A stretch of DNA of 55,693 bases from Candidatus Thorarchaeota archaeon SMTZ1-45 (GTDB lineage Archaea > Asgardarchaeota > Thorarchaeia > Thorarchaeales > Thorarchaeaceae), in NCBI GenBank assembly GCA_001563335.1, contig LRSL01000031.1, positions 1 through 55,693 on the forward strand, written 5' to 3'. Made by a program: the position numbers and the translations under genes. How positions within the stretch are numbered: position 1 is the stretch's first letter; each line of letters starts with the position of its first letter. The notes under the pieces are model-generated. The model saw only the letters and a program-made list of their open reading frames with translations. It did no database searches and had not been told where the DNA came from. Shown here in pieces: positions 1 to 55,693 of this stretch.

Positions 1-2
1 AT

Positions 3-3000
3 CATGATCCCAATGTCTACTTTGAAGGAGAATGGAAGTTCGGGCTCTGTGTTGAGGACACATGGGATTACACAAATTATCTCGATAGAGATGGACCTGG
101 TTATGTCTACTTTGATCTAACCCAAGAAGGCACTGTTAGTTATTCGACTTACTTTCAGTTTGATGTATATTCTGGCGAGTGGGATGAGATAGTGCCAGGT
201 GAATGGACAGAGGACTATTCTTCTACATGGACATTTTCAACAAGCAGTTATCTAGAAATGAATAGATGGTATCCTGCTAGTAGAATTCAAGGTGACGTGA
301 AGCATTTTGTTGAATATATTGTATATAATTTCGCTCCGGTAGCTAATCCTATTCTTGGAGATACAGTCTATGCAGGGGAGAGCATAGCTTTCGAAGGCTA
401 TGCTATTGACCCCGAGAGAGACAGCATTGGGTTGCAGTGGGATATGGACTATGGCTCATCTTTTACTATTGACGCTTGTTCTCAGAGTCCAGTCTTTGCA
501 TATACTACGCCTGGAACCTACACGGTGGCGTTTAGGGCTATTGATCTCTATGGAGCAACGAGTGAAATCCAGACAGCAACTGTTGTGGTACTTGCAGATA
601 TAGACACTGATGGTGATGGTATTAGCAACAGCATGGACGACGACGATGATAATGATGGCTTATTAGATGTTGATGAAGAGAGCCTTGGAACCGATCCATT
701 GAGTCCAGATACTGATAATGACGGTTTCAGCGACGCCGATGAGGTCTTGGTCTACTTCAGCAACCCACTCATGAAAGGACCAATCTATATTGATGAGAAT
801 GCTGACTTCAAGGCCTTTGGATTCGAGGGGGAGGGTACTCAACTGGAACCATTTATCATTGAGAATCTAGTTATAGAAACATCAACCATCAATCTAATTC
901 ATATTCAGGATACGACGGCCTACTTTGAGATTCGCAACTGCGAGCTCGATGGTCTTGGCGGAGAGTATTATGGGATTTATTTGCTCAATGTGCAGAATGC
1001 TAATGTAAGCTGGAACATAGTACAGAACTGCTATACTGGTTACATGCTCGAGAACACACACAACTCATCCCTTGAACATAATTGGGCGCACCACACAAGC
1101 TATGATTATCATTTAACGGCGAGCAAGGAAAACACGCTATCATGGAATCGTGGTACAACATGCTCCGTAGCATGCTACCTCTTGGATGCAGACAGCTCGA
1201 ATAACACTCTCAGTGATAACACAGCTGATCAGGGATTCTACTGCTATCATGTCGTAAGCTCCTCGAATAACACTTTCTTGAGGAACACCGCCACAGATAC
1301 AGACACCTGCTTCTTTATTGAATCATCATTCAATAATACTTTACGAGATAACACTCTTCTAGGGGGAATGTATGGATTTCGACTCGAAGATTGCAGGAAT
1401 CACACACTGTCAGGCAATACTATGTACTTCTCGACCTATGCGTACTACCTCAAAGACTCTGAATACAATACACTTGAAGCCAATGATGCTGAAGAAGCGG
1501 TCTATGGTTTCTACCTGCTTCGTAACTCTTTCAATGAGATCTCAGACAATATAGTCACTGGGTGTGAAAACGGCATAACATTGGAGAATTGCGAGTACAA
1601 CAGACTCTCAGGGAACACCATTAGCAATTGCTGGATTGGTATTGATCTCAACAATGTGGATGAATGTAACATTACAGGGAATCATGTTGAGGTGAATCAT
1701 GTTGGCATAGCCCTTGTAGAATCTAGAGATTCAACTTTGTTGGACAATGATGTCTTCTATTCTAGCTATGCTGGTTTTGTACTCACCATGTCTTCCGATT
1801 GTCTAGTTGAGTGGAATAATGCTTCTGGATGCTTAACTGGTTTCCAAATTGAAGTGAGCTCCTCCAACCTTTTATCTCACAACACAGTGATTATTGACTA
1901 TACTCAACATTTGGTTTTTTATAGGGGTTTTTGGTTGTTATGGTCAGACAAAAACACATTGTTTGATAACATCGTAATAGCAGATGTTGCCTCCACATGT
2001 TACAGTTTTTCATTGGAAAATAGCAATGAAAATACACTCACAAGGAATAATATCACTAGCAAAATCGATGTATATGTCTTAGAATACTCTCACTCATGCT
2101 ACGGTTTCAATGTTGACACTAGTCATGGCAATGATATCAGATATAACAACATCAGCATTAGTTTTCACTATTTCTCGGAACCCACCAGAGGTTATGCTTA
2201 TGGTGTATACTTGTTCTCATCACAGAACTGCACTATATCAAATAATGACATACGAATTCTCATGGCCGCTGGGAATGGAAATACAGAGGGATATGATATC
2301 TATCTTCTGAATTGTTGGAACACCACAATAGCATTCAACAATGTCACATCTGACCTCGGTAGTGGCATTGGTTTTGGAATATATCTTCACATCTCTTCTA
2401 ACACTATAATTCTAGATAACATATTACTTCAGAACGATAATGGTGTCTATCTAAGAGACTCATCATACAACTTAATCTATCACAATATGTTTTTGGACAA
2501 TCAACATGGAGCATTTCTATCAGGTACATGCATTAGCAACTATTGGCATCATCAAATTCTTTTAGAGGGCAATTTCTGGTCTGACTACCTTGGATTTGAT
2601 GATGGAAGTGGAACCGGCAAACACGCTTTAGCTGGTGACGGAATAGGAGATACTGAATTACCCGCAGCAGGACTTGATAATTACCCACTCATAGAGCCGT
2701 TGACTACTCTGACAACTGTGTATCAGGACGAGAATACTGAAGTCACGGTTGCATTTCATGACGTTTCCGAAACCGGCACCACTGAAGTCGTTGTGAGCGA
2801 TACTGGTCCTGATCCTGAACAAGGCTTTCGGCTAGTCGGTCAGTATTATGATATCACCAGCACAGTTAGTTGTTCTGGGACAATCACAATAGCAATTCCC
2901 TATGATGAAAGCGCCGTTGAAAATGAGGCACTCCTTCTGCTTGAACACTGGGATGAGGACCTTCAGCAATGGGTTGATGTGACCACTTGGGTTGACACTG

Positions 3001-6000
3001 AGAACAACATCATCTTCGGAGAAACAACAAGCCTCTCAAAGTTTGCCCTAATGGAGCTAACTCACATTTACATTGATGGTGATGACGACTTTAGAACGCA
3101 AGCGGCCAAGTATGGTTGGCCAGGGTCAGGCACCGACATCAGTCCATTCATCATCAATGGATTTGTCTTTTCTGATTCTGAATTCAATCTTATTCATGTT
3201 CAAGATACTACGGTATACTTTGAGATTCATAACTGCGAGCTCGATGGTCTAACTCAGGACTACTATGGGATGTATCTACTAAATGTTCAGAACGCCAAGG
3301 TGAGCGACAATGTGATAGAGAACTGCAAGGTCGGCATCTTTCTGCATGCAATCCAACATAGCATCATCGAGAGGAATTGGGTTCACAATTGTGTCACGGG
3401 TATCAACTTGAGAAGCACATCCAACCTACTGCTCTCCAACAATCAGGTGTACGACAACAGCGTATATGGGATTAATGTTCATTCTGTAGATAGTGCCATC
3501 TTTTCTGACAATACCATATCTGACAATGCGCAATTTGGGTTGTACATCTATAATTCCAATAGTCTACTGTTCTCAAAGAATCTCATAACAAGAAACGAAA
3601 AGTATGCCTTCTATCTAGATAGATCTATTGATATCCAGTTTTGTGAAAATACAGTTTCCCATAACTCTCGGATGGGAGTCTTCCTCGCAAGGTCTAATCA
3701 TACGCTTATCGCTGAGAACTCTATTCACGATAATCAAGAACATGGGATTCAGTTTTCAGTATCGTGCGATAATACAATCATTGGAAACACTATTTATAGC
3801 AATATAGCGTCTGGAATCTATCTGGGAGGTTCTTCTTCAAATATTCTCTCCCATAACACGATTTATGGCAACTCTGGGCGTGGAATTTGCCTCTATGGTG
3901 GCACCGGCAACATCCTTTCTGATAATGATGTTTATGATAACATGCAGATTGGCATATACATGGACAATTCCAAAAACACCACCTTCTCATATAACATGAT
4001 CCTCAATAACGGCCATTATGGCATTTTAATACAATCAGCTTGCAATAATACCTTCTCTTGGAATACCATCAGTGATAACGCCAACATCGGATTTTTCCTG
4101 TACGTTAGCTGTAAAAACAATACCATCTTTAGTAATACTGTCTATAATAACGCAGGCCTTGGTATCTACCTGTATAATGATAGCAGCAACAATACGATCT
4201 CGAGCAATACAATCAGCAATCAGCAAAACCATGTTGGGATTCAGCTCTCTGTTTCTAGCAATAATAACACACTGTTCAACAATACCATCTCTCAAAACTA
4301 CTGTGGCATCAGAGTCACCACAGGGAGTAATTACAATATCCTCATGGAAAACACCGTTACCGACAACCGCAATCTGGGTATCTCAATAGAGGACAGCTCG
4401 TTCAATCAGCTTACTGGCAACCAAGTGACAGGTTGTCCAACAGGATTTCTTCTGTATATAGGTCGGAACAACACTCTGTCTGGGAACACCTTCGAACTCC
4501 TTAACCATGATGCTAGTCTTAATCAGATCTTCGGGTTCAATCTATCCTGGTGCCCTAATACCACCCTGTCCGGAAACATTGTCAACATTCCCATCAGTGT
4601 TTCTGTAGTCGAGTCAATGGACGTTCACATAGCAGGTTTCTATCTGCAATGGTGTTCTAACGCAACTATAATAGCAAACATCATTGACATATCGGTGAGC
4701 TTCTTCGGCCAGGGCTCATCCAATCCCTATGGTTTCATTATGCTTGCGTGTTATGATTGCAAGTTAATCGGGAATAGTGTCACGCTAGGGTTCCAAGGTG
4801 ACGTGTTTGGTTACTACATGGGCATGCATCTAGAGTGGTCCCATCGTAACTCACTATCTGGAAACGAGATTAGCATTTCTGCTGTCAATCCTCCCGCGAA
4901 CTTTGAGGCGTTCTGTATACGAATGATCCAGTGTGAAGATAATATTCTGTCAGGAAACGCTGTTCTCTATGACGCCACTGGTCATGTTGTAGGGATCTAT
5001 CTTGGATGGAGTGACCATAACGAAGTATATGGCAACATGCTCACTGGGTGCGAAGATGGCATAGGACTGCTGAACTGCGAAGATAACATTGTATCTGGTA
5101 ATACTGTTGCAAGTTGCTTCGCATGTGGCATCAACCTTGTCGATTGTGCGAATATTGCCCTTCATGAAAACACAGTTATCGACTGTCACACCGGCATCGG
5201 GCTGTGGAACGGACACCACAACACTTTGTTTGGGAACTGGGTTGACGTGATTGATTATGACTTGGGCTTTGATGAAATAATTGGAGTCCTCCTTTCTGGG
5301 TGTCAAAATTGCATACTCACGATTAACTCTGTCACCTTCGGCATCGAACATGGGTCACCTTCAGCAACTTACTCCTTCGAGTCTGGATCTCTCGACGGAT
5401 TCGTATTGGACAATTGCGACAATGCCACGTTAACAACCAATAAGGTAAGACTCTGGGGGTCTGTCCTAGGGTCCCTCACTGGGTTTTCGTTGACTGCGTG
5501 TCAGAACCATACCTTATCAAGAAACAAAGTTGAGTTCATTAGAGGAATCACAGTTTATGGCGATGGGTTTTCGTTGTTAGACTGTCATAATAACACGTTA
5601 GTCTATAATGATATCACCTTCTCGGGCGTGAGCAACGACTTCACGTTTGATGGCAGTGGGTTTTCGTTATTGGGGTGTCATAATAACACCGTATCAGAAA
5701 ACGATGTTCTCTTCCGTAGAATCTATGGCTTTGCTGACGGGTTCTCGTTGGAGAGCTGTCACAATAACATGATAACAGACAATGAGATCTTCTTTCAGAA
5801 TAACTTCTTCGGCTCCGTCAGTGCATTTTCGTTGGAGGGCTGTTACAATAACACGCTAGTAGGCAACGAGGTCATCACCAATGGTTTTAGGATATCTAGC
5901 GTCTTTGACGGATTTTCATTATCGGGTTGCCACAATAATACAATCATAGGCAATGGTATCCTCTTTTGCTGGGAAAGAAGTCTGGGCTCAGTCCAACACG

Positions 6001-7862
6001 GTTTTCACAGCGGGTTTTCATTTTCGAGCTGTCACAATAACACGTTAATAAACAACATTGTCCAGTTCTATTATTTAGCTAGTGGGGTTATGGTTTCTGG
6101 TGATGGGTTTTTGTTGTCGGGGTGTCAGAATAATGTGTTATTAGACAATCTTTACTTATTCCAAACCAGTGCACATGATGGAGTCACAGTTTCTGTTGAT
6201 GGATTTTTGTTGTCGGGGTGTCAGAATAACATGCTAACAGGAAATCTGGCTTCCATTAACCTTGAAATTCAGGGCGGTGTCTTCAACGGTGCTGGATACC
6301 ACTTATTCGAGTGCCAGAGCAATACCTTGTTGAACAACTCAGTAGACCTTCAAGGCATCATCGATAATGGCGTCTTTAACGGATTTTGTTTGGAATATTC
6401 CAGTGTTAATTCCTTGACTAATAATACAGCCACCAATAATTATCATGGGTTTTATTTGACGCGTTCCAGTGCTAATACCTTGATTAACAATACAGCCACC
6501 AGTAATGCTATAGGATTCTGTTTGCTTTATTGTGTGCATACAATAATTGATGGACTTGAGGGAGCAAGCAAGATTGAGGGAGGTAATGGTGAATTAGCAG
6601 GAGTCATGCTCTACGATTGCAGTGATGTTACGATTCGGGATTATTGGATCAGGGGCTTTGAAACTGGAATAGAGGTTCATAGTTGTACTGGCGGCACAAT
6701 TAGTGTTAACCACATGATAGATAATAGCATTGCGGTTTCTCTAGCCAGGACAACACAGATGACGATAGTAAGAAACATATTCAGTGAGAACGACATAGGC
6801 CTTCAAGCTGACTTTTCATCTATTGACAACAACATCTACCTCAATCTCTTCATGAGTAATGGCCAGCAGGTTTGTGATACTGGTAGTAACACATGGCACT
6901 TCATTGATACGGAATCTGGTCAGCTCTTGGGCAACTTCTGGAACAACTACTTGGGTTTAGCTGATGGAAGTGGCGGAAGAGTTGAGGGAGATGGCATTGG
7001 AGACACCAATCTCCCACATGAGGAAGGGGATGATTTTCCGCTAATAGACCCATCAATTGCTATGAAGTATGGACCATTACCGATTGGAAACGACTGGTGG
7101 CAAGCAGGGGGTTATCTCATTTGGCGAGGTGGATGGTCTCTAGTGGAGATTAAAGTCACTGACCCTCTTGGCCATGCCATCAACAGCACCACGAACGAGA
7201 TTGGACTGAACGCATGGTACTTCGAAGAAATCCAAGCAGATGGCACAACTAACGTACTCGTCATGATTGTTGTCCCAGTCCCTCTGAACCCCTATCCTCA
7301 GGAAGTCTTCACGTTTGAGATGACTGCTCTGGATGACCTCACCTACTCCATGGAGTGGTTTGTGAGCTATGGGGACTCTGTCAGTGGGATTGGTGGCGAG
7401 GTTCTCTTTATACGAACGGTTGAAGATGCTCCGCTCACAGCTGGTCAGACGCGACTAGTTGAAACGGAACTTGAAATGACCCCTGAGGGCGTGGAGGTTT
7501 CAGCTGTTGCACAGTACGACTTTGGAGGATTTCTCCGCCCCATCAAGCCAGACGGGACCAGTTGGTTCAAACAGGGGATGTCAATCCCTGTGAAGTTCCA
7601 GCTCTTTGACGAGGATGGTAATCCAGATAGCACTGCACATGCGACCCTTGACCTGGCCATGGTGATTGACGGGGTGGTAGGTGACTTCATGCCTGCTGAC
7701 TCGACATCACCCGTTGACACTTCCAACGTGTTTAGGTATGACGAGAAGAAGGAGCAGTATGTCTTCAATCTCAACACTATGGACCTGGCTGCTGGAATCT
7801 ATGTCCTACGGATAACGCTTGATGATGGGCAGCAGTTCACAATCCAGATTGAGATCAGATAG
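3..7862 (+). CDS. Giant extracellular parallel beta-helix (NosD/CASH-like) repeat protein with PKD-like domain, TSP3-like Ca-binding repeats and C-terminal PxKF-like domain; 5'-partial
   Basis: The frame is open from base 3 (HDPNVYFEGEW...) through the ORF-track start at 192, so the true start is outside the window. It contains a PKD-like segment (WDMDYG...AYTTPGTYTV), DTDGDG/DDDNDG/DTDNDG repeats, dozens of 'GIYL..S.NNT...N' coils, two GNFW.DY...DGIGDT caps and a C-terminal GFLRPI...IPVKFQL motif. Confidence 0.85.
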   Translation, partial: HDPNVYFEGEWKFGLCVEDTWDYTNYLDRDGPGYVYFDLTQEGTVSYSTYFQFDVYSGEWDEIVPGEWTEDYSSTWTFSTSSYLEMNRWYPASRIQGDVKHFVEYIVYNFAPVANPILGDTVYAGESIAFEGYAIDPERDSIGLQWDMDYGSSFTIDACSQSPVFAYTTPGTYTVAFRAIDLYGATSEIQTATVVVLADIDTDGDGISNSMDDDDDNDGLLDVDEESLGTDPLSPDTDNDGFSDADEVLVYFSNPLMKGPIYIDENADFKAFGFEGEGTQLEPFIIENLVIETSTINLIHIQDTTAYFEIRNCELDGLGGEYYGIYLLNVQNANVSWNIVQNCYTGYMLENTHNSSLEHNWAHHTSYDYHLTASKENTLSWNRGTTCSVACYLLDADSSNNTLSDNTADQGFYCYHVVSSSNNTFLRNTATDTDTCFFIESSFNNTLRDNTLLGGMYGFRLEDCRNHTLSGNTMYFSTYAYYLKDSEYNTLEANDAEEAVYGFYLLRNSFNEISDNIVTGCENGITLENCEYNRLSGNTISNCWIGIDLNNVDECNITGNHVEVNHVGIALVESRDSTLLDNDVFYSSYAGFVLTMSSDCLVEWNNASGCLTGFQIEVSSSNLLSHNTVIIDYTQHLVFYRGFWLLWSDKNTLFDNIVIADVASTCYSFSLENSNENTLTRNNITSKIDVYVLEYSHSCYGFNVDTSHGNDIRYNNISISFHYFSEPTRGYAYGVYLFSSQNCTISNNDIRILMAAGNGNTEGYDIYLLNCWNTTIAFNNVTSDLGSGIGFGIYLHISSNTIILDNILLQNDNGVYLRDSSYNLIYHNMFLDNQHGAFLSGTCISNYWHHQILLEGNFWSDYLGFDDGSGTGKHALAGDGIGDTELPAAGLDNYPLIEPLTTLTTVYQDENTEVTVAFHDVSETGTTEVVVSDTGPDPEQGFRLVGQYYDITSTVSCSGTITIAIPYDESAVENEALLLLEHWDEDLQQWVDVTTWVDTENNIIFGETTSLSKFALMELTHIYIDGDDDFRTQAAKYGWPGSGTDISPFIINGFVFSDSEFNLIHVQDTTVYFEIHNCELDGLTQDYYGMYLLNVQNAKVSDNVIENCKVGIFLHAIQHSIIERNWVHNCVTGINLRSTSNLLLSNNQVYDNSVYGINVHSVDSAIFSDNTISDNAQFGLYIYNSNSLLFSKNLITRNEKYAFYLDRSIDIQFCENTVSHNSRMGVFLARSNHTLIAENSIHDNQEHGIQFSVSCDNTIIGNTIYSNIASGIYLGGSSSNILSHNTIYGNSGRGICLYGGTGNILSDNDVYDNMQIGIYMDNSKNTTFSYNMILNNGHYGILIQSACNNTFSWNTISDNANIGFFLYVSCKNNTIFSNTVYNNAGLGIYLYNDSSNNTISSNTISNQQNHVGIQLSVSSNNNTLFNNTISQNYCGIRVTTGSNYNILMENTVTDNRNLGISIEDSSFNQLTGNQVTGCPTGFLLYIGRNNTLSGNTFELLNHDASLNQIFGFNLSWCPNTTLSGNIVNIPISVSVVESMDVHIAGFYLQWCSNATIIANIIDISVSFFGQGSSNPYGFIMLACYDCKLIGNSVTLGFQGDVFGYYMGMHLEWSHRNSLSGNEISISAVNPPANFEAFCIRMIQCEDNILSGNAVLYDATGHVVGIYLGWSDHNEVYGNMLTGCEDGIGLLNCEDNIVSGNTVASCFACGINLVDCANIALHENTVIDCHTGIGLWNGHHNTLFGNWVDVIDYDLGFDEIIGVLLSGCQNCILTINSVTFGIEHGSPSATYSFESGSLDGFVLDNCDNATLTTNKVRLWGSVLGSLTGFSLTACQNHTLSRNKVEFIRGITVYGDGFSLLDCHNNTLVYNDITFSGVSNDFTFDGSGFSLLGCHNNTVSENDVLFRRIYGFADGFSLESCHNNMITDNEIFFQNNFFGSVSAFSLEGCYNNTLVGNEVITNGFRISSVFDGFSLSGCHNNTIIGNGILFCWERSLGSVQHGFHSGFSFSSCHNNTLINNIVQFYYLASGVMVSGDGFLLSGCQNNVLLDNLYLFQTSAHDGVTVSVDGFLLSGCQNNMLTGNLASINLEIQGGVFNGAGYHLFECQSNTLLNNSVDLQGIIDNGVFNGFCLEYSSVNSLTNNTATNNYHGFYLTRSSANTLINNTATSNAIGFCLLYCVHTIIDGLEGASKIEGGNGELAGVMLYDCSDVTIRDYWIRGFETGIEVHSCTGGTISVNHMIDNSIAVSLARTTQMTIVRNIFSENDIGLQADFSSIDNNIYLNLFMSNGQQVCDTGSNTWHFIDTESGQLLGNFWNNYLGLADGSGGRVEGDGIGDTNLPHEEGDDFPLIDPSIAMKYGPLPIGNDWWQAGGYLIWRGGWSLVEIKVTDPLGHAINSTTNEIGLNAWYFEEIQADGTTNVLVMIVVPVPLNPYPQEVFTFEMTALDDLTYSMEWFVSYGDSVSGIGGEVLFIRTVEDAPLTAGQTRLVETELEMTPEGVEVSAVAQYDFGGFLRPIKPDGTSWFKQGMSIPVKFQLFDEDGNPDSTAHATLDLAMVIDGVVGDFMPADSTSPVDTSNVFRYDEKKEQYVFNLNTMDLAAGIYVLRITLDDGQQFTIQIEIR

Positions 7863-7985
7863 ACTCAACACATCCCATGAGAAGTAATGGGTATTACTTG
7901 TGATGAGGTGTGACCAGAAACAGGTCAACAGTGGAGATAATATCATGGTATACCATTTTCTATAGTTTATTCTAACTGTTGAAGA

Positions 7986-9086
7986 TTAAAGCCCCGCCTC
8001 ATTAATTAAGTCCCATAGATGAGCATTGAGCCGGTTTATACCATGAACAACCCTGGGATAGGATACAAAATCCTCTACAGACTCGGTGTAATCAGCTGCT
8101 TTAATCTCAGCAGCGATTGGAGGTCCTTTGCCAGGACGGTCAATGATCAGACCCACATCAATAATTGGTTCATTGGTTGTTATGCTTGCCCACCAGAATA
8201 GTTCCGGATATTTTTCGTGCAGTCCCATTATGATGTCCTGACCTGTCGTCTGAGCTTCATCGTAACAGATTCTCATCCTGTATTCCATATCGCCCAATGC
8301 AAAGACATCATAATAGACAGGAAAGTGGATACCACCACTCTCTTCTAGGTCTCGGAGGATTTTCCGCACCCGTCTGGGAGTGAATCCTGTGTACTGGGCA
8401 ATCTGGGAAACGGGCAGTCGAGAGTCATTTTCAGCTAAAGACTTCAATACACGTAACTGCTCACGGGTAAAGGTGACCCTCTTCCCTCTCGTGTTTAACA
8501 CATAGTTAGGTGGTTTGTTGGGAAAGAGAAAGAAAACAGGTCTCATCTCTACATTGGTCACACCATCAAGCTCTGATAGAAAACGTTTGAGCCCTAGAGT
8601 TTCACTCGCTCCCAACACGATTGCGTGATATTCATATCGTCTATCACTGGTACGATAGATTTCGACTACCATTGGTTTGCTGACGATCTGTTTCATTAAT
8701 TCTATCACATTCTCGGATCCATCGGTTGTGATAAAACCAACCACATTTTCAGCACCAAACGTTTCAAAGCTTACACATACACCAAACCTCCGAATCACTC
8801 CTCGCTGGCGAAGATTATTGATTCGGTTTTTGACTGTATTATCTGAAATATTGAATTTCTTTGCGAGTTCTTTGTATGGCATCCTAGCATTGCCACATAG
8901 TTCACATATCAGGGCCCAGTCCAGTGGATCCAATCTACTCACCATACTTCTACTGAGTTGAGAAACGATTCTTCTTTGCTGGATTTTTTTAAAGATGGCT
9001 CTTTGGGCTACCACGTTCCCTACAACTATTGCAGTTCTATACATCAGTTTGCTAATAAAACTGGCTCTATGTTGATTATTTCGCAC
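7986..9086 (-). CDS. Lrp/AsnC-family transcriptional regulator with two tandem wHTH modules
   Basis: LDPLDWALICELCGNARMPYKELAKKFNISDNTVKNRINNL and a second HTH, EQLRVLKSLAENDSRLPVSQIAQYTGFTPRRVRKIL. The real start is probably the ATG at 8945. Confidence 0.8.
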   Translation of the reverse strand: MRNNQHRASFISKLMYRTAIVVGNVVAQRAIFKKIQQRRIVSQLSRSMVSRLDPLDWALICELCGNARMPYKELAKKFNISDNTVKNRINNLRQRGVIRRFGVCVSFETFGAENVVGFITTDGSENVIELMKQIVSKPMVVEIYRTSDRRYEYHAIVLGASETLGLKRFLSELDGVTNVEMRPVFFLFPNKPPNYVLNTRGKRVTFTREQLRVLKSLAENDSRLPVSQIAQYTGFTPRRVRKILRDLEESGGIHFPVYYDVFALGDMEYRMRICYDEAQTTGQDIIMGLHEKYPELFWWASITTNEPIIDVGLIIDRPGKGPPIAAEIKAADYTESVEDFVSYPRVVHGINRLNAHLWDLINEAGL

Positions 9087-9276
9087 AGTCTAAGATGGAA
9101 ATATGCTAATGAACCATACTTTTTGTCCTTCTTGGCTGAAACTACTTCCCGCTCCTTGATATTCCAGTGAGTAATACCTTAGAATGCAATGTACTAGTTG
9201 CAACGAGTGACCCTGTACATTGTTGACTAAGAGCAATCAGTCACCAAGTCGGTTCATTTTATGAAACTGATAGGAG

Positions 9277-9849
9277 GTGAGAAAGCTGAAAAAAATGTGT
9301 GTTGTATTAATCTTATTCGCATTATCACTAACCTTGGTCGTTGCCACACCTGTGCAAGCGAAGAAACACCTGATTGGGTCCATGGACTTGGAGTTTAATG
9401 TGCTTTGGCCTGGACCACAAACCGACATACCTGATTGGGTAGGAACCATTACTTTTGATGGTGATTCTACTGAATATGGTATGGCATTCTTTGCTTTTGG
9501 ATCAGGCAAACCATTTGGAGACAAGCCAACAGGAATGGCATTCTTCTTTGCTGAGATTTGGAAGATTTATGACTGGGTAGAGTTGATAACTTACATAGAC
9601 GATGAAGGCAATGTATTCCAATGGGTAGAGTATGGAGAGATACTCATGTGGGGATATGACTATGGCTTGACTAATCTGGCAAATAGCAAATATCATATGA
9701 ATGGCGACGTCCAATTTGACAACTTGTATGGTAAATATGCTGGGCGCAACGTGCACATGAGTGGCCTTATAGAGTGGCAAGTATTGGAAACTCCAGATGG
9801 CCCAGTGGTGGCACCCTACAAAGCACCCGGTACATTCCGAATCAACTAA
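9277..9849 (+). CDS. Secreted hypothetical protein
   Basis: GGAGGTGA RBS. Basic n-region, hydrophobic h-region and VQA-K cleavage site. Divergent from the Lrp-type regulator. Confidence 0.7.
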   Translation: MRKLKKMCVVLILFALSLTLVVATPVQAKKHLIGSMDLEFNVLWPGPQTDIPDWVGTITFDGDSTEYGMAFFAFGSGKPFGDKPTGMAFFFAEIWKIYDWVELITYIDDEGNVFQWVEYGEILMWGYDYGLTNLANSKYHMNGDVQFDNLYGKYAGRNVHMSGLIEWQVLETPDGPVVAPYKAPGTFRIN

Positions 9850-9873
9850 TACACAGCAACTATGATACAAGCA

Positions 9874-9910
9874 GCCTCTTGAAGAATTCAAGAGGCCTTT
9901 TCTCTCTTCT
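9874..9910 (+). terminator. Hairpin plus pyrimidine tract terminator
   Basis: GCCTCTTGAA-gaa-TTCAAGAGGC perfect inverted repeat followed by CTTTTCTCTCTTCT, just after the stop at 9849. Confidence 0.6.
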
Positions 9911-10030
9911 ACTTCCTGATTATACTCCACCGATCTTAAGGTAAAATGATAAGGCAGGGATTATGACCATTTGATTTGGCTTGCATTTCAGATATTGTAG
10001 AATAGGACAGAGTGTTAATGAGGTGAATCA

Positions 10031-11032
10031 ATGGCAATTGTGTCCATTGTGAAAGACAAGAATATAAGAATCGCAATTCTCAGGGTGATTCATCACATTG
10101 GTGGGATGGAGAGTTTTGTTCAATCAGGGGATAAAGTGGTAATCAAACCAAACCTAGTCTTTGGCTTACCTCCATTTACCGGCTTCACGACAGATTACCC
10201 GACTGTTCAGGCCATTCTACAATTATGCCAAAGAATGAATCCTTCGGAAATCATTATTGCTGAGGGTTCAGGGGGAATTGATACAAAACTGGCCTTCAGA
10301 ATCAGTGGATACATAGAGTTGGCTGAGAAGTATGGAGCGAAATTGATAGATTTGAATGAAAGTCCTGCAGCAAATGTGCCAGTTCCAAGCGGTCACACAA
10401 TCCAGGAGTTGCATGTTCCGCAAATCATCCTAGATTGTGATGTTTTAATCAATGTGCCAAAACTCAAGCTATACAGGCGCGTTCCAGGAAAAAGTGATTG
10501 GGCTAGCTTAGCTGTCAAGAATCTTATGGGAGCCCTCCCTGGAAAGGGTGATTACTCAGATGATCGCCCCTCTGGTTTCTGCCTTCAACTTTCCAAGGAA
10601 TTCTGGTCTACCAAGGGCAAGTATTACCATCCCACATATCAACAATGGTGGAGCCCAAGTGGGGAAAAAAGACGGATTCATACTAATTTAGCTCAAGGTT
10701 TGGTTGACATTAACACAGTGATTAAGCCAACCCTCAGCATAATCGATGCTATAGTTGTTAGCTATGATGTAGATATGACAAATACAATAGGTCAGGAACC
10801 ATTCAACCTAAACACGATCCTTGCTAGCCAAGATCCCCTGGCCCTTGATTGCATCGCAACAAGAATAGCAGAATTAGACCCTTTCAACATATCATATCTC
10901 AAACTCGCAGCAGAAAGGGGAATAGGTGAGTCGGACTATAGCAATATTCGAATACTTGGAACCCCACTGGCAAGAATAATCAAGGCATGGAAAGAAGGAT
11001 TGGCTACTCGGGTATATCCAGAAGAAAGTTGA
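10031..11032 (+). CDS. DUF362 family protein
   Basis: GDKVVIKPNL, INVPKLK, AVKNLMG, IIDAI and DPLALD motifs; GAGGTGA RBS. Confidence 0.85.
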   Translation: MAIVSIVKDKNIRIAILRVIHHIGGMESFVQSGDKVVIKPNLVFGLPPFTGFTTDYPTVQAILQLCQRMNPSEIIIAEGSGGIDTKLAFRISGYIELAEKYGAKLIDLNESPAANVPVPSGHTIQELHVPQIILDCDVLINVPKLKLYRRVPGKSDWASLAVKNLMGALPGKGDYSDDRPSGFCLQLSKEFWSTKGKYYHPTYQQWWSPSGEKRRIHTNLAQGLVDINTVIKPTLSIIDAIVVSYDVDMTNTIGQEPFNLNTILASQDPLALDCIATRIAELDPFNISYLKLAAERGIGESDYSNIRILGTPLARIIKAWKEGLATRVYPEES

Positions 11033-11039
11033 AGAACCC

Positions 11040-11069
11040 AAAAAATCGAAAGGGGGTATTTCACCCCCT
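11040..11069 (-). terminator. Hairpin terminator between convergent DUF362 and dodecin genes
   Basis: AGGGGGT-atttc-ACCCCCT (11051-11069), followed on the minus strand by a T6 run. Confidence 0.55.
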
Positions 11070-11091
11070 ATTCCGGAATTGTCTTCTACTT

Positions 11092-11304
11092 TCATTCCTT
11101 CTCATACTTGAAGCTCAAAGAAACTCGTGCCCGATAGGCAGCGATTTTACCATTTTCAATCTTCACATCGAGGTCTTTGACCTCAGCGATTCTGAGATCG
11201 CGAAGACTTGCAGATGCTTTTGTAATAACACTGCTAACAGCGTCTTCCCAACTTTTCGTGCTGGTTCCAACTAGGTCGATTATCTTGTAGACACTTTCAT
11301 CCAT
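11092..11304 (-). CDS. Dodecin family flavin-binding protein
   Basis: 70 aa; SVYKIIDLVGTS..SWEDAV...YRARVSLSFK is the dodecin signature. Confidence 0.9.
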   Translation of the reverse strand: MDESVYKIIDLVGTSTKSWEDAVSSVITKASASLRDLRIAEVKDLDVKIENGKIAAYRARVSLSFKYEKE

Positions 11305-11373
11305 TAGAGAACATCCTCCTTATGGTAGTAATACCAATTGGGATTCCTTGAACAAAAGCATTGCCTTGTTTCT

Positions 11374-12177
11374 TTATCCCTTCTTTCCAATGAGGTAAAT
11401 TACCGATGCTGCTGAGGATCCTTCAGCTTTTACTTTTTCCTTGAGCAATTCTGCCTCTGCTCTGATTTCTTGATAAAACGGGTGTTTACAGACTCTGGAC
11501 AAAGCCTCGTCAATTTGCTTCAGAACTGAATCGATTTGATCAGAGCATTTCGGGTTTGCACAGTCATAGGCATTATCACAGAACAGACATTTGACAGCCC
11601 AGGAGGACTCGAAAACTTCTACTTCACTCAATCCAAGTCTATTGACCAAGTTTTTCAGTTTCTGTCTAGTCAGAGTTTCGAAATGGGGAATGCCCAATAG
11701 AGAGTCAACTTTCACTTCTAAATGATGAACGAGTTTGTCCACCTTCTGAGCTGGCGTCTGTTCTCCATCAGAGTACATCTCTTGTATGATGAAGTGACCC
11801 CCAGGCTTCAGCACTCGATACATCTCAGACAATACTGCGTCAATATTCTCTAGATGATGAATAGTGTACGAGATACATACGGTGTCGAAATGATTGTCTT
11901 GAAAAGTCAAAGTTTCAGCATTCATCTCTATGAAATTTGCAGCAATGTCTTTGAAGTTCTCTCTTGCTTTCTTCAGATTCTCTTCTGAGATGTCGATTCC
12001 TGTGAAAGACTTGTAGTCCTTTAGCGTTTTCATTAGGACCTTGATGAAGTCACCCTCATCTGTCCCGACATCGAGAACATCTCCTCCGGAGATGGTGCCA
12101 AGTTTCTTTCTGACTTCGATTGCACCTGACCTTCTAAGTTCGTCAGGTAGGTCAGCGATCAACTCAAGAGACTCCAA
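11374..12177 (-). CDS. Class I SAM-dependent methyltransferase
   Basis: VLDVGTDEG motif I, GIDIS, FDTV, and EMYRVLKPGG; C-terminal CxxC-x4-C cluster. Confidence 0.85.
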   Translation of the reverse strand: MESLELIADLPDELRRSGAIEVRKKLGTISGGDVLDVGTDEGDFIKVLMKTLKDYKSFTGIDISEENLKKARENFKDIAANFIEMNAETLTFQDNHFDTVCISYTIHHLENIDAVLSEMYRVLKPGGHFIIQEMYSDGEQTPAQKVDKLVHHLEVKVDSLLGIPHFETLTRQKLKNLVNRLGLSEVEVFESSWAVKCLFCDNAYDCANPKCSDQIDSVLKQIDEALSRVCKHPFYQEIRAEAELLKEKVKAEGSSAASVIYLIGKKG

Positions 12178-12189
12178 ATGAGTTTCTTG

Positions 12190-13080
12190 CTATGGAGCTG
12201 TGTGTTGCAGAATTGCTTGAAGTATCTGTGGCACGACTTCAGTTGGAAAGCTGTGTCCCATTCCATCGATGATGAGTAGCTTTGCATCTGGTATGCTCTT
12301 TGCTGTGTCTTTTCCGCCTTCAACTGGAACCAGCGGGTCTATACTTCCGTGAATAACAAGAGTAGGAATCTTCACATTGGCTAATGCTTCATTACGACTT
12401 CCAGACGCAAGAACAGCTCCCAATTGCCTTGAGAATCCCTGCGGATGATAGCATCTGTCGTACGAACGTTCAGAATAGTTACGGACATACTCTTCATTCA
12501 AGGGATATGTGGAACCGTGCAGTACCTTTGCAGCTTTCAGTTGGCTTGTGATGTAGTCAGTCCGATTTGAAGCAGGGGGTGCAAGTAGAACCTCAAAAGC
12601 TTCAGGCGTTGATTGTGGTAGTTCGGGATTGCCTGTTGAAGACATTATTGATGTCAGGGTCCTTATTCGTTCAGGATAGTGAATAGCCATAGTCTGAGCT
12701 ATCATGCCACCCATTGAAACACCCACGACATCAGCTACTTCGATTCCAAGTTCGTCAAGCAGACCAATTGCATCTTCAGCCATGTCTTTCAACTTGTAGG
12801 GCACATCCACTTTTTGTCCCTGAATAAGTGACATAATGTTAGGAATACCAGCCTCTTCAAACTTCGTTGATAATCCTACATCACGATTATCAAAGCGAAT
12901 CACCCACCGACCTTGTCCAGCGAGTGCTTTACAGAATAGCTCGTCCCATCGAATCATCTGAGCACCTAGTCCCATGATTAGCAGCATAGGAGGGTCTGAA
13001 GGGTTTCCAAATGTATCATATGCAATCTCGACTTCACCAACCTTTGCAGTTTTCTCTCCACTATATGGTATTTCACTCAT
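12190..13080 (-). CDS. Alpha/beta hydrolase (esterase/lipase-like)
   Basis: FDNRDVGLS, GVSMGG nucleophile elbow, IHGSIDPLVP and GMGH. GGAGGAG RBS supports a start at 13080 (ORF track gives 13125). Confidence 0.9.
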   Translation of the reverse strand: MSEIPYSGEKTAKVGEVEIAYDTFGNPSDPPMLLIMGLGAQMIRWDELFCKALAGQGRWVIRFDNRDVGLSTKFEEAGIPNIMSLIQGQKVDVPYKLKDMAEDAIGLLDELGIEVADVVGVSMGGMIAQTMAIHYPERIRTLTSIMSSTGNPELPQSTPEAFEVLLAPPASNRTDYITSQLKAAKVLHGSTYPLNEEYVRNYSERSYDRCYHPQGFSRQLGAVLASGSRNEALANVKIPTLVIHGSIDPLVPVEGGKDTAKSIPDAKLLIIDGMGHSFPTEVVPQILQAILQHTAP

Positions 13081-13147
13081 TATTGCTCTCCTCCAACTAG
13101 GTTTTGAGATATGTGTCTCCAACATCCATATCTATCTTTTCGCTTTT

Positions 13148-14341
13148 CTAAAGTTCCGTGACCTCGAGAGGAGTTTTGGCTAGTACCTCACATCCTGACT
13201 TTGTGATTAGAATAGGAGATTCATACCTGAACCCAGCCTCATCCTCTGGGACCATGAACTGCATTGCACAAATCAACAGCTGATCAGGCTCATAGACATG
13301 GTCAGGGTCTGTCCAGTATGGCATTGGACCTGTGTTCATTCCAATTCGCCATTCATCGCCCATAACACCAATACCATGTTCAAAACCTGGAACAAGGTAC
13401 TGAGCTATCCCCTTTGTTTCAGCCCAATCCATCATATCATCGGCCATTTTACCAGGTGTCATTCCAGGACCATACATATCAATCACTTTAATGATGGTTT
13501 CAATGAAATAATCAGCTAGCTCTCTCTGTCTTTCAGATACTGGTGACAGAAGATAGTTGTGAGAATGGTCACCTAGTCCTAGCATGAACATTGCATGTAG
13601 ATCAACCATCAAGGGTTCTTCTGGTGCTGTCTTGCGCCTTGTCGCTGGAGTACATGCTCCCATTGGATATGATGTTCTATATCCGGAGGCTATCTCATTA
13701 CCTGCCGTGAAACTCCATGACCACTCACTCCCCGCCTTTCGCATTGCAGCCTCAGCAATCCCAGCAATCTCAGTTTCAGTCATGCCAACCTCAAATTGAT
13801 CTAGCACTGCCTTGTGACCAATGTCGACGATATCAGAGGCTTTCCTGAATCGATTTACAGTTCCTCTGTCCTTCTTCATAGAGAGTTCATCAATGATGTC
13901 AATCGATTGTACGAACTCAACGCCTGGGAGGCTAGTCTTCAACATTCTGAACTCTTCAGCGGTCAAATTCCCTTCCGGAAGATAACAAGACATCCCATGT
14001 TCGACACCAACTCGCCTCTCTCCAGATGTAGGTAAATGTTCGGAAACTGCATCTGCGATAACATCGATCTGATGACCACCCCCCAAGGGACCAAACCCTC
14101 TCACATCATCCAACCAGCTGTCATCTCTAACTCTTTCGGCATCAATGACAAAGGTATAGATTGTTGGTTCTTTGTCTTGAGGAATTATAATGAACGACCT
14201 CCAAGGACAAAAGACATCACCAACATAGCTTATTGTTCTTAGTCGGGAGCCAAGTAATACAGGTAGGTTCAACTCTTGCATCTTGTCTTGGACAGTGGAG
14301 AGTCGCTTCTTGTGGTCAATAGAATAATCATAGTCAGTCAT
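13148..14341 (-). CDS. M24 (Xaa-Pro peptidase/creatinase-like) family protein
   Basis: GMTETEIAG, VDL...GDHS, HGIG and GFRYES pita-bread fold motifs, plus an N-terminal creatinase-like domain. Confidence 0.8.
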   Translation of the reverse strand: MTDYDYSIDHKKRLSTVQDKMQELNLPVLLGSRLRTISYVGDVFCPWRSFIIIPQDKEPTIYTFVIDAERVRDDSWLDDVRGFGPLGGGHQIDVIADAVSEHLPTSGERRVGVEHGMSCYLPEGNLTAEEFRMLKTSLPGVEFVQSIDIIDELSMKKDRGTVNRFRKASDIVDIGHKAVLDQFEVGMTETEIAGIAEAAMRKAGSEWSWSFTAGNEIASGYRTSYPMGACTPATRRKTAPEEPLMVDLHAMFMLGLGDHSHNYLLSPVSERQRELADYFIETIIKVIDMYGPGMTPGKMADDMMDWAETKGIAQYLVPGFEHGIGVMGDEWRIGMNTGPMPYWTDPDHVYEPDQLLICAMQFMVPEDEAGFRYESPILITKSGCEVLAKTPLEVTEL

Positions 14342-14350
14342 GAAATCACC

Positions 14351-14770
14351 TCAGTAATCAGTGGGCACCTGTGCGATGATTTTGTTCAACTTATCAACAA
14401 CACTCGATAACCGAAGTGCTTTCACCATGTTCCCTTTGAGCTTGATTCTATTCCGCATCAAAGCTGACCTTGCTCCAAGCTCAGCCTTTGATATCTTCGC
14501 GAAAGTATCGTAATCACCGATAATCCTAAACTCAGGATTTTTGGATGCCACCTCATCATCATCTGTACCTACCAGAGCCTCCTCTAAAAGTCCATTCTCA
14601 AACCGGAAATACATGTAGCGTCGTTTTCCATCTGGACAATTCTCAACGATATTCACCATTGATGAGGATACGTGCTTCATCTCCTCAGCAGTGAGACTAT
14701 CTCTTACACGTGATATTACAGCATCCATCCATTCTTGTGATAGATATTCGTAATTTCCTGACATATGCAA
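14351..14770 (-). CDS. SCP2 sterol/lipid-binding domain protein
   Basis: YLSQEW and FRIIGDYDTF...ALMRNRIKLKGNMVKAL are typical of SCP2. Confidence 0.8.
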   Translation of the reverse strand: MHMSGNYEYLSQEWMDAVISRVRDSLTAEEMKHVSSSMVNIVENCPDGKRRYMYFRFENGLLEEALVGTDDDEVASKNPEFRIIGDYDTFAKISKAELGARSALMRNRIKLKGNMVKALRLSSVVDKLNKIIAQVPTDY

Positions 14771-14911
14771 CTCACCCTTGATTTAACGTAAAAGCCAGAG
14801 AAACAATAGTGGCACATATAACTTGTTACAAGACTTGCAACTATGGAAAGCGCTAGACTCATAGTTGTCTTTATTTACGTTTGTAATAATTCTAAGTGAG
14901 AGGTCTGACCC

Positions 14912-15352
14912 TTGTGGAGTCGGGCTATTATGAAAAATCCCCCGGTTGAAAGCTATCTAATCATCGGACTTGTGCTAGTACTCATATTTGGCACAATCCC
15001 ATTCAGACAGGTAGTAGAGGTTACAAAAGCCTCAGAGTACACTTCTGATAATAACAACCATATTGAAGCTGGTTTTGGTGGGCCAAGAGTCACATGGGTC
15101 AAAGTGATGTGTAATAGAACAGCTGAGATACATTTCATGTATTGGAGTGGTGTGTGGGTTTCAACTAAGAGTATTCTTCTAGCCTCGTTTAGATCAAATG
15201 TTGCAACGTACAACTTCGGAGCAGAACATGCAACTAATATGGTTGAGGTCATATCGGATGGTCCGATTCTTGTTAGAATAATCTACACTTATCTTGTTGA
15301 AACTGAATCGAGCCTCCTTACCAATCTTCTATACACTTTTGGAATACAATAG
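14912..15352 (+). CDS. Hypothetical membrane-anchored protein
   Basis: N-terminal hydrophobic helix; fills the gap between neighbouring genes. Confidence 0.55.
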   Translation: MWSRAIMKNPPVESYLIIGLVLVLIFGTIPFRQVVEVTKASEYTSDNNNHIEAGFGGPRVTWVKVMCNRTAEIHFMYWSGVWVSTKSILLASFRSNVATYNFGAEHATNMVEVISDGPILVRIIYTYLVETESSLLTNLLYTFGIQ

Positions 15353-15379
15353 TTGAGTCATGTCCTTCTATTTTCTACT

Positions 15380-16189
15380 CTATTTCATTGGTTTCACGCG
15401 GGATGCTACATCCACCCCATCATTTTCAGCTATTCTCAGAAGTAGAGGGATTAACGAAAGGTCGATGGACACAAGATAGGCCAATTTTTTCTGAGTATAG
15501 ACTCTTGCACCTGCTGTCAATAATTCCCAGAGGCGTCTGTATGAGTACTTCAGTTTGTGATATTCATTCTTCAAAATATTAAAGCCATTGGGACTGTCAA
15601 GAGCATTTCTGATTATTTGTTCAAAGTGAGAGGTATCAATCGCTATACCCTCAGAAATGAAAGACCCGTATTGTAGGTCAAATATTGTTGGCCTCATTCC
15701 AGAAACATAGTCAATGTCATCAAATGTAATGACAAAGGATGAAGGTTTTTCATCGATGAATAGAGAGTCTATCTGGTCCTTTATCACTCTACCAATGCTT
15801 TTGTTATTATGAATGAGATACAGAGTATTTCCAGCAATGAGTTGTGCAGATATATGTGCAAAAGCTTTGATTGCTTGTTCTTGTTTTTCACCAAAGGAGC
15901 TGATTATTGTATTTAGGTCAATAGCATCTTCTTTGACTGAAGTGGGTTCTTCACTCTCCAGCGATGTTTCCTCATCAACTTGGATTAGGGAGGGATACTC
16001 AACTCCTCTTGCCTTGAGGTTCATGTCTAGGTAAACAAGTATTGCATGTTGCGGATTTCCGTGAACTGATATCACAGAGATGAGACCAGTCTTCGCCTTT
16101 TCAGTATCATCTTCTGTAATCTCTAGAGGTACATTCTCCTTACAGATATTGCAGAAGACATATACTTCAGAAAGCTCACCTTCAGCCAT
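15380..16189 (-). CDS. Hypothetical protein with N-terminal CxxC...H...H putative Zn-binding domain
   Basis: CNIC...HGNPQHAILVYLDMNLKARG; GAGGT RBS. Confidence 0.65.
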   Translation of the reverse strand: MAEGELSEVYVFCNICKENVPLEITEDDTEKAKTGLISVISVHGNPQHAILVYLDMNLKARGVEYPSLIQVDEETSLESEEPTSVKEDAIDLNTIISSFGEKQEQAIKAFAHISAQLIAGNTLYLIHNNKSIGRVIKDQIDSLFIDEKPSSFVITFDDIDYVSGMRPTIFDLQYGSFISEGIAIDTSHFEQIIRNALDSPNGFNILKNEYHKLKYSYRRLWELLTAGARVYTQKKLAYLVSIDLSLIPLLLRIAENDGVDVASRVKPMK

Positions 16190-16292
16190 ATTGTATCAAC
16201 CTAGCTAGTTCTAATACTAAATAGAATCTGTATGTTATCAACGATTCTTGTACTATTTCAGTGAGAATATTATCTTGGAAGACTAGTTGTGG

Positions 16293-16823
16293 TTAACTTT
16301 TAATTTTCAATTTGAAGACTTTCTCAAACTTGTTCACTTTTGGCGCAATCACGACACGGCAATATCCCTGATTTGGATTATTCTTGTAGTAATTCTGATG
16401 ATAGTCTTCTGCTGGATAGAATAAATCAAATGGAACAATCTCAGTCACAATAGGATTTTTCCAAGTTCTGCTCTTATCGAGTTTGTCTTTTACACTTTCA
16501 GCCGCTTTCCTCTGTTCCTCTGTGTGATAGAAGATTACGGAACGATATTGAGTTCCAATATCGTTACCTTGGCGGTTTAGAGTAGTTGGATCATGTGTGT
16601 TAAAGAAGACTTCAAGTAATTCTTCGAAGGATATCTGTTCTGGGTCAAACTGAATCTGGCAGACTTCAGCGTGTCCTGTCCGACCTGTTGTCACTTGCTC
16701 ATATGTAGGGTTCTTCACATGACCGCCAGAGTATCCAGACACAACGGATGAAACACCTTTCAGCTGTTGAAATATAGCTTCTGTACACCAGAAACAACCA
16801 GAACCAAATGTTGTAGTTTCCAT
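16293..16823 (-). CDS. msrA: Peptide-methionine (S)-S-oxide reductase
   Basis: GCFWCTE active site, GYSGG, TGHAEV, RQGNDIGTQYRS and AEDYHQNYY. Confidence 0.97.
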   Translation of the reverse strand: METTTFGSGCFWCTEAIFQQLKGVSSVVSGYSGGHVKNPTYEQVTTGRTGHAEVCQIQFDPEQISFEELLEVFFNTHDPTTLNRQGNDIGTQYRSVIFYHTEEQRKAAESVKDKLDKSRTWKNPIVTEIVPFDLFYPAEDYHQNYYKNNPNQGYCRVVIAPKVNKFEKVFKLKIKS

Positions 16824-16882
16824 AGATTATGGTTCACTTTAGCATTAATCAACTAGTGGAAAGAGGAAATGAAGATGTTTTG

Positions 16883-17596
16883 TCACTCTTTAATGCCTAA
16901 TATCAAAATTTCCTTGTCGAAACCAGGTTCAATGATTTCAACAGAAAATCCACTCTTCTCCATGAGATTCTTGAATGTGCTTTTGGAGAAAACTCCCATG
17001 GGACTTGGATCAATAAAGTGCTCGGTACCATGTTCTCGTGTTGAAACTAGGAAATGGAAATCAAGATACACAATATTCCCTTCTCTTCGACTGACATTAC
17101 TCCGTGCAATTTTGATGTCAGGAAGATTCAGGCAGTTTAATCCCATTCCCTTCTCGCGAATTGTTTCTTCAGTAAATAGTGGCTCAATAATGATAACTCC
17201 TCCTGAAGTAATATGGTTTGAAAAGGACTGGATAGTATGCTGGAGCTTTTCTTTGGTTGTAAGATATGTTATAGATCCAAACAGGCAAATAATCACATCG
17301 AAAACTTGGTTTAGATCCATGGAAACCATATTACCTTGTACAAAGCTAATACCAGGACACTTCTCACGTGCAACCGATAGCATTTCTTCACTGATATCAA
17401 GACCCATTACTTGATACCTATCTTTTAGATACATGATGTGAGTACCAGTTCCACAAGCAACATCTAGCAATCTGTTCCCTGTTGTTTGTTTATACTTCTG
17501 GATGATATCATGAAGTCTGTTGGCTGCACCTTCATAGTCTATATGGGCATACATCTGATCATAATATTTCGCCAATCTGGAATAGAAGTTTCCCAT
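16883..17596 (-). CDS. Class I SAM-dependent methyltransferase
   Basis: LLDVACGTG, GLDIS and FDVIICLFGSI. A start at 17596 avoids overlap with the divergent gene (ORF track gives 17728). Confidence 0.85.
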   Translation of the reverse strand: MGNFYSRLAKYYDQMYAHIDYEGAANRLHDIIQKYKQTTGNRLLDVACGTGTHIMYLKDRYQVMGLDISEEMLSVAREKCPGISFVQGNMVSMDLNQVFDVIICLFGSITYLTTKEKLQHTIQSFSNHITSGGVIIIEPLFTEETIREKGMGLNCLNLPDIKIARSNVSRREGNIVYLDFHFLVSTREHGTEHFIDPSPMGVFSKSTFKNLMEKSGFSVEIIEPGFDKEILILGIKE

Positions 17597-17681
17597 ACTT
17601 TTAGTAGACTTTTTCTTCGAGATAAATGGAACGTATCCAGAATGGGTAAGGTTTTCACTTCGTTTATTGTTTGTCTTTGAT

Positions 17682-18113
17682 ATGGCTTTCAATCTCGATA
17701 CGTTAAGACTCTTGGTAGAAAATCTCAATGTTGGAATTTGTGTGCTAGATCAAGATGATAGAATTGTAATATTCAATCGTAAGGTAGCTGAACAACTTCA
17801 ACAAGAGGAGGATAGAATCAATTCATCCATATTGCGTTGCCATCCTGAACGTGCGGAACCAGGTGTCCTTAAGATGATTAGTGATTTAAAGAGTGGAGAG
17901 TTAGAGAAGTACGAGGGATGGGTTCATTTCATTGGAAGGCAGTTCTATGAGTATATCTATCCAATTCGTGATGCTAATGGAAATCACCTTGCAACAGTGA
18001 TGGAACTGCATGATGCGTCTGAGAGAGCAGAATATCTAAAAATCACAGAGGGGTGGGAACCTCCACCGGAACATGGAAAAGGAGAGAGTTCACCTAGAAG
18101 TCCATTTCCATAG
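17682..18113 (+). CDS. Stand-alone PAS domain protein
   Basis: LVENLNVGICVLDQDDRIVIFN, CHP and YPIRDANG...VMEL are PAS-like motifs. Confidence 0.75.
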   Translation: MAFNLDTLRLLVENLNVGICVLDQDDRIVIFNRKVAEQLQQEEDRINSSILRCHPERAEPGVLKMISDLKSGELEKYEGWVHFIGRQFYEYIYPIRDANGNHLATVMELHDASERAEYLKITEGWEPPPEHGKGESSPRSPFP

Positions 18114-18114
18114 A

Positions 18115-18633
18115 TTATTCAAATGCGTCACCTTCAATCTTATTGACTCTCAGGTTTAGCAGAATCCTCAGTAGATATACAAAGAAACCGAGGAAGCCAA
18201 GAGAGAAGCAGAGATTATAGACCAGACCACCTGCTATAAGGTCAACAAATGGATTTCCAATGATTGGGAAGAAGGGATTCATTTCTATGTAAAGGAATGA
18301 GTCTAGAAACACATGCGAGTAGGTACCAATAATACTGGCTGGTAGAATGTGCCGAAAAGACGACTTTTGTTTCAGTCCGAAGAAAGATACAAGCTCATTG
18401 AAGTATTTTCTTAAGGGGTATATCCCAAATGAGAGAAGAATTGCGACAATTGTAGCTCCAAGATACGTATGGAAAAATGCATGTAGTGGCATTTGCATAT
18501 CAAAGATTATCACAGCAAGAGGTTCAAGATCTAAAATTACACTAGCGATCATTATGGTTGCAAAGTCGATATAAGGAAAAAGGAGAACTCCAATAAATAG
18601 TGCAGGACCAAAATGGAACGGAGTGAATGGCAT
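18115..18633 (-). CDS. Membrane-bound metal-dependent hydrolase-like protein (YdjM/DUF4184-like)
   Basis: MPFTPFHFGP start, DLEP, LHAFFHT and SHVFLDS motifs with TM helices. Confidence 0.7.
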   Translation of the reverse strand: MPFTPFHFGPALFIGVLLFPYIDFATIMIASVILDLEPLAVIIFDMQMPLHAFFHTYLGATIVAILLSFGIYPLRKYFNELVSFFGLKQKSSFRHILPASIIGTYSHVFLDSFLYIEMNPFFPIIGNPFVDLIAGGLVYNLCFSLGFLGFFVYLLRILLNLRVNKIEGDAFE

Positions 18634-18704
18634 TACATATTCCCAGACTGATTTTATAGGCTGAATAATATAAGTGAGTTGAAAAATGAAAGCTCGTACC
18701 AGAT

Positions 18705-19145
18705 GTGGATTCAATGAAGAAGATGTATGTTGGAATGGGTGCTGCAATTGAGAAGGATGGCAAGTTCCTGATTCTTAAGAGGGCAGATTCAAAAGACTTC
18801 GCTCCTGGTGCATGGGAGATCATCACAGGTCGGCTTGAGGAAGAAGAGAGTCCGAGAGAAGGTATTCTAAGAGAGATATTGGAAGAAACAGGCATTAAGG
18901 CTGAGATTGTAATGCCCATAGAAACAGGTTTCTTCTATAGAGGTGGGAAAAAGTTTCCAATGGTATTCATCTCATATTGGTGCAGACATTTGAGTGGGGA
19001 TGTCACACTGTGTTGGGACCATAGTATGTTCAGATGGGTTTCTATTGATCAGATTTTAAAAGAAAAGACAATGGAACACTTCCATAGTATGTTCGAGAAA
19101 ATACTCAAGCTAAAGGAATATCTCCCAAGCGAGATTATACTTTAG
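18705..19145 (+). CDS. NUDIX hydrolase
   Basis: Nudix box GRLEEEESPREGILREILEETG. Confidence 0.92.
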   Translation: MDSMKKMYVGMGAAIEKDGKFLILKRADSKDFAPGAWEIITGRLEEEESPREGILREILEETGIKAEIVMPIETGFFYRGGKKFPMVFISYWCRHLSGDVTLCWDHSMFRWVSIDQILKEKTMEHFHSMFEKILKLKEYLPSEIIL

Positions 19146-19231
19146 TGGTCCAGAATCATCCAAATTATTCAGTTTTGAAACCATGTTTGAATTTCATGTA
19201 ATGGATGATGATGTAAGTAAATGCTGAGGTT

Positions 19232-19313
19232 GAAAAAGGAAATCCCCCGACCACCCCGTTGAGAACAGAAAGAAGGAGAACTAATCCGATCTTAATGTTC
19301 GGGAGATTTCTTG
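19232..19313 (-). ncRNA. Candidate ~75-80 nt small RNA (terminal stem, CU-rich loop)
   Basis: 12-bp stem, 19239-19250 with 19299-19310, which pairs fully (one G-U) only on the minus strand. U5 run after the stem. CGAAAAATATATTA BRE/TATA-like element about 25 nt upstream. Confidence 0.4.
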
Positions 19314-19521
19314 TTATATGTAAGATAATTACGTAATATATTTTTCGGTTCTTTATTATGTTACCAAAAGATATATTACTTGTAATGTGTAATACTATTT
19401 CAGGTGTTAAAGTGATTCAATTGCGTGATGATGACTTCAACTTGGCAAATGTTGGTTTGCATCGATTTACTGACATTGACTTCATCACTGAATCCTTACA
19501 CTAATACGGAGGAGATAGAGA

Positions 19522-20040
19522 ATGTTTAACAAAAGAACCCACAGGGTTGTATTTGCTGTAGGAGTCCTGCTCGTCCTGTCATTGGCTGCATTCGGTTCGA
19601 TGATTGCAGTGGCTTGGATGAGTATGAATAATACAATGGTAATGACTTCAGATGCATATTCCATTGAGAATAGCGCTGTTGAAACCAGTGCGGCTTTAGC
19701 TTGGCGGATTGATCCCAATACCGTGAGGATCCTTGACTACCGAGTTGATCCTAACACCGTGAAGATCCTTGACTTCCGAGTTGATCCTAACACCGTGAGG
19801 ATCCTTGACTACCGAGTTGATCCTAACACCGTGAGAATCCTTGACTTCAAAGACACTGCTAGAGTGGCAGACTTCAAGCTTGATCCTAGTGATGAAAGAA
19901 CAATTGACTTCAAAGAAACATCTGCAGGGGTTCATTTTCGAATTGATCCCAATACTGTAAGGATCCTTGACCACAAAGAGGAATTTAGAGCTTTATGCCC
20001 TGGTGGCGCCCACTATGCTTTCGACTACGTTCTATATTAG
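19522..20040 (+). CDS. Exported or membrane-anchored tandem-repeat protein (candidate multi-copy peptide precursor)
   Basis: GGAGGAG RBS at 19508-19514. N-terminal basic plus hydrophobic signal. Five near-identical R(I/V)DPNTV(R/K)ILD(Y/F/H) units plus degenerate units. Confidence 0.75.
   Translation: MFNKRTHRVVFAVGVLLVLSLAAFGSMIAVAWMSMNNTMVMTSDAYSIENSAVETSAALAWRIDPNTVRILDYRVDPNTVKILDFRVDPNTVRILDYRVDPNTVRILDFKDTARVADFKLDPSDERTIDFKETSAGVHFRIDPNTVRILDHKEEFRALCPGGAHYAFDYVLY
19705..19974 (+). repeat. 36-bp coding tandem repeat (4 contiguous copies, 1 degenerate, 1 dispersed)
   Basis: Units at 19705, 19741, 19777 and 19813 (consensus CGAGTTGATCCTAACACCGTGAGGATCCTTGACTAC), a degenerate unit at 19876 and a further copy at 19939-19974. 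Confidence 0.95.
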
Positions 20041-20135
20041 AAGAAAGTAGATTGATCGAATAAGGTAAACATGATTCATGGTCCACTAGATGGACTCACC
20101 CCAGGAAAAAAAAACGAAAGAAGGAGAACTTTAGT

Positions 20136-20465
20136 TTATTTTTCTTGAAATGCTTCAAAAGCATGCTTCTTAGCAGAATCGCGTAATTTCCGGATATCAG
20201 TTGCTTGGCTTTTTATCTCCTCAAAGAGGTCAATACGTGCAGATATAGCTTGTTCGACAAATGCAGATACAGCTTCAGACCTACTCTTAAAAATCTCAAG
20301 TTCGACTAAAGCATCTAAGATTTCGACAATATCGCCACTCATCCTAGTCATGACTGAAACTTCACGCTTCTTGGAAACAAGCTCTTCGTCAGATAGACGT
20401 CCAAGAAGCTGTTCGCGTAGGCTTAATTGTACACCCTCTGTTTTCGATGATTTCTCTTCTGCCAT
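20136..20465 (-). CDS. Ribbon-helix-helix (CopG/Arc/MetJ-like) regulator
   Basis: VSVMTRMSGDIVEILDALVELEIFKSRSEAVSAFV RHH pattern; GGTGA RBS before the ATG at 20465. Confidence 0.75.
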   Translation of the reverse strand: MAEEKSSKTEGVQLSLREQLLGRLSDEELVSKKREVSVMTRMSGDIVEILDALVELEIFKSRSEAVSAFVEQAISARIDLFEEIKSQATDIRKLRDSAKKHAFEAFQEK

Positions 20466-20481
20466 CTCTTTCACCTTATTT

Positions 20482-20541
20482 ATTTCATGTAATTATATGA
20501 TACAGACGCTTATATCTGTTTTTCATGTAATAGTATTACAT
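20482..20541. promoter_or_regulatory. Operator-like repeats and palindromes between the RHH gene and the hydrogenase operon
   Basis: TTTCATGTAAT at 20483 and 20521; perfect palindrome ATGTAATA-g-TATTACAT (20525-20541); near-palindrome TCATGTAATTATATGA. Confidence 0.5.
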
Positions 20542-20674
20542 AATTCAAGATATAAATTTCATGGTTAAGGAACGGATGCAAAAATACACTTTTGGCAAAA
20601 TGTTGGAACCAATGCAAACAGTCTTAACTTGAGATATCGCGCCTCTCGACGTTTCAAAAGGTCCTCATAAAAGG

Positions 20675-21715
20675 GTGTCAAGATTGCGCATATTGAAAAT
20701 GCAGCCAAAGTTTCTCGAGGTTTTCCTCGAGAGTCTGGACAAGTTTGGCCAGTTATATGGACCAAAACAAAAGAATGGAGTGTTGTCATATGACCGTCTT
20801 GAGAGCATATCCGAATTGGTCATCACTGACGAGCACCCTATGATTCCAATCAAGAAGTTATTTCATCCGATGCAGTTCACTATGATGCATTTCAATGAGA
20901 GAGGCTTCGAACCAGACTATTCTGTAATCGAGAAACGGGTCATATTAGGAGTTCATCCATGTGAGATACATAGTCTTCTAAGGCTAGACGATGTATTCCT
21001 CAGAAACCCAGTTGATCCATATTACTCAGGTCTGAGAAAGAATTCAGCAATAATTGGATTCTCGTGTCTTCCGACTGAGAACTCTCTTTGTTTCTCAACA
21101 GACACTGATATTGTTGAAGAGGGGTTTGATCTATTCTTTGTGAATCTGGGCGAGTTCTATCTTGTCTGGGTAGGGTCAAGCCTTGGCTATGACATGATAT
21201 ACCAGCGAGAGGAGTTCTTCGACGAAGATGTTACGCATGAAGATATCCAGATGTATATCGACTGGCGTCAGAAACGAAACAAGATGTTCAAGAAGAGCTT
21301 CGAATTCGACAGCATGCCAGACATTATGGAACTGAGTCACGATAGCGAAGTCTGGGACTATTTTGGGGACAAATGTCTTTCATGTGGTCAATGCTCTATG
21401 GTCTGCCCGACTTGTAATTGTTATAATGTTACAGATGTCTTTGATGTCACTAATGAAACAGTTGGGCGTCGTGACAGAGTATGGGATAGCTGCATGTTTG
21501 TTGATTATAGTCTCGTTGCTGGGGGACACAATTTTCGTGCATCCCGTGCAGACCGGCTAAGATTGTGGTATGGTCACAAGTTGAAGACTTTTGGAGTTGA
21601 TTATGGTCGTCCGGGATGTATTGGTTGCGGACGATGTGTTGACTCATGTCCAGTGGATATCAATGTCCTAACAATCTCAGAGGCTTTGACAACCAAGGAG
21701 GTGCCTAAACAATGA
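20675..21715 (+). CDS. hydB: Group 3b [NiFe] sulfhydrogenase beta subunit (Fe-S)
   Basis: GVHPCE, CLSCGQCSMVCPTCNC, RVWDSC and GCIGCGRCVDSCP. Confidence 0.9.
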   Translation: MSRLRILKMQPKFLEVFLESLDKFGQLYGPKQKNGVLSYDRLESISELVITDEHPMIPIKKLFHPMQFTMMHFNERGFEPDYSVIEKRVILGVHPCEIHSLLRLDDVFLRNPVDPYYSGLRKNSAIIGFSCLPTENSLCFSTDTDIVEEGFDLFFVNLGEFYLVWVGSSLGYDMIYQREEFFDEDVTHEDIQMYIDWRQKRNKMFKKSFEFDSMPDIMELSHDSEVWDYFGDKCLSCGQCSMVCPTCNCYNVTDVFDVTNETVGRRDRVWDSCMFVDYSLVAGGHNFRASRADRLRLWYGHKLKTFGVDYGRPGCIGCGRCVDSCPVDINVLTISEALTTKEVPKQ

Positions 21716-22560
21716 TTGTGAATGAGCAAATAGATAATCCATTCAAACCTAAGGCAGCTAGAATTGTGAGACATTATGATTTGATTAAGGACCACAGATT
21801 CTTCCAGATTAGACATATCGACATGAAGAAAGCCATGTCATTCACCTATAATCCGGGACAATTCATCATGGTATCAATACCCGGTGTAGGAGAAGCACCT
21901 TTTTCGATTTCATCTACGCCAAGTAGACCTGGTATTCTTGAACTAGGCATTAGAAAGGTTGGTAAACTGACTGAAGCATTGTTCAAGAAAAAGGACAACG
22001 ACGTAATCTACATTCGAGGACCTTATGGAAATGGCTTCAAACTAGACCAGATGGTCAATAAAGACCTCATAATAGTTGCTGGTGGATTAGGAGTAATACC
22101 TCTTCGGTCTATACTCTATTATGTTTTAGATAATAGAGACCAATTCAATCGAGTATTCTTTCTATATGGTACAAGGAGTCCTCAAGATTTTCTATTCAAA
22201 ACCGAGTTCTTTCAAATCAAAAAACGAGATGACATTGAATGCATGTACAGTGTTGATAGACCGGACAAGGACTGGACTGAAAATGTAGGTGTTGTGACTA
22301 AGTTATTCAAAGAGCTTCCAAAGATTGATCCAAAGGAAACTAATGCGGTTGTAGTTGGTCCACCTGTTATGTACAAATTTGTGATTGATGAGTTTCTAAA
22401 GCTTAAGATACCAAAGAACCAGATTCAGCTTTCTCTAGAGAGACGAATGAAATGCGGAATAGGCAAGTGTGGACATTGTGCTATTGAACATCTCTATACT
22501 TGTATGGATGGACCAGTGTTCACCTACTGGGACACGTTACACTTTAGGGAGTTGATCTAA
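21712..22560 (+). CDS. hydG: Sulfhydrogenase gamma subunit (FAD/NAD(P)-binding, [2Fe-2S])
   Basis: PGQF...GEAPFSIS, RGPYGNGF, AGGLG and SLERRMKCGIGKCGHC...CMDGPVF. Confidence 0.92.
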   Translation: MIVNEQIDNPFKPKAARIVRHYDLIKDHRFFQIRHIDMKKAMSFTYNPGQFIMVSIPGVGEAPFSISSTPSRPGILELGIRKVGKLTEALFKKKDNDVIYIRGPYGNGFKLDQMVNKDLIIVAGGLGVIPLRSILYYVLDNRDQFNRVFFLYGTRSPQDFLFKTEFFQIKKRDDIECMYSVDRPDKDWTENVGVVTKLFKELPKIDPKETNAVVVGPPVMYKFVIDEFLKLKIPKNQIQLSLERRMKCGIGKCGHCAIEHLYTCMDGPVFTYWDTLHFRELI

Positions 22561-22561
22561 G

Positions 22562-23338
22562 ATGACCACAACAGACAAACCAAAGGTTGGCATCTATGGC
22601 TTTACTGGCTGTGCAGGTGATCAGCTCCTAATCATTCATACTGAGGATGAAATCCTCAACCTATTTGGTGCTACTAACATCCAATCCTTTGTAATGGCCT
22701 CAAGTAATCCAATTGAAGGCGACCTTGATGTTGCCTTTATTGAAGGAAGCGTGAGCACAGAAGAAGAGAAAGAACATCTTCAAGAGATCAGAAAACGGTC
22801 TAAGATTTTGGTTGCAATCGGCAATTGTGCAGTCAATGGTGGCCCTCAAGCTATGTATACTGACGACGGAGGATACGAGAAGAGACTGTACAAAGTATAT
22901 GGCGAAGGTGTCAAGTTTGTATCTAAGCCCCTAGAAGCCAAGCCCATTGATACCTATGTTGAGGTGGACTATTACCTTCCGGGATGTCCAATAAGTCAAC
23001 CTCAGACATTTGCGTTAATTTCACGATTGATTCATGGAACAATACCTGAACCATATCCTCACCCCGTATGTCATGAGTGCAAGCTCAATGAGAACCATTG
23101 CTTGCTTCTTGATGAGAAGTTCTGTATTGGACCCATCACATTGGGAGGATGCGGATCAGCTTGTCCCAATCATGGGCTCCCTTGTGTGGGTTGCTGGGGA
23201 CCTAATGAGGACGGTAACTTCGCTCAGCATCTCAAGCTTCTTGAAAGCTTTGGACTAACCAAGGAAGAGATCATTCGACGTATCAGAGGGTTCGGGGGTT
23301 CAAAGATTATCAAATTCATTGAAAATGGAGGTAAATAG
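22562..23338 (+). CDS. hydD: Sulfhydrogenase delta ([NiFe] small) subunit
   Basis: IEGSV, AIGNCAVNGG, LPGCP, VCHEC and CIGPITLGGCGSACP...CVGCWG. Confidence 0.9.
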   Translation: MTTTDKPKVGIYGFTGCAGDQLLIIHTEDEILNLFGATNIQSFVMASSNPIEGDLDVAFIEGSVSTEEEKEHLQEIRKRSKILVAIGNCAVNGGPQAMYTDDGGYEKRLYKVYGEGVKFVSKPLEAKPIDTYVEVDYYLPGCPISQPQTFALISRLIHGTIPEPYPHPVCHECKLNENHCLLLDEKFCIGPITLGGCGSACPNHGLPCVGCWGPNEDGNFAQHLKLLESFGLTKEEIIRRIRGFGGSKIIKFIENGGK

Positions 23339-23339
23339 A

Positions 23340-24632
23340 ATGGCAAACAAGAGGAGTATCACTATCGAACCCCTAGCTAGAGTTGAAGGTCATGGAGGAA
23401 TAAAGGTCGAGATAAAGGACAATAAAGTAGACAATGTTGAGGTTCGTATCTTAGAGGGCCCACGTCTATTCGAGGAGTTAGTGCTAGGCAAAACACCTCA
23501 GGAGGACCTCAGTATCGTGCCTAGAATCTGTGCGATTTGTAACTTATCCCACAAGTATGCAGCACTCAGAGGGCTTGAGAAGGCAGTTGGTGTAAAGGTC
23601 GATTCTACAACTCATCTCTACAGAGAACTAATGCATCATGGAGAGATGATTGAAAGTCATAGTCTGCATATCTACTTTCTAGCATTACCGGATTTCCTTG
23701 GCTACGATAATGCTGTTGCAATGGCTGACAAGTATGGTGACACTGTGGCAAAAGCTCTGCAACTCAAAAAATTTGGGAACAAGATAATGCGGATGATGGG
23801 AGGGCGGATGATTCATGGTGAGAATCCAGTTATTGGGGGATTCAGCAGGCTTCCCTCAAAGGAAAATCTCACTAAGGTGAAAGAAGAAGCTATTGAACTA
23901 CTTGACTTTGCTTTAGCGACCATAGACTTGCTTGGGAATCTCGAAGTTCCGGATCATATGGAACGGGACACCCAGTTCCTTTGCTGTAAACCTCCAAGTG
24001 AGGAGTATGGATATCACGGTGACATCCTTATGACCTCTGATGGTGAGGAACATCCTGTTGAGAACTACAAGAACGTCATTAAGGAACGGGTTGTCAGTCA
24101 CAGTTTTGCGAAACGAAGTCAGTATAACGAGAAACCATTTACAGTAGGAGCACTTGCACGTGTCCTTTTGCTAGGAGAACGTCTAAAGGGAAAGGCCAAG
24201 CAATCGTATGATAAACTGATTACTGATCGGTGGTATCGTAATCCTCTATTCAACAATCATGCACAAGCTATTGAGCAGGTCTATTCGCTTGAAGGCATCA
24301 TCGATACTGTAAATCAGCTTCTCATCAGCGAAGATGCAAGGATTGCACAGCCAACACAGAAAACTGGTGTCGGTACAGGAGCTGTAGAAGCGCCTCGCGG
24401 GACCTTGATTCATCACTATGAGGTGAAGGAGGGGGTAATCGTAGCTGCAGACTTCATTACTCCGACAGCTATGTTTCTTGATGATATTGAAGCATTCATA
24501 CGAACTGGTGGTGATCATCTTCTCGCTATGAATCAGCTTGATAATATTGAACTCCAATTTGAGATGATAGCCAGAGCTTATGATCCATGTATTAGCTGCA
24601 GTGCTCATCTTGTTGAAGTTGTATACAAGTAG
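23340..24632 (+). CDS. hydA: Sulfhydrogenase alpha ([NiFe] large) subunit
   Basis: ARVEGH, L1 motif RICAIC, EAPRGTLIH, and L2 motif DPCISCSAH with a short cleavable C-terminal tail; GGAGGT RBS before 23340. Confidence 0.95.
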   Translation: MANKRSITIEPLARVEGHGGIKVEIKDNKVDNVEVRILEGPRLFEELVLGKTPQEDLSIVPRICAICNLSHKYAALRGLEKAVGVKVDSTTHLYRELMHHGEMIESHSLHIYFLALPDFLGYDNAVAMADKYGDTVAKALQLKKFGNKIMRMMGGRMIHGENPVIGGFSRLPSKENLTKVKEEAIELLDFALATIDLLGNLEVPDHMERDTQFLCCKPPSEEYGYHGDILMTSDGEEHPVENYKNVIKERVVSHSFAKRSQYNEKPFTVGALARVLLLGERLKGKAKQSYDKLITDRWYRNPLFNNHAQAIEQVYSLEGIIDTVNQLLISEDARIAQPTQKTGVGTGAVEAPRGTLIHHYEVKEGVIVAADFITPTAMFLDDIEAFIRTGGDHLLAMNQLDNIELQFEMIARAYDPCISCSAHLVEVVYK

Positions 24633-24639
24633 ATTCGTT

Positions 24640-24668
24640 CTGTGAGTGTGAGTCTTTCACGCTCACAG
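24640..24668. terminator. Hairpin between convergent genes
   Basis: CTGTGAGTGTGA-gtctt-TCACGCTCACAG inverted repeat right after the hydA stop. Confidence 0.55.
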
Positions 24669-25037
24669 TTACTCTTGGTCTACGTTTTTCTCTGTTTCAA
24701 AATCAGCTCTATCATGAATCATGTGTTGAATCCAGTCTATTGGTGCACGTAAGACAAGTCTAGGTCCTGAAAACCGCATTACACGTCGGATTTCATCACG
24801 CATCGTTGGTCTATAGCAATGAACGGGGCACTTCCTGCAGGTTGGCTTGTCTTCTTGGTATCGACACTGTTCCAACCGTTGATGAGAGTACTCCAACAGC
24901 CTTTGGCAGTCAGAGCATAGAGAACCATGTAAGGTGGTATGTTTCTTCTCACAAAATAGACGAATCATTTTCTCAACTGTTTCTTTTTCTTTCTGTATTT
25001 TGGGACTGATAGGGGAGGAGGTCGATTCATCATGCAT
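24669..25037 (-). CDS. YgbA-like (nitrous oxide-stimulated promoter family) Cys-rich protein
   Basis: EKETVEKMIRLFC...C..C..LLEY...RL..C....KPTCRKCPVHCY...IRRVMRFSGPR; GGTGA RBS before 25037. Confidence 0.85.
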   Translation of the reverse strand: MHDESTSSPISPKIQKEKETVEKMIRLFCEKKHTTLHGSLCSDCQRLLEYSHQRLEQCRYQEDKPTCRKCPVHCYRPTMRDEIRRVMRFSGPRLVLRAPIDWIQHMIHDRADFETEKNVDQE

Positions 25038-25166
25038 TCCTATAATCACCATGAGTTCTCTTTCCACGATGAATTGACCTATTTCAAGGATGGGATAAGG
25101 ATGTCCTTGAGACAAGCCTTAAGATAAGAGGGAAATCGCAAACACCAACTCTTTCGAGGTAGTTTC

Positions 25167-25442
25167 ATGGCATTATACTGTGTGATGGTCAAAGGTCCTT
25201 GTCGTGGCTCTTACTGTGACTATTGGGGAAGAGTAAAGATCAGGAAGTCATCAGTGGAGGAACTCACTGCTGGAATAAGAGCCGCTATTATGAAATGTCG
25301 AGATGATGCTTCGGTGACCCTTGAAGATGCAATGCGAGAGTATTGGCGTTTGATTGGAGTGCGTGATATGAAAAAACTGCGTGAAGAGGAGCCAGACCTC
25401 TGTGCTAAAATGATAGAGGCGGAGGTCCGAGCTCAGATCTGA
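25167..25442 (+). CDS. Hypothetical protein with N-terminal Cys cluster
   Basis: GAGGT RBS; C-x6-C-x4-C-DYW. Confidence 0.6.
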   Translation: MALYCVMVKGPCRGSYCDYWGRVKIRKSSVEELTAGIRAAIMKCRDDASVTLEDAMREYWRLIGVRDMKKLREEEPDLCAKMIEAEVRAQI

Positions 25443-25448
25443 TTATTA

Positions 25449-27104
25449 CTAGCTCACATCAGCAGGTACCGGGACCATATTGCCTCTATTGATGAGCCAT
25501 TTTGAATCAAGGGACCTCTTTACTGCTTGCATTTCTGTGATGCCTTTCTCTCCATACATTGCTTCTAGGAATGCACGTTTAAGCTTCCCAATGCCATGCT
25601 CTGCTGCGACAGTCCCTCCCAACTCAATAGCTTTCTTCGCAAAGATCATGTAATTGTCCATTCCCTGCTTAACCTCTTCGTTGTTTCTAGGAAGCATATT
25701 CACATGTATGTGATTGTCACCGATATGCCCCCACATCACGTATTCCATACCTTGCGCATCAAGGGTTGATATGTAGTAGTGTAGATATTCTCTAAGAGTC
25801 TCATCAGGAACAGCCATGTCAGTGCCAATCTTGTGAACCTCAGGATATTGCGCTTTTCTCTGAGCAATTATGCCGTTGACTGTTTCTGGAACAAAGTGAC
25901 GCACTGTCTTCATCTTAGCAAGTTCAGACCGATCCATCCCAGCCCAGCTCGACTCAGATGATGTGTTATTCTTCATAAGAATCTCTTCTAGACCCATGAC
26001 AAGTTCTTCCATATTCTCAGGTGTGAATGAGAATTCAAAGAAGATGATCGCTTTTGTGTCATCCTTCATAGCTGGGACTTTAATTCCTGCAGCTCCAGCC
26101 TTTTCTTTTATCATTTCAATGGCATGTGGTCCAAAATACTCCAAAAAGTCCATTTTTATTGGAGAATCAGGGGCACGAACATCATAGACAAAATTGATTG
26201 CATCATCTATACTTGGGAAGAAAGCCATTACTGTCATGATGTTCTCTTCAAGTTGAACCAGACCTAGTTCGACTTCTGTAATCACACCTAGTATGCCCTC
26301 TGAACCGATGAACAGATCAATGAGGTCCATGTCTGGTTTCGCAAAGAGTCCTGCAGCATTCTTTGTCTTTGGCATTGTATAGGAAGGAATAGTGACTTCA
26401 GCCTCGGTCCCATCACTAAGCACAATCACAAATTTACCGTTTTCAGCGATGATTTTTCCACGTTCAATATCCAGAATATCACCATTTGCTAGAACAACCC
26501 GGATGTGATAGACCCACGGTCTCACAGCTCCATACTTGAAGGTCCTTGCACCTGAAGCGTTACAAGCCACAATACCACCTAGCCACGCACTCATCTCAGT
26601 AGGATCTACTGGAAATGTGAGTGTTTGAGCTTCACCTAGAAAACGTTCTAGGGCTTTTTGTTGATTAGGTGTTCCTTTTCCTCTAAGCTTTTCCAGCTTC
26701 TTTGACTGAACAGCATCAACTAAATCTTCGAGGGTTAGACCGGATTGCGCCGCTATAGAGTATAACTCTTTGGAATTATCATAGTTCATGTACGATAACT
26801 GGTTCATTTTTTCAAGATTCAACGCAATTCCACCTAATGGGACTGCTGCACCTGTGAGACCAGTCCTACCGCCTTGAATAGTCACAGGAATTTCACTTTC
26901 ATATGCACTTCTCATAATTGCTGCGACCTCAGCTTCTGTTGAGGGGAAAATGATTTTCTCTGCAACGCCATCAAAGGAATGACTTTCATCATCAAGATAC
27001 AGCGCATATGTATCGGTAATCTCCGCTTGATCAACTACTGTTTTTGTCTGTGATAGATCTACTATATCTGATGCTTGAGCAACAATTCGGTTTGTCATTG
27101 TCAA
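25449..27104 (-). CDS. FAD-linked oxidase (GlcD/D-lactate dehydrogenase family)
   Basis: QGGRTGLTGAAVP, NASGARTFKYG, FIGSEGILGVITE, GHIGDNHIHVN and AEHGIGKLK. Confidence 0.9.
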   Translation of the reverse strand: MTMTNRIVAQASDIVDLSQTKTVVDQAEITDTYALYLDDESHSFDGVAEKIIFPSTEAEVAAIMRSAYESEIPVTIQGGRTGLTGAAVPLGGIALNLEKMNQLSYMNYDNSKELYSIAAQSGLTLEDLVDAVQSKKLEKLRGKGTPNQQKALERFLGEAQTLTFPVDPTEMSAWLGGIVACNASGARTFKYGAVRPWVYHIRVVLANGDILDIERGKIIAENGKFVIVLSDGTEAEVTIPSYTMPKTKNAAGLFAKPDMDLIDLFIGSEGILGVITEVELGLVQLEENIMTVMAFFPSIDDAINFVYDVRAPDSPIKMDFLEYFGPHAIEMIKEKAGAAGIKVPAMKDDTKAIIFFEFSFTPENMEELVMGLEEILMKNNTSSESSWAGMDRSELAKMKTVRHFVPETVNGIIAQRKAQYPEVHKIGTDMAVPDETLREYLHYYISTLDAQGMEYVMWGHIGDNHIHVNMLPRNNEEVKQGMDNYMIFAKKAIELGGTVAAEHGIGKLKRAFLEAMYGEKGITEMQAVKRSLDSKWLINRGNMVPVPADVS

Positions 27105-27225
27105 TCGTCCTATGAACTAATTCTCGAGATTGCAATGATAAGGCAATATCAAGGATTTGGTCTGGTAGTTCAACTAACTTCTTTTAAAAGATGCAAGTTA
27201 CTTTACACCAAGTGAGTGAGAAAGC

Positions 27226-28134
27226 TTGAGAATTGCTGCAGTTTCAGACATACATGTGTTGCCCAACGGCAGTGATGAGCTTCTTTTGACAAAGATTAAG
27301 GAACGAGTTGAAGAGATTGACCCAGATGTCTTTGTGATTGCAGGCGATATCAGTGACCGACTAGATGTCCTTTCAGACGCTCTGTCTAAGTTACAAGCAA
27401 AGAGTTGTGAGAATCTTTTTGTTTCTGGTAACCATGACATCTGGTTTGAGGAACAAGAGGGACCAGGATCTCTAGAGAAGTACTCTAGAATAATAGGAGA
27501 GGTGTGCAAGAGGAATGGATTTTCTCACATACCAGATGCACCCATAGTTCTAGAGGATTATGCATTCATTGGCAGTATTGGTTGGTATGATTACTCATTC
27601 AAGCGTGATGAGCTCAATATACCAATGAAGAATTATGAGCAGAAAGAGTATCAAGGTGCAATATGGTATGACCTTCTCAGGCTTGATTGGGAGTTTAGTG
27701 ATAGAGAGGCTACAGATTTGTTCAACAGAAAGATAGAGTATGATTTGAAGACACTGCCAGAGGACTGCAAATATGTCATCTATGTGTCTCATCATCTCCC
27801 ATTTCAGGACCTTACAATCTACAAGAACAAGTTGCCTTGGGATTTTCATGGAGCTTTCATGGGGGCCACCAGCACTGGTCATATTATAAAGAGCGATGAA
27901 AGAATACTATTATCAGTTTCAGGACATAGTCACGTTCGAAACATGGTAACATATGAGAATCTTGTAGCACTAACTGTTCCAGTAGGGTATGGACGTCCAG
28001 AGCCTAGACATCTAGAAGATTTTGTAAAAGATGCAATAGCCATTATTGACCTCGATGAAAAAGACGTAAAGATTCATGATTTTGTGAGAGGTGATTTGTC
28101 CGCGGGTCTTCCCTTTGCATCATCAAGAAATTGA
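27226..28134 (+). CDS. Calcineurin-like metallophosphoesterase
   Basis: SDIH, AGDI, GNHD, HHLP and GHSH motifs. Confidence 0.9.
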   Translation: MRIAAVSDIHVLPNGSDELLLTKIKERVEEIDPDVFVIAGDISDRLDVLSDALSKLQAKSCENLFVSGNHDIWFEEQEGPGSLEKYSRIIGEVCKRNGFSHIPDAPIVLEDYAFIGSIGWYDYSFKRDELNIPMKNYEQKEYQGAIWYDLLRLDWEFSDREATDLFNRKIEYDLKTLPEDCKYVIYVSHHLPFQDLTIYKNKLPWDFHGAFMGATSTGHIIKSDERILLSVSGHSHVRNMVTYENLVALTVPVGYGRPEPRHLEDFVKDAIAIIDLDEKDVKIHDFVRGDLSAGLPFASSRN

Positions 28135-28210
28135 CAGACACATTAATGAGTAGGAGCAACAGTCAGGTTGGACACATGGTCCTTGTGATGGACCAACCGA
28201 TGAATCTGAA

Positions 28211-29617
28211 GTGATTGAAGTCATGAGGAAAATTGGATGGGAGATCATTGCTACAATTTTCATAGCAATTATGGTTACTACTTCACTCATCCTCTTGATC
28301 AGTTTTCAGAACTTACCTATGGCTGTGCTTGTAATTTTCATTGGAAGCTATATACTGATTTCCACTGAGAAGATAAACCGAACTGCAATGTCACTGCTGG
28401 GTGTGGCATTAGTCGGTTTCGTTCTGTATGTCGGTCAAGTGGTACAAAATCCTCTTGGAGTTAGTTTTGCAGAGCTCATAGAGCATGTTGAGTGGGACAC
28501 AATCATTTTCATCATAGCAATGAGTATCATTGTGTCGGTGGCGGCGGCATCAGGTATTTTCCAATATATCGCCCTCAGAATAGCAGCTAGAAGTGAGGGT
28601 GACCCCAAACAACTCTTCATAGTATTCTTGGTTTTTATTTCAGGAATTAGTCTCTTCTTCGATACAGTGTCTACAATGTTGATTGCTGCACCTCTCACAA
28701 TAGAGATTTGCAAGGCTTTAGAGATTGATTTCAAACCATTTCTCGTAGCTGAAGCAATAGTGTGTAATTTCTCCTCTATTCCATCGGTTGTTGGTGCAGT
28801 ACCAAATCTTGTAATAGCTGGGGAAACAGAATTGGATGTGGGATTCCTGTTCATAACATTCATGCCTCTTTCAATAATCTTGTTTCTTGTCAGTTTGCCC
28901 ATCTTTCTAAGGTGGTATAGTTCATCATTTGGAGTCACTGATGAACATCGAGTGGATGCAGTCTTTTCAATCGATCCAGCAACTATGATAAAAGACAGAT
29001 GGGATTTCAACATCTCAGCAGCTGCAATTGTATTTCTGGTGATTGGTTTTGCGCTAGGACCAAGTTTGAGAGTGGGGGGAATGGAGAAGGGATTGACGCC
29101 TCCAATGGTCGCACTCATCATCGCAGGATTCTTGCTATTATTAGCACATGAGAGAGCCAATGAATTTTTGAATAGAATCGGTTGGCCTACTGTGTTCTTC
29201 CTGGTTGGACTCTTCGGACTTGTTGGCGCCTTGGATATCACTGGATGGATTAATTTCTTGGCAGATGTTTTTAATGCTATAATTGGCGATAACCCAATCC
29301 TTCAAACAGTCTTTTTGGTCTGGATTCCAGCCATGCTGTCAGCATTCCTTGATAATCTCCCTGTATCATTGGTCCTTGCACCCATCGCGGAGATATTTGG
29401 GAATCCGCTAGCACTGGTTTTTGCAGTGAATGTTGGAGGATATATCTTCACACCACTGGGTTCACCAGCCAATATGGTGGCCATTGGTCTTTCAGAGCAA
29501 CAACATGATCCAATTCCATTCATTGAATTCATCAAGATAGGAACACTTCTTGGAATGATACATCTGGCAATAGGTAGTGGTTATCTGATTCTTCTTCAGT
29601 TTCTTTTTGGCATCTGA
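28211..29617 (+). CDS. ArsB/NhaD/SLC13 (IT superfamily) permease, paralog 1
   Basis: TEKINRT, VEWDTI, SAFLDNLP and TPLGSPAN; about 13 TM helices. Confidence 0.85.
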   Translation: MIEVMRKIGWEIIATIFIAIMVTTSLILLISFQNLPMAVLVIFIGSYILISTEKINRTAMSLLGVALVGFVLYVGQVVQNPLGVSFAELIEHVEWDTIIFIIAMSIIVSVAAASGIFQYIALRIAARSEGDPKQLFIVFLVFISGISLFFDTVSTMLIAAPLTIEICKALEIDFKPFLVAEAIVCNFSSIPSVVGAVPNLVIAGETELDVGFLFITFMPLSIILFLVSLPIFLRWYSSSFGVTDEHRVDAVFSIDPATMIKDRWDFNISAAAIVFLVIGFALGPSLRVGGMEKGLTPPMVALIIAGFLLLLAHERANEFLNRIGWPTVFFLVGLFGLVGALDITGWINFLADVFNAIIGDNPILQTVFLVWIPAMLSAFLDNLPVSLVLAPIAEIFGNPLALVFAVNVGGYIFTPLGSPANMVAIGLSEQQHDPIPFIEFIKIGTLLGMIHLAIGSGYLILLQFLFGI

Positions 29618-29623
29618 TTTTGA

Positions 29624-30916
29624 TTGGAGGTGAGGATGGTGGATGAAATATCTGGGATTATTTTGGCATTCTTTATTATCACCTATCTTCTAATCTCGAC
29701 CGGAAAAGTAAATCGTACTGCAATGTCATTACTTGGCCTTGGTGTTGCAGGAGCTATCTTATGGGCTGCAAATCAAAGTACGTTTGTCAATGTCATCAAT
29801 GATATTGAATGGCATACTATTCTCTTTCTTACATCAATACAAATCATCGTGGTCGTTGCAGCATCTTCAGGTATGTTTCAATATATATCAATAGAACTGG
29901 TGAAACCAACTCATGGTGACATCAAACGTCTATTCATTACACTAATGGCATTTGTATTCACGATTTCCTTGATTTTTGATACAACATCTACAATGATTGT
30001 CATGGTGCCAGTGACTGTTGAACTCTGCAAGGCACTTGATCTTGACTTTAGACCATTCTTGATTTCTGAGGCAATAATTTGTAATTTCGCATCCATTCCA
30101 TCAGTCATTGGATCAATACCGAATATCGTAATAGCAACGGAAGCCGTGCTAGATTCAAGCTTGATGTTCGTGACACTTATGCCAATAACGGTTTTACTGT
30201 TTGCAATCACGATTCCCATTCTTCTAAAATATTACAGAGATACTCTAGTACTGAGTGATGAGTATATTGTTGAAGAAATTATGATGGTTGACTCCAGCTT
30301 TATGATTCGATCAAAGAATGATTTCTATGCTTCACTCGTTGCTCTGACAGTTCTTGTTATTGGAATCACTGTAGGGCTTGGTCTTGGGTTGCGAACTAGT
30401 TTTGTGGCAATCATTCTAGCTTCTATTCTACTTATTTTCTGCAGAGAGCGTGTTGATGACATACTCAATAGGGTGAACTGGGCTTCAATTCTATTTCTTG
30501 TGGGTCTCTTTGGTCTTGTCGCAGCTCTGGGAGTCACAGGTATTATTCAGGAGTTCAGTTTGGGAGTTCAGGCATTGGTCAATTTGAGTGAGATATTAGG
30601 TGTGACCTTCATGACTTGGATTCCTGCAATTCTCTCGGGGGTCATAGACACAGTTCCTGTATCAGCACTACTTGCACCTGTTGCAGCCTCATTGGTTTCA
30701 AGTCCTATTTTTGCAATCACTCTTGTATATGCTGTTAATATTGGAGGTTTTCTGTTTCCTCTGGGAGCTCCTGGGAATATTATCATTATTGCTTATTCAA
30801 TAAAGGAAGGGAAGCCAATCAGACTTCTTGATTTCTTGAAGATAGCCACGCCTTTGGGTATAATTATGCTGGGATTGGGAAATGCTTGGCTGTTGATTAT
30901 GTCAGCATTCATATAA
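29624..30916 (+). CDS. ArsB/NhaD/SLC13 permease, paralog 2
   Basis: GKVNRT, IEWHTI, SGVIDTVP and PLGAPGN; multi-TM. Confidence 0.85.
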   Translation: MEVRMVDEISGIILAFFIITYLLISTGKVNRTAMSLLGLGVAGAILWAANQSTFVNVINDIEWHTILFLTSIQIIVVVAASSGMFQYISIELVKPTHGDIKRLFITLMAFVFTISLIFDTTSTMIVMVPVTVELCKALDLDFRPFLISEAIICNFASIPSVIGSIPNIVIATEAVLDSSLMFVTLMPITVLLFAITIPILLKYYRDTLVLSDEYIVEEIMMVDSSFMIRSKNDFYASLVALTVLVIGITVGLGLGLRTSFVAIILASILLIFCRERVDDILNRVNWASILFLVGLFGLVAALGVTGIIQEFSLGVQALVNLSEILGVTFMTWIPAILSGVIDTVPVSALLAPVAASLVSSPIFAITLVYAVNIGGFLFPLGAPGNIIIIAYSIKEGKPIRLLDFLKIATPLGIIMLGLGNAWLLIMSAFI

Positions 30917-31045
30917 TTAGGACAAATTGACGCTAGTTTCCATTTATCAAGCTAGTCGAGCTAATAGATGGTTTGCTAGGAATAAAGATATGTATCTATA
31001 TCAAAGTCAAATTAGGTCATATAGAAACAACTGAGAAAAAAGACA

Positions 31046-32371
31046 ATGCAGGAACCAGTTGGCACACTCGTATTACTTGTTTTCATTGGAACATATCTCA
31101 TGATCTCCAGTGAAAGAGTTAATCGTGCCGCAATGTCCATGGTGGGAATGGGAATTGTGGGATTAGTTCTATGGGTGTCTTTCACGACCTCAGGGGGAAC
31201 AATGGGAGCTACATTTTCCACTCTAGTGGAACATATAGAATGGGGAACTATTCTTTTCCTAATTGGGATGATGGGAATTGTTTCTGTAGCTCGCAACTCA
31301 GGAATGTTCCAATATATTGCATTAACTCTTGTCAAGCCCACAGGGGGTAATACCAAACGTCTATTCACAGTATTCATAGTCTTTGTTTTTGTGATATCTC
31401 TGGTTTTTGATACTACTTCTACAATATTGATTATGGGTCCATTAACAATAGAGGTCTGCAATGCACTTGAGATTGACTTCAAACCCTTTCTGATCTCAGA
31501 AGCTATCGTAGCCAATTTTGCTTCAATACCGTCAATTGTAGGCGCAGTTCCAAACCTTGTGATCGCAAATAAGATACTAGAAGAAGGTGTGACTGGATTT
31601 GATGCGTCTATCCTTTTTGTGACAATGATGCCCCTCTCTATCATATTATTGTTGATTTCGCTACCTCTGTTTTATAAAATGTTTAAGGATAAGCTACCAG
31701 ATTCAGAAGAAGAAGTACGGGAGGAGGTCTTTGTGGTTTCTCCTGTGCATATGATCAGATCTAGAAATGATTTCTATCTCTCTCTGGCTGCAATTGGGAT
31801 TCTTGTTTTAGCATTCACATGGGGACAGGGGTCTGGACTTGAACCACCTCTTGTTGCCATTATTGTGGCATTCTTTGTTCTACTTATGACCAGAGAGAGA
31901 GTGGAGGACATATTATCAAAGATTAATTGGAATACTGTGTTCTTCTTAATTGGAATTTTCGGACTTGTTGGTGCTCTGGAGATTGTCTTATTCATTTTTG
32001 ATGTCGGTGAGTTAGTAAAAGATATTGTATCTGAGAACACTGGAATCGCTGTAGCATTTCTCGTTTGGGTTCCGGCAGCACTTTCAGCGGTCATTGATAA
32101 CATCCCAGTATCAGTAGTTCTAGCACCCATAGCAGCAAGTCTAGCAGCTTCTTACACACCAGTTTTTCCAGCAATCCTCATATTCGCAGTGAACGTAGGA
32201 GGTTATGTTCTACCCATTGGTGCTCCAGCAAATATCCTTGCGATGGCATTATCTGAAGAACAACACGAGAGGATTAGTTTCAAGGATTTCTTAAAGATAG
32301 CAACTCCTTTGGCCATTCTCCATCTACTCATTGGAACGGGCTGGCTCTTTTTCATGTCGTTAATACTCTAG
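31046..32371 (+). CDS. ArsB/NhaD/SLC13 permease, paralog 3
   Basis: SERVNRA, IEWGTI, SAVIDNIP and PIGAPAN; multi-TM. Confidence 0.85.
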   Translation: MQEPVGTLVLLVFIGTYLMISSERVNRAAMSMVGMGIVGLVLWVSFTTSGGTMGATFSTLVEHIEWGTILFLIGMMGIVSVARNSGMFQYIALTLVKPTGGNTKRLFTVFIVFVFVISLVFDTTSTILIMGPLTIEVCNALEIDFKPFLISEAIVANFASIPSIVGAVPNLVIANKILEEGVTGFDASILFVTMMPLSIILLLISLPLFYKMFKDKLPDSEEEVREEVFVVSPVHMIRSRNDFYLSLAAIGILVLAFTWGQGSGLEPPLVAIIVAFFVLLMTRERVEDILSKINWNTVFFLIGIFGLVGALEIVLFIFDVGELVKDIVSENTGIAVAFLVWVPAALSAVIDNIPVSVVLAPIAASLAASYTPVFPAILIFAVNVGGYVLPIGAPANILAMALSEEQHERISFKDFLKIATPLAILHLLIGTGWLFFMSLIL

Positions 32372-32393
32372 AGCCTCGCAGCTTATCTTGTTC

Positions 32394-32465
32394 AAAAAAC
32401 GGGTGGCGTCTGCCCCCGTTAATCGGGCCGCCGGGAGGACGACACCGCGGAAACAGGACGCCAAA
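32394..32465 (-). ncRNA. Candidate GC-rich structured small RNA
   Basis: A 58-nt very GC-rich island (32405-32462) folds by hand into a long hairpin with several G-U pairs on the minus strand. It is followed by U6 and preceded about 25 nt upstream by TATTTAAT. Confidence 0.5.
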
Positions 32466-32577
32466 CTATCTATACATCATTTGATTAAATAGGTTTAGTT
32501 ATTGTCAACAGCATGTGCCAAATGCGCATCCGTATCTTTATACGGACTGGTTTGACCGGAATTTTGTTCATATTTAG

Positions 32578-33093
32578 TTGAGGTTTCAAAAATTGCCAAA
32601 ACGTGCCAGATGTCCCTATTGTGACCGATTATTCAATCGGGATGTGCTGGATGCACACGTTGAGAAGTGCAGAACTCAAGAACAAGTGGGTAATAATTTA
32701 GAACTACGCTCACAGAAACGGAAAATTGTAGTTGATGGGAATAATGTCGCATATCATTTGACGCCACAGGAAAGACCACAGGCTCAAAATCTCGCTTTGG
32801 CGTATTATAGTCTTACAGCTTCAGGTTTTGATCCTATTTTTGTTGTATCTGCAGCATTAGACCACACTATCGATAGTCCAAGTTCACTTGATTCATTCAT
32901 GATGAGTGCAACTGTGATTAAGGCGCCTCAAGGTACAAATGATGATTTGAAGATAATCCAATTGGCCAAGAAACTAGGTGTGGAAATAGTATCAAATGAC
33001 CGATTCTTGGATTGGATAGACAAATTCCCTTGGCTTACTTCTCGACTTAGGAGGTTTCGAATGACTCCATCAGGATTGATACTAACCATGTGA
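32578..33093 (+). CDS. Zc3h12a/Regnase-like NYN (PIN-fold) ribonuclease with N-terminal C2HC zinc finger
   Basis: CPYC-x11-HVEKC finger; IVVDGNNVAY, NDDLKII and IVSNDRFLDW catalytic motifs. The start may be TTG 32593 (GAGGT RBS). Confidence 0.8.
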   Translation: MRFQKLPKRARCPYCDRLFNRDVLDAHVEKCRTQEQVGNNLELRSQKRKIVVDGNNVAYHLTPQERPQAQNLALAYYSLTASGFDPIFVVSAALDHTIDSPSSLDSFMMSATVIKAPQGTNDDLKIIQLAKKLGVEIVSNDRFLDWIDKFPWLTSRLRRFRMTPSGLILTM

Positions 33094-33182
33094 CTTGACT
33101 CAAATCATGTATTCTTCGAAACGATTAAAATCAATCATGATTTGGCTCTTAACACAATACTATGATTGCAATAGGGTGAAGT

Positions 33183-34958
33183 ATGATGCTAGCGCAAGAA
33201 CTGAGAGAGATTTACCTGAAGTTCTTCAAAGAGAGAGGACACTCAGTGATTGCCTCAGCATCACTATTTCCAGAGGATGATCCTACTGTTCTGTTCACAT
33301 CAGCAGGAATGCATCCACTAGTTCCATATTTATTGGGTCAACCGCATCCCGAAGGAAAACGCCTGACTAATGTCCAGAAATGCGTTCGAACAACTGATAT
33401 CGATGAAGTTGGTGATACTACACATCTCACATTCTTTGAGATGTTAGGCAATTGGAGTTTAGGAGACTATTGGAAGAAAGAGGCAATCACATGGAGCTAC
33501 GAGTTTCTGACCTCAAAGAAATGGCTTGGATTCGACCCAGACAAGTTGTCAGTCACTGTCTTTGCAGGCGATAAGGACTCTCCAAGAGATGACGAGGCTG
33601 CAGATGCTTGGCGCAGCGTCGGAATACCAGACGAGAGAATTTACTTCCTCAGTAAGGAGGACAATTGGTGGATTGCTGGGAATACTGGTCCATGTGGTCC
33701 TTGTACAGAAATGTTCATTGAAGTGGATGAGATAGCTAGATGTGGTTCAGATTGTCGACCAGGATGTAACTGCGGGCATTTTGTTGAAGTATGGAATGAC
33801 GTCTTCATGAGCTATCGAAAACTCGAGGATGGTTCTTATGAACCTCTGAAGATGAACAGTATTGACACTGGAATGGGTGTCGAGAGAACTCTAGCAATGA
33901 TCCAGGGAGTCCCAACTGTGTTCGATACCGAGTTTTTCATTCCTCTGATTGAGCATGTCAAGGAACTGTCAAGCAGAGAGGAGTTCACTGAGGAGGACAA
34001 TCGACTCATTCGGATAATCGTCGATCATGTAAGGTCAGCGGTTATGATTATGGCAGATGACAGAAAAATCGGACCCTCGAACGTTGAGCAGGGATATATT
34101 GTACGACGTCTGCTCAGAAAGGCGATTCATAGTGCAGATAGACTCGGTATAGGTCAAGGTTTCATGAATAGTCTTGCAGAGATTGTCATTGAAATGTTCA
34201 AGAACCTCTACGGAGAGGTGGAGCGAAACAAGGAATTCGTCATGACTAGTCTTACTGCAGAAGAGGCGAAATTTAGGAAGACTCTAAACAAAGCTCTTCG
34301 GAGATTTGAGAGAATCTACGAGGAAACGGGAAACATCACTGGTGAGGATGCATTCCTCCTCTTCACAAGTTTTGGATTGCCATTAGAGATGACGAGAGAG
34401 CTTGCAGAAGAGAAGGGCATCGAGATCGACATGAATGAATTCACTAGACAGTTTGAGGAGCATCGAGAGATATCAAGAACTGCTACTCAAGGCAAGTTCA
34501 AAGGAGGTCTTGCTGAACATACCGAGCAAATCGTTAAACTTCATACAGCCACGCACTTGCTTCAAGCAGCTCTCAGAAAAGTCCTCGGAGATGAGATAAC
34601 TCAAAATGGGAGTAACATAACTGAAGAGCGACTAAGATTTGATTTCACATTCTCAAGAAAACTAACTCAGGAAGAGATTGAGGAGGTTGAAAACTTAGTG
34701 AATGAAGTAATTAGTCAGGACTTGGAAGTCACTCAGGAATTCCTTCCTTACGATGAGGCAATTGGGAAGGGAGCTCTCGCATTTTTCAAAGAGAATTATG
34801 GTGAAACTGTATCTGTTTACTCCGTTGGAGAGTTTAGTATGGAACTCTGTGGAGGACCGCATGTAAAGCATACTGGGGTTCTGGGAAAGTTCAGAATTAC
34901 TAAACAGAAGAGTATTGGTGCAGGACTAATGAGGATAAGAGCCATTATAGAGGACTAG
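33183..34958 (+). CDS. alaS: Alanine--tRNA ligase (short form, no C-Ala domain)
   Basis: DPTVLFTSAGM, QKCVRT, HLTFFEMLGNWS, GPCGPCTE, IDTGMGVER, and editing motifs HTATHLL and ELCGGPHV. Confidence 0.95.
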   Translation: MMLAQELREIYLKFFKERGHSVIASASLFPEDDPTVLFTSAGMHPLVPYLLGQPHPEGKRLTNVQKCVRTTDIDEVGDTTHLTFFEMLGNWSLGDYWKKEAITWSYEFLTSKKWLGFDPDKLSVTVFAGDKDSPRDDEAADAWRSVGIPDERIYFLSKEDNWWIAGNTGPCGPCTEMFIEVDEIARCGSDCRPGCNCGHFVEVWNDVFMSYRKLEDGSYEPLKMNSIDTGMGVERTLAMIQGVPTVFDTEFFIPLIEHVKELSSREEFTEEDNRLIRIIVDHVRSAVMIMADDRKIGPSNVEQGYIVRRLLRKAIHSADRLGIGQGFMNSLAEIVIEMFKNLYGEVERNKEFVMTSLTAEEAKFRKTLNKALRRFERIYEETGNITGEDAFLLFTSFGLPLEMTRELAEEKGIEIDMNEFTRQFEEHREISRTATQGKFKGGLAEHTEQIVKLHTATHLLQAALRKVLGDEITQNGSNITEERLRFDFTFSRKLTQEEIEEVENLVNEVISQDLEVTQEFLPYDEAIGKGALAFFKENYGETVSVYSVGEFSMELCGGPHVKHTGVLGKFRITKQKSIGAGLMRIRAIIED

Positions 34959-35053
34959 ATTGCTAAGGGTTCTTATGTGAGTTTCACAATCAAAAAAAAG
35001 TAACCTTCATCGTTAATTGCATAAAGATGAGCCATTACGGGAAATAAGACTAA

Positions 35054-35728
35054 ATGGTGAAAAACATGGGTACATTTTCTAGATTCTTTGGGTCAGGTGA
35101 TAAAAAACTACAGCAACATGCTGATGAATTACTTCTTGAAATAAGTAAGGGACTTCAATCAGCCAGTGCGAAATTATGTGTTGGGACTAAAAAGTGGGTG
35201 GATGGAGACATCGAGGTCCTAGAAGAGATCAAGGATGAGATTATAGAACTCGAAAGGAAAATGGATACAAAGAAGGAAGAGCTGATAGAGAATGTTCTTG
35301 CAAAGCATGCATACCTTCCTCAACATACTCAGGAACGTCATAAGCTTGTTAGGCTTATGGATAGTGTAATTGACACAAGTGAACATGCAGTGCGTATTAT
35401 GTGGTTAGGAAGGAGTATGAAACCCCCCAAGGATATTGAGAAGCTGGGGAAGATGTGTTGGACCTGCACAGATCTTCTTCAGGATGCAGTAAAATATCTC
35501 TATAGTGATTTCGAGAAGTGTGTTGAGTATACCAGAAAAGTAGACAAGGTTCGAGAAGAAACTAGAGACCTCCAATTCAAGATACTTGAAGATCTATACA
35601 AAGAAAAGAAATACTCAGCTCGCGAAATTCATCTGTTTGCAGAAGCATCACATTGGATAGTTAAAGTAGCTGTTCAAGCTGAGGACACAGGAGACTTCCT
35701 TCGAGAGCTCGCTGTCAAGTACTCCTAA
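35054..35728 (+). CDS. DUF47 / PhoU-like phosphate transport regulator
   Basis: Helical protein with IELERKMD...LMDSVID...AEDTGD, directly upstream of a PiT transporter. Confidence 0.8.
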   Translation: MVKNMGTFSRFFGSGDKKLQQHADELLLEISKGLQSASAKLCVGTKKWVDGDIEVLEEIKDEIIELERKMDTKKEELIENVLAKHAYLPQHTQERHKLVRLMDSVIDTSEHAVRIMWLGRSMKPPKDIEKLGKMCWTCTDLLQDAVKYLYSDFEKCVEYTRKVDKVREETRDLQFKILEDLYKEKKYSAREIHLFAEASHWIVKVAVQAEDTGDFLRELAVKYS

Positions 35729-35745
35729 TAGGAGGACATTATTCA

Positions 35746-36774
35746 TTGGACCCGCTACTGCTACTAGCTGTACTCGTCATTGGCTTCATTGTTGCATTTG
35801 CTATTGGTGGCAATGATGAAGCAATGAGTCCTGCAGTGGGAGCTCGTATCTTTTCTTTGAACACAGCTGTCATATTAGGTGGCTTCTTGAGTGTTGCAGG
35901 AGCTGTGACGCTTGGTGGTGGTGTATCTGAAAAAGTGGGTTCTGATTTAGTATCTCAACAAACTATGACTCCTGCCATGGTCTTTGCAGTTCTCGTTTCT
36001 ATGGCTATATGGTTACTAATAGCATCGATAACAAAGGGACTTCCGATAAGCACCACCCAGTGTATAGTTGGATCTGTTATCGGAGTGGCTATTGCAGCTC
36101 CATTTCTTGGTGAACTTGGTTGGGGAATCGAAATCGTATCATGGTCAGTCGTAATTGAGATTTTTGCAGGTTGGATAATTTCTCCTGTGATAGGATTCCT
36201 GATTGCTGCAGCTGTTTTTTGGTTGGTTAGAAGGTTTCAATCGCGAGCAACTGGTCTCGCAGGACTTGAGAAACAAGAGCAAGTTGCATCGTATGGACTA
36301 GCACTCTTTCTAATCATCACAAGTTTGAGTAGAGGTGGAAATGATGTTGCTAATGCTGTTGCACCCTTAGTTTCACTACCAGATTTTGATGCTGTCATTA
36401 GTTTGGGTCCATTTCTTCTCCCTGGGATTGTGATTCCTTTGTTTGTTGGAGGTCTAGGAATGGCTATCGGTTTAATTGTGGTTGGTAGAAAAGTCATCAG
36501 AGTACTTGCAACAGAGGTTGTAACATTAACACCAACTTCAGCTTTGGCTGCATCAATTTCTGTGGCTCTTGTGATGTTTGTTGGAACATACTTTGGATTT
36601 CCACTTAGCGGCACCCATGTTTTAGTAGCTGCTTTGATTGCTGTAGGATGGGTTGCTCAGACTCCTGTTCAGACAAATCAGGTAAAGGAGATCCTAATAT
36701 CTTGGGTGATTACTGTACCAATATCAGCAATCTTTGGAGTCATTATTTTTGCAGTCATAACTCCATTCTTCTAA
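35746..36774 (+). CDS. pit: Inorganic phosphate transporter (PiT family)
   Basis: GGNDE and GGNDVANA signatures, GLPISTT and GFPLSGTH. Confidence 0.9.
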   Translation: MDPLLLLAVLVIGFIVAFAIGGNDEAMSPAVGARIFSLNTAVILGGFLSVAGAVTLGGGVSEKVGSDLVSQQTMTPAMVFAVLVSMAIWLLIASITKGLPISTTQCIVGSVIGVAIAAPFLGELGWGIEIVSWSVVIEIFAGWIISPVIGFLIAAAVFWLVRRFQSRATGLAGLEKQEQVASYGLALFLIITSLSRGGNDVANAVAPLVSLPDFDAVISLGPFLLPGIVIPLFVGGLGMAIGLIVVGRKVIRVLATEVVTLTPTSALAASISVALVMFVGTYFGFPLSGTHVLVAALIAVGWVAQTPVQTNQVKEILISWVITVPISAIFGVIIFAVITPFF

Positions 36775-36821
36775 AATGTTGAACTGATAGACTATAGCAA
36801 GAACGAAAAGTAGGGAGTGTT

Positions 36822-37568
36822 CTACAGTTCAGGTATTCTATGAATTAGAACAAATTCTTTTGCGAGTTTTCCGAGGTGTTCGGCCTCATTTATCGAAAGA
36901 TGTACCCGATGACCTGAGTCAGGTGATGAAGTTTCTTTCTGTGTTGCCTCTATAATTGCTAAATCTGCATCACGAACAATAGATTCAACGCTAGGACATA
37001 AACGGGTATCGCCCGTATAACCTACGATAGTTTCGCCAATTTGCACCCTGAATCCTAAAGCGGGTTCCAAAACTCCTGCACCTTGGTCAAATTCAAGTGA
37101 GAAGTGTTCAACCTCAAAGGAATTTATTTTGAAGAAATCAGTATCAAATCCTGAGTCTTGCGAGAGTTCGTGATACCAGATTTTGTAGGGGAGTGTCTTG
37201 CTATATAGATCCCGATATCCTTTGATTATGCTAATCACCTCTGAGCATCCAGCAGGAATCAAGATGTTAAGGGGATTGGTTCGTCCCATCATTCGCAGGA
37301 ATCCAAAGAGGGAATAGAGCCCACCTACATGATCAAAATGCCCATGTGAAACTGCAATGGGGTCAATATCATGAACAAAGTCAAGTTTACTAGATACCAA
37401 CAGGTCTCTGAGAACACCATCCCCTACATCAAGCAACATCATCTTGCCTGTGAACTTCGAAGTCAATAGTATTGTAGTGCTGACTCCTGCAGCGCTGAAT
37501 AGAACCTTTACTTCAACTTCATCATTTTCCCATTTCGATTTGAACTCATCACTATTCAAGTAATTCAA
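36822..37568 (-). CDS. MBL-fold hydrolase (RNase Z-like)
   Basis: LLDVGDG, SHGHFDHVGG, YTGDT, IIEAT, HLS and LIH. Confidence 0.8.
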   Translation of the reverse strand: MNYLNSDEFKSKWENDEVEVKVLFSAAGVSTTILLTSKFTGKMMLLDVGDGVLRDLLVSSKLDFVHDIDPIAVSHGHFDHVGGLYSLFGFLRMMGRTNPLNILIPAGCSEVISIIKGYRDLYSKTLPYKIWYHELSQDSGFDTDFFKINSFEVEHFSLEFDQGAGVLEPALGFRVQIGETIVGYTGDTRLCPSVESIVRDADLAIIEATQKETSSPDSGHRVHLSINEAEHLGKLAKEFVLIHRIPEL

Positions 37569-37865
37569 TCTCTGTCAGTCTTGTGAAGAAAAATTGAGTC
37601 AATAAATATATTGAATGAATAATGAAGCCCTATATGTTGGGAGAATTCAGTCCACAATCGATCATCCATAGAAACATCCTAAAAGCTCTAAATAAAACAT
37701 CTAAAACTCAACTGAAAGAAAGTAGATGGTCAATCAATACTATTTCGTTTTCGAAAATCTAATGAACTCGCAATGATTCAAATGGCAGAAAAAACCGACC
37801 AAAAACGACTTATATCGCCGTATCATCATGATATTCAATTTTCGCATCCGCGTGAGGTTATCGTG

Positions 37866-39347
37866 ATGGGAGAAGAAACTTCTGTAGAATTAGAAGTAGC
37901 CCGTGAAACTTGGGTTACCCGTATGGGTTTCGTTTTCGCGGTCTGGGGTTCCATGACAGGATTGGGGAACGTCTGGAACTGGCCATTCAAGGTGTCAGTC
38001 TTGGGTGGTGGTCCCTTCGTACTCATATACCTTATCATGCTACTTTTGGTAGGTATTCCTGTTGTGCTAACAGAGTTTGTTCTGGGGTCAACCTTTAGAA
38101 GAGGATTCCCAGGCGCACTCAAAAGAATTCATCCCTTGGGAGAATTCCTTGGCTGGTTCTGCCTTGTCAATACAGCAATTCTTACAGCGTTCTATACCGT
38201 GCTGATCGGATATGCAGCAGTCTATGCTGGCTATGCTATCACTGGTCTACCACTTGATGGTGTTATGGGACCATCGACATTTACTGATCAACCAGGATTC
38301 TTTGTGAACATGCTGATGTCCCCAATAGTCCTGGTTGGGCTTATTGTGGTATGGTTAGTTGTCTTCATAATTGACTACTTTGGAACAAGAGGCATCGAAC
38401 GTTCAGTGATGATACTCTTCCCATTGATGTGGATAATCATCATCTTTATGGCGTTCTGGGGACTTGCCCAGCCAAATGCGTATCAGGGATTAGATTTCTA
38501 CCTAAACCCAGATGTGGAGCAGTTTCTAAATCCAAATATGTGGTCAACTGCAGTTTCATTGAGCTTCTTCAAACTTAGTGCAGGAATGGGAGCGTTAACC
38601 GCTTATGCGAGTTACCTTCCACGTCGTGGTGAACTTACTAACAGTGCAGTGACAACAAGCCTGCTTGATACTACATTCGCATTCACTGCAGGAATGGCAG
38701 TCTTCACAATTGCAGCCACTGCTGGTTTTCTTGGCGGAGGCGGCGTAGGTTTCGCATTCGTTGCATGGCCTGGAGGAATGGTAATACCAGGAGGTAACAT
38801 CCTGGGCTTTGTGTTCTTCCTGATGATGGTGTTCCTCGGAGTGACGAGTGCCATATCATTGGTGGAAGCTATAGTCACAGCTGTAATGGACAAGTTTGGA
38901 TGGCCACGATCGAAAGCTGTGATTGTAATAACCCTCATCCTGTTTCTTGGTGGAGTTCCATTCACACTGTGGATGGAGTTGCCAGATCCAATGGGAGCAG
39001 GGGATGTAGTCTGGGGTCTGTATTTACTCGATATATTCGACTACTATGTTGAGAACTTTGGTCTTGTTCTTGTCACTCTATTCATGATGATAATCATGGC
39101 TTGGGTCTGGGGCGGAGCAAAGATTTTAGATGCAGCAAACGAGGCGGGAGACTTCAAACTGCCTAGCTGGTACAAATGGGTAGTCAAAGTGATTTCACCC
39201 GTTGGTATCATTATTGCGCTTGCCTTCATTATCATCAATGGCTTCTATGCAGTTGGAAGTATCATGGAGTTCACAGCACCCTTGATATGGATAGCAATCT
39301 GTATCGTATTTGCGGCTATCTTATGGCGTATGAAGGGGGTTGATTAA
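37866..39347 (+). CDS. NSS (SLC6/LeuT-family) transporter
   Basis: RETW..RMGF, GLGNVW, GGGPF..IYL, GIP...EF..G, GIERS, YASYL and TSAISLVE. GAGGT RBS supports a start at 37866 (ORF track gives 37773). Confidence 0.9.
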   Translation: MGEETSVELEVARETWVTRMGFVFAVWGSMTGLGNVWNWPFKVSVLGGGPFVLIYLIMLLLVGIPVVLTEFVLGSTFRRGFPGALKRIHPLGEFLGWFCLVNTAILTAFYTVLIGYAAVYAGYAITGLPLDGVMGPSTFTDQPGFFVNMLMSPIVLVGLIVVWLVVFIIDYFGTRGIERSVMILFPLMWIIIIFMAFWGLAQPNAYQGLDFYLNPDVEQFLNPNMWSTAVSLSFFKLSAGMGALTAYASYLPRRGELTNSAVTTSLLDTTFAFTAGMAVFTIAATAGFLGGGGVGFAFVAWPGGMVIPGGNILGFVFFLMMVFLGVTSAISLVEAIVTAVMDKFGWPRSKAVIVITLILFLGGVPFTLWMELPDPMGAGDVVWGLYLLDIFDYYVENFGLVLVTLFMMIIMAWVWGGAKILDAANEAGDFKLPSWYKWVVKVISPVGIIIALAFIIINGFYAVGSIMEFTAPLIWIAICIVFAAILWRMKGVD

Positions 39348-39349
39348 GG

Positions 39350-39574
39350 ATGGGATTAATGGACATCTTTTTCGGCCCATATGAGCGGTTTGGAATGAGA
39401 GGCGGTTTCATCATCTTGATACTCGTGGCGATAGTTGGTGGAATCTTTGCAGCTTGGATGTGGACAATAGGCACACAACCGTTGGCTGCAGTGTCATTCA
39501 TGCTAGACCTAACTCTCACATATGGCGTACTATTCATGTTCCTGTACATTATGTGGTATCGTCGCCCCAAGTGA
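39350..39574 (+). CDS. Small two-TM membrane protein, possible accessory subunit of the NSS transporter
   Basis: Starts 2 bp after the transporter stop; two hydrophobic helices and a basic C-terminus; followed by a C/T-run terminator. Confidence 0.6.
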   Translation: MGLMDIFFGPYERFGMRGGFIILILVAIVGGIFAAWMWTIGTQPLAAVSFMLDLTLTYGVLFMFLYIMWYRRPK

Positions 39575-39630
39575 CTTATACCACATACCCCCCTTTTTTT
39601 TATACTAATAACAAGGATGTCTGATGTTAA

Positions 39631-40047
39631 ATGTCACAAGGATTAGAGCGGCTCACTGGAAAAGTGCGACGTCGGAGATATAGATACTATACATTTGGGA
39701 TCATCACAATTATAGCACTCAGCCTTGCAGGAATTACTGGCTTCATGATATTTGGTGCAACTGATGAGGGGTGGACCAGCATTCAATCCAGTGTTTTCCT
39801 CTCGTTTGCTATCCTGCTTTTATTCCTTGTACCTACCAGAGATATGAGGCGTGCTGAAGCAATCATAATAATTGCATCTGAGCATGGTGGAACACTAAAA
39901 GTTGAAACGATTCAAAAAGAATTGGAACTTCCTAGTGACAAGATACTAGCTCTGCTTGGTTGGATGGTGAAGCAGAAGATAGCTGAAGAACGTGAACAGA
40001 CCGGCCGATGGGTCTTTCCAGAACTGCGTCGCAGTAAGGACGAATAA
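39631..40047 (+). CDS. Two-TM membrane protein with C-terminal wHTH-like segment
   Basis: Two hydrophobic helices, then GGTLKVETIQKELELPSDKILALLGWMVKQKIA. Confidence 0.55.
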   Translation: MSQGLERLTGKVRRRRYRYYTFGIITIIALSLAGITGFMIFGATDEGWTSIQSSVFLSFAILLLFLVPTRDMRRAEAIIIIASEHGGTLKVETIQKELELPSDKILALLGWMVKQKIAEEREQTGRWVFPELRRSKDE

Positions 40048-40074
40048 GGTATCTGCTTTGATGCCTTTACAAGT

Positions 40075-41193
40075 CTAACTGAGCATTGATGTGATGACAC
40101 CATCATAGTCCAATAATTCATTTATCTTCTTGAATGGCTTCTTTTTCCCCCTTCTATCCAACCATTCACCTTCAATATCAATGACACGCTGGGTTTCGTC
40201 TTCGGCAATTCGTACACGAGACCAGTTCCAATATTCCAAAGTACCCTTATTTAGAGTGATTGAGATTGAAGTTTTAGAAGTGTCATAACCAACTGTAACT
40301 TTGGTCCTGTTACCAAATTCGAGATCACGTGTTTCTTCAACAATCTGTCCATTCTCATCGGTACGTTTGACACTGATATATGCACCAAATGCCTCATGGA
40401 TGTGACCAACTAGAACTAGGAAAGGTCGGTATTCGTTTATGAATTCGCTAAGAGCTGTACTACCCTTATGTTCTCCCCAAAGATGAGGAGGAACTCCAAA
40501 TCTACCGAGACGGTCTCTCATGCCAAAAGGGGGGCTGTGTGTTGCTATGATTGTATTCTCAGGTTTTGCTTTTATTCTTGCCACTGCATCATCAATTGCC
40601 CATCTGAGATTCTCTTCAGATCGTTCTCCCGGGAAGGTGTAATTGATTGGGTTTGATCCTTCGACTCCTACAAAGGCATACCCTTTCTCTTCGAACACAC
40701 CACCAGGCCATGTTTCTCTCTTACTGTGAAGGTCCATATAGACTTCATCAGGATGAATATTGTCTATTCGTGATTTGATCGCTTTGTCACAACCAATATC
40801 ACTCAACAAATCGGAGCCTATTGCTTCCACAGCATCAGATGTTGTACCAAACATTTCATAATTGCCAGCCACACAAACTGTGGGAGCTGGAGATGCCTCT
40901 AGAGTCTTAAGGAGGTCTGTTAGTTTTTCAACTGAGTCTTTTGCGATGATTGATAAATCAGCCTGAGCTTTTAGATATGCAGGTTCAGCCAAGTAATCAC
41001 CATCAAATATCACAATATCTGGAGGACAATCTTTCAGATTTTCAAGAAGTAGCTTGACTTTACCTTTCTCTTCGTGTGGATCACCGCTTCCTGCAAACTC
41101 TAAGAGTTTGTTCTTTTCAAAATATGATTCAAGGTCTTCCACTTTTATGGATGATTTATCTTTGCGTAGGAAACTCATTGAGATGCACCACAC
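40075..41193 (-). CDS. Icc-like metallophosphoesterase
   Basis: GDPH, DGD, GNYE, THSPP and GHIHE motifs. Confidence 0.75.
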   Translation of the reverse strand: MWCISMSFLRKDKSSIKVEDLESYFEKNKLLEFAGSGDPHEEKGKVKLLLENLKDCPPDIVIFDGDYLAEPAYLKAQADLSIIAKDSVEKLTDLLKTLEASPAPTVCVAGNYEMFGTTSDAVEAIGSDLLSDIGCDKAIKSRIDNIHPDEVYMDLHSKRETWPGGVFEEKGYAFVGVEGSNPINYTFPGERSEENLRWAIDDAVARIKAKPENTIIATHSPPFGMRDRLGRFGVPPHLWGEHKGSTALSEFINEYRPFLVLVGHIHEAFGAYISVKRTDENGQIVEETRDLEFGNRTKVTVGYDTSKTSISITLNKGTLEYWNWSRVRIAEDETQRVIDIEGEWLDRRGKKKPFKKINELLDYDGVITSMLS

Positions 41194-41299
41194 TGAAGCA
41201 GTAGATGTTAGCTATTGAAGATAGAATAACATTGGATTTATCTGTTGGGGAATATAACCCATGGTGAATAAAAAGAGTGTTCTTTGTTAACATAATTAG

Positions 41300-41839
41300 G
41301 TGAAACACTTGGCCCATATCTATATCGACTGTTTTGATGCAAATGGATTTTACGAGGAGAACTACAAACGAATAGTTCTTGTGATGGCAAAGTTAGCAGA
41401 ATCTAAACCTCTTGAGAGAGAATGGGTTTCTTCTCAAGCAGTCGGTGGTACTTGGGCAAGATCGATCAGATGCGTATTTAAAACAGATACCGATGCACGA
41501 AGAATTAAGGAACTCATGGTGGGTCTTGAATATTGCAGCCTAGACGAGGTTCCTGATGTTCTGCGTCCAAAAAGTGGTTCTGAAGTGTTCAGGTTTGCTG
41601 ATATTGATGTGCTTGAAATAATCGGGACAGAAAACAGTGCAAGAAGGCGACTTGCTGGACGCTTAAAGGTGAGTGATAAGAAAATCGGAATTGGTGATAT
41701 ACGAGAGGGTGATTCTGATACAGACTTTATGCTTTCATGTAGAAGAAACTTAATCGAAGGACTCGATGAGGAAACCCTGCGAGAATTGTATGATTTGGAA
41801 AAAATGATTTTCAAAGGACTCAGCAGATCGATTTTGTAG
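41300..41839 (+). CDS. Hypothetical protein (weak CitX-like motif)
   Basis: IKELMVGLE...RFADIDV; fills the gap between minus-strand genes. Confidence 0.55.
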   Translation: MKHLAHIYIDCFDANGFYEENYKRIVLVMAKLAESKPLEREWVSSQAVGGTWARSIRCVFKTDTDARRIKELMVGLEYCSLDEVPDVLRPKSGSEVFRFADIDVLEIIGTENSARRRLAGRLKVSDKKIGIGDIREGDSDTDFMLSCRRNLIEGLDEETLRELYDLEKMIFKGLSRSIL

Positions 41840-41966
41840 CAAAACAATTTGAGGTCCATCAATACATATTGAACTGATTCTCTTTGAACGGAGTATAACT
41901 GGAAGCATTGAAAGTTTCAGAACATGCCAAGGATTTTTGTTATACCTTGACATGCTCTTGATAGAC

Positions 41967-43223
41967 TTAATCGTATCCTAACGACGGTACCCTTGCAAGA
42001 AAGTTCATGAAATAACCTATGAAGACAGATACAACAAGACCAGCACTAGTTGTGAGAAGGACAGTGACCCAGTCGGGTGTTGCTCCATAAAACATCTGCA
42101 TGATTGACCAATAAGTACCAGCCAGGCTCATACCCGCAAATGCAACTTTCTTTAATGGAACCTTAACAGTCTTCGTCTGGAGGACACCCATATCTACAAG
42201 TGCAGCTGCAAGTGCTCCAGCCTTGTCAGGTTTTAGTTTCAGTTTCTTGCCAAGTTGACCAACAGTGACTTTCGACTTTGGTCTTATTACCCTCAATGCT
42301 TTGGGTGCATATTCAGCAATGTCTTGAGAGAAGTATTGGACTGCGGCTCCTGTGTCGATTCCACATTTACCGCATGTTGGGGCATCCTTCTTCCATTTCT
42401 TCCCGCATTGTGGGCAACGTTTTCCATCCCAAGCACTACTTGCAGCCTGACTGACTCGTCTAACAAGCTCATCTTTGTCAATAGTTTCTCCCTCCTTTTT
42501 GGGTTTCCTTCGAAGAACGACAGCTACTGGGAATATTCCCACATCTGAACCTCTGACCGCACCTCTCATCTTTCGTGCTGAAAGAATCCCTCTTTGGAAT
42601 TCATCAAGGGAGAGTATGAGTGAGAACACTGCCATCACAGCAAAACCAGCCGTCACAAGACCAGTGACAGAGTAGAGTACGCCAAAACCTGTTGGCCCAA
42701 TATGAAGGACAAAGTTCTGACTAATAGTCGTATTTACACTAGGCGAGGTTGAATTTGAGTATGTAAATGAGAAAAGACCTGTTATTGTACCTGAAACCAG
42801 TGTGATGTTGCCAATGGAGAAAAGTGGGGCAAGGGATATCGGTCCCAGAGAGTAACTTACAGTTGTGTTGTTAGGTAATTCTCCATAGATGCTCATATCA
42901 AATGGAGGAGGATTTATGATTGGTACGGACATGTAAGCCATCTGAAACTTGGCCTCTTGAATTGTCAGATTGGTTTCTGTAAGTATTGTGACATTGATCA
43001 TGATAGGATCTGAAACATCCAACTCGATTGGTTTTGTAACATTGGATTTGGCTGCATTTATTCCATTCACTTCAAGTAGAAAGCCAAGATTGTCATCGCC
43101 ACTCCAACCAACAGGTGGTGCTGCATGGACAGGCATTGAGATTGTTGGCAAGATAAGACAAGTAATCGTGAACAAAAACAGAAAATGTGGTAGCATCTTT
43201 CGCATTCTAATGTACCTCTTCAA
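41967..43223 (-). CDS. Membrane protein: signal peptide, extracellular domain, TM, cytoplasmic Zn-ribbon plus wHTH-like region, two C-terminal TMs
   Basis: Signal peptide ending VHA-A; several N-x-S/T sequons; CPQC-x9-CGKC; TVGQLGKKLKLKPDKAGALAAALVDMGVL. Confidence 0.7.
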   Translation of the reverse strand: MKRYIRMRKMLPHFLFLFTITCLILPTISMPVHAAPPVGWSGDDNLGFLLEVNGINAAKSNVTKPIELDVSDPIMINVTILTETNLTIQEAKFQMAYMSVPIINPPPFDMSIYGELPNNTTVSYSLGPISLAPLFSIGNITLVSGTITGLFSFTYSNSTSPSVNTTISQNFVLHIGPTGFGVLYSVTGLVTAGFAVMAVFSLILSLDEFQRGILSARKMRGAVRGSDVGIFPVAVVLRRKPKKEGETIDKDELVRRVSQAASSAWDGKRCPQCGKKWKKDAPTCGKCGIDTGAAVQYFSQDIAEYAPKALRVIRPKSKVTVGQLGKKLKLKPDKAGALAAALVDMGVLQTKTVKVPLKKVAFAGMSLAGTYWSIMQMFYGATPDWVTVLLTTSAGLVVSVFIGYFMNFLARVPSLGYD

Positions 43224-43258
43224 GGCTAAATTACGAAGAAACGATTGGACCTTTACCT

Positions 43259-43645
43259 TTAACTGTTGTTTGCTTTGAAGTCCCCACCCATCGCCTCTTC
43301 AATTTCTCTATCAAAGTCTTCTTCATCACTAGGCTCAAAAATGACATGACGTTTAGGAGGCTTCTCAGGTAGAGGTGCCCAATTGGCAATAGCTCCCAAG
43401 ATATAGCCGCCAAAGAATGACAGGATTATGAGTATCACTTCATATGTCGTTATGGTGATTGGTAGTCCCAAGTCCATGGTCAGGAATAGCAATGACGTTA
43501 TCATGCCACCAAAGAAACTGATAATGACGCCCAGGCCAAATCGAGTGTTGAAGTTGAGATCTTCCATTCCCCCGATAAAATATCCTGAGGCTATACCTAT
43601 CAGTAGTCCAGGAGCTCCTAAAATGGCGACATCCAAGTATTGCAT
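43259..43645 (-). CDS. Small three-TM membrane protein with acidic C-terminal tail
   Basis: Three Gly-rich hydrophobic helices; immediately upstream of the previous gene on the same strand. Confidence 0.65.
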   Translation of the reverse strand: MQYLDVAILGAPGLLIGIASGYFIGGMEDLNFNTRFGLGVIISFFGGMITSLLFLTMDLGLPITITTYEVILIILSFFGGYILGAIANWAPLPEKPPKRHVIFEPSDEEDFDREIEEAMGGDFKANNS

Positions 43646-43727
43646 AAACTTATCTCCGCGTCAAGTATAGGATGAAAAAAAGCATTGATTAATTCTTTGC
43701 CACATGCATGGATAAGACAGATGTCAA

Positions 43728-44270
43728 TTACCACTTATTCCAATGTACAATCTCAGAAAGTTCCTTCCTCTTTCTCGGAGCCTTCTCCTTTTCTCTCGAC
43801 CGCTCATCAAGCATTTCGGGGTCGCCCTCATATCCAATGAATACAACAGTCACTATTCTATATTCATCCGGTATTCCTGCGATATCTTTGAGCTGGTCTT
43901 CGTTCCATCCTGATGTTGGATGTCCCATTAGTCCAAGATGAACAGTCTGAAGAAGCATATTTTCAACTGCTAGACCAACATCCATCATGAAATAAGGTAG
44001 TCCATGAGATGAGCAGCCTCCATCCTCCTTTGCAGCAACAATAATCATAACTGGTGCAGCTTTTGCATAAGCATTGCCTCTGCTTAGAGCCTCATGTGCT
44101 TTTGTTAATACTTCCGGTTCTTGAATCACCACAAAATTCCATGCTTGCGCGTTCATGCATGAAGGTGCCCATCTCCCAGCTTCAAGGATTGATTCAAGCA
44201 TATCTTCTGAGATTTGTTTGTTAGAAAAAGCTCTTCCACTGCGTCGCTTCATAATCTCCTCTAATATCAT
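43728..44270 (-). CDS. Nitroreductase family protein
   Basis: RRSGRAF, AGRWAPSCMNAQAW and DVGLAVENMLL...GL. Confidence 0.9.
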   Translation of the reverse strand: MILEEIMKRRSGRAFSNKQISEDMLESILEAGRWAPSCMNAQAWNFVVIQEPEVLTKAHEALSRGNAYAKAAPVMIIVAAKEDGGCSSHGLPYFMMDVGLAVENMLLQTVHLGLMGHPTSGWNEDQLKDIAGIPDEYRIVTVVFIGYEGDPEMLDERSREKEKAPRKRKELSEIVHWNKW

Positions 44271-44300
44271 GAAATGGACCCCACATTTTTCCTTTCGCCT

Positions 44301-44468
44301 TTATTCTTTTAGAGCCATAGAAGTTCCGCAATGTTCAGGAACATCTTGATGCCCACAAGCAGGTCCCATCCAGCAGACTAGTTGGTCACCTTCCATGTGC
44401 ATCTCTTTTCCGCAATGTACAGGTACAGATACCTCGGCTCCACACTTCTTGCATACTAGTTTTCCCAT
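44301..44468 (-). CDS. 55-aa Cys/His metal-binding microprotein (not in the ORF track)
   Basis: Hand translation gives MGKLVCKKCGAEVSVPVHCGKEMHMEGDQLVCWMGPACGHQDVPEHCGTSMALKE*. AGGTGA RBS upstream; duplicated C...C...HCGxxM motif. Confidence 0.8.
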   Translation of the reverse strand: MGKLVCKKCGAEVSVPVHCGKEMHMEGDQLVCWMGPACGHQDVPEHCGTSMALKE

Positions 44469-44679
44469 ATCAAAATCACCTTTCGAGCTACCTGCTCCAA
44501 AGTATACGTATTAGGTATTAACTATATTTAACTTTATTGAATGCTCTATGCATTAGGCATGAGGAAAAACCAGATCCCACTGTGAATTTGGTGGAGCAGA
44601 CTATGTAATAGCTATAGACTGTTGCAGACTTTGAAATCCTCGATAACATTTCCAATACCATCTTTACAGGCAGGACAGA

Positions 44680-45939
44680 TTAGTTGGGATAGTACTTGTT
44701 GGGTGCTTCAGTGTATACTTTCTCATCTGTTTTGTACGCACCAGGTGTGTCTAGCTCTACATCTCGTTTTAGTGACCGGTCTTCAGCTAATATTTCATTG
44801 AAGACTTCGTTTTGAATGATGAGCCTTTGCACCTCATTGCTCCCAGTCCAGATGGTTGCTAGGCGGGCATCACGATAAAGTCGTTCTATTGGATATACAT
44901 CAGTGTAGCCTATCCCTCCAAGAATCTGCATAGCCTCGTGAACAGCTACAAATCCAGCCTCAGTGGCAAACACTTTTGCTTGAGACACCTCTTTCCTACA
45001 CCATTTCCCTGTGTCAGCCTTCTTAGCAGCACGATACACAAGACCTCTTGCTGCATCAAGTGAAGTAGTGCAGTCTGCAACCTTGAAGCTAATTGCTTCG
45101 AACTTCTTGATGGCTCGTCCAAACGCCTCTCTTTTGTCCGCATACCTCACAGCAATCTCCATAGCAGCTCGACCCATGCCAATAGGACCTGCAGCTGAGG
45201 TCAATCTCTCAGGCACCATCATCGCGTTGAATATCGAGTTCCCATCATTAAGTTCACCAACTAGGTTCACCACAGGGACTTCTACGTTCCTCATCACTAT
45301 TCTAGCAGCCCCCATACCACGGCAACCCATGAGTTCGTACTCCTCTTCAACCTTGACGCCCATATCACGATCGACGAGAAATGCACTCAGTGCTTCATGT
45401 GCTGGTGCCTTAAAGTCTGTCTTGGCATAAACGAGGAAATAATCTGCTCCGACACCTCCTGCAACAAATCGTTTCTCTCCATTAACGATGAAGACATCAT
45501 CTTTCTTAATAGCGGTTGTATTAGTACCAAAGAAATCTGATCCACCTCGTGGTTCTGTCAAACCTTCACCGCAGATTTTTTTCCCTTGAAGGGTCGGAAG
45601 TAAATAGTCCTTCTTTTGTTCGGAGGTCCCAAACCTATCAATTGCCTCACCTACAATACTTGGAAGTGAATATGCACAGCCGAGAGCAATTCCAAGTACC
45701 CCGATTTCTTCAAGGGCAACCATCTCTGAAACCCAACCTAAACCACGTCCACCGTATTCCTTTGGGAATCGTAATCCAAGGAGATTCTCCTTGGCTGCGG
45801 CCTTGATGAACTCGTATGGATATTCCTTCGCCTTGCTATCCATAGCCAGTATTAGTTCTCGGTCGACCTTGTCCCTTACAAACCTTCGAACTTCATCTCG
45901 GATATTTCGTTCATCCTCATTCAATAGAACATCAAACAT
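44680..45939 (-). CDS. Acyl-CoA dehydrogenase
   Basis: PKEYGGRG, GLTEPRGGSD, NGEKRF, REAFGRAI, QILGGIGY and IERLYRDARLATIWTGSNEVQ. Confidence 0.93.
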   Translation of the reverse strand: MFDVLLNEDERNIRDEVRRFVRDKVDRELILAMDSKAKEYPYEFIKAAAKENLLGLRFPKEYGGRGLGWVSEMVALEEIGVLGIALGCAYSLPSIVGEAIDRFGTSEQKKDYLLPTLQGKKICGEGLTEPRGGSDFFGTNTTAIKKDDVFIVNGEKRFVAGGVGADYFLVYAKTDFKAPAHEALSAFLVDRDMGVKVEEEYELMGCRGMGAARIVMRNVEVPVVNLVGELNDGNSIFNAMMVPERLTSAAGPIGMGRAAMEIAVRYADKREAFGRAIKKFEAISFKVADCTTSLDAARGLVYRAAKKADTGKWCRKEVSQAKVFATEAGFVAVHEAMQILGGIGYTDVYPIERLYRDARLATIWTGSNEVQRLIIQNEVFNEILAEDRSLKRDVELDTPGAYKTDEKVYTEAPNKYYPN

Positions 45940-45942
45940 TGT

Positions 45943-46293
45943 TTAACCTCTTGTTCCCTCTAACAAAGAGGCGAGTGTATCATCAGACCCACCTGCTCTT
46001 TGTATACTAATTGCCTCGACAGGACAGACAATCTCGCATACAAGACATAATATGCAGTCATCTTCTCTAACAGGATCTACTACCAAACGCTCAGATTCAT
46101 CCTGCATCATTATAAACACATTAGTCGGACACGCATGAACACACTTCTCACAACCATAGCATACTGAGAAGTCTACTCCCACAACATAGCCATGAATATC
46201 AGCCATTTTCCTCTGTGGTGATTGCCAAACAGGATGCCCAAGATGTTGTTTGACAATCTTCCATGTTTTTCTGAATGTCCTATCAATTGGCAC
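45943..46293 (-). CDS. 2x[4Fe-4S] ferredoxin
   Basis: CYGCEKCVHACP and CILCLVCEIVCP; archaeal-type MPID N-terminus. Confidence 0.9.
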   Translation of the reverse strand: MPIDRTFRKTWKIVKQHLGHPVWQSPQRKMADIHGYVVGVDFSVCYGCEKCVHACPTNVFIMMQDESERLVVDPVREDDCILCLVCEIVCPVEAISIQRAGGSDDTLASLLEGTRG

Positions 46294-46335
46294 AAGAAAA
46301 GAAAATACAAGGTCCCTTTTAGAGAATGTGGAAAC

Positions 46336-47163
46336 CTAGATTAGTTGCTCTAAAAACTCTGTTTTCCGACTGACTCTATAGTCTTGAAGTAGCTCTGCTA
46401 GTCTTCTTGCGTTCATCACCAATCTATCCCAGAATCTCTCCGCATCTTCTGAGTCATGTAACCTAAATTCAATATCAAAATTATGAGGACCATAACTAGG
46501 TATCCACCCGGTCATGTCTGCAAGGGTGAACAAATGAGCGCTAGACCTTGGGTATGCCCTCTCATCAAACATTACGTAAGGGAGATACGGATCTCTATTA
46601 GGATGATCTTTTTTCAATCCTGAGCAACTCTGTGTAGTAGGAAAACCCAAAGCATTCAATGACTTGATGTGTGCCTGTATTGATTCATCAACTGAGTATA
46701 GAAATTCATTCACGGGTTTGAACCTATGATTTGGACCCTCCCAGTTCTTTCGATACCAGCGATTCTCATTGTATATCCAATGTGTGGTTGGAATGATTCC
46801 ATGTTTTAATTCCTGTCTATAGTCGTCAAGAGAGTTCATCACTTCATTTACGAAATCTAAAAGCCGCATCCATGATTCATATTGATTCGACATGCTCTCT
46901 GGCCCAAAGAGAACCACATTTTCCTCTGAATTTAGTTCAGGCATCCATTGAGCCGCATCAGCAATTGTAAACAAGTGTGCTTCGAACCCAGGATAACTCG
47001 ATCTGTCAAATTCAATTAATGGTCGTTCCTCTAGACCATTGTCAAGAGCTGTACTAAAGTGATTCACGACTAGGTCGAATTTAGAAAGAGCAGAAATGCT
47101 CCTTTGAATCTCACACAAAATCATATGCAAGCTCCACAGATTGACTTCTAGTTCTAATTTCAC
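46336..47163 (-). CDS. Hypothetical protein with Tyw3-like 'VD..I...LN..G..T..SCSG' motif
   Basis: VDESIQAHIKSLNALGFPTTQSCSG in the C-terminal half. Confidence 0.55.
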   Translation of the reverse strand: MKLELEVNLWSLHMILCEIQRSISALSKFDLVVNHFSTALDNGLEERPLIEFDRSSYPGFEAHLFTIADAAQWMPELNSEENVVLFGPESMSNQYESWMRLLDFVNEVMNSLDDYRQELKHGIIPTTHWIYNENRWYRKNWEGPNHRFKPVNEFLYSVDESIQAHIKSLNALGFPTTQSCSGLKKDHPNRDPYLPYVMFDERAYPRSSAHLFTLADMTGWIPSYGPHNFDIEFRLHDSEDAERFWDRLVMNARRLAELLQDYRVSRKTEFLEQLI

Positions 47164-47250
47164 AAGGATGCTTATTTATTCTTCATTAGGTTCACGAAGT
47201 GATTAAATACGAGCACATGACCTTGTATTCAAGAGAGCTGGAGATGGGAT

Positions 47251-48036
47251 TTGATGACTGAAAGACTAATCGAGCTAGAGAAAATTTGTTCCATCATTGA
47301 ACAGAATCCCAAGGAAGTGCCTATTGAAATTCGTAAGAGGTTCTGGAAGATTGTTCGTCAGATTAAGAAAGACCCAAAACCTGATGAAGAAGAGGTCTAC
47401 AAAGCATCTGAGATAAGGAACCTACTATTCGAGGCGAGCCGAGGCCGAACTTTTCCTCTTATTCCAGTACTAATGTTGGAAACCGTCCTGGGACTATTGG
47501 CATTATGGGGATACATCTGGGCTTTGGGAACGCCATTGGACTGGATGGGTATTTTCGCTTGGGGACTAGCAGAGTGGATGTCCTTCGGACTACGTTTTGT
47601 CTTTGTGTTTGCAGTCATCGCGTTCCTCTATCCTATTGGGCGAGTCATTGCAGGAAAGTGGGCTGGAATCAAACTAGAGGGAATGTGTAGAGATCAGTAC
47701 TATGAGCCCACTGTAAAAATCGATTACGTATCGTTCCTGAAGGCTCCAGCTTCAAAAAGAAAGTGGTTCTTCTTTTTCGCAGGACTATGGACACTCATAA
47801 CATCACTATGGCTATGGATTCTTGGTATGTTTCTCTCATGGGACTTTACTGCATTTATTCCTATGATTCTTTTAGCACTCTTTGAAGGTTCGGTCATCCT
47901 GAGCGGAAATCCTTCACCCAATAGAGGAGAGATGGGACACTACAACCGTGAGAAACGAATTGAGCAGGTATGGAGGAGAAAATTAGCAGTACTCAATGAA
48001 ACCTCACAAGATGATAGCAGTGATTTACAGTCCTAG
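47251..48036 (+). CDS. Hypothetical multi-TM membrane protein
   Basis: Soluble N-terminus and about four TM helices. Confidence 0.65.
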   Translation: MMTERLIELEKICSIIEQNPKEVPIEIRKRFWKIVRQIKKDPKPDEEEVYKASEIRNLLFEASRGRTFPLIPVLMLETVLGLLALWGYIWALGTPLDWMGIFAWGLAEWMSFGLRFVFVFAVIAFLYPIGRVIAGKWAGIKLEGMCRDQYYEPTVKIDYVSFLKAPASKRKWFFFFAGLWTLITSLWLWILGMFLSWDFTAFIPMILLALFEGSVILSGNPSPNRGEMGHYNREKRIEQVWRRKLAVLNETSQDDSSDLQS

Positions 48037-48980
48037 GATTCATTTTTTCGCTTAAGCCATTCTGTCAGCAGATCAGCATCTTCTAGTAAATAATCCACGA
48101 CACTTGGCCATATTGTACCATCATCTCGAGCCTTATTCTCGAAGTTATTGGTGTTAATCCATTCTGTGAGTGCGGATTGTGTTCTCTTACCGAAGAGGTT
48201 CTCGTGGCTGTCCTCAAGATGTCCCAGAGTAACAAGAGCATCTTGAATGATTGCTAGTAGATCTCCTTCAATCTTGACAAGTAAGTTAGGATCTTCGCGA
48301 GACAGGAGAGTCATATCGTATATGTTGAAGATCCTGATCAATTCATCAATTGGACTTGGATGTTCATCAACGCGAACATCTACATACCGATCATTTCCAC
48401 CTTCGTAACCACCATTCTCGCGTACTACAAATATTGCGGCAGACTGCATTCCTCGACGGTCTCCACCCGCAGCTTGACCTGCAATGAGTCCTGCGAACAG
48501 TTTGTCTATCAAATCACCATCAGTTATTTCGTAAGCCTCAGCCATATCAGTAACAACAGCCTCACTAGCCAGTATATTGCCTTGACATGTGAACTCACTC
48601 CCCACTATATGACCAGCCCATTCCATACATTCTTCCCCCGTGTATGCTACAGCGTTACCTTTTGAATCTACAATGCCTATTTGTCGATGCTCTCGACCTT
48701 CATCACTATCAAGTAGAGTCTTCAACGTTTCTGATGCGTTCATACCCGACTCAAGAAGGTCAAGTCCGTTTGGACCATACCCAACATTAGCCCAAGCCTG
48801 TGTAGCTATAGCACCAATATTCGCCTTAGCCCACGGGACAACAGAACCAACTGCAGGAAACTTCGATTGTACAATAATTCCAAGGTCTCCAGTCACGGAA
48901 TCCCTTGCTACGATGGAAAATGTTGATGGACTATTTAGCTTTGACAATATTATGGACCTCCTATGTGTTCTGATAATCAA
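48033..48980 (-). CDS. DUF1028 (Ntn-hydrolase-like) family protein
   Basis: TFSIVARD, AVGSVVPWA...GAIATQA, QGNIL, GGDRRGMQSA and DVRVDEH. Confidence 0.9.
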   Translation of the reverse strand: MIIRTHRRSIILSKLNSPSTFSIVARDSVTGDLGIIVQSKFPAVGSVVPWAKANIGAIATQAWANVGYGPNGLDLLESGMNASETLKTLLDSDEGREHRQIGIVDSKGNAVAYTGEECMEWAGHIVGSEFTCQGNILASEAVVTDMAEAYEITDGDLIDKLFAGLIAGQAAGGDRRGMQSAAIFVVRENGGYEGGNDRYVDVRVDEHPSPIDELIRIFNIYDMTLLSREDPNLLVKIEGDLLAIIQDALVTLGHLEDSHENLFGKRTQSALTEWINTNNFENKARDDGTIWPSVVDYLLEDADLLTEWLKRKNES

Positions 48981-49071
48981 TGTAAAACCTCATATTTAGA
49001 CAATACGATTATCAGTTTGCAAAGAGTCATTATTTTTTAGGGAAGCTTTTTCTTGTGATATCAAAATCCAG

Positions 49072-49587
49072 TTGCTAGGAAGGTCGGTGACAGTGGTATC
49101 AGAGATTTTCATCAGATATGTTACTACCAATGGTCTAGAAAAGACTGTCCGTTTCAACACTGATGAAAAAGGAATCAATCTTGACCTTCGAAATATTGCA
49201 CAAGTAGATTTACTGCCACTAATTTGGTGTGAAAATCTGGAAACACTCTGTCTTCGAAATAATAGTATCACAGAGATTGACCTTTCTCCATTGGAAAAGT
49301 GTGGACAAAATCTGAAGTCTGTAAGATTAGGTCACAACAGACTTCAAGAGATTGATCTAGAGCCTCTGAGTTCTTGTCCCAATCTTGAGGAGGTTTCACT
49401 AATAGATAATCGTCTAAAACGAGTTGACCTCACTCCATTGTTTCATTGTCCGAATCTGAGAGAGATCAAGATAGATGATGATGTTGGACTGACTGCAGAT
49501 CTCCTGCTTCGATCTGTTGGAAGTTGGCCAGAGGTTCTCATTGAACAGTATCATCGTATATTGTGGAAAGCTGATCCAGATTCATGA
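49072..49587 (+). CDS. Leucine-rich repeat protein
   Basis: Repeats of L..L.L..N.(I/L)..IDL.PL..C.NL. Confidence 0.85.
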   Translation: MLGRSVTVVSEIFIRYVTTNGLEKTVRFNTDEKGINLDLRNIAQVDLLPLIWCENLETLCLRNNSITEIDLSPLEKCGQNLKSVRLGHNRLQEIDLEPLSSCPNLEEVSLIDNRLKRVDLTPLFHCPNLREIKIDDDVGLTADLLLRSVGSWPEVLIEQYHRILWKADPDS

Positions 49588-49647
49588 TTTCATATCATTG
49601 AAAGGGAATTTATGTCTAAGAATCATTAAAACGACGGAGGCACAACC

Positions 49648-50457
49648 ATGGATACAGGACTTTCTGGAAAACATGTTATGGTCACTGGCGCATCAGGCGG
49701 GATAGGGCTTGAGGTCACACGACAACTCCTTGCTGAAGGAGCTCGGGTGACTGGAACATACAATCGCTCTTCGCAACCATTAGACAGCATCAAGAAAAAG
49801 TGGGCAGAACACCTCGAAGTTGTGAAAGTGGATCAGACCTCAGAAGATGAGGTGAAATTATTGTTTGAGCAGGCAAACCGAACTTTTGGTCGTGTCGAAG
49901 TACTTGTTGCAAATGCTGCAATATCGCCGCTTGAGGGAAAGGCTATCCAAGATATGAGTCTTGAACAATGGGAACGGACACTCAGAGTGAACCTCACTGG
50001 CACATTCCTTTGTTCAAAGTATTTCTTCAAAAACCTCGAAAAGTTCGCAGGTGATTCAGCCTCACTCATCCTTGTGGGTTCAACTGCAGGGTTCTTTGGT
50101 GAGGCTTGGCATGTTGACTACTCCACATCCAAGGCTGCGTTGCATGGGATGTTGATGAGTTTGAAAAATGAGATAGTCCACTTAGCTCCAAAGGGACGTG
50201 TGAATTTAGTCAATCCAGGTTGGACAATGACCCCCATGGCAGAGGAGGCATTGACTAACAAGGACATGACAAGAAGAATACTACAGACGATTCCAATGCG
50301 TAAGACAGCAGTACCCAAAGATATAGCTGGAGCTATCCTCTATCTTGCATCAGACAAACTTGCAGGTCATGTAAGTGGACAAACAATCACCGTTGCAGGC
50401 GGGATGGAAGGACGTGTCCTGTTCACACCAGCAGAAGTTGAACCAAACAGTGATTAA
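49648..50457 (+). CDS. Short-chain dehydrogenase/reductase
   Basis: TGASGGIG, NAA and YSTSK. Confidence 0.92.
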   Translation: MDTGLSGKHVMVTGASGGIGLEVTRQLLAEGARVTGTYNRSSQPLDSIKKKWAEHLEVVKVDQTSEDEVKLLFEQANRTFGRVEVLVANAAISPLEGKAIQDMSLEQWERTLRVNLTGTFLCSKYFFKNLEKFAGDSASLILVGSTAGFFGEAWHVDYSTSKAALHGMLMSLKNEIVHLAPKGRVNLVNPGWTMTPMAEEALTNKDMTRRILQTIPMRKTAVPKDIAGAILYLASDKLAGHVSGQTITVAGGMEGRVLFTPAEVEPNSD

Positions 50458-50702
50458 TCCTTTGAATTCTGACGGAATGTTTCTGTCTTTTTCCGTTCTT
50501 TCTTCTTGCCTACGGGAAATGGCATTGCACCATCCTTTTCTCCAGGATAATACGCTTCTCCACCAATATCTCTAGAGCCAGGAGAATAGAGCATGATGTG
50601 TTCTTGTTTACGGGGCAGTGTACTTCGCGTACCTTTTCGTGTCAAGAGAAAAGCTATCAACACCCCACCACCAAAAAATAGTAGAAGAAAAAAATCTATC
50701 AT
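50454..50702 (-). CDS. Small single-TM protein
   Basis: N-terminal hydrophobic helix and basic tail; fits between the SDR and methyltransferase genes. Confidence 0.45.
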   Translation of the reverse strand: MIDFFLLLFFGGGVLIAFLLTRKGTRSTLPRKQEHIMLYSPGSRDIGGEAYYPGEKDGAMPFPVGKKKERKKTETFRQNSKD

Positions 50703-50791
50703 TAAATCACTGTGTAATGTTTATCCCGAACCCTCTTAACCATATGTACATAAGATTGAAGTCATTGCGTTTCATTGTAAGCCAGTTTCTT

Positions 50792-51553
50792 ATGAGTTCA
50801 TTTGATAATATTGCATTGGCCTATGACGATTCAGTTGACTGGAAAGCAAGATTAGCTAGAGAGATACCATTCTTGATGTCTCGACTTGGTAATCCAAAGG
50901 GAAAACGTGTATTAGACTTGGCATGTGGAACCGGAAGACATTCTGTTGCTCTTACGCTTGAAGGCGCAGAGGTTGTTGGAATTGACAATAGCAAGGTGAT
51001 GATTTCAAGAGCCCAAAAGCTTGCTGAGTCGAATAGAGTGTCAACAGAGTTTGTCATTGGGGATATAGAAGCATTTCAGTCAATTGCACCTGGTCAATTC
51101 GATTTGATAATCTGTCTAGGAAATTCCCTTGCCCTGCTTGATAGTCTGAGTGTTTTAGAGAGAGTTCTTTCATCCGTCTTCAGCTCATTAAAAGATGGTA
51201 GTGTGTTTGTTGCACAAGTACTGAACTTTGAGGAGATACATAGAACTGGTTTCAGGCTTTTCCCACAAAAGATTGGGAAAATGGCTACTGGAGAAGAGGT
51301 GGTGTTTTCTAGATTTTATGAGCACACAGATCCTCCGAACTCATCGACTCTAGTAATGTCAGCGCAAACGAAGGTTAAAGGCGATTGGACAACTGTGGTT
51401 TCAAAACAGAAGGTGCTTAATCTCAACGAAAACCTGATGAAAAGATACCTAGCTCAAGCTGGTTTTCGAGAAACTAGGTTTTATTCAGACTATTCAGAGT
51501 CAATCTTTGTTGGGAGTGATGACCGAAATATGGTCATACACTCCCGGAGATGA
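50792..51553 (+). CDS. Class I SAM-dependent methyltransferase (glycine/sarcosine N-methyltransferase-like)
   Basis: VLDLACGTGRH and FDLIICLGNSL. ATG at 50792 preferred over the ORF-track start at 50618. Confidence 0.85.
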   Translation: MSSFDNIALAYDDSVDWKARLAREIPFLMSRLGNPKGKRVLDLACGTGRHSVALTLEGAEVVGIDNSKVMISRAQKLAESNRVSTEFVIGDIEAFQSIAPGQFDLIICLGNSLALLDSLSVLERVLSSVFSSLKDGSVFVAQVLNFEEIHRTGFRLFPQKIGKMATGEEVVFSRFYEHTDPPNSSTLVMSAQTKVKGDWTTVVSKQKVLNLNENLMKRYLAQAGFRETRFYSDYSESIFVGSDDRNMVIHSRR

Positions 51554-51555
51554 GA

Positions 51556-53043
51556 TCACATGCGTCGTTTTCGTCGAACAAATACGATAACTAGTACAAT
51601 GATACCAGCTATGCTAGTAGAAAGTAGGATAATAGGAGGTATTCTAAGCCCCTGTAATGCTCTTTCAAGTACACCTGCAGCAGCATCCCAAACATCTGCA
51701 ATTGCTGTGAGATGTATTTGAATCTCAGCTAATTCTTCATGGTAGACTGACACTGCTGATGACAAATCCCCATCAAGGACATGTTCATACTGATAGGCAA
51801 TATTCTCGAAAGCTTGTGTCACTAGCTTTCTACCTGCGGTATAGAAAGGAGTATTGACTGTCGAATTATCAGCAAACAGTTCGAAGTGTTCAAGAGCTAA
51901 CCTAGCCTCTGAAACAAAATCCTGAAGATCGAGGTCTGGTAGTACACTTGGGAGTGCGTCAATCGCAGCCCGATATGATTCACATTGTTGAGTCAAGCTA
52001 AATTCTATTTCGAAGCCGAGATTTTGCAAAATGATGGACTTTGTTTCCAGATTATACTCATCAAATTCATCCATGAATGAGGACAGTCCTGCTTCAGTGA
52101 GATCAGCAGCCATCGCTCTGAATGCATTGGACCCAAAATTCCAGAAGAAAATATCTTCAGACTCAGGAGCATAGGAGGTTCTATCACCACGTAATCTGTC
52201 CAAAATATAGTTGACAAAATCGTGAGTGAAATCTTCTCTTATTCCACTTCCTGGCTTAACAATGGTGATCCCATAAAGCCCAAGCCAGGCTTGATCCAAT
52301 GATGTGTAAGAAATGTCATAGATTCCGCTTCCATCATCAGGAAATGTTGCAGGATCATCAATCAATCCAATTGCGGGGTCCATGATTTGAGCGGTACCAG
52401 AAGTGTTATTGTATCCAGTAATCAAAATCGAGTGAGTTGGGGTGGTATCATTGATGCCTAAATCTCTGAGGATATCGTAGTCAGAGGCTGGAAGGTTCTG
52501 TAGATTTACATAGATTTCAACTGGAAAGCCACGGTCTATACCATTCTTCAGAATCTGGATTCCTTCATCCCATCCGTCAATCTCAGTCCAGTTGACGCTT
52601 TCTGACTCCATTTTCAACGCCATGAGTGGGCCATAGTCAGTACTATCAGTGTCCATATAGAATTCAATTTCGAAACCGAAAAGGTCTGCAACTGTGGTCA
52701 TAGTGCTCTGTTGTCTATAAATCGGACCGGGTAGAAATTTCCAGTCGTCTTCGTATCGAACATAACCTGCTGTGAATCCTGCACCTGAAACAGCTAACAC
52801 TTCAGCAAGATCTAGCTGAACACCAATACTCTGCAATGCCATTGAGAGAGTTGCCCAATGGCAGAAACCATTGATCTCTTGCCATACGTAGGGAACTTCC
52901 GTCACTTTTCCTGCGTCAGTTGATACATCATAGTTGGTTTTCAGAAAACTAGCAGTATCCAAGTCCGTTGTTCTTGGAACACCTATACTGATGAAGATAG
53001 CAAGTATTGTAATTAGAGCAAATCCATTTCCAGTCAGTTTCAT
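51556..53043 (-). CDS. Membrane-anchored extracellular C39-like (papain-fold) peptidase
   Basis: Signal helix; VPYVWQEINGFCHWATLSMAL (Q-x5-C), HSILITGY and IMDP catalytic motifs; C-terminal TM plus RRKRR. GGAGG RBS before 53043. Confidence 0.75.
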   Translation of the reverse strand: MKLTGNGFALITILAIFISIGVPRTTDLDTASFLKTNYDVSTDAGKVTEVPYVWQEINGFCHWATLSMALQSIGVQLDLAEVLAVSGAGFTAGYVRYEDDWKFLPGPIYRQQSTMTTVADLFGFEIEFYMDTDSTDYGPLMALKMESESVNWTEIDGWDEGIQILKNGIDRGFPVEIYVNLQNLPASDYDILRDLGINDTTPTHSILITGYNNTSGTAQIMDPAIGLIDDPATFPDDGSGIYDISYTSLDQAWLGLYGITIVKPGSGIREDFTHDFVNYILDRLRGDRTSYAPESEDIFFWNFGSNAFRAMAADLTEAGLSSFMDEFDEYNLETKSIILQNLGFEIEFSLTQQCESYRAAIDALPSVLPDLDLQDFVSEARLALEHFELFADNSTVNTPFYTAGRKLVTQAFENIAYQYEHVLDGDLSSAVSVYHEELAEIQIHLTAIADVWDAAAGVLERALQGLRIPPIILLSTSIAGIIVLVIVFVRRKRRM

Positions 53044-53119
53044 TCCAATTCCTCCAGAGAAATAATTGTGGCAAGGTGGAGCCACCAACACAAAAGATAC
53101 TCCACCTTTACCACTCCCT

Positions 53120-54799
53120 CTAGGGTTCAGGTCTAGAGAGATATCTAATTCCTGACCACACAAGGATACCGGCAATCGCCCACTGGACAATTAATCCTAT
53201 GACAGAAACTCCAATCATCATGTTACCGGGACCAAAGATGTTCTCCATTATTTCAAAGAAATCAATACCAGTACCAATGGTTAGGAAGATGTCTACGAAC
53301 ATGACACCCAGGATTGAGAACTCTGCTAGCATAACAGAGGTCATCACATTTGCTTGATGAGCTGGCGACTTTGTGTCCTCATAGTTTGGATTTCGTGCTG
53401 TCACACCAGTAGCCATGAGCATTCCACCGATGACCGCCATATATCCAAGACCTAACAATAATGCTAGTTCAATGAGAGTCATCTCAATGATAAAGTAGAT
53501 GATGATAGAAGGTATGATTGCAAGAGGTATGCCTATCAACGCCTGAGATACAATCCTGCTCTTTACGAATCTAGAAGCCCCAGAGGGAGCACCCTGAATA
53601 ATCCAAAGCTGGTCCTTGCTCTCAAGGAATCCAGTGCCAGCAAATGGAATTGATCCTACAAGAGACATCATCACTATCAACATCATGAAGAGTTCACTAA
53701 ATTGGAAGTATTCGATATCCATAGATGTCATGATGATTGGCATGATTATCGCGAGTACCAAACCATATCCAATCTTTGACAGGTTCTGTGCTTTACGCAG
53801 AAAGTCCTTGATGTTAGTGACCATAAGTGAACCAAAGGGTCCTGAGTTAATCCTTCTAACACCTCTGAGGAACACATTCTCTCCACTAACTGTGGTCACA
53901 ACCTCAGTACGGACGCCGGCTTCAATAGTGAACACTCTATCAGCTGTAATAAGTGCTAGACCAACAATACCCACAACGAATCCAATTGATAGGATTGAGG
54001 TCACAAGCATGTCTAGCTGCAGCACAGATGAGAAACCCAATATTTGAGAGCCAGTCATTCCGATACCATTGAATGTTATCGCAAGCCAGCTGATCAGATC
54101 AGCAAACCATGTCGATGGAAGAATTAGAAATGCATTCATTCCCATCATCTCAGATAGTGTCGGAAGGAAAAACATCAGTCCGTACATTGGAATGATGACC
54201 ACTATAGCTACAACCATTGCCAATGCTTTTGCGATGTCATTGCCTCGTGAGGAATCACCAAGCCTTGCTTGTATGACGCTTGTTAGGAAGTTTGAGAGCC
54301 AGATTGTACCCATTGCCAGCATCGTGACTACACCATAGACCAATAGTTGACCAATGATACTAACCTCGAACGCTAACATGAATGGAGTGATCAAGAGAGG
54401 AGCCAGGAATATTATGATTAGTCCATATAGACCAACCTTCCCCAGAAATGTTCCAGTCATTATATCCCTAGTTCGGACATTGTTTGATAGAAAAATCTCC
54501 CATTGTCCAATCTTGATCTCTTGTAATGCATACGAAAGAGGGAACAATAGCAGCACAAGCCAAAGAAACAATCCCACAGTGCGCATCAGTCCTGGGAATA
54601 TCACCATGAGCATGGGTCGTAACACATGCATAGGAAATAATGCGCTTAGGACAGCATTGTATATCATTGGAGTTGCAACTACTGCCCACACTAAGGCTAG
54701 TGCATATAGAACTCCAGTGTAGATTTTCCTATGACCCCTCAAACTTGAGGACAACACCTGGAACTCTGCTTTTGCAATTGCTAACCAGGTTCGTACCAT
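53120..54799 (-). CDS. ABC exporter permease (two-repeat, about 12 TM)
   Basis: Multi-TM protein directly downstream of an ABC ATPase; WEIFLSNNV...GKV and WIIQGAP...VKSR repeats. Confidence 0.75.
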   Translation of the reverse strand: MVRTWLAIAKAEFQVLSSSLRGHRKIYTGVLYALALVWAVVATPMIYNAVLSALFPMHVLRPMLMVIFPGLMRTVGLFLWLVLLLFPLSYALQEIKIGQWEIFLSNNVRTRDIMTGTFLGKVGLYGLIIIFLAPLLITPFMLAFEVSIIGQLLVYGVVTMLAMGTIWLSNFLTSVIQARLGDSSRGNDIAKALAMVVAIVVIIPMYGLMFFLPTLSEMMGMNAFLILPSTWFADLISWLAITFNGIGMTGSQILGFSSVLQLDMLVTSILSIGFVVGIVGLALITADRVFTIEAGVRTEVVTTVSGENVFLRGVRRINSGPFGSLMVTNIKDFLRKAQNLSKIGYGLVLAIIMPIIMTSMDIEYFQFSELFMMLIVMMSLVGSIPFAGTGFLESKDQLWIIQGAPSGASRFVKSRIVSQALIGIPLAIIPSIIIYFIIEMTLIELALLLGLGYMAVIGGMLMATGVTARNPNYEDTKSPAHQANVMTSVMLAEFSILGVMFVDIFLTIGTGIDFFEIMENIFGPGNMMIGVSVIGLIVQWAIAGILVWSGIRYLSRPEP

Positions 54800-54805
54800 T
54801 TAGTA

Positions 54806-55576
54806 TTACCTCCAAGCTAATAGGGTCTGTCTGTCTACATGACCGCCAACTATCTTCAGATAAGCATCTTCAAGGTCTTTTGCACTAGTTGCTTCAATGA
54901 TTTCCGAAGGAGAGCCGATTGTTACAAGGGCACCCTCATTGAGGATACCGACGACATCACAGACATCCTCAACAAATGATGTCTGGTGTGAGCAGATGAA
55001 GAAGCTAGTTTCAGTTTCTTCGGCTAGGACAAGAATGAGATCCTTGACCAATGCACTTGCTGCTGGATCAAGTCGTGAAGTTGGCTCGTCTAGGAACACA
55101 AGCTTCGGTTCACTGAGTAGTGTTGAAGCAACAAGAACCTTCTGCTTCATTCCAGAAGAGTAGGATTCTAAGAGGTCGTTCTGACGTCCCTCCAGTCCAA
55201 GCATACCAAGCATAATGTCTATGCGTCTGTTCAGACTAGCTCCATTTCTTCCATTCAATGCTCCTATGAACTCTAGAAACTCTACTGCTGATAGTTTAGA
55301 GTACAGTCCAGGAGACTCAGGTAGCAGACCAGTCACAGCCTTGATCAGATTTCGCTGTGTACTGACATCATAACCACATACTGTGGCTTGTCCGCTTGTC
55401 TGTTTCATGAGCCCAGATAGAATCCTGACTGTGGTTGTCTTCCCTGCACCATTTGGACCAAGGAATCCAAACCTACTACCAGACCGAACCTCTAGGTTCA
55501 GATCTCTAACGGCGTGAACAGTGTCGAACTTCTTGTTCAGGCCGCGTGTTTGAATAACAATCCCGTTGTTTGCCAT
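54806..55576 (-). CDS. ABC transporter ATP-binding protein (drug/peptide exporter type)
   Basis: Walker A GPNGAGKTT, signature YSSGMKQK, Walker B VFLDEPT and H-loop SH. Confidence 0.95.
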   Translation of the reverse strand: MANNGIVIQTRGLNKKFDTVHAVRDLNLEVRSGSRFGFLGPNGAGKTTTVRILSGLMKQTSGQATVCGYDVSTQRNLIKAVTGLLPESPGLYSKLSAVEFLEFIGALNGRNGASLNRRIDIMLGMLGLEGRQNDLLESYSSGMKQKVLVASTLLSEPKLVFLDEPTSRLDPAASALVKDLILVLAEETETSFFICSHQTSFVEDVCDVVGILNEGALVTIGSPSEIIEATSAKDLEDAYLKIVGGHVDRQTLLAWR

Positions 55577-55693
55577 TTTTGCCACCCGAGTAAACAATTA
55601 TTTGTTTACCAAATCTAGGTAAACATTCAACAAATTTATATATAAATTTTCCCAATAATGTAACAAGGAATTACCACAAAAGGTTCATATTGT

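Follow-up and report, generated by a model that had tools for sequence, protein, structure and literature searches.

Small archaeal RNAs that bind the 3' UTRs of mRNAs are documented, and the account in PMC4152357 includes sRNA257(1) with Sso1183 in Sulfolobus solfataricus and asR3 with tpi in Pyrobaculum. The locus described here resembles both pairs, as they are presented there, in that a small non-coding archaeal RNA, here a predicted one, carries a stretch that could pair with an mRNA in its 3' untranslated part, and it shares with asR3-tpi a presumed target that is a conserved structured element just past the stop codon. It differs from sRNA257(1), for which that account gives about 60 nt of complementarity, in having 15 + 7 nt, and it bears no sequence relation to either RNA; it comes from an Asgard lineage and is divergently encoded beside its presumed target. 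No paper describing a Thorarchaeota or Asgard sRNA was found in the literature searched, and Asgard regulatory RNAs as a whole are an essentially uncharted field. Within it this locus provides a well-defined candidate, with a constrained 72-nt RNA, a promoter box, an operator-like palindrome, a terminator and a specific candidate site in a putative 3' UTR.

Bacterial type I toxin-antitoxin pairs include divergent sRNA pairs (tisB/istR-1, shoB/ohsC and zorO/orzO) and pairs that overlap at their 3' ends (txpA/RatA and bsrG/SR4). Like these, the locus places an sRNA gene beside a membrane-protein gene and has short perfect complementarity to what may be part of the neighbour's mRNA. Type I logic had been proposed in a first-pass annotation of this DNA, and it is not supported: the neighbouring gene encodes 172 aa with a variable repeat domain, whereas type I toxins are small peptides (about 60 aa or less), the complementarity lies in the putative 3' UTR of the divergent gene and not in its 5' UTR, the two genes do not physically overlap, and the promoter and terminator are archaeal.

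In pMV158-type plasmids, the ribbon-helix-helix (RHH) repressor CopG and the antisense RNA II jointly control copy number. A comparable arrangement is proposed here, in which an RHH-type repressor and a small antisense RNA would act on one neighbouring gene. Unlike that system, the locus is chromosomal, lies beside a hydrogenase operon without a replication gene, and has an sRNA that is not cis-antisense to the leader of its target.

The transcription factor AbmR of Mycobacterium is described as binding both RNA and an operator common to the adjacent sRNA gene Mcr11 (10.1101/2021.09.03.458936). Our locus is similar in that one operator-like repeat recurs in the promoters of a small putative regulator gene and of the sRNA gene close to it. 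The RHH-like protein of our locus matches the AbmR model well below threshold (E 8.2e-5, 22.3 bits versus a cut-off of 160), and the match covers the part of the model in which the putative nucleic-acid-binding region of AbmR lies. It has 109 aa whereas the model has 167 positions, and its putative operator is GTAA-N5-TTAC whereas the repeats reported for AbmR are of the form ATGN5.

The window, by which we mean the whole 55,693-nt stretch of DNA analysed, is contig LRSL01000031.1 from the Thorarchaeota (Asgard) genome of Candidatus Thorarchaeota archaeon SMTZ1-45. The sRNA comparison covers four loci: the window and L001, L002 and L003 from three other Thorarchaeota genomes. The repeat-protein gene, the RHH-like gene and, on the right, the hydrogenase operon are constant across loci, and the left neighbour varies (NUDIX in the window, radical SAM in L001 and L003, YdjM-like in L002). 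No gene lies downstream of the hairpin on its own strand. In a further locus, L004, the repeat gene is disrupted by a frameshift and stop codons and the 3' motif is missing, and the RHH-like gene is intact. The features of the candidate sRNA gene and of the promoters near it are these:

19233..19310, minus strand: predicted sRNA transcript, made up of a 72-nt conserved core (19310..19239), a C and a T5 run (19237-19233)
19299..19310, minus strand: 5' arm of the stem, GAAAUCUCCCGA, extendable to 19295-19297 past one mismatch
19239..19250, minus strand: 3' arm of the stem, UCGGGGGAUUUC, placed by sequence, folding and stem pairing in four loci
19251..19281, minus strand: invariant 31-nt single-stranded core, GUUCUCCUUCUUUCUGUUCUCAACGGGGUGG, RNA positions 30-60, identical in all four loci
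19334..19347, minus strand: BRE/TATA-like sRNA promoter, CGAAAAATATATTA, a box conserved in all four loci
19320..19332, no strand: palindromic operator-like site GTAA-N5-TTAC, 13 bp, between the TATA box and the RNA start
20527..20539, no strand: second GTAA-N5-TTAC operator-like palindrome, in the RHH-like gene promoter
19363..19401, plus strand: mirror-image repeat-gene promoter, ACCAAAAGATATATTAC, with inverted repeats I1 and I2, a conserved alignment block

On the minus strand, 12-bp stem arms surround a 48-nt loop and are followed by CUUUUUC. The loop contains the 15-mer AGUUCUCCUUCUUUC (19282-19268, minus strand), which the invariant core holds together with a GGGGUGG block (19257-19251). 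The first-pass annotation had described the promoter-like box, stem, loop, T-end, ribosome binding site (RBS) and 15-mer correctly in every sequence detail. It had also noted that one G-U pair in the 12-bp stem on the minus strand is a C-A mismatch on the plus strand, and the comparison confirms this asymmetry, with stem substitutions tolerated on the minus strand only. The extended stem has 15 pairs, and 59 of 60 cells are paired on the minus strand across the four loci; the stem is conserved, as the annotation had required of orthologous loci. Only the minus strand accommodates two one-sided changes (A-U/G-U and C-G/U-G) and an invariant U-G, all of which would read as C-A mismatches on the other. 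As to the covariation that the annotation had proposed to look for, no pair (0/15) changes on both sides and 12 pairs never vary. Because double-sided covariation is absent, the stem structure rests on conservation and the one-sided changes.

Folding of the single sequence gives -25.7 kcal/mol for the minus strand (z -2.17, 6/200 shuffles as good) and -22.3 kcal/mol for the plus strand (z -3.58, 0/200 shuffles as good). This is weak support that favours neither strand, and the comparative evidence is decisive. For the 15-mer, the mean probability of being unpaired is predicted at 0.43-0.51.

Between the four loci the 72-nt core is identical at 62-71 positions (86-99%), compared with 27-64% identity at the four-fold degenerate sites of neighbouring genes (7-15 identical of 23-28 in the RHH-like gene, 15-23 of 35-38 in hydB). 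This difference indicates that purifying selection acts on the sRNA at the nucleotide level. The repeat protein is 42-62% identical between loci. Identity collapses directly beyond the two arms of the stem, as it does in the 20-nt spacer that separates them from the TATA box. A covariance model scores the minus strand at 105.9-111.3 bits versus 21.9-25.2 bits for the plus strand, and it finds one copy per locus, the next best match in 95,645 bases scoring 12.6 bits (E 0.65). The hairpin is divergent from the same repeat-protein gene in every locus (4/4). Neither strand carries an ORF of at least 30 aa at the element, which thus combines its own promoter and a terminator-like end with no coding capacity, as a regulatory sRNA that targets a 3' UTR should. 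On these comparisons we regard the hairpin as a genuine small RNA gene, strongly conserved in Thorarchaeota, with a predicted transcript.

Counted from the first base of the stem, all four loci have the ATATATTA box at -31..-24, and in the window 23 nt separate the promoter-like element (19347-19334) from the stem start at 19310. A T4-T5 run starts 2-9 nt past the stem in 4/4 loci; U-tracts serve as archaeal terminators, according to PMC8716108. Element, promoter box, spacing and T-run are thus kept in every locus, in agreement with the annotation's proposal of a minus-strand sRNA gene divergent from the repeat gene. The sRNA promoter box is also one arm of a 17-nt inverted repeat (I2) formed with the repeat-gene promoter. 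A scan with bacterial promoter and terminator models, uninformative for an archaeon, returned 4 promoter-like sites versus 6.0 expected.

The palindrome GTAA-N5-TTAC occurs twice in the whole 55.7-kb window, once between the sRNA TATA box and RNA start and once at the RHH-like promoter. L001-L003 have it at both of these places and L004 has it at the RHH-like promoter; 9/9 matches in the window and L001-L004 thus sit at sRNA or RHH-like promoters. A degenerate operator, GTAATACTATTTC (19389-19401), comes after the promoter box of the repeat gene.

The candidate target lies on the other side of the repeat gene, in a region with the following features:

19522..20040, plus strand: repeat-protein gene, 172 aa, with an invariant N-terminal membrane helix and then variable 12-aa repeats
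19508..19515, plus strand: RBS of the repeat gene, GGAGGAGA, 6 nt ahead of the ATG at 19522
20080..20096, plus strand: conserved 3'-flank hairpin of 6 pairs, 22/24 cells paired, 2 pairs changed on both sides
20096..20102, plus strand: UCACCCC, complement of GGGGUGG in the sRNA, the second complementary stretch (7 nt)
20116..20130, plus strand: exact complement of the 15-mer, GAAAGAAGGAGAACT, conserved in 4/4 loci
20136..20465, minus strand: convergent RHH-like gene, 109 aa, its stop codon 5 nt from the 15-mer complement

Hydrophobicity and conservation in the repeat protein are confined to the N-terminal ~40 aa. The homologues listed range from 123 to 172 aa, in addition to a 264-aa ORF in L003 that spans an assembly gap, and the family is small (11 clusters, 23 representatives). 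It has no Pfam family, and NCBIfam and the protein atlas gave nothing usable. Closer relatives are known at the protein level, for instance a 91%-identical SMTZ-45 homologue.

The 15-mer complement at 20116-20130, reported in the annotation as exact, is exact in the window, is conserved in all four loci and is the best Watson-Crick site for the sRNA in each. When the loop was shuffled, 0/500 versions reached an exact 15-nt complement in the window (longest 14, in 4/500), and against plus-strand 19351-20600 again 0/500 did (longest 13, in 1/500). In L003 the terminal pair of the 15-mer is changed on both sides, from A-U to U-G, and pairing is retained. The complement is flanked by A9 (20106-20114; T9 on the minus strand) and by a plus-strand T5 (20139-20143). 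Counted with up to 3 mismatches, the 15-mer has 4 matches in place of the 2.64 expected, which 26/100 shuffles equal and which alone is not significant. A third 15-mer-like copy at 18575-18589, inside a YdjM-like ORF, was judged to be chance.

The second block extends the complementarity by 7 nt. Its variants in the four loci (UCACCCC, UCACCCC, CCACCCC and CCGCCCC) each form 7/7 pairs with the invariant GGGGUGG if G-U is allowed, so 28/28 pairs are retained despite two target substitutions. The predicted gain from an sRNA-UTR dimer is -6.8 to -14.3 kcal/mol, matched by shuffled UTRs in 2, 0, 0 and 0 of 100 cases. Conserved complementarity beyond chance is what membership in the class of 3'-UTR-targeting sRNAs calls for. 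The pair-preserving substitutions are few (about four events), and by our estimate chance would produce them in roughly 4-10% of cases.

The target block lies 53-80 nt past the repeat-gene stop in 4/4 loci. The RHH-like stop is 5-6 nt away from it in three loci and 131 nt away in L003. Directly past the 3' motif, the plus strand of L003 has a T7 run of its own; the plus strand of L002 has no T run of at least 4 past the motif. With four sequences the 3'-flank hairpin is not significant, since 74/500 shuffles match its pairing and covariation score. In L002 one wobble of this hairpin suits the minus strand better.

The duplex energy at the 3' site is -35.8 kcal/mol, and two unrelated windows score better (-38.0 at 31211-31260 on the plus strand and -37.3 at 43776-43825 on the minus strand). 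Because long loose duplexes let unrelated sites equal the real 15-mer site, energy ranking was abandoned and contiguous-pair counts were used for target calls instead. A second target in the hydrogenase large-subunit gene (24051-24065 in the window, 15 bp with 2 G-U) was rejected as chance: we estimate that about 1.4 such sites would be expected, and the sites in L001 (11185-11197) and L002 (11053-11066), of 13-14 bp with 3-4 G-U, fall at different positions of the gene in each genome. The conserved CUGAAUCC block in the 5' UTR of the repeat gene was also discarded as a target, since the sRNA forms only 3-5 bp with it and these are not conserved.

These observations lead us to prefer, tentatively and at a little less than an even chance, a lineage-specific, independently transcribed sRNA of ~75-80 nt that pairs with its neighbour's 3' UTR and alters the fate of that mRNA. 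Transcription would start about 24 nt past the conserved BRE/TATA box, at or near 19310, and would stop at the oligo-T run just past the stem. A terminal stem of 12-15 bp would join the RNA ends and expose the invariant pyrimidine-rich loop. The loop could then pair, over 15 nt and 7 nt, with the purine-rich element conserved at the 3' end of the divergent neighbour's mRNA, which would place the duplex 53-80 nt past the stop codon and adjoining a U-tract. If this pairing forms, it may alter the stability or the 3'-end fate of the repeat-gene mRNA. The palindrome common to the sRNA and RHH-like promoters suggests that the sRNA is probably repressed by the factor that acts on the RHH-like gene, most simply the RHH-like protein itself. 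If confirmed, such a mechanism would mean that sRNAs target 3' UTRs in the archaeal lineage nearest to eukaryotes as well, and it would give a compact circuit (regulator, sRNA and target site) inside 1.4 kb.

A fuller version of this proposal is possible, though we think it rather doubtful. In it a regulator gene, the sRNA and a membrane-protein gene would form a three-part circuit connected by one operator and one 15-nt RNA motif. The sRNA loop would duplicate the 3' end of the regulator mRNA, both would be complementary to the 3' UTR of the membrane-protein gene, and the sRNA and the convergent regulator mRNA would compete for one site there. If so, 3'-UTR-directed control in the style of competing RNAs would exist in the closest archaeal relatives of eukaryotes.

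As a bare sequence, the 15-mer is equally readable as antisense or as mimicry. The loop repeats, on the same strand, what would be the 3' end of the RHH-like mRNA (AGUUCUCCUUCUUUC and then a U-rich stretch), and it could serve as a decoy that titrates a shared partner. That partner might be the RHH-like protein or an Sm-like protein, or both RNAs might compete for the repeat-gene 3' UTR. The motif does lie 5-6 nt past the RHH-like stop in 3/4 loci and is followed on the minus strand by a T4-T9 run in 4/4, but in L003 it is 131 nt from that stop versus 53 nt from the repeat-gene stop, and L004 has an intact RHH-like gene without it. The sRNA and the RHH-like gene have GTAA-N5-TTAC in common, and the RHH-like protein shows the likeness to AbmR given above. 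In addition, 16/18 members of its family give matches to the TyrRS C-terminal domain; every one of these protein similarities is below threshold. The conserved GGGGUG block and the hairpin lie past the minus-strand T-run and are therefore outside any RHH-like mRNA that ends there, and the observed substitutions keep antisense pairing. We consider mimicry unlikely.

Occlusion of the RBS, which the first-pass annotation had put forward, fares considerably worse and is in our view very unlikely. The CU-rich loop would mimic an anti-Shine-Dalgarno sequence and block translation of the repeat gene, with the 3' motif, which contains an SD-like AGGAG, perhaps acting as a competing site. The predicted 8-bp pairing of UCUCCUUC with GGAGGAGA is present in the window and in L002. 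However, it occurs at chance frequency, with 582 equally good loop-pairing sites in the window (at least 8 bp, at most one G-U; 5.2 per kb per strand), and its duplex energy of just -18.9 kcal/mol is ordinary against -32 to -38 kcal/mol for many unrelated 50-nt windows. Nor is it conserved: L001 (AGAGGAGA) retains 7 bp and L003 (GGAGAAGA) 6 bp, and the RBS changes without a matching change in the invariant loop.

It is more improbable still that the minus-strand RNA is a tiny coding transcript for a toxin-like hydrophobic membrane peptide, MKIGLVLLLSVLNGVVGGF.... L001, L002 and L003 have ORFs of 23, 26 and 41 codons that start from an ATG at RNA position 15 and begin with a hydrophobic stretch, and a single ATC to ATT change is synonymous. 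In the window, however, this ATG is ATT, and no in-frame ATG, GTG or TTG follows the upstream stop. The stop position varies, the L003 changes are non-conservative (L to N and V to D), no SD sequence is present and the ATG is buried in the extended stem. Ten consecutive codons lack any synonymous change where four-fold sites nearby are 27-64% identical, which points to constraint at the RNA level.

Least credible of all is a DNA-level element, in which two CACCCC-N-GAAAGAAGGAGAAC copies would be direct repeats (recombination or attachment sites) around a mobile cassette and the hairpin incidental: the repeats lie 848 bp apart with exactly one gene between them, the family of the repeat protein is small versus 298 RHH-like clusters and the left flank differs between genomes, but no recombinase is nearby, the element is single copy in each locus with none elsewhere in 95.6 kb, a blastn search of 19150-20600 against a phage collection gave no match, and the 72-nt invariant hairpin, the strand-specific G-U pattern and the fixed promoter/terminator geometry are left unexplained.

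The element matches no Rfam family and none of the tRNA, tmRNA, C/D box and H/ACA classes. The Infernal/Rfam search that the annotation had named as a check matched no family: Rfam 15 at gathering thresholds has 0 matches in the whole window, and at E up to 10 the region 18900-20400 yields 3 weak matches, none on the minus strand at 19239-19310. ARAGORN finds 0 tRNA or tmRNA genes in the window. In C/D box sRNAs, a C box (RUGAUGA) and a D box (CUGA) flank guides of 10-12 nt, and neither box is within the 72-nt minus-strand RNA. The only C/D-like match is sR30 (14.7 bits versus 38, E 0.87). It covers plus-strand 19201-19252, most of which lies beyond the element in a flank that is not conserved in L001-L003. 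H/ACA sRNAs have an ACA box directly 3' of a hairpin and a K-turn or K-loop in its upper stem. Here the sequences after the stem (CUUUUUC, GAAAUUA, GUCAUUC and UCUACUC) show no conserved ACA, and no tandem G-A motif was seen by eye. Taken as a whole, the first-pass interpretation is partly supported.

Four other candidates were rejected. A MITE-like mobile element would have many dispersed copies with terminal inverted repeats, as opposed to the single copy per locus. For a SECIS or selenoprotein link, the flanking genes lack an in-frame UGA and Rfam gives no SECIS match. A terminator of the upstream gene would face a left neighbour that differs between loci and a plus strand without a T-run past the stem. 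Finally, a plus-strand 13-codon ORF, MFGRFLVICKIIT, has the same length in 4/4 loci because the spacing between TATA box and stem is fixed; its middle codons vary freely, and its GGAG is 16 nt from the ATG.

The RHH-like protein has no match above threshold in Pfam, PDB or Foldseek, and sequence and profile searches of PDB return nothing below E 0.3. Pfam RHH_1 matches 1/18 family members (E 0.013), and some sources, including JGI, name several homologues Arc/MetJ-type ribbon-helix-helix regulators. The AlphaFold model of the monomer is all-helical (pLDDT 72.8), and Foldseek finds no match to it. Its family comprises 298 protein clusters, nearly all from Thorarchaeota where named. The locus thereby also draws attention to an unstudied, highly conserved small regulator beside the cytosolic hydrogenase operon of Thorarchaeota. 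This operon encodes a group 3b [NiFe] hydrogenase, and the putative circuit sits next to it and is possibly coupled with it.

A stem-loop of 72 nt on the minus strand (19310..19239) has the architecture described in the first-pass annotation. The BRE/TATA-like box CGAAAAATATATTA is present at 19347-19334 and, after a spacer of 23 nt where about 25 had been reported, is followed by GAAAUCUCCCGA (19310-19299), a 48-nt loop, UCGGGGGAUUUC (19250-19239) and CUUUUUC. One of its 12 stem pairs is the G-U pair attributed to this strand. The loop does carry the reported 15-mer, AGUUCUCCUUCUUUC (19282-19268), whose exact complement is plus-strand 20116-20130, in the 3' flank of the divergent gene for a membrane protein with tandem repeats (the repeat gene). 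Single-sequence folding is not very informative: the minus strand reaches -25.7 kcal/mol (z -2.17, equaled by 6 of 200 shuffles) and the plus strand -22.3 kcal/mol (z -3.58, equaled by 0 of 200).

Scanning the repeat-protein alignment against genome contigs gave 65 pattern matches, four of which were confirmed as related loci (L001-L004, with 52%, 62%, 42% and 33% repeat-protein identity to the window), each in a MAG labeled as Thorarchaeota or as an uncultured archaeon. L004 ends at a contig edge, and the region upstream of its repeat gene is missing. L001, L002 and L003 each have the same 72-nt element upstream of their repeat gene and divergent from it. Between the window and these three relatives (the four loci compared below), 62-71 of 72 positions are identical in all pairwise comparisons and 31 consecutive loop nucleotides (GUUCUCCUUCUUUCUGUUCUCAACGGGGUGG) are invariant. 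In these genome pairs, 7-15 of 23-28 four-fold degenerate sites are identical in the adjacent gene for a putative ribbon-helix-helix (RHH-like) protein and 15-23 of 35-38 in hydB; the element is far more identical, so it is under nucleotide-level constraint. Identity drops at once beyond either stem arm.

Conservation of the stem in orthologous loci, a test set by the first-pass annotation, is seen in L001, L002 and L003. The stem as proposed, with 12 pairs and, past a mismatch, 3 more, has 59 of 60 cells paired, and control stems with the partner shifted by 1-3 columns have 40-65%. Twelve pairs are invariant across the four loci, and true covariation is absent in that no pair has substitutions in both partners. 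Where only one partner is substituted (A-U to G-U, C-G to U-G), and at a U-G pair that never varies, the minus strand has a wobble; the plus strand would have C-A mismatches there. A covariance model of the minus strand gives 105.9-111.3 bits on that strand versus 21.9-25.2 on the plus strand. Its next best match in 95,645 bases has just 12.6 bits (E = 0.65), which implies that each locus has a single copy and that the element is not a dispersed family. The hairpin is very probably a conserved sRNA gene.

The flanks of the element resemble those of a transcription unit in all four loci. ATATATTA occurs at -31 to -24 relative to the first stem base with a BRE-like (C/A)GAAA ahead of it, the 20 nt separating this TATA box from the stem are variable, and a T4-T5 run starts 2-9 nt past the last stem base. 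No minus-strand gene lies downstream in the loci compared. Rfam has no match at gathering scores across the whole window and no minus-strand match at the element at E up to 10, and ARAGORN finds no tRNA in the window; the element fits no C/D box sRNA, H/ACA sRNA, tRNA or Rfam family. We rate it as a candidate base-pairing archaeal sRNA, a known kind, and no paper on an sRNA of Thorarchaeota or Asgard archaea was among those listed by the literature searches. A C/D-box-like stretch on the plus strand (19201-19252; AUGAUGA, 12 nt, CUGA) with a weak Rfam sR30 match (14.7 bits versus 38, E = 0.87) is probably a chance occurrence, because its flank is not conserved in L001-L003. A plus-strand ORF of 13 codons (19296-19337, MFGRFLVICKIIT) has equal length in 4/4 loci, which is explained by the fixed promoter-stem spacing and not by coding.

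The exact 15-mer complement in the 3' flank is above chance. In 500 shuffled loops no exact complement is as long as 15 nt: the maximum is 14 nt in the window (4 loops) and 13 nt within plus-strand 19351-20600 (1 loop). The duplex energy at this site is -35.8 kcal/mol and two unrelated windows are lower (-38.0 and -37.3); energy alone fails to single out the site, and contiguous pairing and conservation were therefore used. L001, L002 and L003 also carry GAAAGAAGGAGAAC 3' of their repeat gene, and among Watson-Crick complements of the loop it ranks first in length at each of the four loci. The conserved block reads, on the plus strand, UCAU(G/A)G, a 5-7-bp hairpin, (U/C)C(A/G)CCCC, an A-rich spacer, ACGAAAGAAGGAGAAC and T-rich sequence. 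Its C-rich heptamer can pair with the invariant GGGGUGG of the sRNA, and the heptamer substitutions (U to C, A to G) leave 28/28 cells paired. The terminal pair of the 15-mer is altered on both sides in L003, from A-U to U-G, with pairing kept. The hairpin in the block has 22/24 cells paired and changes on both sides in 2/6 pairs, which 74 of 500 shuffles reach and which is not significant with four sequences. Predicted dimers of sRNA and 3' flank gain 6.8-14.3 kcal/mol (matched by shuffled flanks in 2, 0, 0 and 0 of 100); they unfold the terminal stem of the sRNA and may not be realistic.

If this pairing occurs, then the sRNA would act in trans, its exposed CU-rich loop contacting a 3'-UTR element of the repeat-protein mRNA and altering the stability or 3'-end fate of that message, and its transcription would be gated by an operator common to the RHH-like gene. 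Taken whole, this scheme is tentative, close to an even call and leaning slightly against. Archaeal sRNAs acting on 3' UTRs have a precedent in PMC4152357. Loop-complementary stretches of 13-15 bp (2-4 G-U) also occur in the hydrogenase large-subunit gene (window 24051-24065 on the plus strand, L001 11185-11197, L002 11053-11066). As targets they are judged to be chance, with a gene position that differs between genomes.

The loop could instead copy the 3' end of the mRNA of the RHH-like gene, which is convergent to the repeat gene, and act as a mimic or decoy. A T4-T9 run follows the motif on the minus strand in 4/4 loci, the L002 plus strand has no T run of at least 4, and one L002 hairpin wobble fits the minus strand, all of which favor mimicry. 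However, the block keeps within 53-80 nt of the repeat-gene stop in 4/4 loci. From the RHH-like stop it is separated by 5-6 nt in three of them but by 131 nt in L003, whose plus strand carries a T7 run of its own directly past the motif. The conserved heptamer and hairpin are situated beyond the minus-strand T run, and in L004 the motif is absent and the repeat gene disrupted, yet the RHH-like gene is intact. We consider mimicry unlikely. Both convergent mRNAs may end in the block and have complementary 3' ends.

Occlusion of the ribosome binding site, GGAGGAGA at 19508-19515 (6 nt upstream of the ATG of the 172-aa ORF), is improbable. The 8-bp loop pairing claimed for it is at chance level, with 582 window positions able to form 8 bp or more with the loop while using no more than one G-U, and the best sRNA duplex there has -18.9 kcal/mol versus -32 to -38 at unrelated 50-nt windows. 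A shade less probable again is that the minus strand codes for a small hydrophobic peptide: the ATG of L001-L003 is ATT in the window, the stop is not conserved, and ten codons are without synonymous variation. Least probable of all is that direct repeats delimit a cassette at the DNA level. The layout of the Thorarchaeota locus is like that of bacterial type I systems whose sRNA is divergent, but the locus is without the defining small-toxin feature, and the type I toxin-antitoxin-like logic first suggested is not retained.

The sRNA promoter and the repeat-gene promoter form the arms, 13 nt apart, of a 17-nt inverted repeat. The palindrome GTAA-N5-TTAC is located between the sRNA TATA box and the RNA start. 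It occurs exactly twice in the 55.7-kb window, and 9/9 matches over the window and L001-L004 are at two promoter positions.

Matches to GTAA-N5-TTAC
Window: 19320-19332, sRNA promoter; 20527-20539, RHH-like gene promoter
L001: 5796-5808, sRNA promoter; 6984-6996, RHH-like promoter
L002: 5828-5840, sRNA promoter; 6852-6864, RHH-like promoter
L003: 5803-5815, sRNA promoter; 7377-7389, RHH-like promoter
L004: 656-668, RHH-like promoter

For the window alone, 0.51 matches are expected versus 2 found, and 11 of 100 shuffles give at least 2. A one-mismatch palindrome, GTAATACTATTTC, lies downstream of the repeat-gene TATA box. We infer that a common repressor may act at both palindrome promoters, with the RHH-like protein as the simplest candidate; the palindrome is a likely operator of an unstudied Thorarchaeota regulator divergent from the hydrogenase operon. 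A 40-nt inverted repeat (75% complementary) relates the repeat-gene promoter (19380-19401, plus strand) to the RHH-like promoter (20483-20545, plus strand). Repeated TTTCATGTAAT and TGTAAT motifs common to these two promoter regions look like arrays of GTAA/TTAC half-sites.

The RHH-like protein (20136-20465, minus strand) belongs to a family of 298 clusters, nearly all from Thorarchaeota where named, with 72-95% identity among the best 120 of the 298; it is thus very highly conserved, and widespread in Thorarchaeota. Several homologues are annotated as Arc/MetJ-type RHH by JGI, but no Pfam match is above threshold, RHH_1 being hit in just 1 of 18 members (E = 0.013). PDB sequence and profile searches gave no match, and the AlphaFold monomer model, which is all-helical (pLDDT 72.8), gave 0 Foldseek matches. 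Weak sub-threshold matches to the TyrRS C-terminal domain occur in 16 of the 18 members, and the NCBIfam AbmR model is also sub-threshold (22.3 bits versus a cut-off of 160). AbmR controls an adjacent sRNA gene via a shared operator and also binds RNA, according to 10.1101/2021.09.03.458936; the sequence resemblance is only a lead.

The left neighbor of the module varies (NUDIX in the window, radical-SAM in L001 and L003, YdjM-like in L002). The right side is constant, with the repeat gene (plus), the 109-110-aa RHH-like gene (minus) and a sulfhydrogenase-like group 3b [NiFe] hydrogenase operon (plus) that keeps its synteny with the sRNA module at every locus.

Window 20675-24632, plus strand: four-gene operon resembling sulfhydrogenase/NAD(P)-dependent group 3b [NiFe] hydrogenase, beta, gamma, delta and alpha subunits

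Its NCBIfam matches have E values of 1e-54 to 1e-117, every one under the equivalog cut-off. The repeat gene is a 172-aa ORF with 36-nt tandem repeats. Searching the 90%-identity clusters with its product gives 11 relatives at E up to 0.001; of those with a named source, the nearest is 91% identical and comes from Candidatus Thorarchaeota archaeon SMTZ-45. A profile search of 1.84 billion representatives gives 23 at that cut-off. A frameshift and stop codons interrupt the L004 copy (1-280). The N-terminal ~40 residues are an almost invariant membrane helix (MFNKRxHRVVFAxGVLLVLSLAAFGSMIAVAWMSMNN). The C-terminal repeats change rapidly, from DPNTVRILDF-type in the window (19522-20040, plus strand) to VDRLVYFENA-type in L003 (6001-6795, a gene that contains an assembly gap of Ns).

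Follow-up and report, generated by a model that had tools for sequence, protein, structure and literature searches.

How does an Asgard archaeon come to encode a small exported protein that consists largely of short peptide repeats, and what may these repeats do? To our knowledge, hardly any information exists on the molecules that Asgard archaea display at or release from their surface, although ideas on the origin of eukaryotes rely heavily on contact between cells and their partners. The window analyzed here, i.e. the whole stretch of 55,693 nucleotides from Candidatus Thorarchaeota archaeon SMTZ1-45, harbors such a gene (Table 1). An initial annotation had proposed a multi-copy peptide precursor similar to pheromone, prohormone or RiPP precursors, with an uncleaved beta-solenoid or amyloid-like surface fibre as the alternative.

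The repeat gene, its N-terminus and its family

The open reading frame of 172 aa was recovered with a translation that matches the one given initially exactly. Its units follow in the order 12-12-12-12-9-12-9-12, with a 9-mer (residues 110-118), a divergent 12-mer (119-130), a second 9-mer (131-139), a dispersed 12-mer (140-151) and KEEF (152-155) in the mixed part. Tandem Repeats Finder assigns the 12-mer array a 36-nt period with 3.8 copies, 93% matches and a score of 241 at 19709-19846, which places the repeat far beyond chance. The first unit boundary is W61/R62, and the described succession of W, Y, F or H and then R or K is indeed seen at 10 of 10 boundaries of the window protein. In the linker, residues S34, M35, N36, N37, A60 and W61 are invariant in the family alignment (A1).

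Table 1. Features of the repeat locus and its surroundings (positions in the window).
Feature	Position	Strand	Remarks
Palindrome ATTACGTAAT (TTACGTAA at 19329-19336) in promoter region	19328..19337	+	Conserved block, 18 orthologous loci
TATA-like ATATATTA, then TTACTTGTAA and TGTAATACTATT	19371..19399	+	Likely promoter plus operator
Conserved leader, roughly 120 nt, ending in Shine-Dalgarno-like GGAGGAGATAGAGA (19508-19521)	19400..19521	+	
CDS of exported repeat protein	19522..20040	+	172 aa, stop codon included; 11 homologues and 21 representatives sharing the N-terminus
Residues 1-32, signal peptide or signal anchor	19522..19617	+	n-region K4, R5, R8 and 24-residue hydrophobic segment
Residues 33-61, juxtamembrane MSMNNT (conserved), then polar acidic linker closing on A-L-A-W	19618..19704	+	
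Four tandem 12-aa units R(I/V)DPNTV(R/K)ILD(Y/F), residues 62-109	19705..19848	+	
Mixed units, residues 110-155: KDTARVADF, KLDPSDERTIDF, KETSAGVHF, RIDPNTVRILDH, KEEF	19849..19986	+	
C-terminal 17 residues RALCPGGAHYAFDYVLY	19987..20037	+	Common only to three closest relatives (P0001-P0004 comparison)
Constant neighbor, 112 aa, tail-to-tail with repeat gene	20136..20474	-	Probable small DNA-binding protein
Perfect palindrome TGTAATAGTATTACA	20526..20540	.	52 nt upstream of 112-aa gene start

According to a published description, a Sec-type N-terminus consists of positive residues, a hydrophobic H domain and then a processing site (PMC6098224). All three parts can be read in the window protein, i.e. 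K4, R5 and R8, a hydrophobic segment of 24 residues (V9-W32) and A29-V30-A31 ahead of W32, with an acidic flank directly after the segment. Judged from this sequence, the protein is probably exported in a Sec-type manner via a signal peptide or an N-terminal signal anchor. AlphaFold2 predicts a helix over residues 4-42 of the window protein (pLDDT 69-83) and over residues 4-31 of the G013 orthologue (69-92 across both). Within the segment, F24-G25 shows little or no variation, and all three subfamilies of the protein have retained a Gxxx[GA] motif. The small-x-small motif A29-V30-A31 is kept in subfamilies 1 and 2, together with a G/S helix breaker at -7/-6, and in subfamily 3 a Tyr aligns with residue -3 of the putative A-x-A cleavage site, which counts against a conserved signal-peptidase site there. 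Of the signal peptide assigned initially, the segment for export, with its positive n-region, its 24 hydrophobic residues and A-V-A, is supported. Cleavage is less certain, since the long segment with its invariant F-G and Gxxx[GA] suits an anchor that stays in the membrane no less than a signal peptide that is cut off. Type IV pilin-like proteins bear a class III signal peptide with a [KR]-[GAS] cleavage motif directly ahead of the hydrophobic segment. This assignment was rejected: the window protein reads T-H-R/V-V-F and subfamily 2 reads S-A-R/L-G-F, and subfamily 1 has none of G, A or S ahead of its hydrophobic stretch.

The family is almost restricted to one genus of Thorarchaeota, where a profile search (A2) found it in 20 of 27 genomes, and its members occupy one conserved orthologous locus. 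Among 1.84 billion searched representatives, the profile returned 23 matches, 21 of which have the N-terminus in common; the other two, an Ig-like/SLH wall protein and a WD40 protein, are long, unrelated and aligned merely through many weak repeat stretches, and were discarded as false positives. No significant match emerged in Pfam, NCBIfam or the PDB. Even at E values up to 10, Pfam gave no RTX, curli or Fap repeat family, and the best hit of the PDB profile search had an E value of 0.25. The ESM Atlas contributed no usable feature match, and the model behind its structure matches has a pLDDT of 0.43.

Identity to the window protein is 29-92% in the N-terminal part and 8-41% in the tail. In the tails, three types of unit can be distinguished, RLDPxTVRxxDY/KDAVxxIDF, YIGPGENPxxxGFLLD and RGPIEIxPxY, each of which was amplified independently to 1-13 copies. 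Subfamily 1 contains 0-7 of the 12-mers and 0-13 of the 9-mers, up to tails made exclusively of 12-mers (P0014) or of 9-mers (G043); subfamily 2 has one to three copies of YIGPGENP..GFLLD and subfamily 3 two to four of RGPIEI.P.Y, the final unit running up to the stop codon in both. The variable copy number considered in the initial annotation is hence borne out by the homologues, among which the unit is retained within a lineage and positions D, P, V, I/L and D are preserved between species. Selection on the peptide had been suggested as well, since the dispersed copy differs largely at synonymous positions. Codons 140-151 in fact differ from the copy at 86-97 at six codons, four of them synonymous and two not, and synonymous change exceeds non-synonymous change among paralogous units in general (pN/pS 0.34-0.49 at pS 0.45-0.80; 0.34 for the G043 units when taken by position without motif filter), where values of 0.3-0.5 denote moderate constraint only and the compared unit pairs are non-independent.

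The claim of a conserved junction is weakened by the comparison. In 23 proteins of subfamily 1, an aromatic residue or His stands ahead of a basic one at 99 of 136 unit ends, and subfamilies 2 and 3 lack this junction. It is also missing in P0004 (V/A/I instead), P0016 and P0021 (S), the P0011/G004 clade (direct D/R), P0018 and P0019, and subfamily 2 shows D/Y or R/W. Likewise, the KEX2-type processing invoked as a parallel finds no counterpart, as dibasic KR or RR is present at none of the 10 boundaries of the window protein, each of which has a single R or K.

Upstream region and the constant neighbor

Promoter, leader and Shine-Dalgarno sequence are kept in all 18 orthologous loci, including a GGAGGAG block at 19508-19514, 7 nt ahead of the ATG, and remain recognizable in a second genus, in which the repeat protein is below HMM detection. 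The best-conserved block of the upstream alignment (A4) is the TATA-like region, whose TGTAATACTATT represents half of the palindrome TGTAATAsTATTACA and which probably acts as promoter plus operator. The leader RNA has no Rfam match and yields 0 pairs in RNAalifold; a structured RNA was provisionally dismissed after a column-pair scan that gave two 4-bp stacks only. An ORF of 48 aa within the leader (19358-19504) was rejected as a gene, for Pfam offers no match to it and conservation of the region is at the DNA level, with indels.

The palindrome GTAATAsTATTAC is found upstream of both the repeat gene and the neighboring gene for a 112-aa protein, and at further promoters in the genome. Its perfect copy lies in the region divergently shared by the 112-aa gene and hydrogenase genes, and in two genera, a copy with at most two mismatches was present beside the 112-aa gene at 30 of 30 loci. 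The 112-aa gene adjoins the repeat gene in 17 of 19 loci and is the only constant gene in synteny. Its product, conserved at 71-89% identity, is probably a small DNA-binding protein, as far as sequence comparison can indicate: no Pfam family was obtained at E values up to 5 except a sub-threshold SYY_C, the C-terminal part of AbmR is weakly matched in NCBIfam (below cut-off, E 8.1e-5), and the ESM Atlas points to Mb1296_C and ribbon-helix-helix clusters as leads only. A ribbon-helix-helix label was not adopted, since Pfam does not confirm it and the AbmR and ESM Atlas leads are weak. Because the 112-aa protein is conserved while the peptide changes completely, the two do not co-vary as a cognate receptor and its ligand would.

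A Pfam scan of 27 neighboring ORFs (about 7989 to 32368) detected, among others, methyltransferases, PAS, Nudix, an M24 peptidase, an alpha/beta hydrolase, NiFe-hydrogenase subunits and CitMHS transporters, and neither a known RiPP maturase nor a C39-ABC exporter. No gene for a modifying enzyme, dedicated protease or transporter was identified within about 10 kb or in conserved synteny. With no co-located maturation genes, the notion of a RiPP-like precursor fails on a defining feature.

Possible roles of the repeat tail

Our tentative preference, which we consider plausible rather than established, is that the repeat protein is exported by Sec, stays tethered to the membrane and carries short linear peptide modules. 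The Sec pathway would insert the protein with its N-terminus on the inside of the cell, and the conserved 24-residue helix would remain in the membrane as an anchor. Outside the cell, the acidic linker would be followed by an array of short linear modules of 9-17 aa, and these modules rather than a folded domain would be the working parts. Selection could keep them within a lineage, while tandem duplication multiplies, loses or replaces them between lineages. The result may be a fast-evolving multivalent surface ligand for adhesion to, or recognition of, partners, matrix or viruses, with transcription tightly controlled by the conserved palindromic operator that it presumably has in common with the 112-aa probable DNA-binding protein. 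Export, topology, anchor retention, surface display, the role as a ligand and regulation by the neighbor are all inferred here. Some features speak against tethered display: the protein is small, its C-terminus has no anchor, a last unit at the stop codon as in subfamilies 2 and 3 is more typical of a pro-peptide layout than of a surface protein, and a conserved leader combined with a hypervariable secreted part is a hallmark of released peptides, too.

A second explanation, the one proposed initially, we regard as possible but rather unlikely. The protein could be a multi-copy secreted peptide precursor with a cleaved Sec signal and an acidic pro-region, from which extracellular or membrane proteases release 9-17-aa signal or antimicrobial copies by cutting at the unit boundaries; the unit types would then correspond to pherotypes. 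The small size, the signal-like N-terminus with A-V-A ahead of W32 and the directly adjoining units, the last of which reaches the stop codon in subfamilies 2 and 3, agree with this, as do the independent amplification of different units behind one leader, the synonymous bias among units, the tail without predicted fold and the aromatic/His plus basic residues at most subfamily-1 unit ends. Moreover, the strong conserved Shine-Dalgarno sequence and operator along with a probably co-regulated small DNA-binding neighbor recall regulator-propeptide cassettes. Yet, no protease, ABC exporter, receptor kinase or modifying enzyme is encoded within about 10 kb or in conserved synteny, the junction is not kept family-wide, the 112-aa neighbor does not co-vary with the peptide, the 24-residue hydrophobic segment carries conserved packing-type motifs, and Tyr occupies the aligned -3 position in subfamily 3. 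In addition, a literature search, judged from its listed matches, turned up nothing on this repeat-protein family or on ribosomal peptide signals in Archaea.

If the carrier reading is set aside in favor of the helix itself, the protein might be a membrane micro-protein whose transmembrane helix is functional, for example, as the partner of another membrane protein, while the tail is weakly constrained and prone to slippage. We deem this improbable. In its favor, the N-terminal 38 residues are the sole part alignable across the genus, F24-G25 is invariant and Gxxx[GA] retained, tail length spans about 50 to about 230 residues, and one member among the searched representatives has only 52 aa with a short tail. 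A frameshift in one genome (G018) immediately after the helix would fit as well, but may be a sequencing error. Against a dispensable tail, however, stand reading frames that stay open for 50-230 codons in 18 of 18 intact orthologues, the pN/pS of 0.34-0.49 among units and the unit positions D, P, V, I/L and D kept across species.

Even less probable appears an uncleaved structural repeat, in which the stacked units build up a beta-solenoid, beta-meander or amyloid-like surface fibre. The initial annotation had suggested structure prediction of the repeat region as a check, and AlphaFold2 returned no confident fold for either of two orthologues: residues 37-172 of the window protein (11-row alignment) and the tail of the G013 orthologue (single sequence) remain at pLDDT <50. 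The model of the window protein does place short strands on each ...LD(Y/F)(R/K) junction, albeit with low confidence, the DPxT motif is turn-like, and the sole non-family profile matches are beta-repeat proteins. A beta-type amphipathic moment also exceeds that of shuffled sequences in 12-mer arrays (z = 2.0, 2.9, 5.9 and 1.5), but such periodicity was seen neither where the array consists of 9-mers only (z = 0.4) nor for subfamilies 2 and 3 (z = -1.6 to 0.9); confined to 12-mer arrays, it argues against a single fold common to the family. Furthermore, units of 12 and 9 aa follow in any order, so that coils could not all have the same length, there are between 1 and 13 copies, and no Pfam repeat family matches.

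That the ORF merely covers a DNA tandem repeat by chance, or is an assembly artefact without a real protein-coding gene, has a negligible probability, for although the array breaks short-read contigs and its copy number rests on the assembly, ORF, start and Shine-Dalgarno sequence are kept at one locus in 20 of 27 genomes of the genus, synonymous-biased divergence falls in this reading frame, and the two flanks as well as the sequences of the units recur in Logan contigs from four public runs. The window locus is a real gene in a Thorarchaeota genome, and the probable Asgard origin given initially holds. Its four tandem units are the count of the assembly, given that the contigs from the four runs all end within 19720-19840 and none spans the array; word depths summed from the runs are higher within the array, yet provide no measure of copy number. 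A near-identical protein of 160 aa from another contig (P0002) has one 12-mer fewer, which may reflect strain variation or assembly collapse.

Comparison with known peptide and repeat systems

The likenesses drawn below to multi-domain plant CLE/CEP and fungal alpha-factor/KEX2 prepropeptides rely on their general description. CLE/CEP and alpha-factor precursors combine an export signal and a variable pro-region with one to many tandem motifs of 9-17 aa near the C-terminus. As in these, copy number and motif of the repeat protein vary by lineage while the leader is retained. In contrast, its host is an archaeon, its boundaries feature a single basic residue instead of a dibasic site, no kexin or subtilase link is evident, Pfam similarity is lacking, and the length of its hydrophobic segment would suffice to anchor it permanently.

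The RRNPP pro-peptides of Gram-positive bacteria (Phr, PapR, NprX) are encoded adjacent to a regulator or receptor with TPR repeats. The repeat protein resembles them as a small Sec-type precursor with, in subfamilies 2 and 3, a conserved motif at the extreme C-terminus, and its gene lies beside a small regulator-like gene with the same palindrome in both promoters. Unlike in RRNPP systems, the 112-aa neighbor has no TPR or other Pfam domain and does not co-vary with the peptide, and the palindrome also occurs at other promoters of the genome. Multi-core RiPP precursors of the cyanobactin PatE type share repeated cores and recurring flanking residues with the repeat protein. The repeat gene has no maturation genes nearby, however, and RiPP leaders are normally cytoplasmic and not Sec signals. 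Curli CsgA, Fap and RTX nonapeptide beta-rolls, finally, are similar in their Sec-type N-terminus and short imperfect repeats, and some members of the family also display a 9-residue period and Asp-rich units. They differ in that the repeat protein has no GGxGxD, no Q/N/G-rich units, no Pfam match and no confident fold, and the Pfam scan of neighboring ORFs revealed no accessory secretion or nucleator genes.

By analogy to the peptide-pheromone loci of bacteria and eukaryotes, the locus of this Asgard lineage could represent the first archaeal system in which ribosomally made peptide signals are secreted in multiple copies, which we judge unlikely. A Sec-exported precursor would be cut into peptides of 9-17 aa, lineage-specific pherotypes would arise by tandem birth and death of units, and the palindromic operator common to the precursor and 112-aa genes would define a regulator-propeptide cassette.

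Taken together, the family constitutes a concrete and testable candidate, i.e. a tightly regulated, exported and lineage-specific protein, whose apparent working parts, the short modules, seem to be replaced far more quickly than other parts of the locus change, with 8-41% identity in the tails against 71-89% in the neighboring 112-aa protein. The common palindrome delineates a small regulon that is likewise amenable to testing. If the modules are displayed, the protein would be a marker of a cell surface that diversifies rapidly within one genus of Thorarchaeota, with partners, viruses or kin recognition as the driving force; if the modules are released, they would make up the first peptide pheromone-like system in Archaea.

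The repeat gene and its units

The reading frame of the repeat gene had been called exactly in the initial annotation, and its translation is identical. The protein begins with MFNKRTHR; the next 24 residues (V9-W32) are hydrophobic and lead into a polar acidic stretch. From R62 onward it consists of four tandem 12-residue units, a 9-mer, a divergent 12-mer, a second 9-mer, a 12-mer, KEEF and 17 terminal residues. Each of the ten boundaries combines W, Y, F or H with a following R or K, just as described for this protein earlier. An A-x-A-W motif closes the hydrophobic segment and another immediately precedes the first unit; A-[LIV]-A-[WSF] ahead of the first unit is kept in most members of subfamily 1, the tail type to which this protein belongs.

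At the DNA level, Tandem Repeats Finder detects a 36-nt period (3.8 copies, 93% matches). Between the dispersed 12-mer and one of the tandem copies, six codons differ, four of them synonymously, which bears out the claim of largely silent differences. Both flanks and the units recur in contigs of four public runs, yet every contig breaks inside the array and the copy number is not confirmed; the four tandem units are an assembly count, no run contig spanning the array. A near-identical protein on another contig is one unit shorter.

Selection on the peptide, as initially proposed, is also found among paralogous units within five genes, where the ratio of non-synonymous to synonymous differences per site is 0.34-0.49; pS has already reached 0.45-0.80, and the unit pairs are non-independent and possibly affected by gene conversion. 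The ratio is 0.37-0.49 when only positions without a role in finding the units are counted, and 0.34 for the 9-mers of the G043 orthologue chosen purely by position. The held positions are D, P, V, I/L and D, while the remainder drifts. The tail is clearly not junk.

Features of the repeat-gene locus and of its counterpart in the second genus (g25)
Feature	Position	Strand	Remark
Very long ORF	192-7859	+	about 2,556 aa, at window start
Palindrome ATTACGTAAT	19328-19337		conserved element upstream of repeat gene
48-aa ORF	19358-19504	+	inside conserved leader
TATA-like block, then TTAC..GTAA and TGTAATACTATT	19371-19399		conserved element upstream of repeat gene
SD block GGAGGAG	19508-19514	+	ATG 7 nt further on
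Repeat-protein ORF	19522-20040	+	172 codons, from translation
AVAW motif	19606-19617	+	residues 29-32
ALAW motif	19693-19704	+	residues 58-61
Tandem 12-mer array	19709-19846	+	Tandem Repeats Finder
112-aa gene	20136-20474	-	probable small DNA-binding protein
Full palindrome TGTAATAGTATTACA	20526-20540		52 nt upstream of 112-aa gene
Four-gene cluster	20675-24629	+	divergent from 112-aa gene
g25 87-89-aa ORF	about 650-920 in loci L076-L079	-	small membrane-targeted protein

Distribution and tail types of the family

The repeat protein belongs to an unnamed, nearly genus-specific family. Pfam and NCBIfam gave nothing at curated cut-off, a profile search of PDB sequences with the family reached a best E of 0.25, and the ESM Atlas held no usable match. 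A sequence search of a 5.8-billion collection returned 11 homologous proteins, and the family profile retrieved 23 representatives with E no higher than 0.001 from 1.84 billion entries, 21 of which share a common N-terminus. The other two were discounted as long unrelated beta-repeat proteins in which many weak repeat stretches alone match. The gene occurs once in its own genome. As a single query, the protein detects relatives in 15 of 24 same-genus genomes and in none of 16 outside the genus; the family profile does so in 20 of 27 genus genomes and in 2 of 59 from other genera of the class, one being a strong match of 42 residues at the end of a contig and the other having an E of 0.0035. 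Several missing or split genes reflect contig breaks at the repeats. The gene is split across two contigs in genome G042 (L021, L038), lies at a contig end in G011 (L048), and contains a run of N within the array in G004 (L006). Since the array breaks assemblies, copy numbers from MAGs are lower bounds. In the G018 orthologue (L011/L029; G018:C74:8830-9166), a TGA directly follows the hydrophobic segment and another frame continues, an apparent frameshift that may reflect a pseudogene or else an error in sequencing.

Orthologues share 29-92% identity with the window protein over the first ~38 residues and 8-41% in their tails, as compared to 71-89% for the 112-aa neighbour across the same loci. 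Hence, the whole repeat gene is fast-evolving and its tail effectively unalignable between groups. F24-G25 is invariant or nearly so, and the Gxxx[GA] spacing is kept. Subfamily 1 mixes 12-mers of the form [RK]-L-D-P-x-x-V-R-x-[IL]-D-[YF] with 9-mers of the form [KR]-D-A-V-x-x-I-D-F in freely varying proportions, including six consecutive 12-mers (P0014), strict alternation (P0005, P0007) and 13 consecutive 9-mers (G043); the P0011/G004 clade uses a derived 10-aa DRLxFExAV unit. Subfamily 2 proteins (about 105-156 aa) have the unit YIGPGENPxxxGFLLD(S) at their end, in one to three copies, some with other internal duplications. Subfamily 3 carries two to four RGPIEI(V/M)PxYxP-like units and reaches the stop codon with ...RGPIx(L/I)(L/T)P(F/V/I). 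MAFFT places subfamily 2's YIGPGE opposite RLDPGE/T from subfamily 1, which hints at, but does not prove, one origin of the units.

The expectation that copy number would vary around a constant core and junction thus holds in its first part: numbers and proportions vary, but unit types differ among subfamilies and the junction is not constant. Among the 136 unit ends of 23 subfamily-1 proteins, 99 show the aromatic-basic boundary, but the aromatic residue gives way to V/A/I in P0004 and to S in P0016 and P0021, D directly precedes R in the P0011/G004 clade, and subfamily 2 has D-Y or R-W. Steadier features are the basic residue and an Asp before the boundary; dibasic sites are absent from the junctions.

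Regulatory DNA and gene neighbourhood

The 200 nt upstream of the repeat gene are better conserved than its coding tail, with conserved leader blocks and an SD kept in 18/18 loci; no RNA family or consensus RNA structure was found in this leader. The 48-aa ORF has no family match and is conserved at the DNA level with indels, and is probably non-coding. A palindrome, (T/C)GTAATA(C/G)TATTAC(A/G), lies upstream of both the repeat gene and the 112-aa gene. Copies with up to two mismatches adjoin the latter in 30/30 loci from two genera (L056-L084, L048), against a computed chance expectation of <0.01 per 3.3-kb locus. Within the 3.5-Mb genome there are five occurrences of its exact 12-mer, of which three are full palindromes. 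Because these copies include unrelated promoters on two other contigs (before a 526-aa gene on C46, and between peroxiredoxin-like and 113-aa genes on C76), the palindrome marks a small regulon rather than a private two-gene switch, and is likely its operator. No Pfam family matches the 112-aa protein; there is a weak match below threshold to the C-terminal part of the AbmR transcription factor, and Mb1296_C and ribbon-helix-helix clusters from the Atlas are leads only.

Of 19 loci with sufficient flanking sequence, 17 have the two genes tail-to-tail. PAS and YdjM-like genes, sometimes Nudix, usually lie upstream of the repeat gene, and NiFe-hydrogenase genes come after the 112-aa gene. In the window, the latter are four clustered genes encoding 4Fe-4S, FAD/NAD-binding, NiFe small-subunit-like and NiFe large-subunit domains, a predicted soluble hydrogenase-type operon.

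In g25, the 112-aa orthologue is 64-67% identical, and four of nine fetched loci have an 87-89-aa TTG-start gene alongside, placed divergently. Its product has an N-terminus rich in K and R, then a hydrophobic segment, and RVPKEIH/RRVPIEIHED units in the tail; it is undetected by the repeat-family protein profile (about 4 bits), while the gene retains the GTAATACTATTAC promoter block and the AGAGGAGAGTAGG SD. This protein is a positional homologue whose regulatory DNA has outlasted the protein sequence; the two-gene linkage thus outlives inversion and near-complete protein divergence.

Displayed modules or released peptides

Structure prediction of the repeat region, which had been suggested at the outset, yielded no confident fold. 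With an 11-row alignment, AlphaFold2 models the window protein (mean pLDDT 43.5) as a helix at residues 4-42 (pLDDT 69-83), with nothing confident beyond residue 37 and low-confidence strands on each ...LD(Y/F)(R/K) junction; for the G013 orthologue alone, a helix spans 4-31 and tail pLDDT is below 50. In 12-mer arrays, the beta-type amphipathic moment exceeds that of shuffles (z 1.5-5.9); the array made up of 9-mers alone (z 0.4) shows no such excess, nor do subfamilies 2 and 3 (z -1.6 to 0.9). Units of 12 and 9 residues are also arranged in any order. Together with the low-pLDDT tails, this argues against one conserved solenoid fold and in favour of short linear modules being the functional units. 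What is conserved is the architecture (export/anchor segment, acidic linker, one to many short modules) and the regulation, not a fold or a peptide sequence.

Tentatively, we regard the repeat protein as a carrier that would be inserted via Sec and held at its N-terminus, so that its short, fast-evolving peptide modules may be displayed on the cell surface. The multi-copy secreted peptide precursor initially envisaged is possible but unlikely. In its favour, this is a small protein whose units abut, the last one ends at the stop codon in two subfamilies, and a hypervariable product behind a conserved leader is typical of released peptides. Against this stand the variable junctions, the anchor-like hydrophobic segment and the lack of processing or receptor genes nearby: a Pfam scan of 27 surrounding ORFs returned methyltransferases, PAS, Nudix, M24 peptidase, alpha/beta hydrolase, transporters, hydrogenase subunits and further families. 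Neither a RiPP maturase nor a C39-ABC exporter, a receptor kinase or a secretion accessory was among them, and none is constant in synteny. The other three readings rank below both carrier and precursor. A micro-protein consisting functionally of its helix only appears improbable, and a beta-solenoid or amyloid fibre, which the free unit order and the confinement of amphipathicity to 12-mer arrays speak against, slightly more so; an artefact is hardly credible.

Small exported tandem-repeat proteins are already known as a general kind. The portion of the literature covered by our search contained no ribosomal peptide-signal precursor in Archaea; if the peptides of the repeat protein were indeed released, it would be the first.
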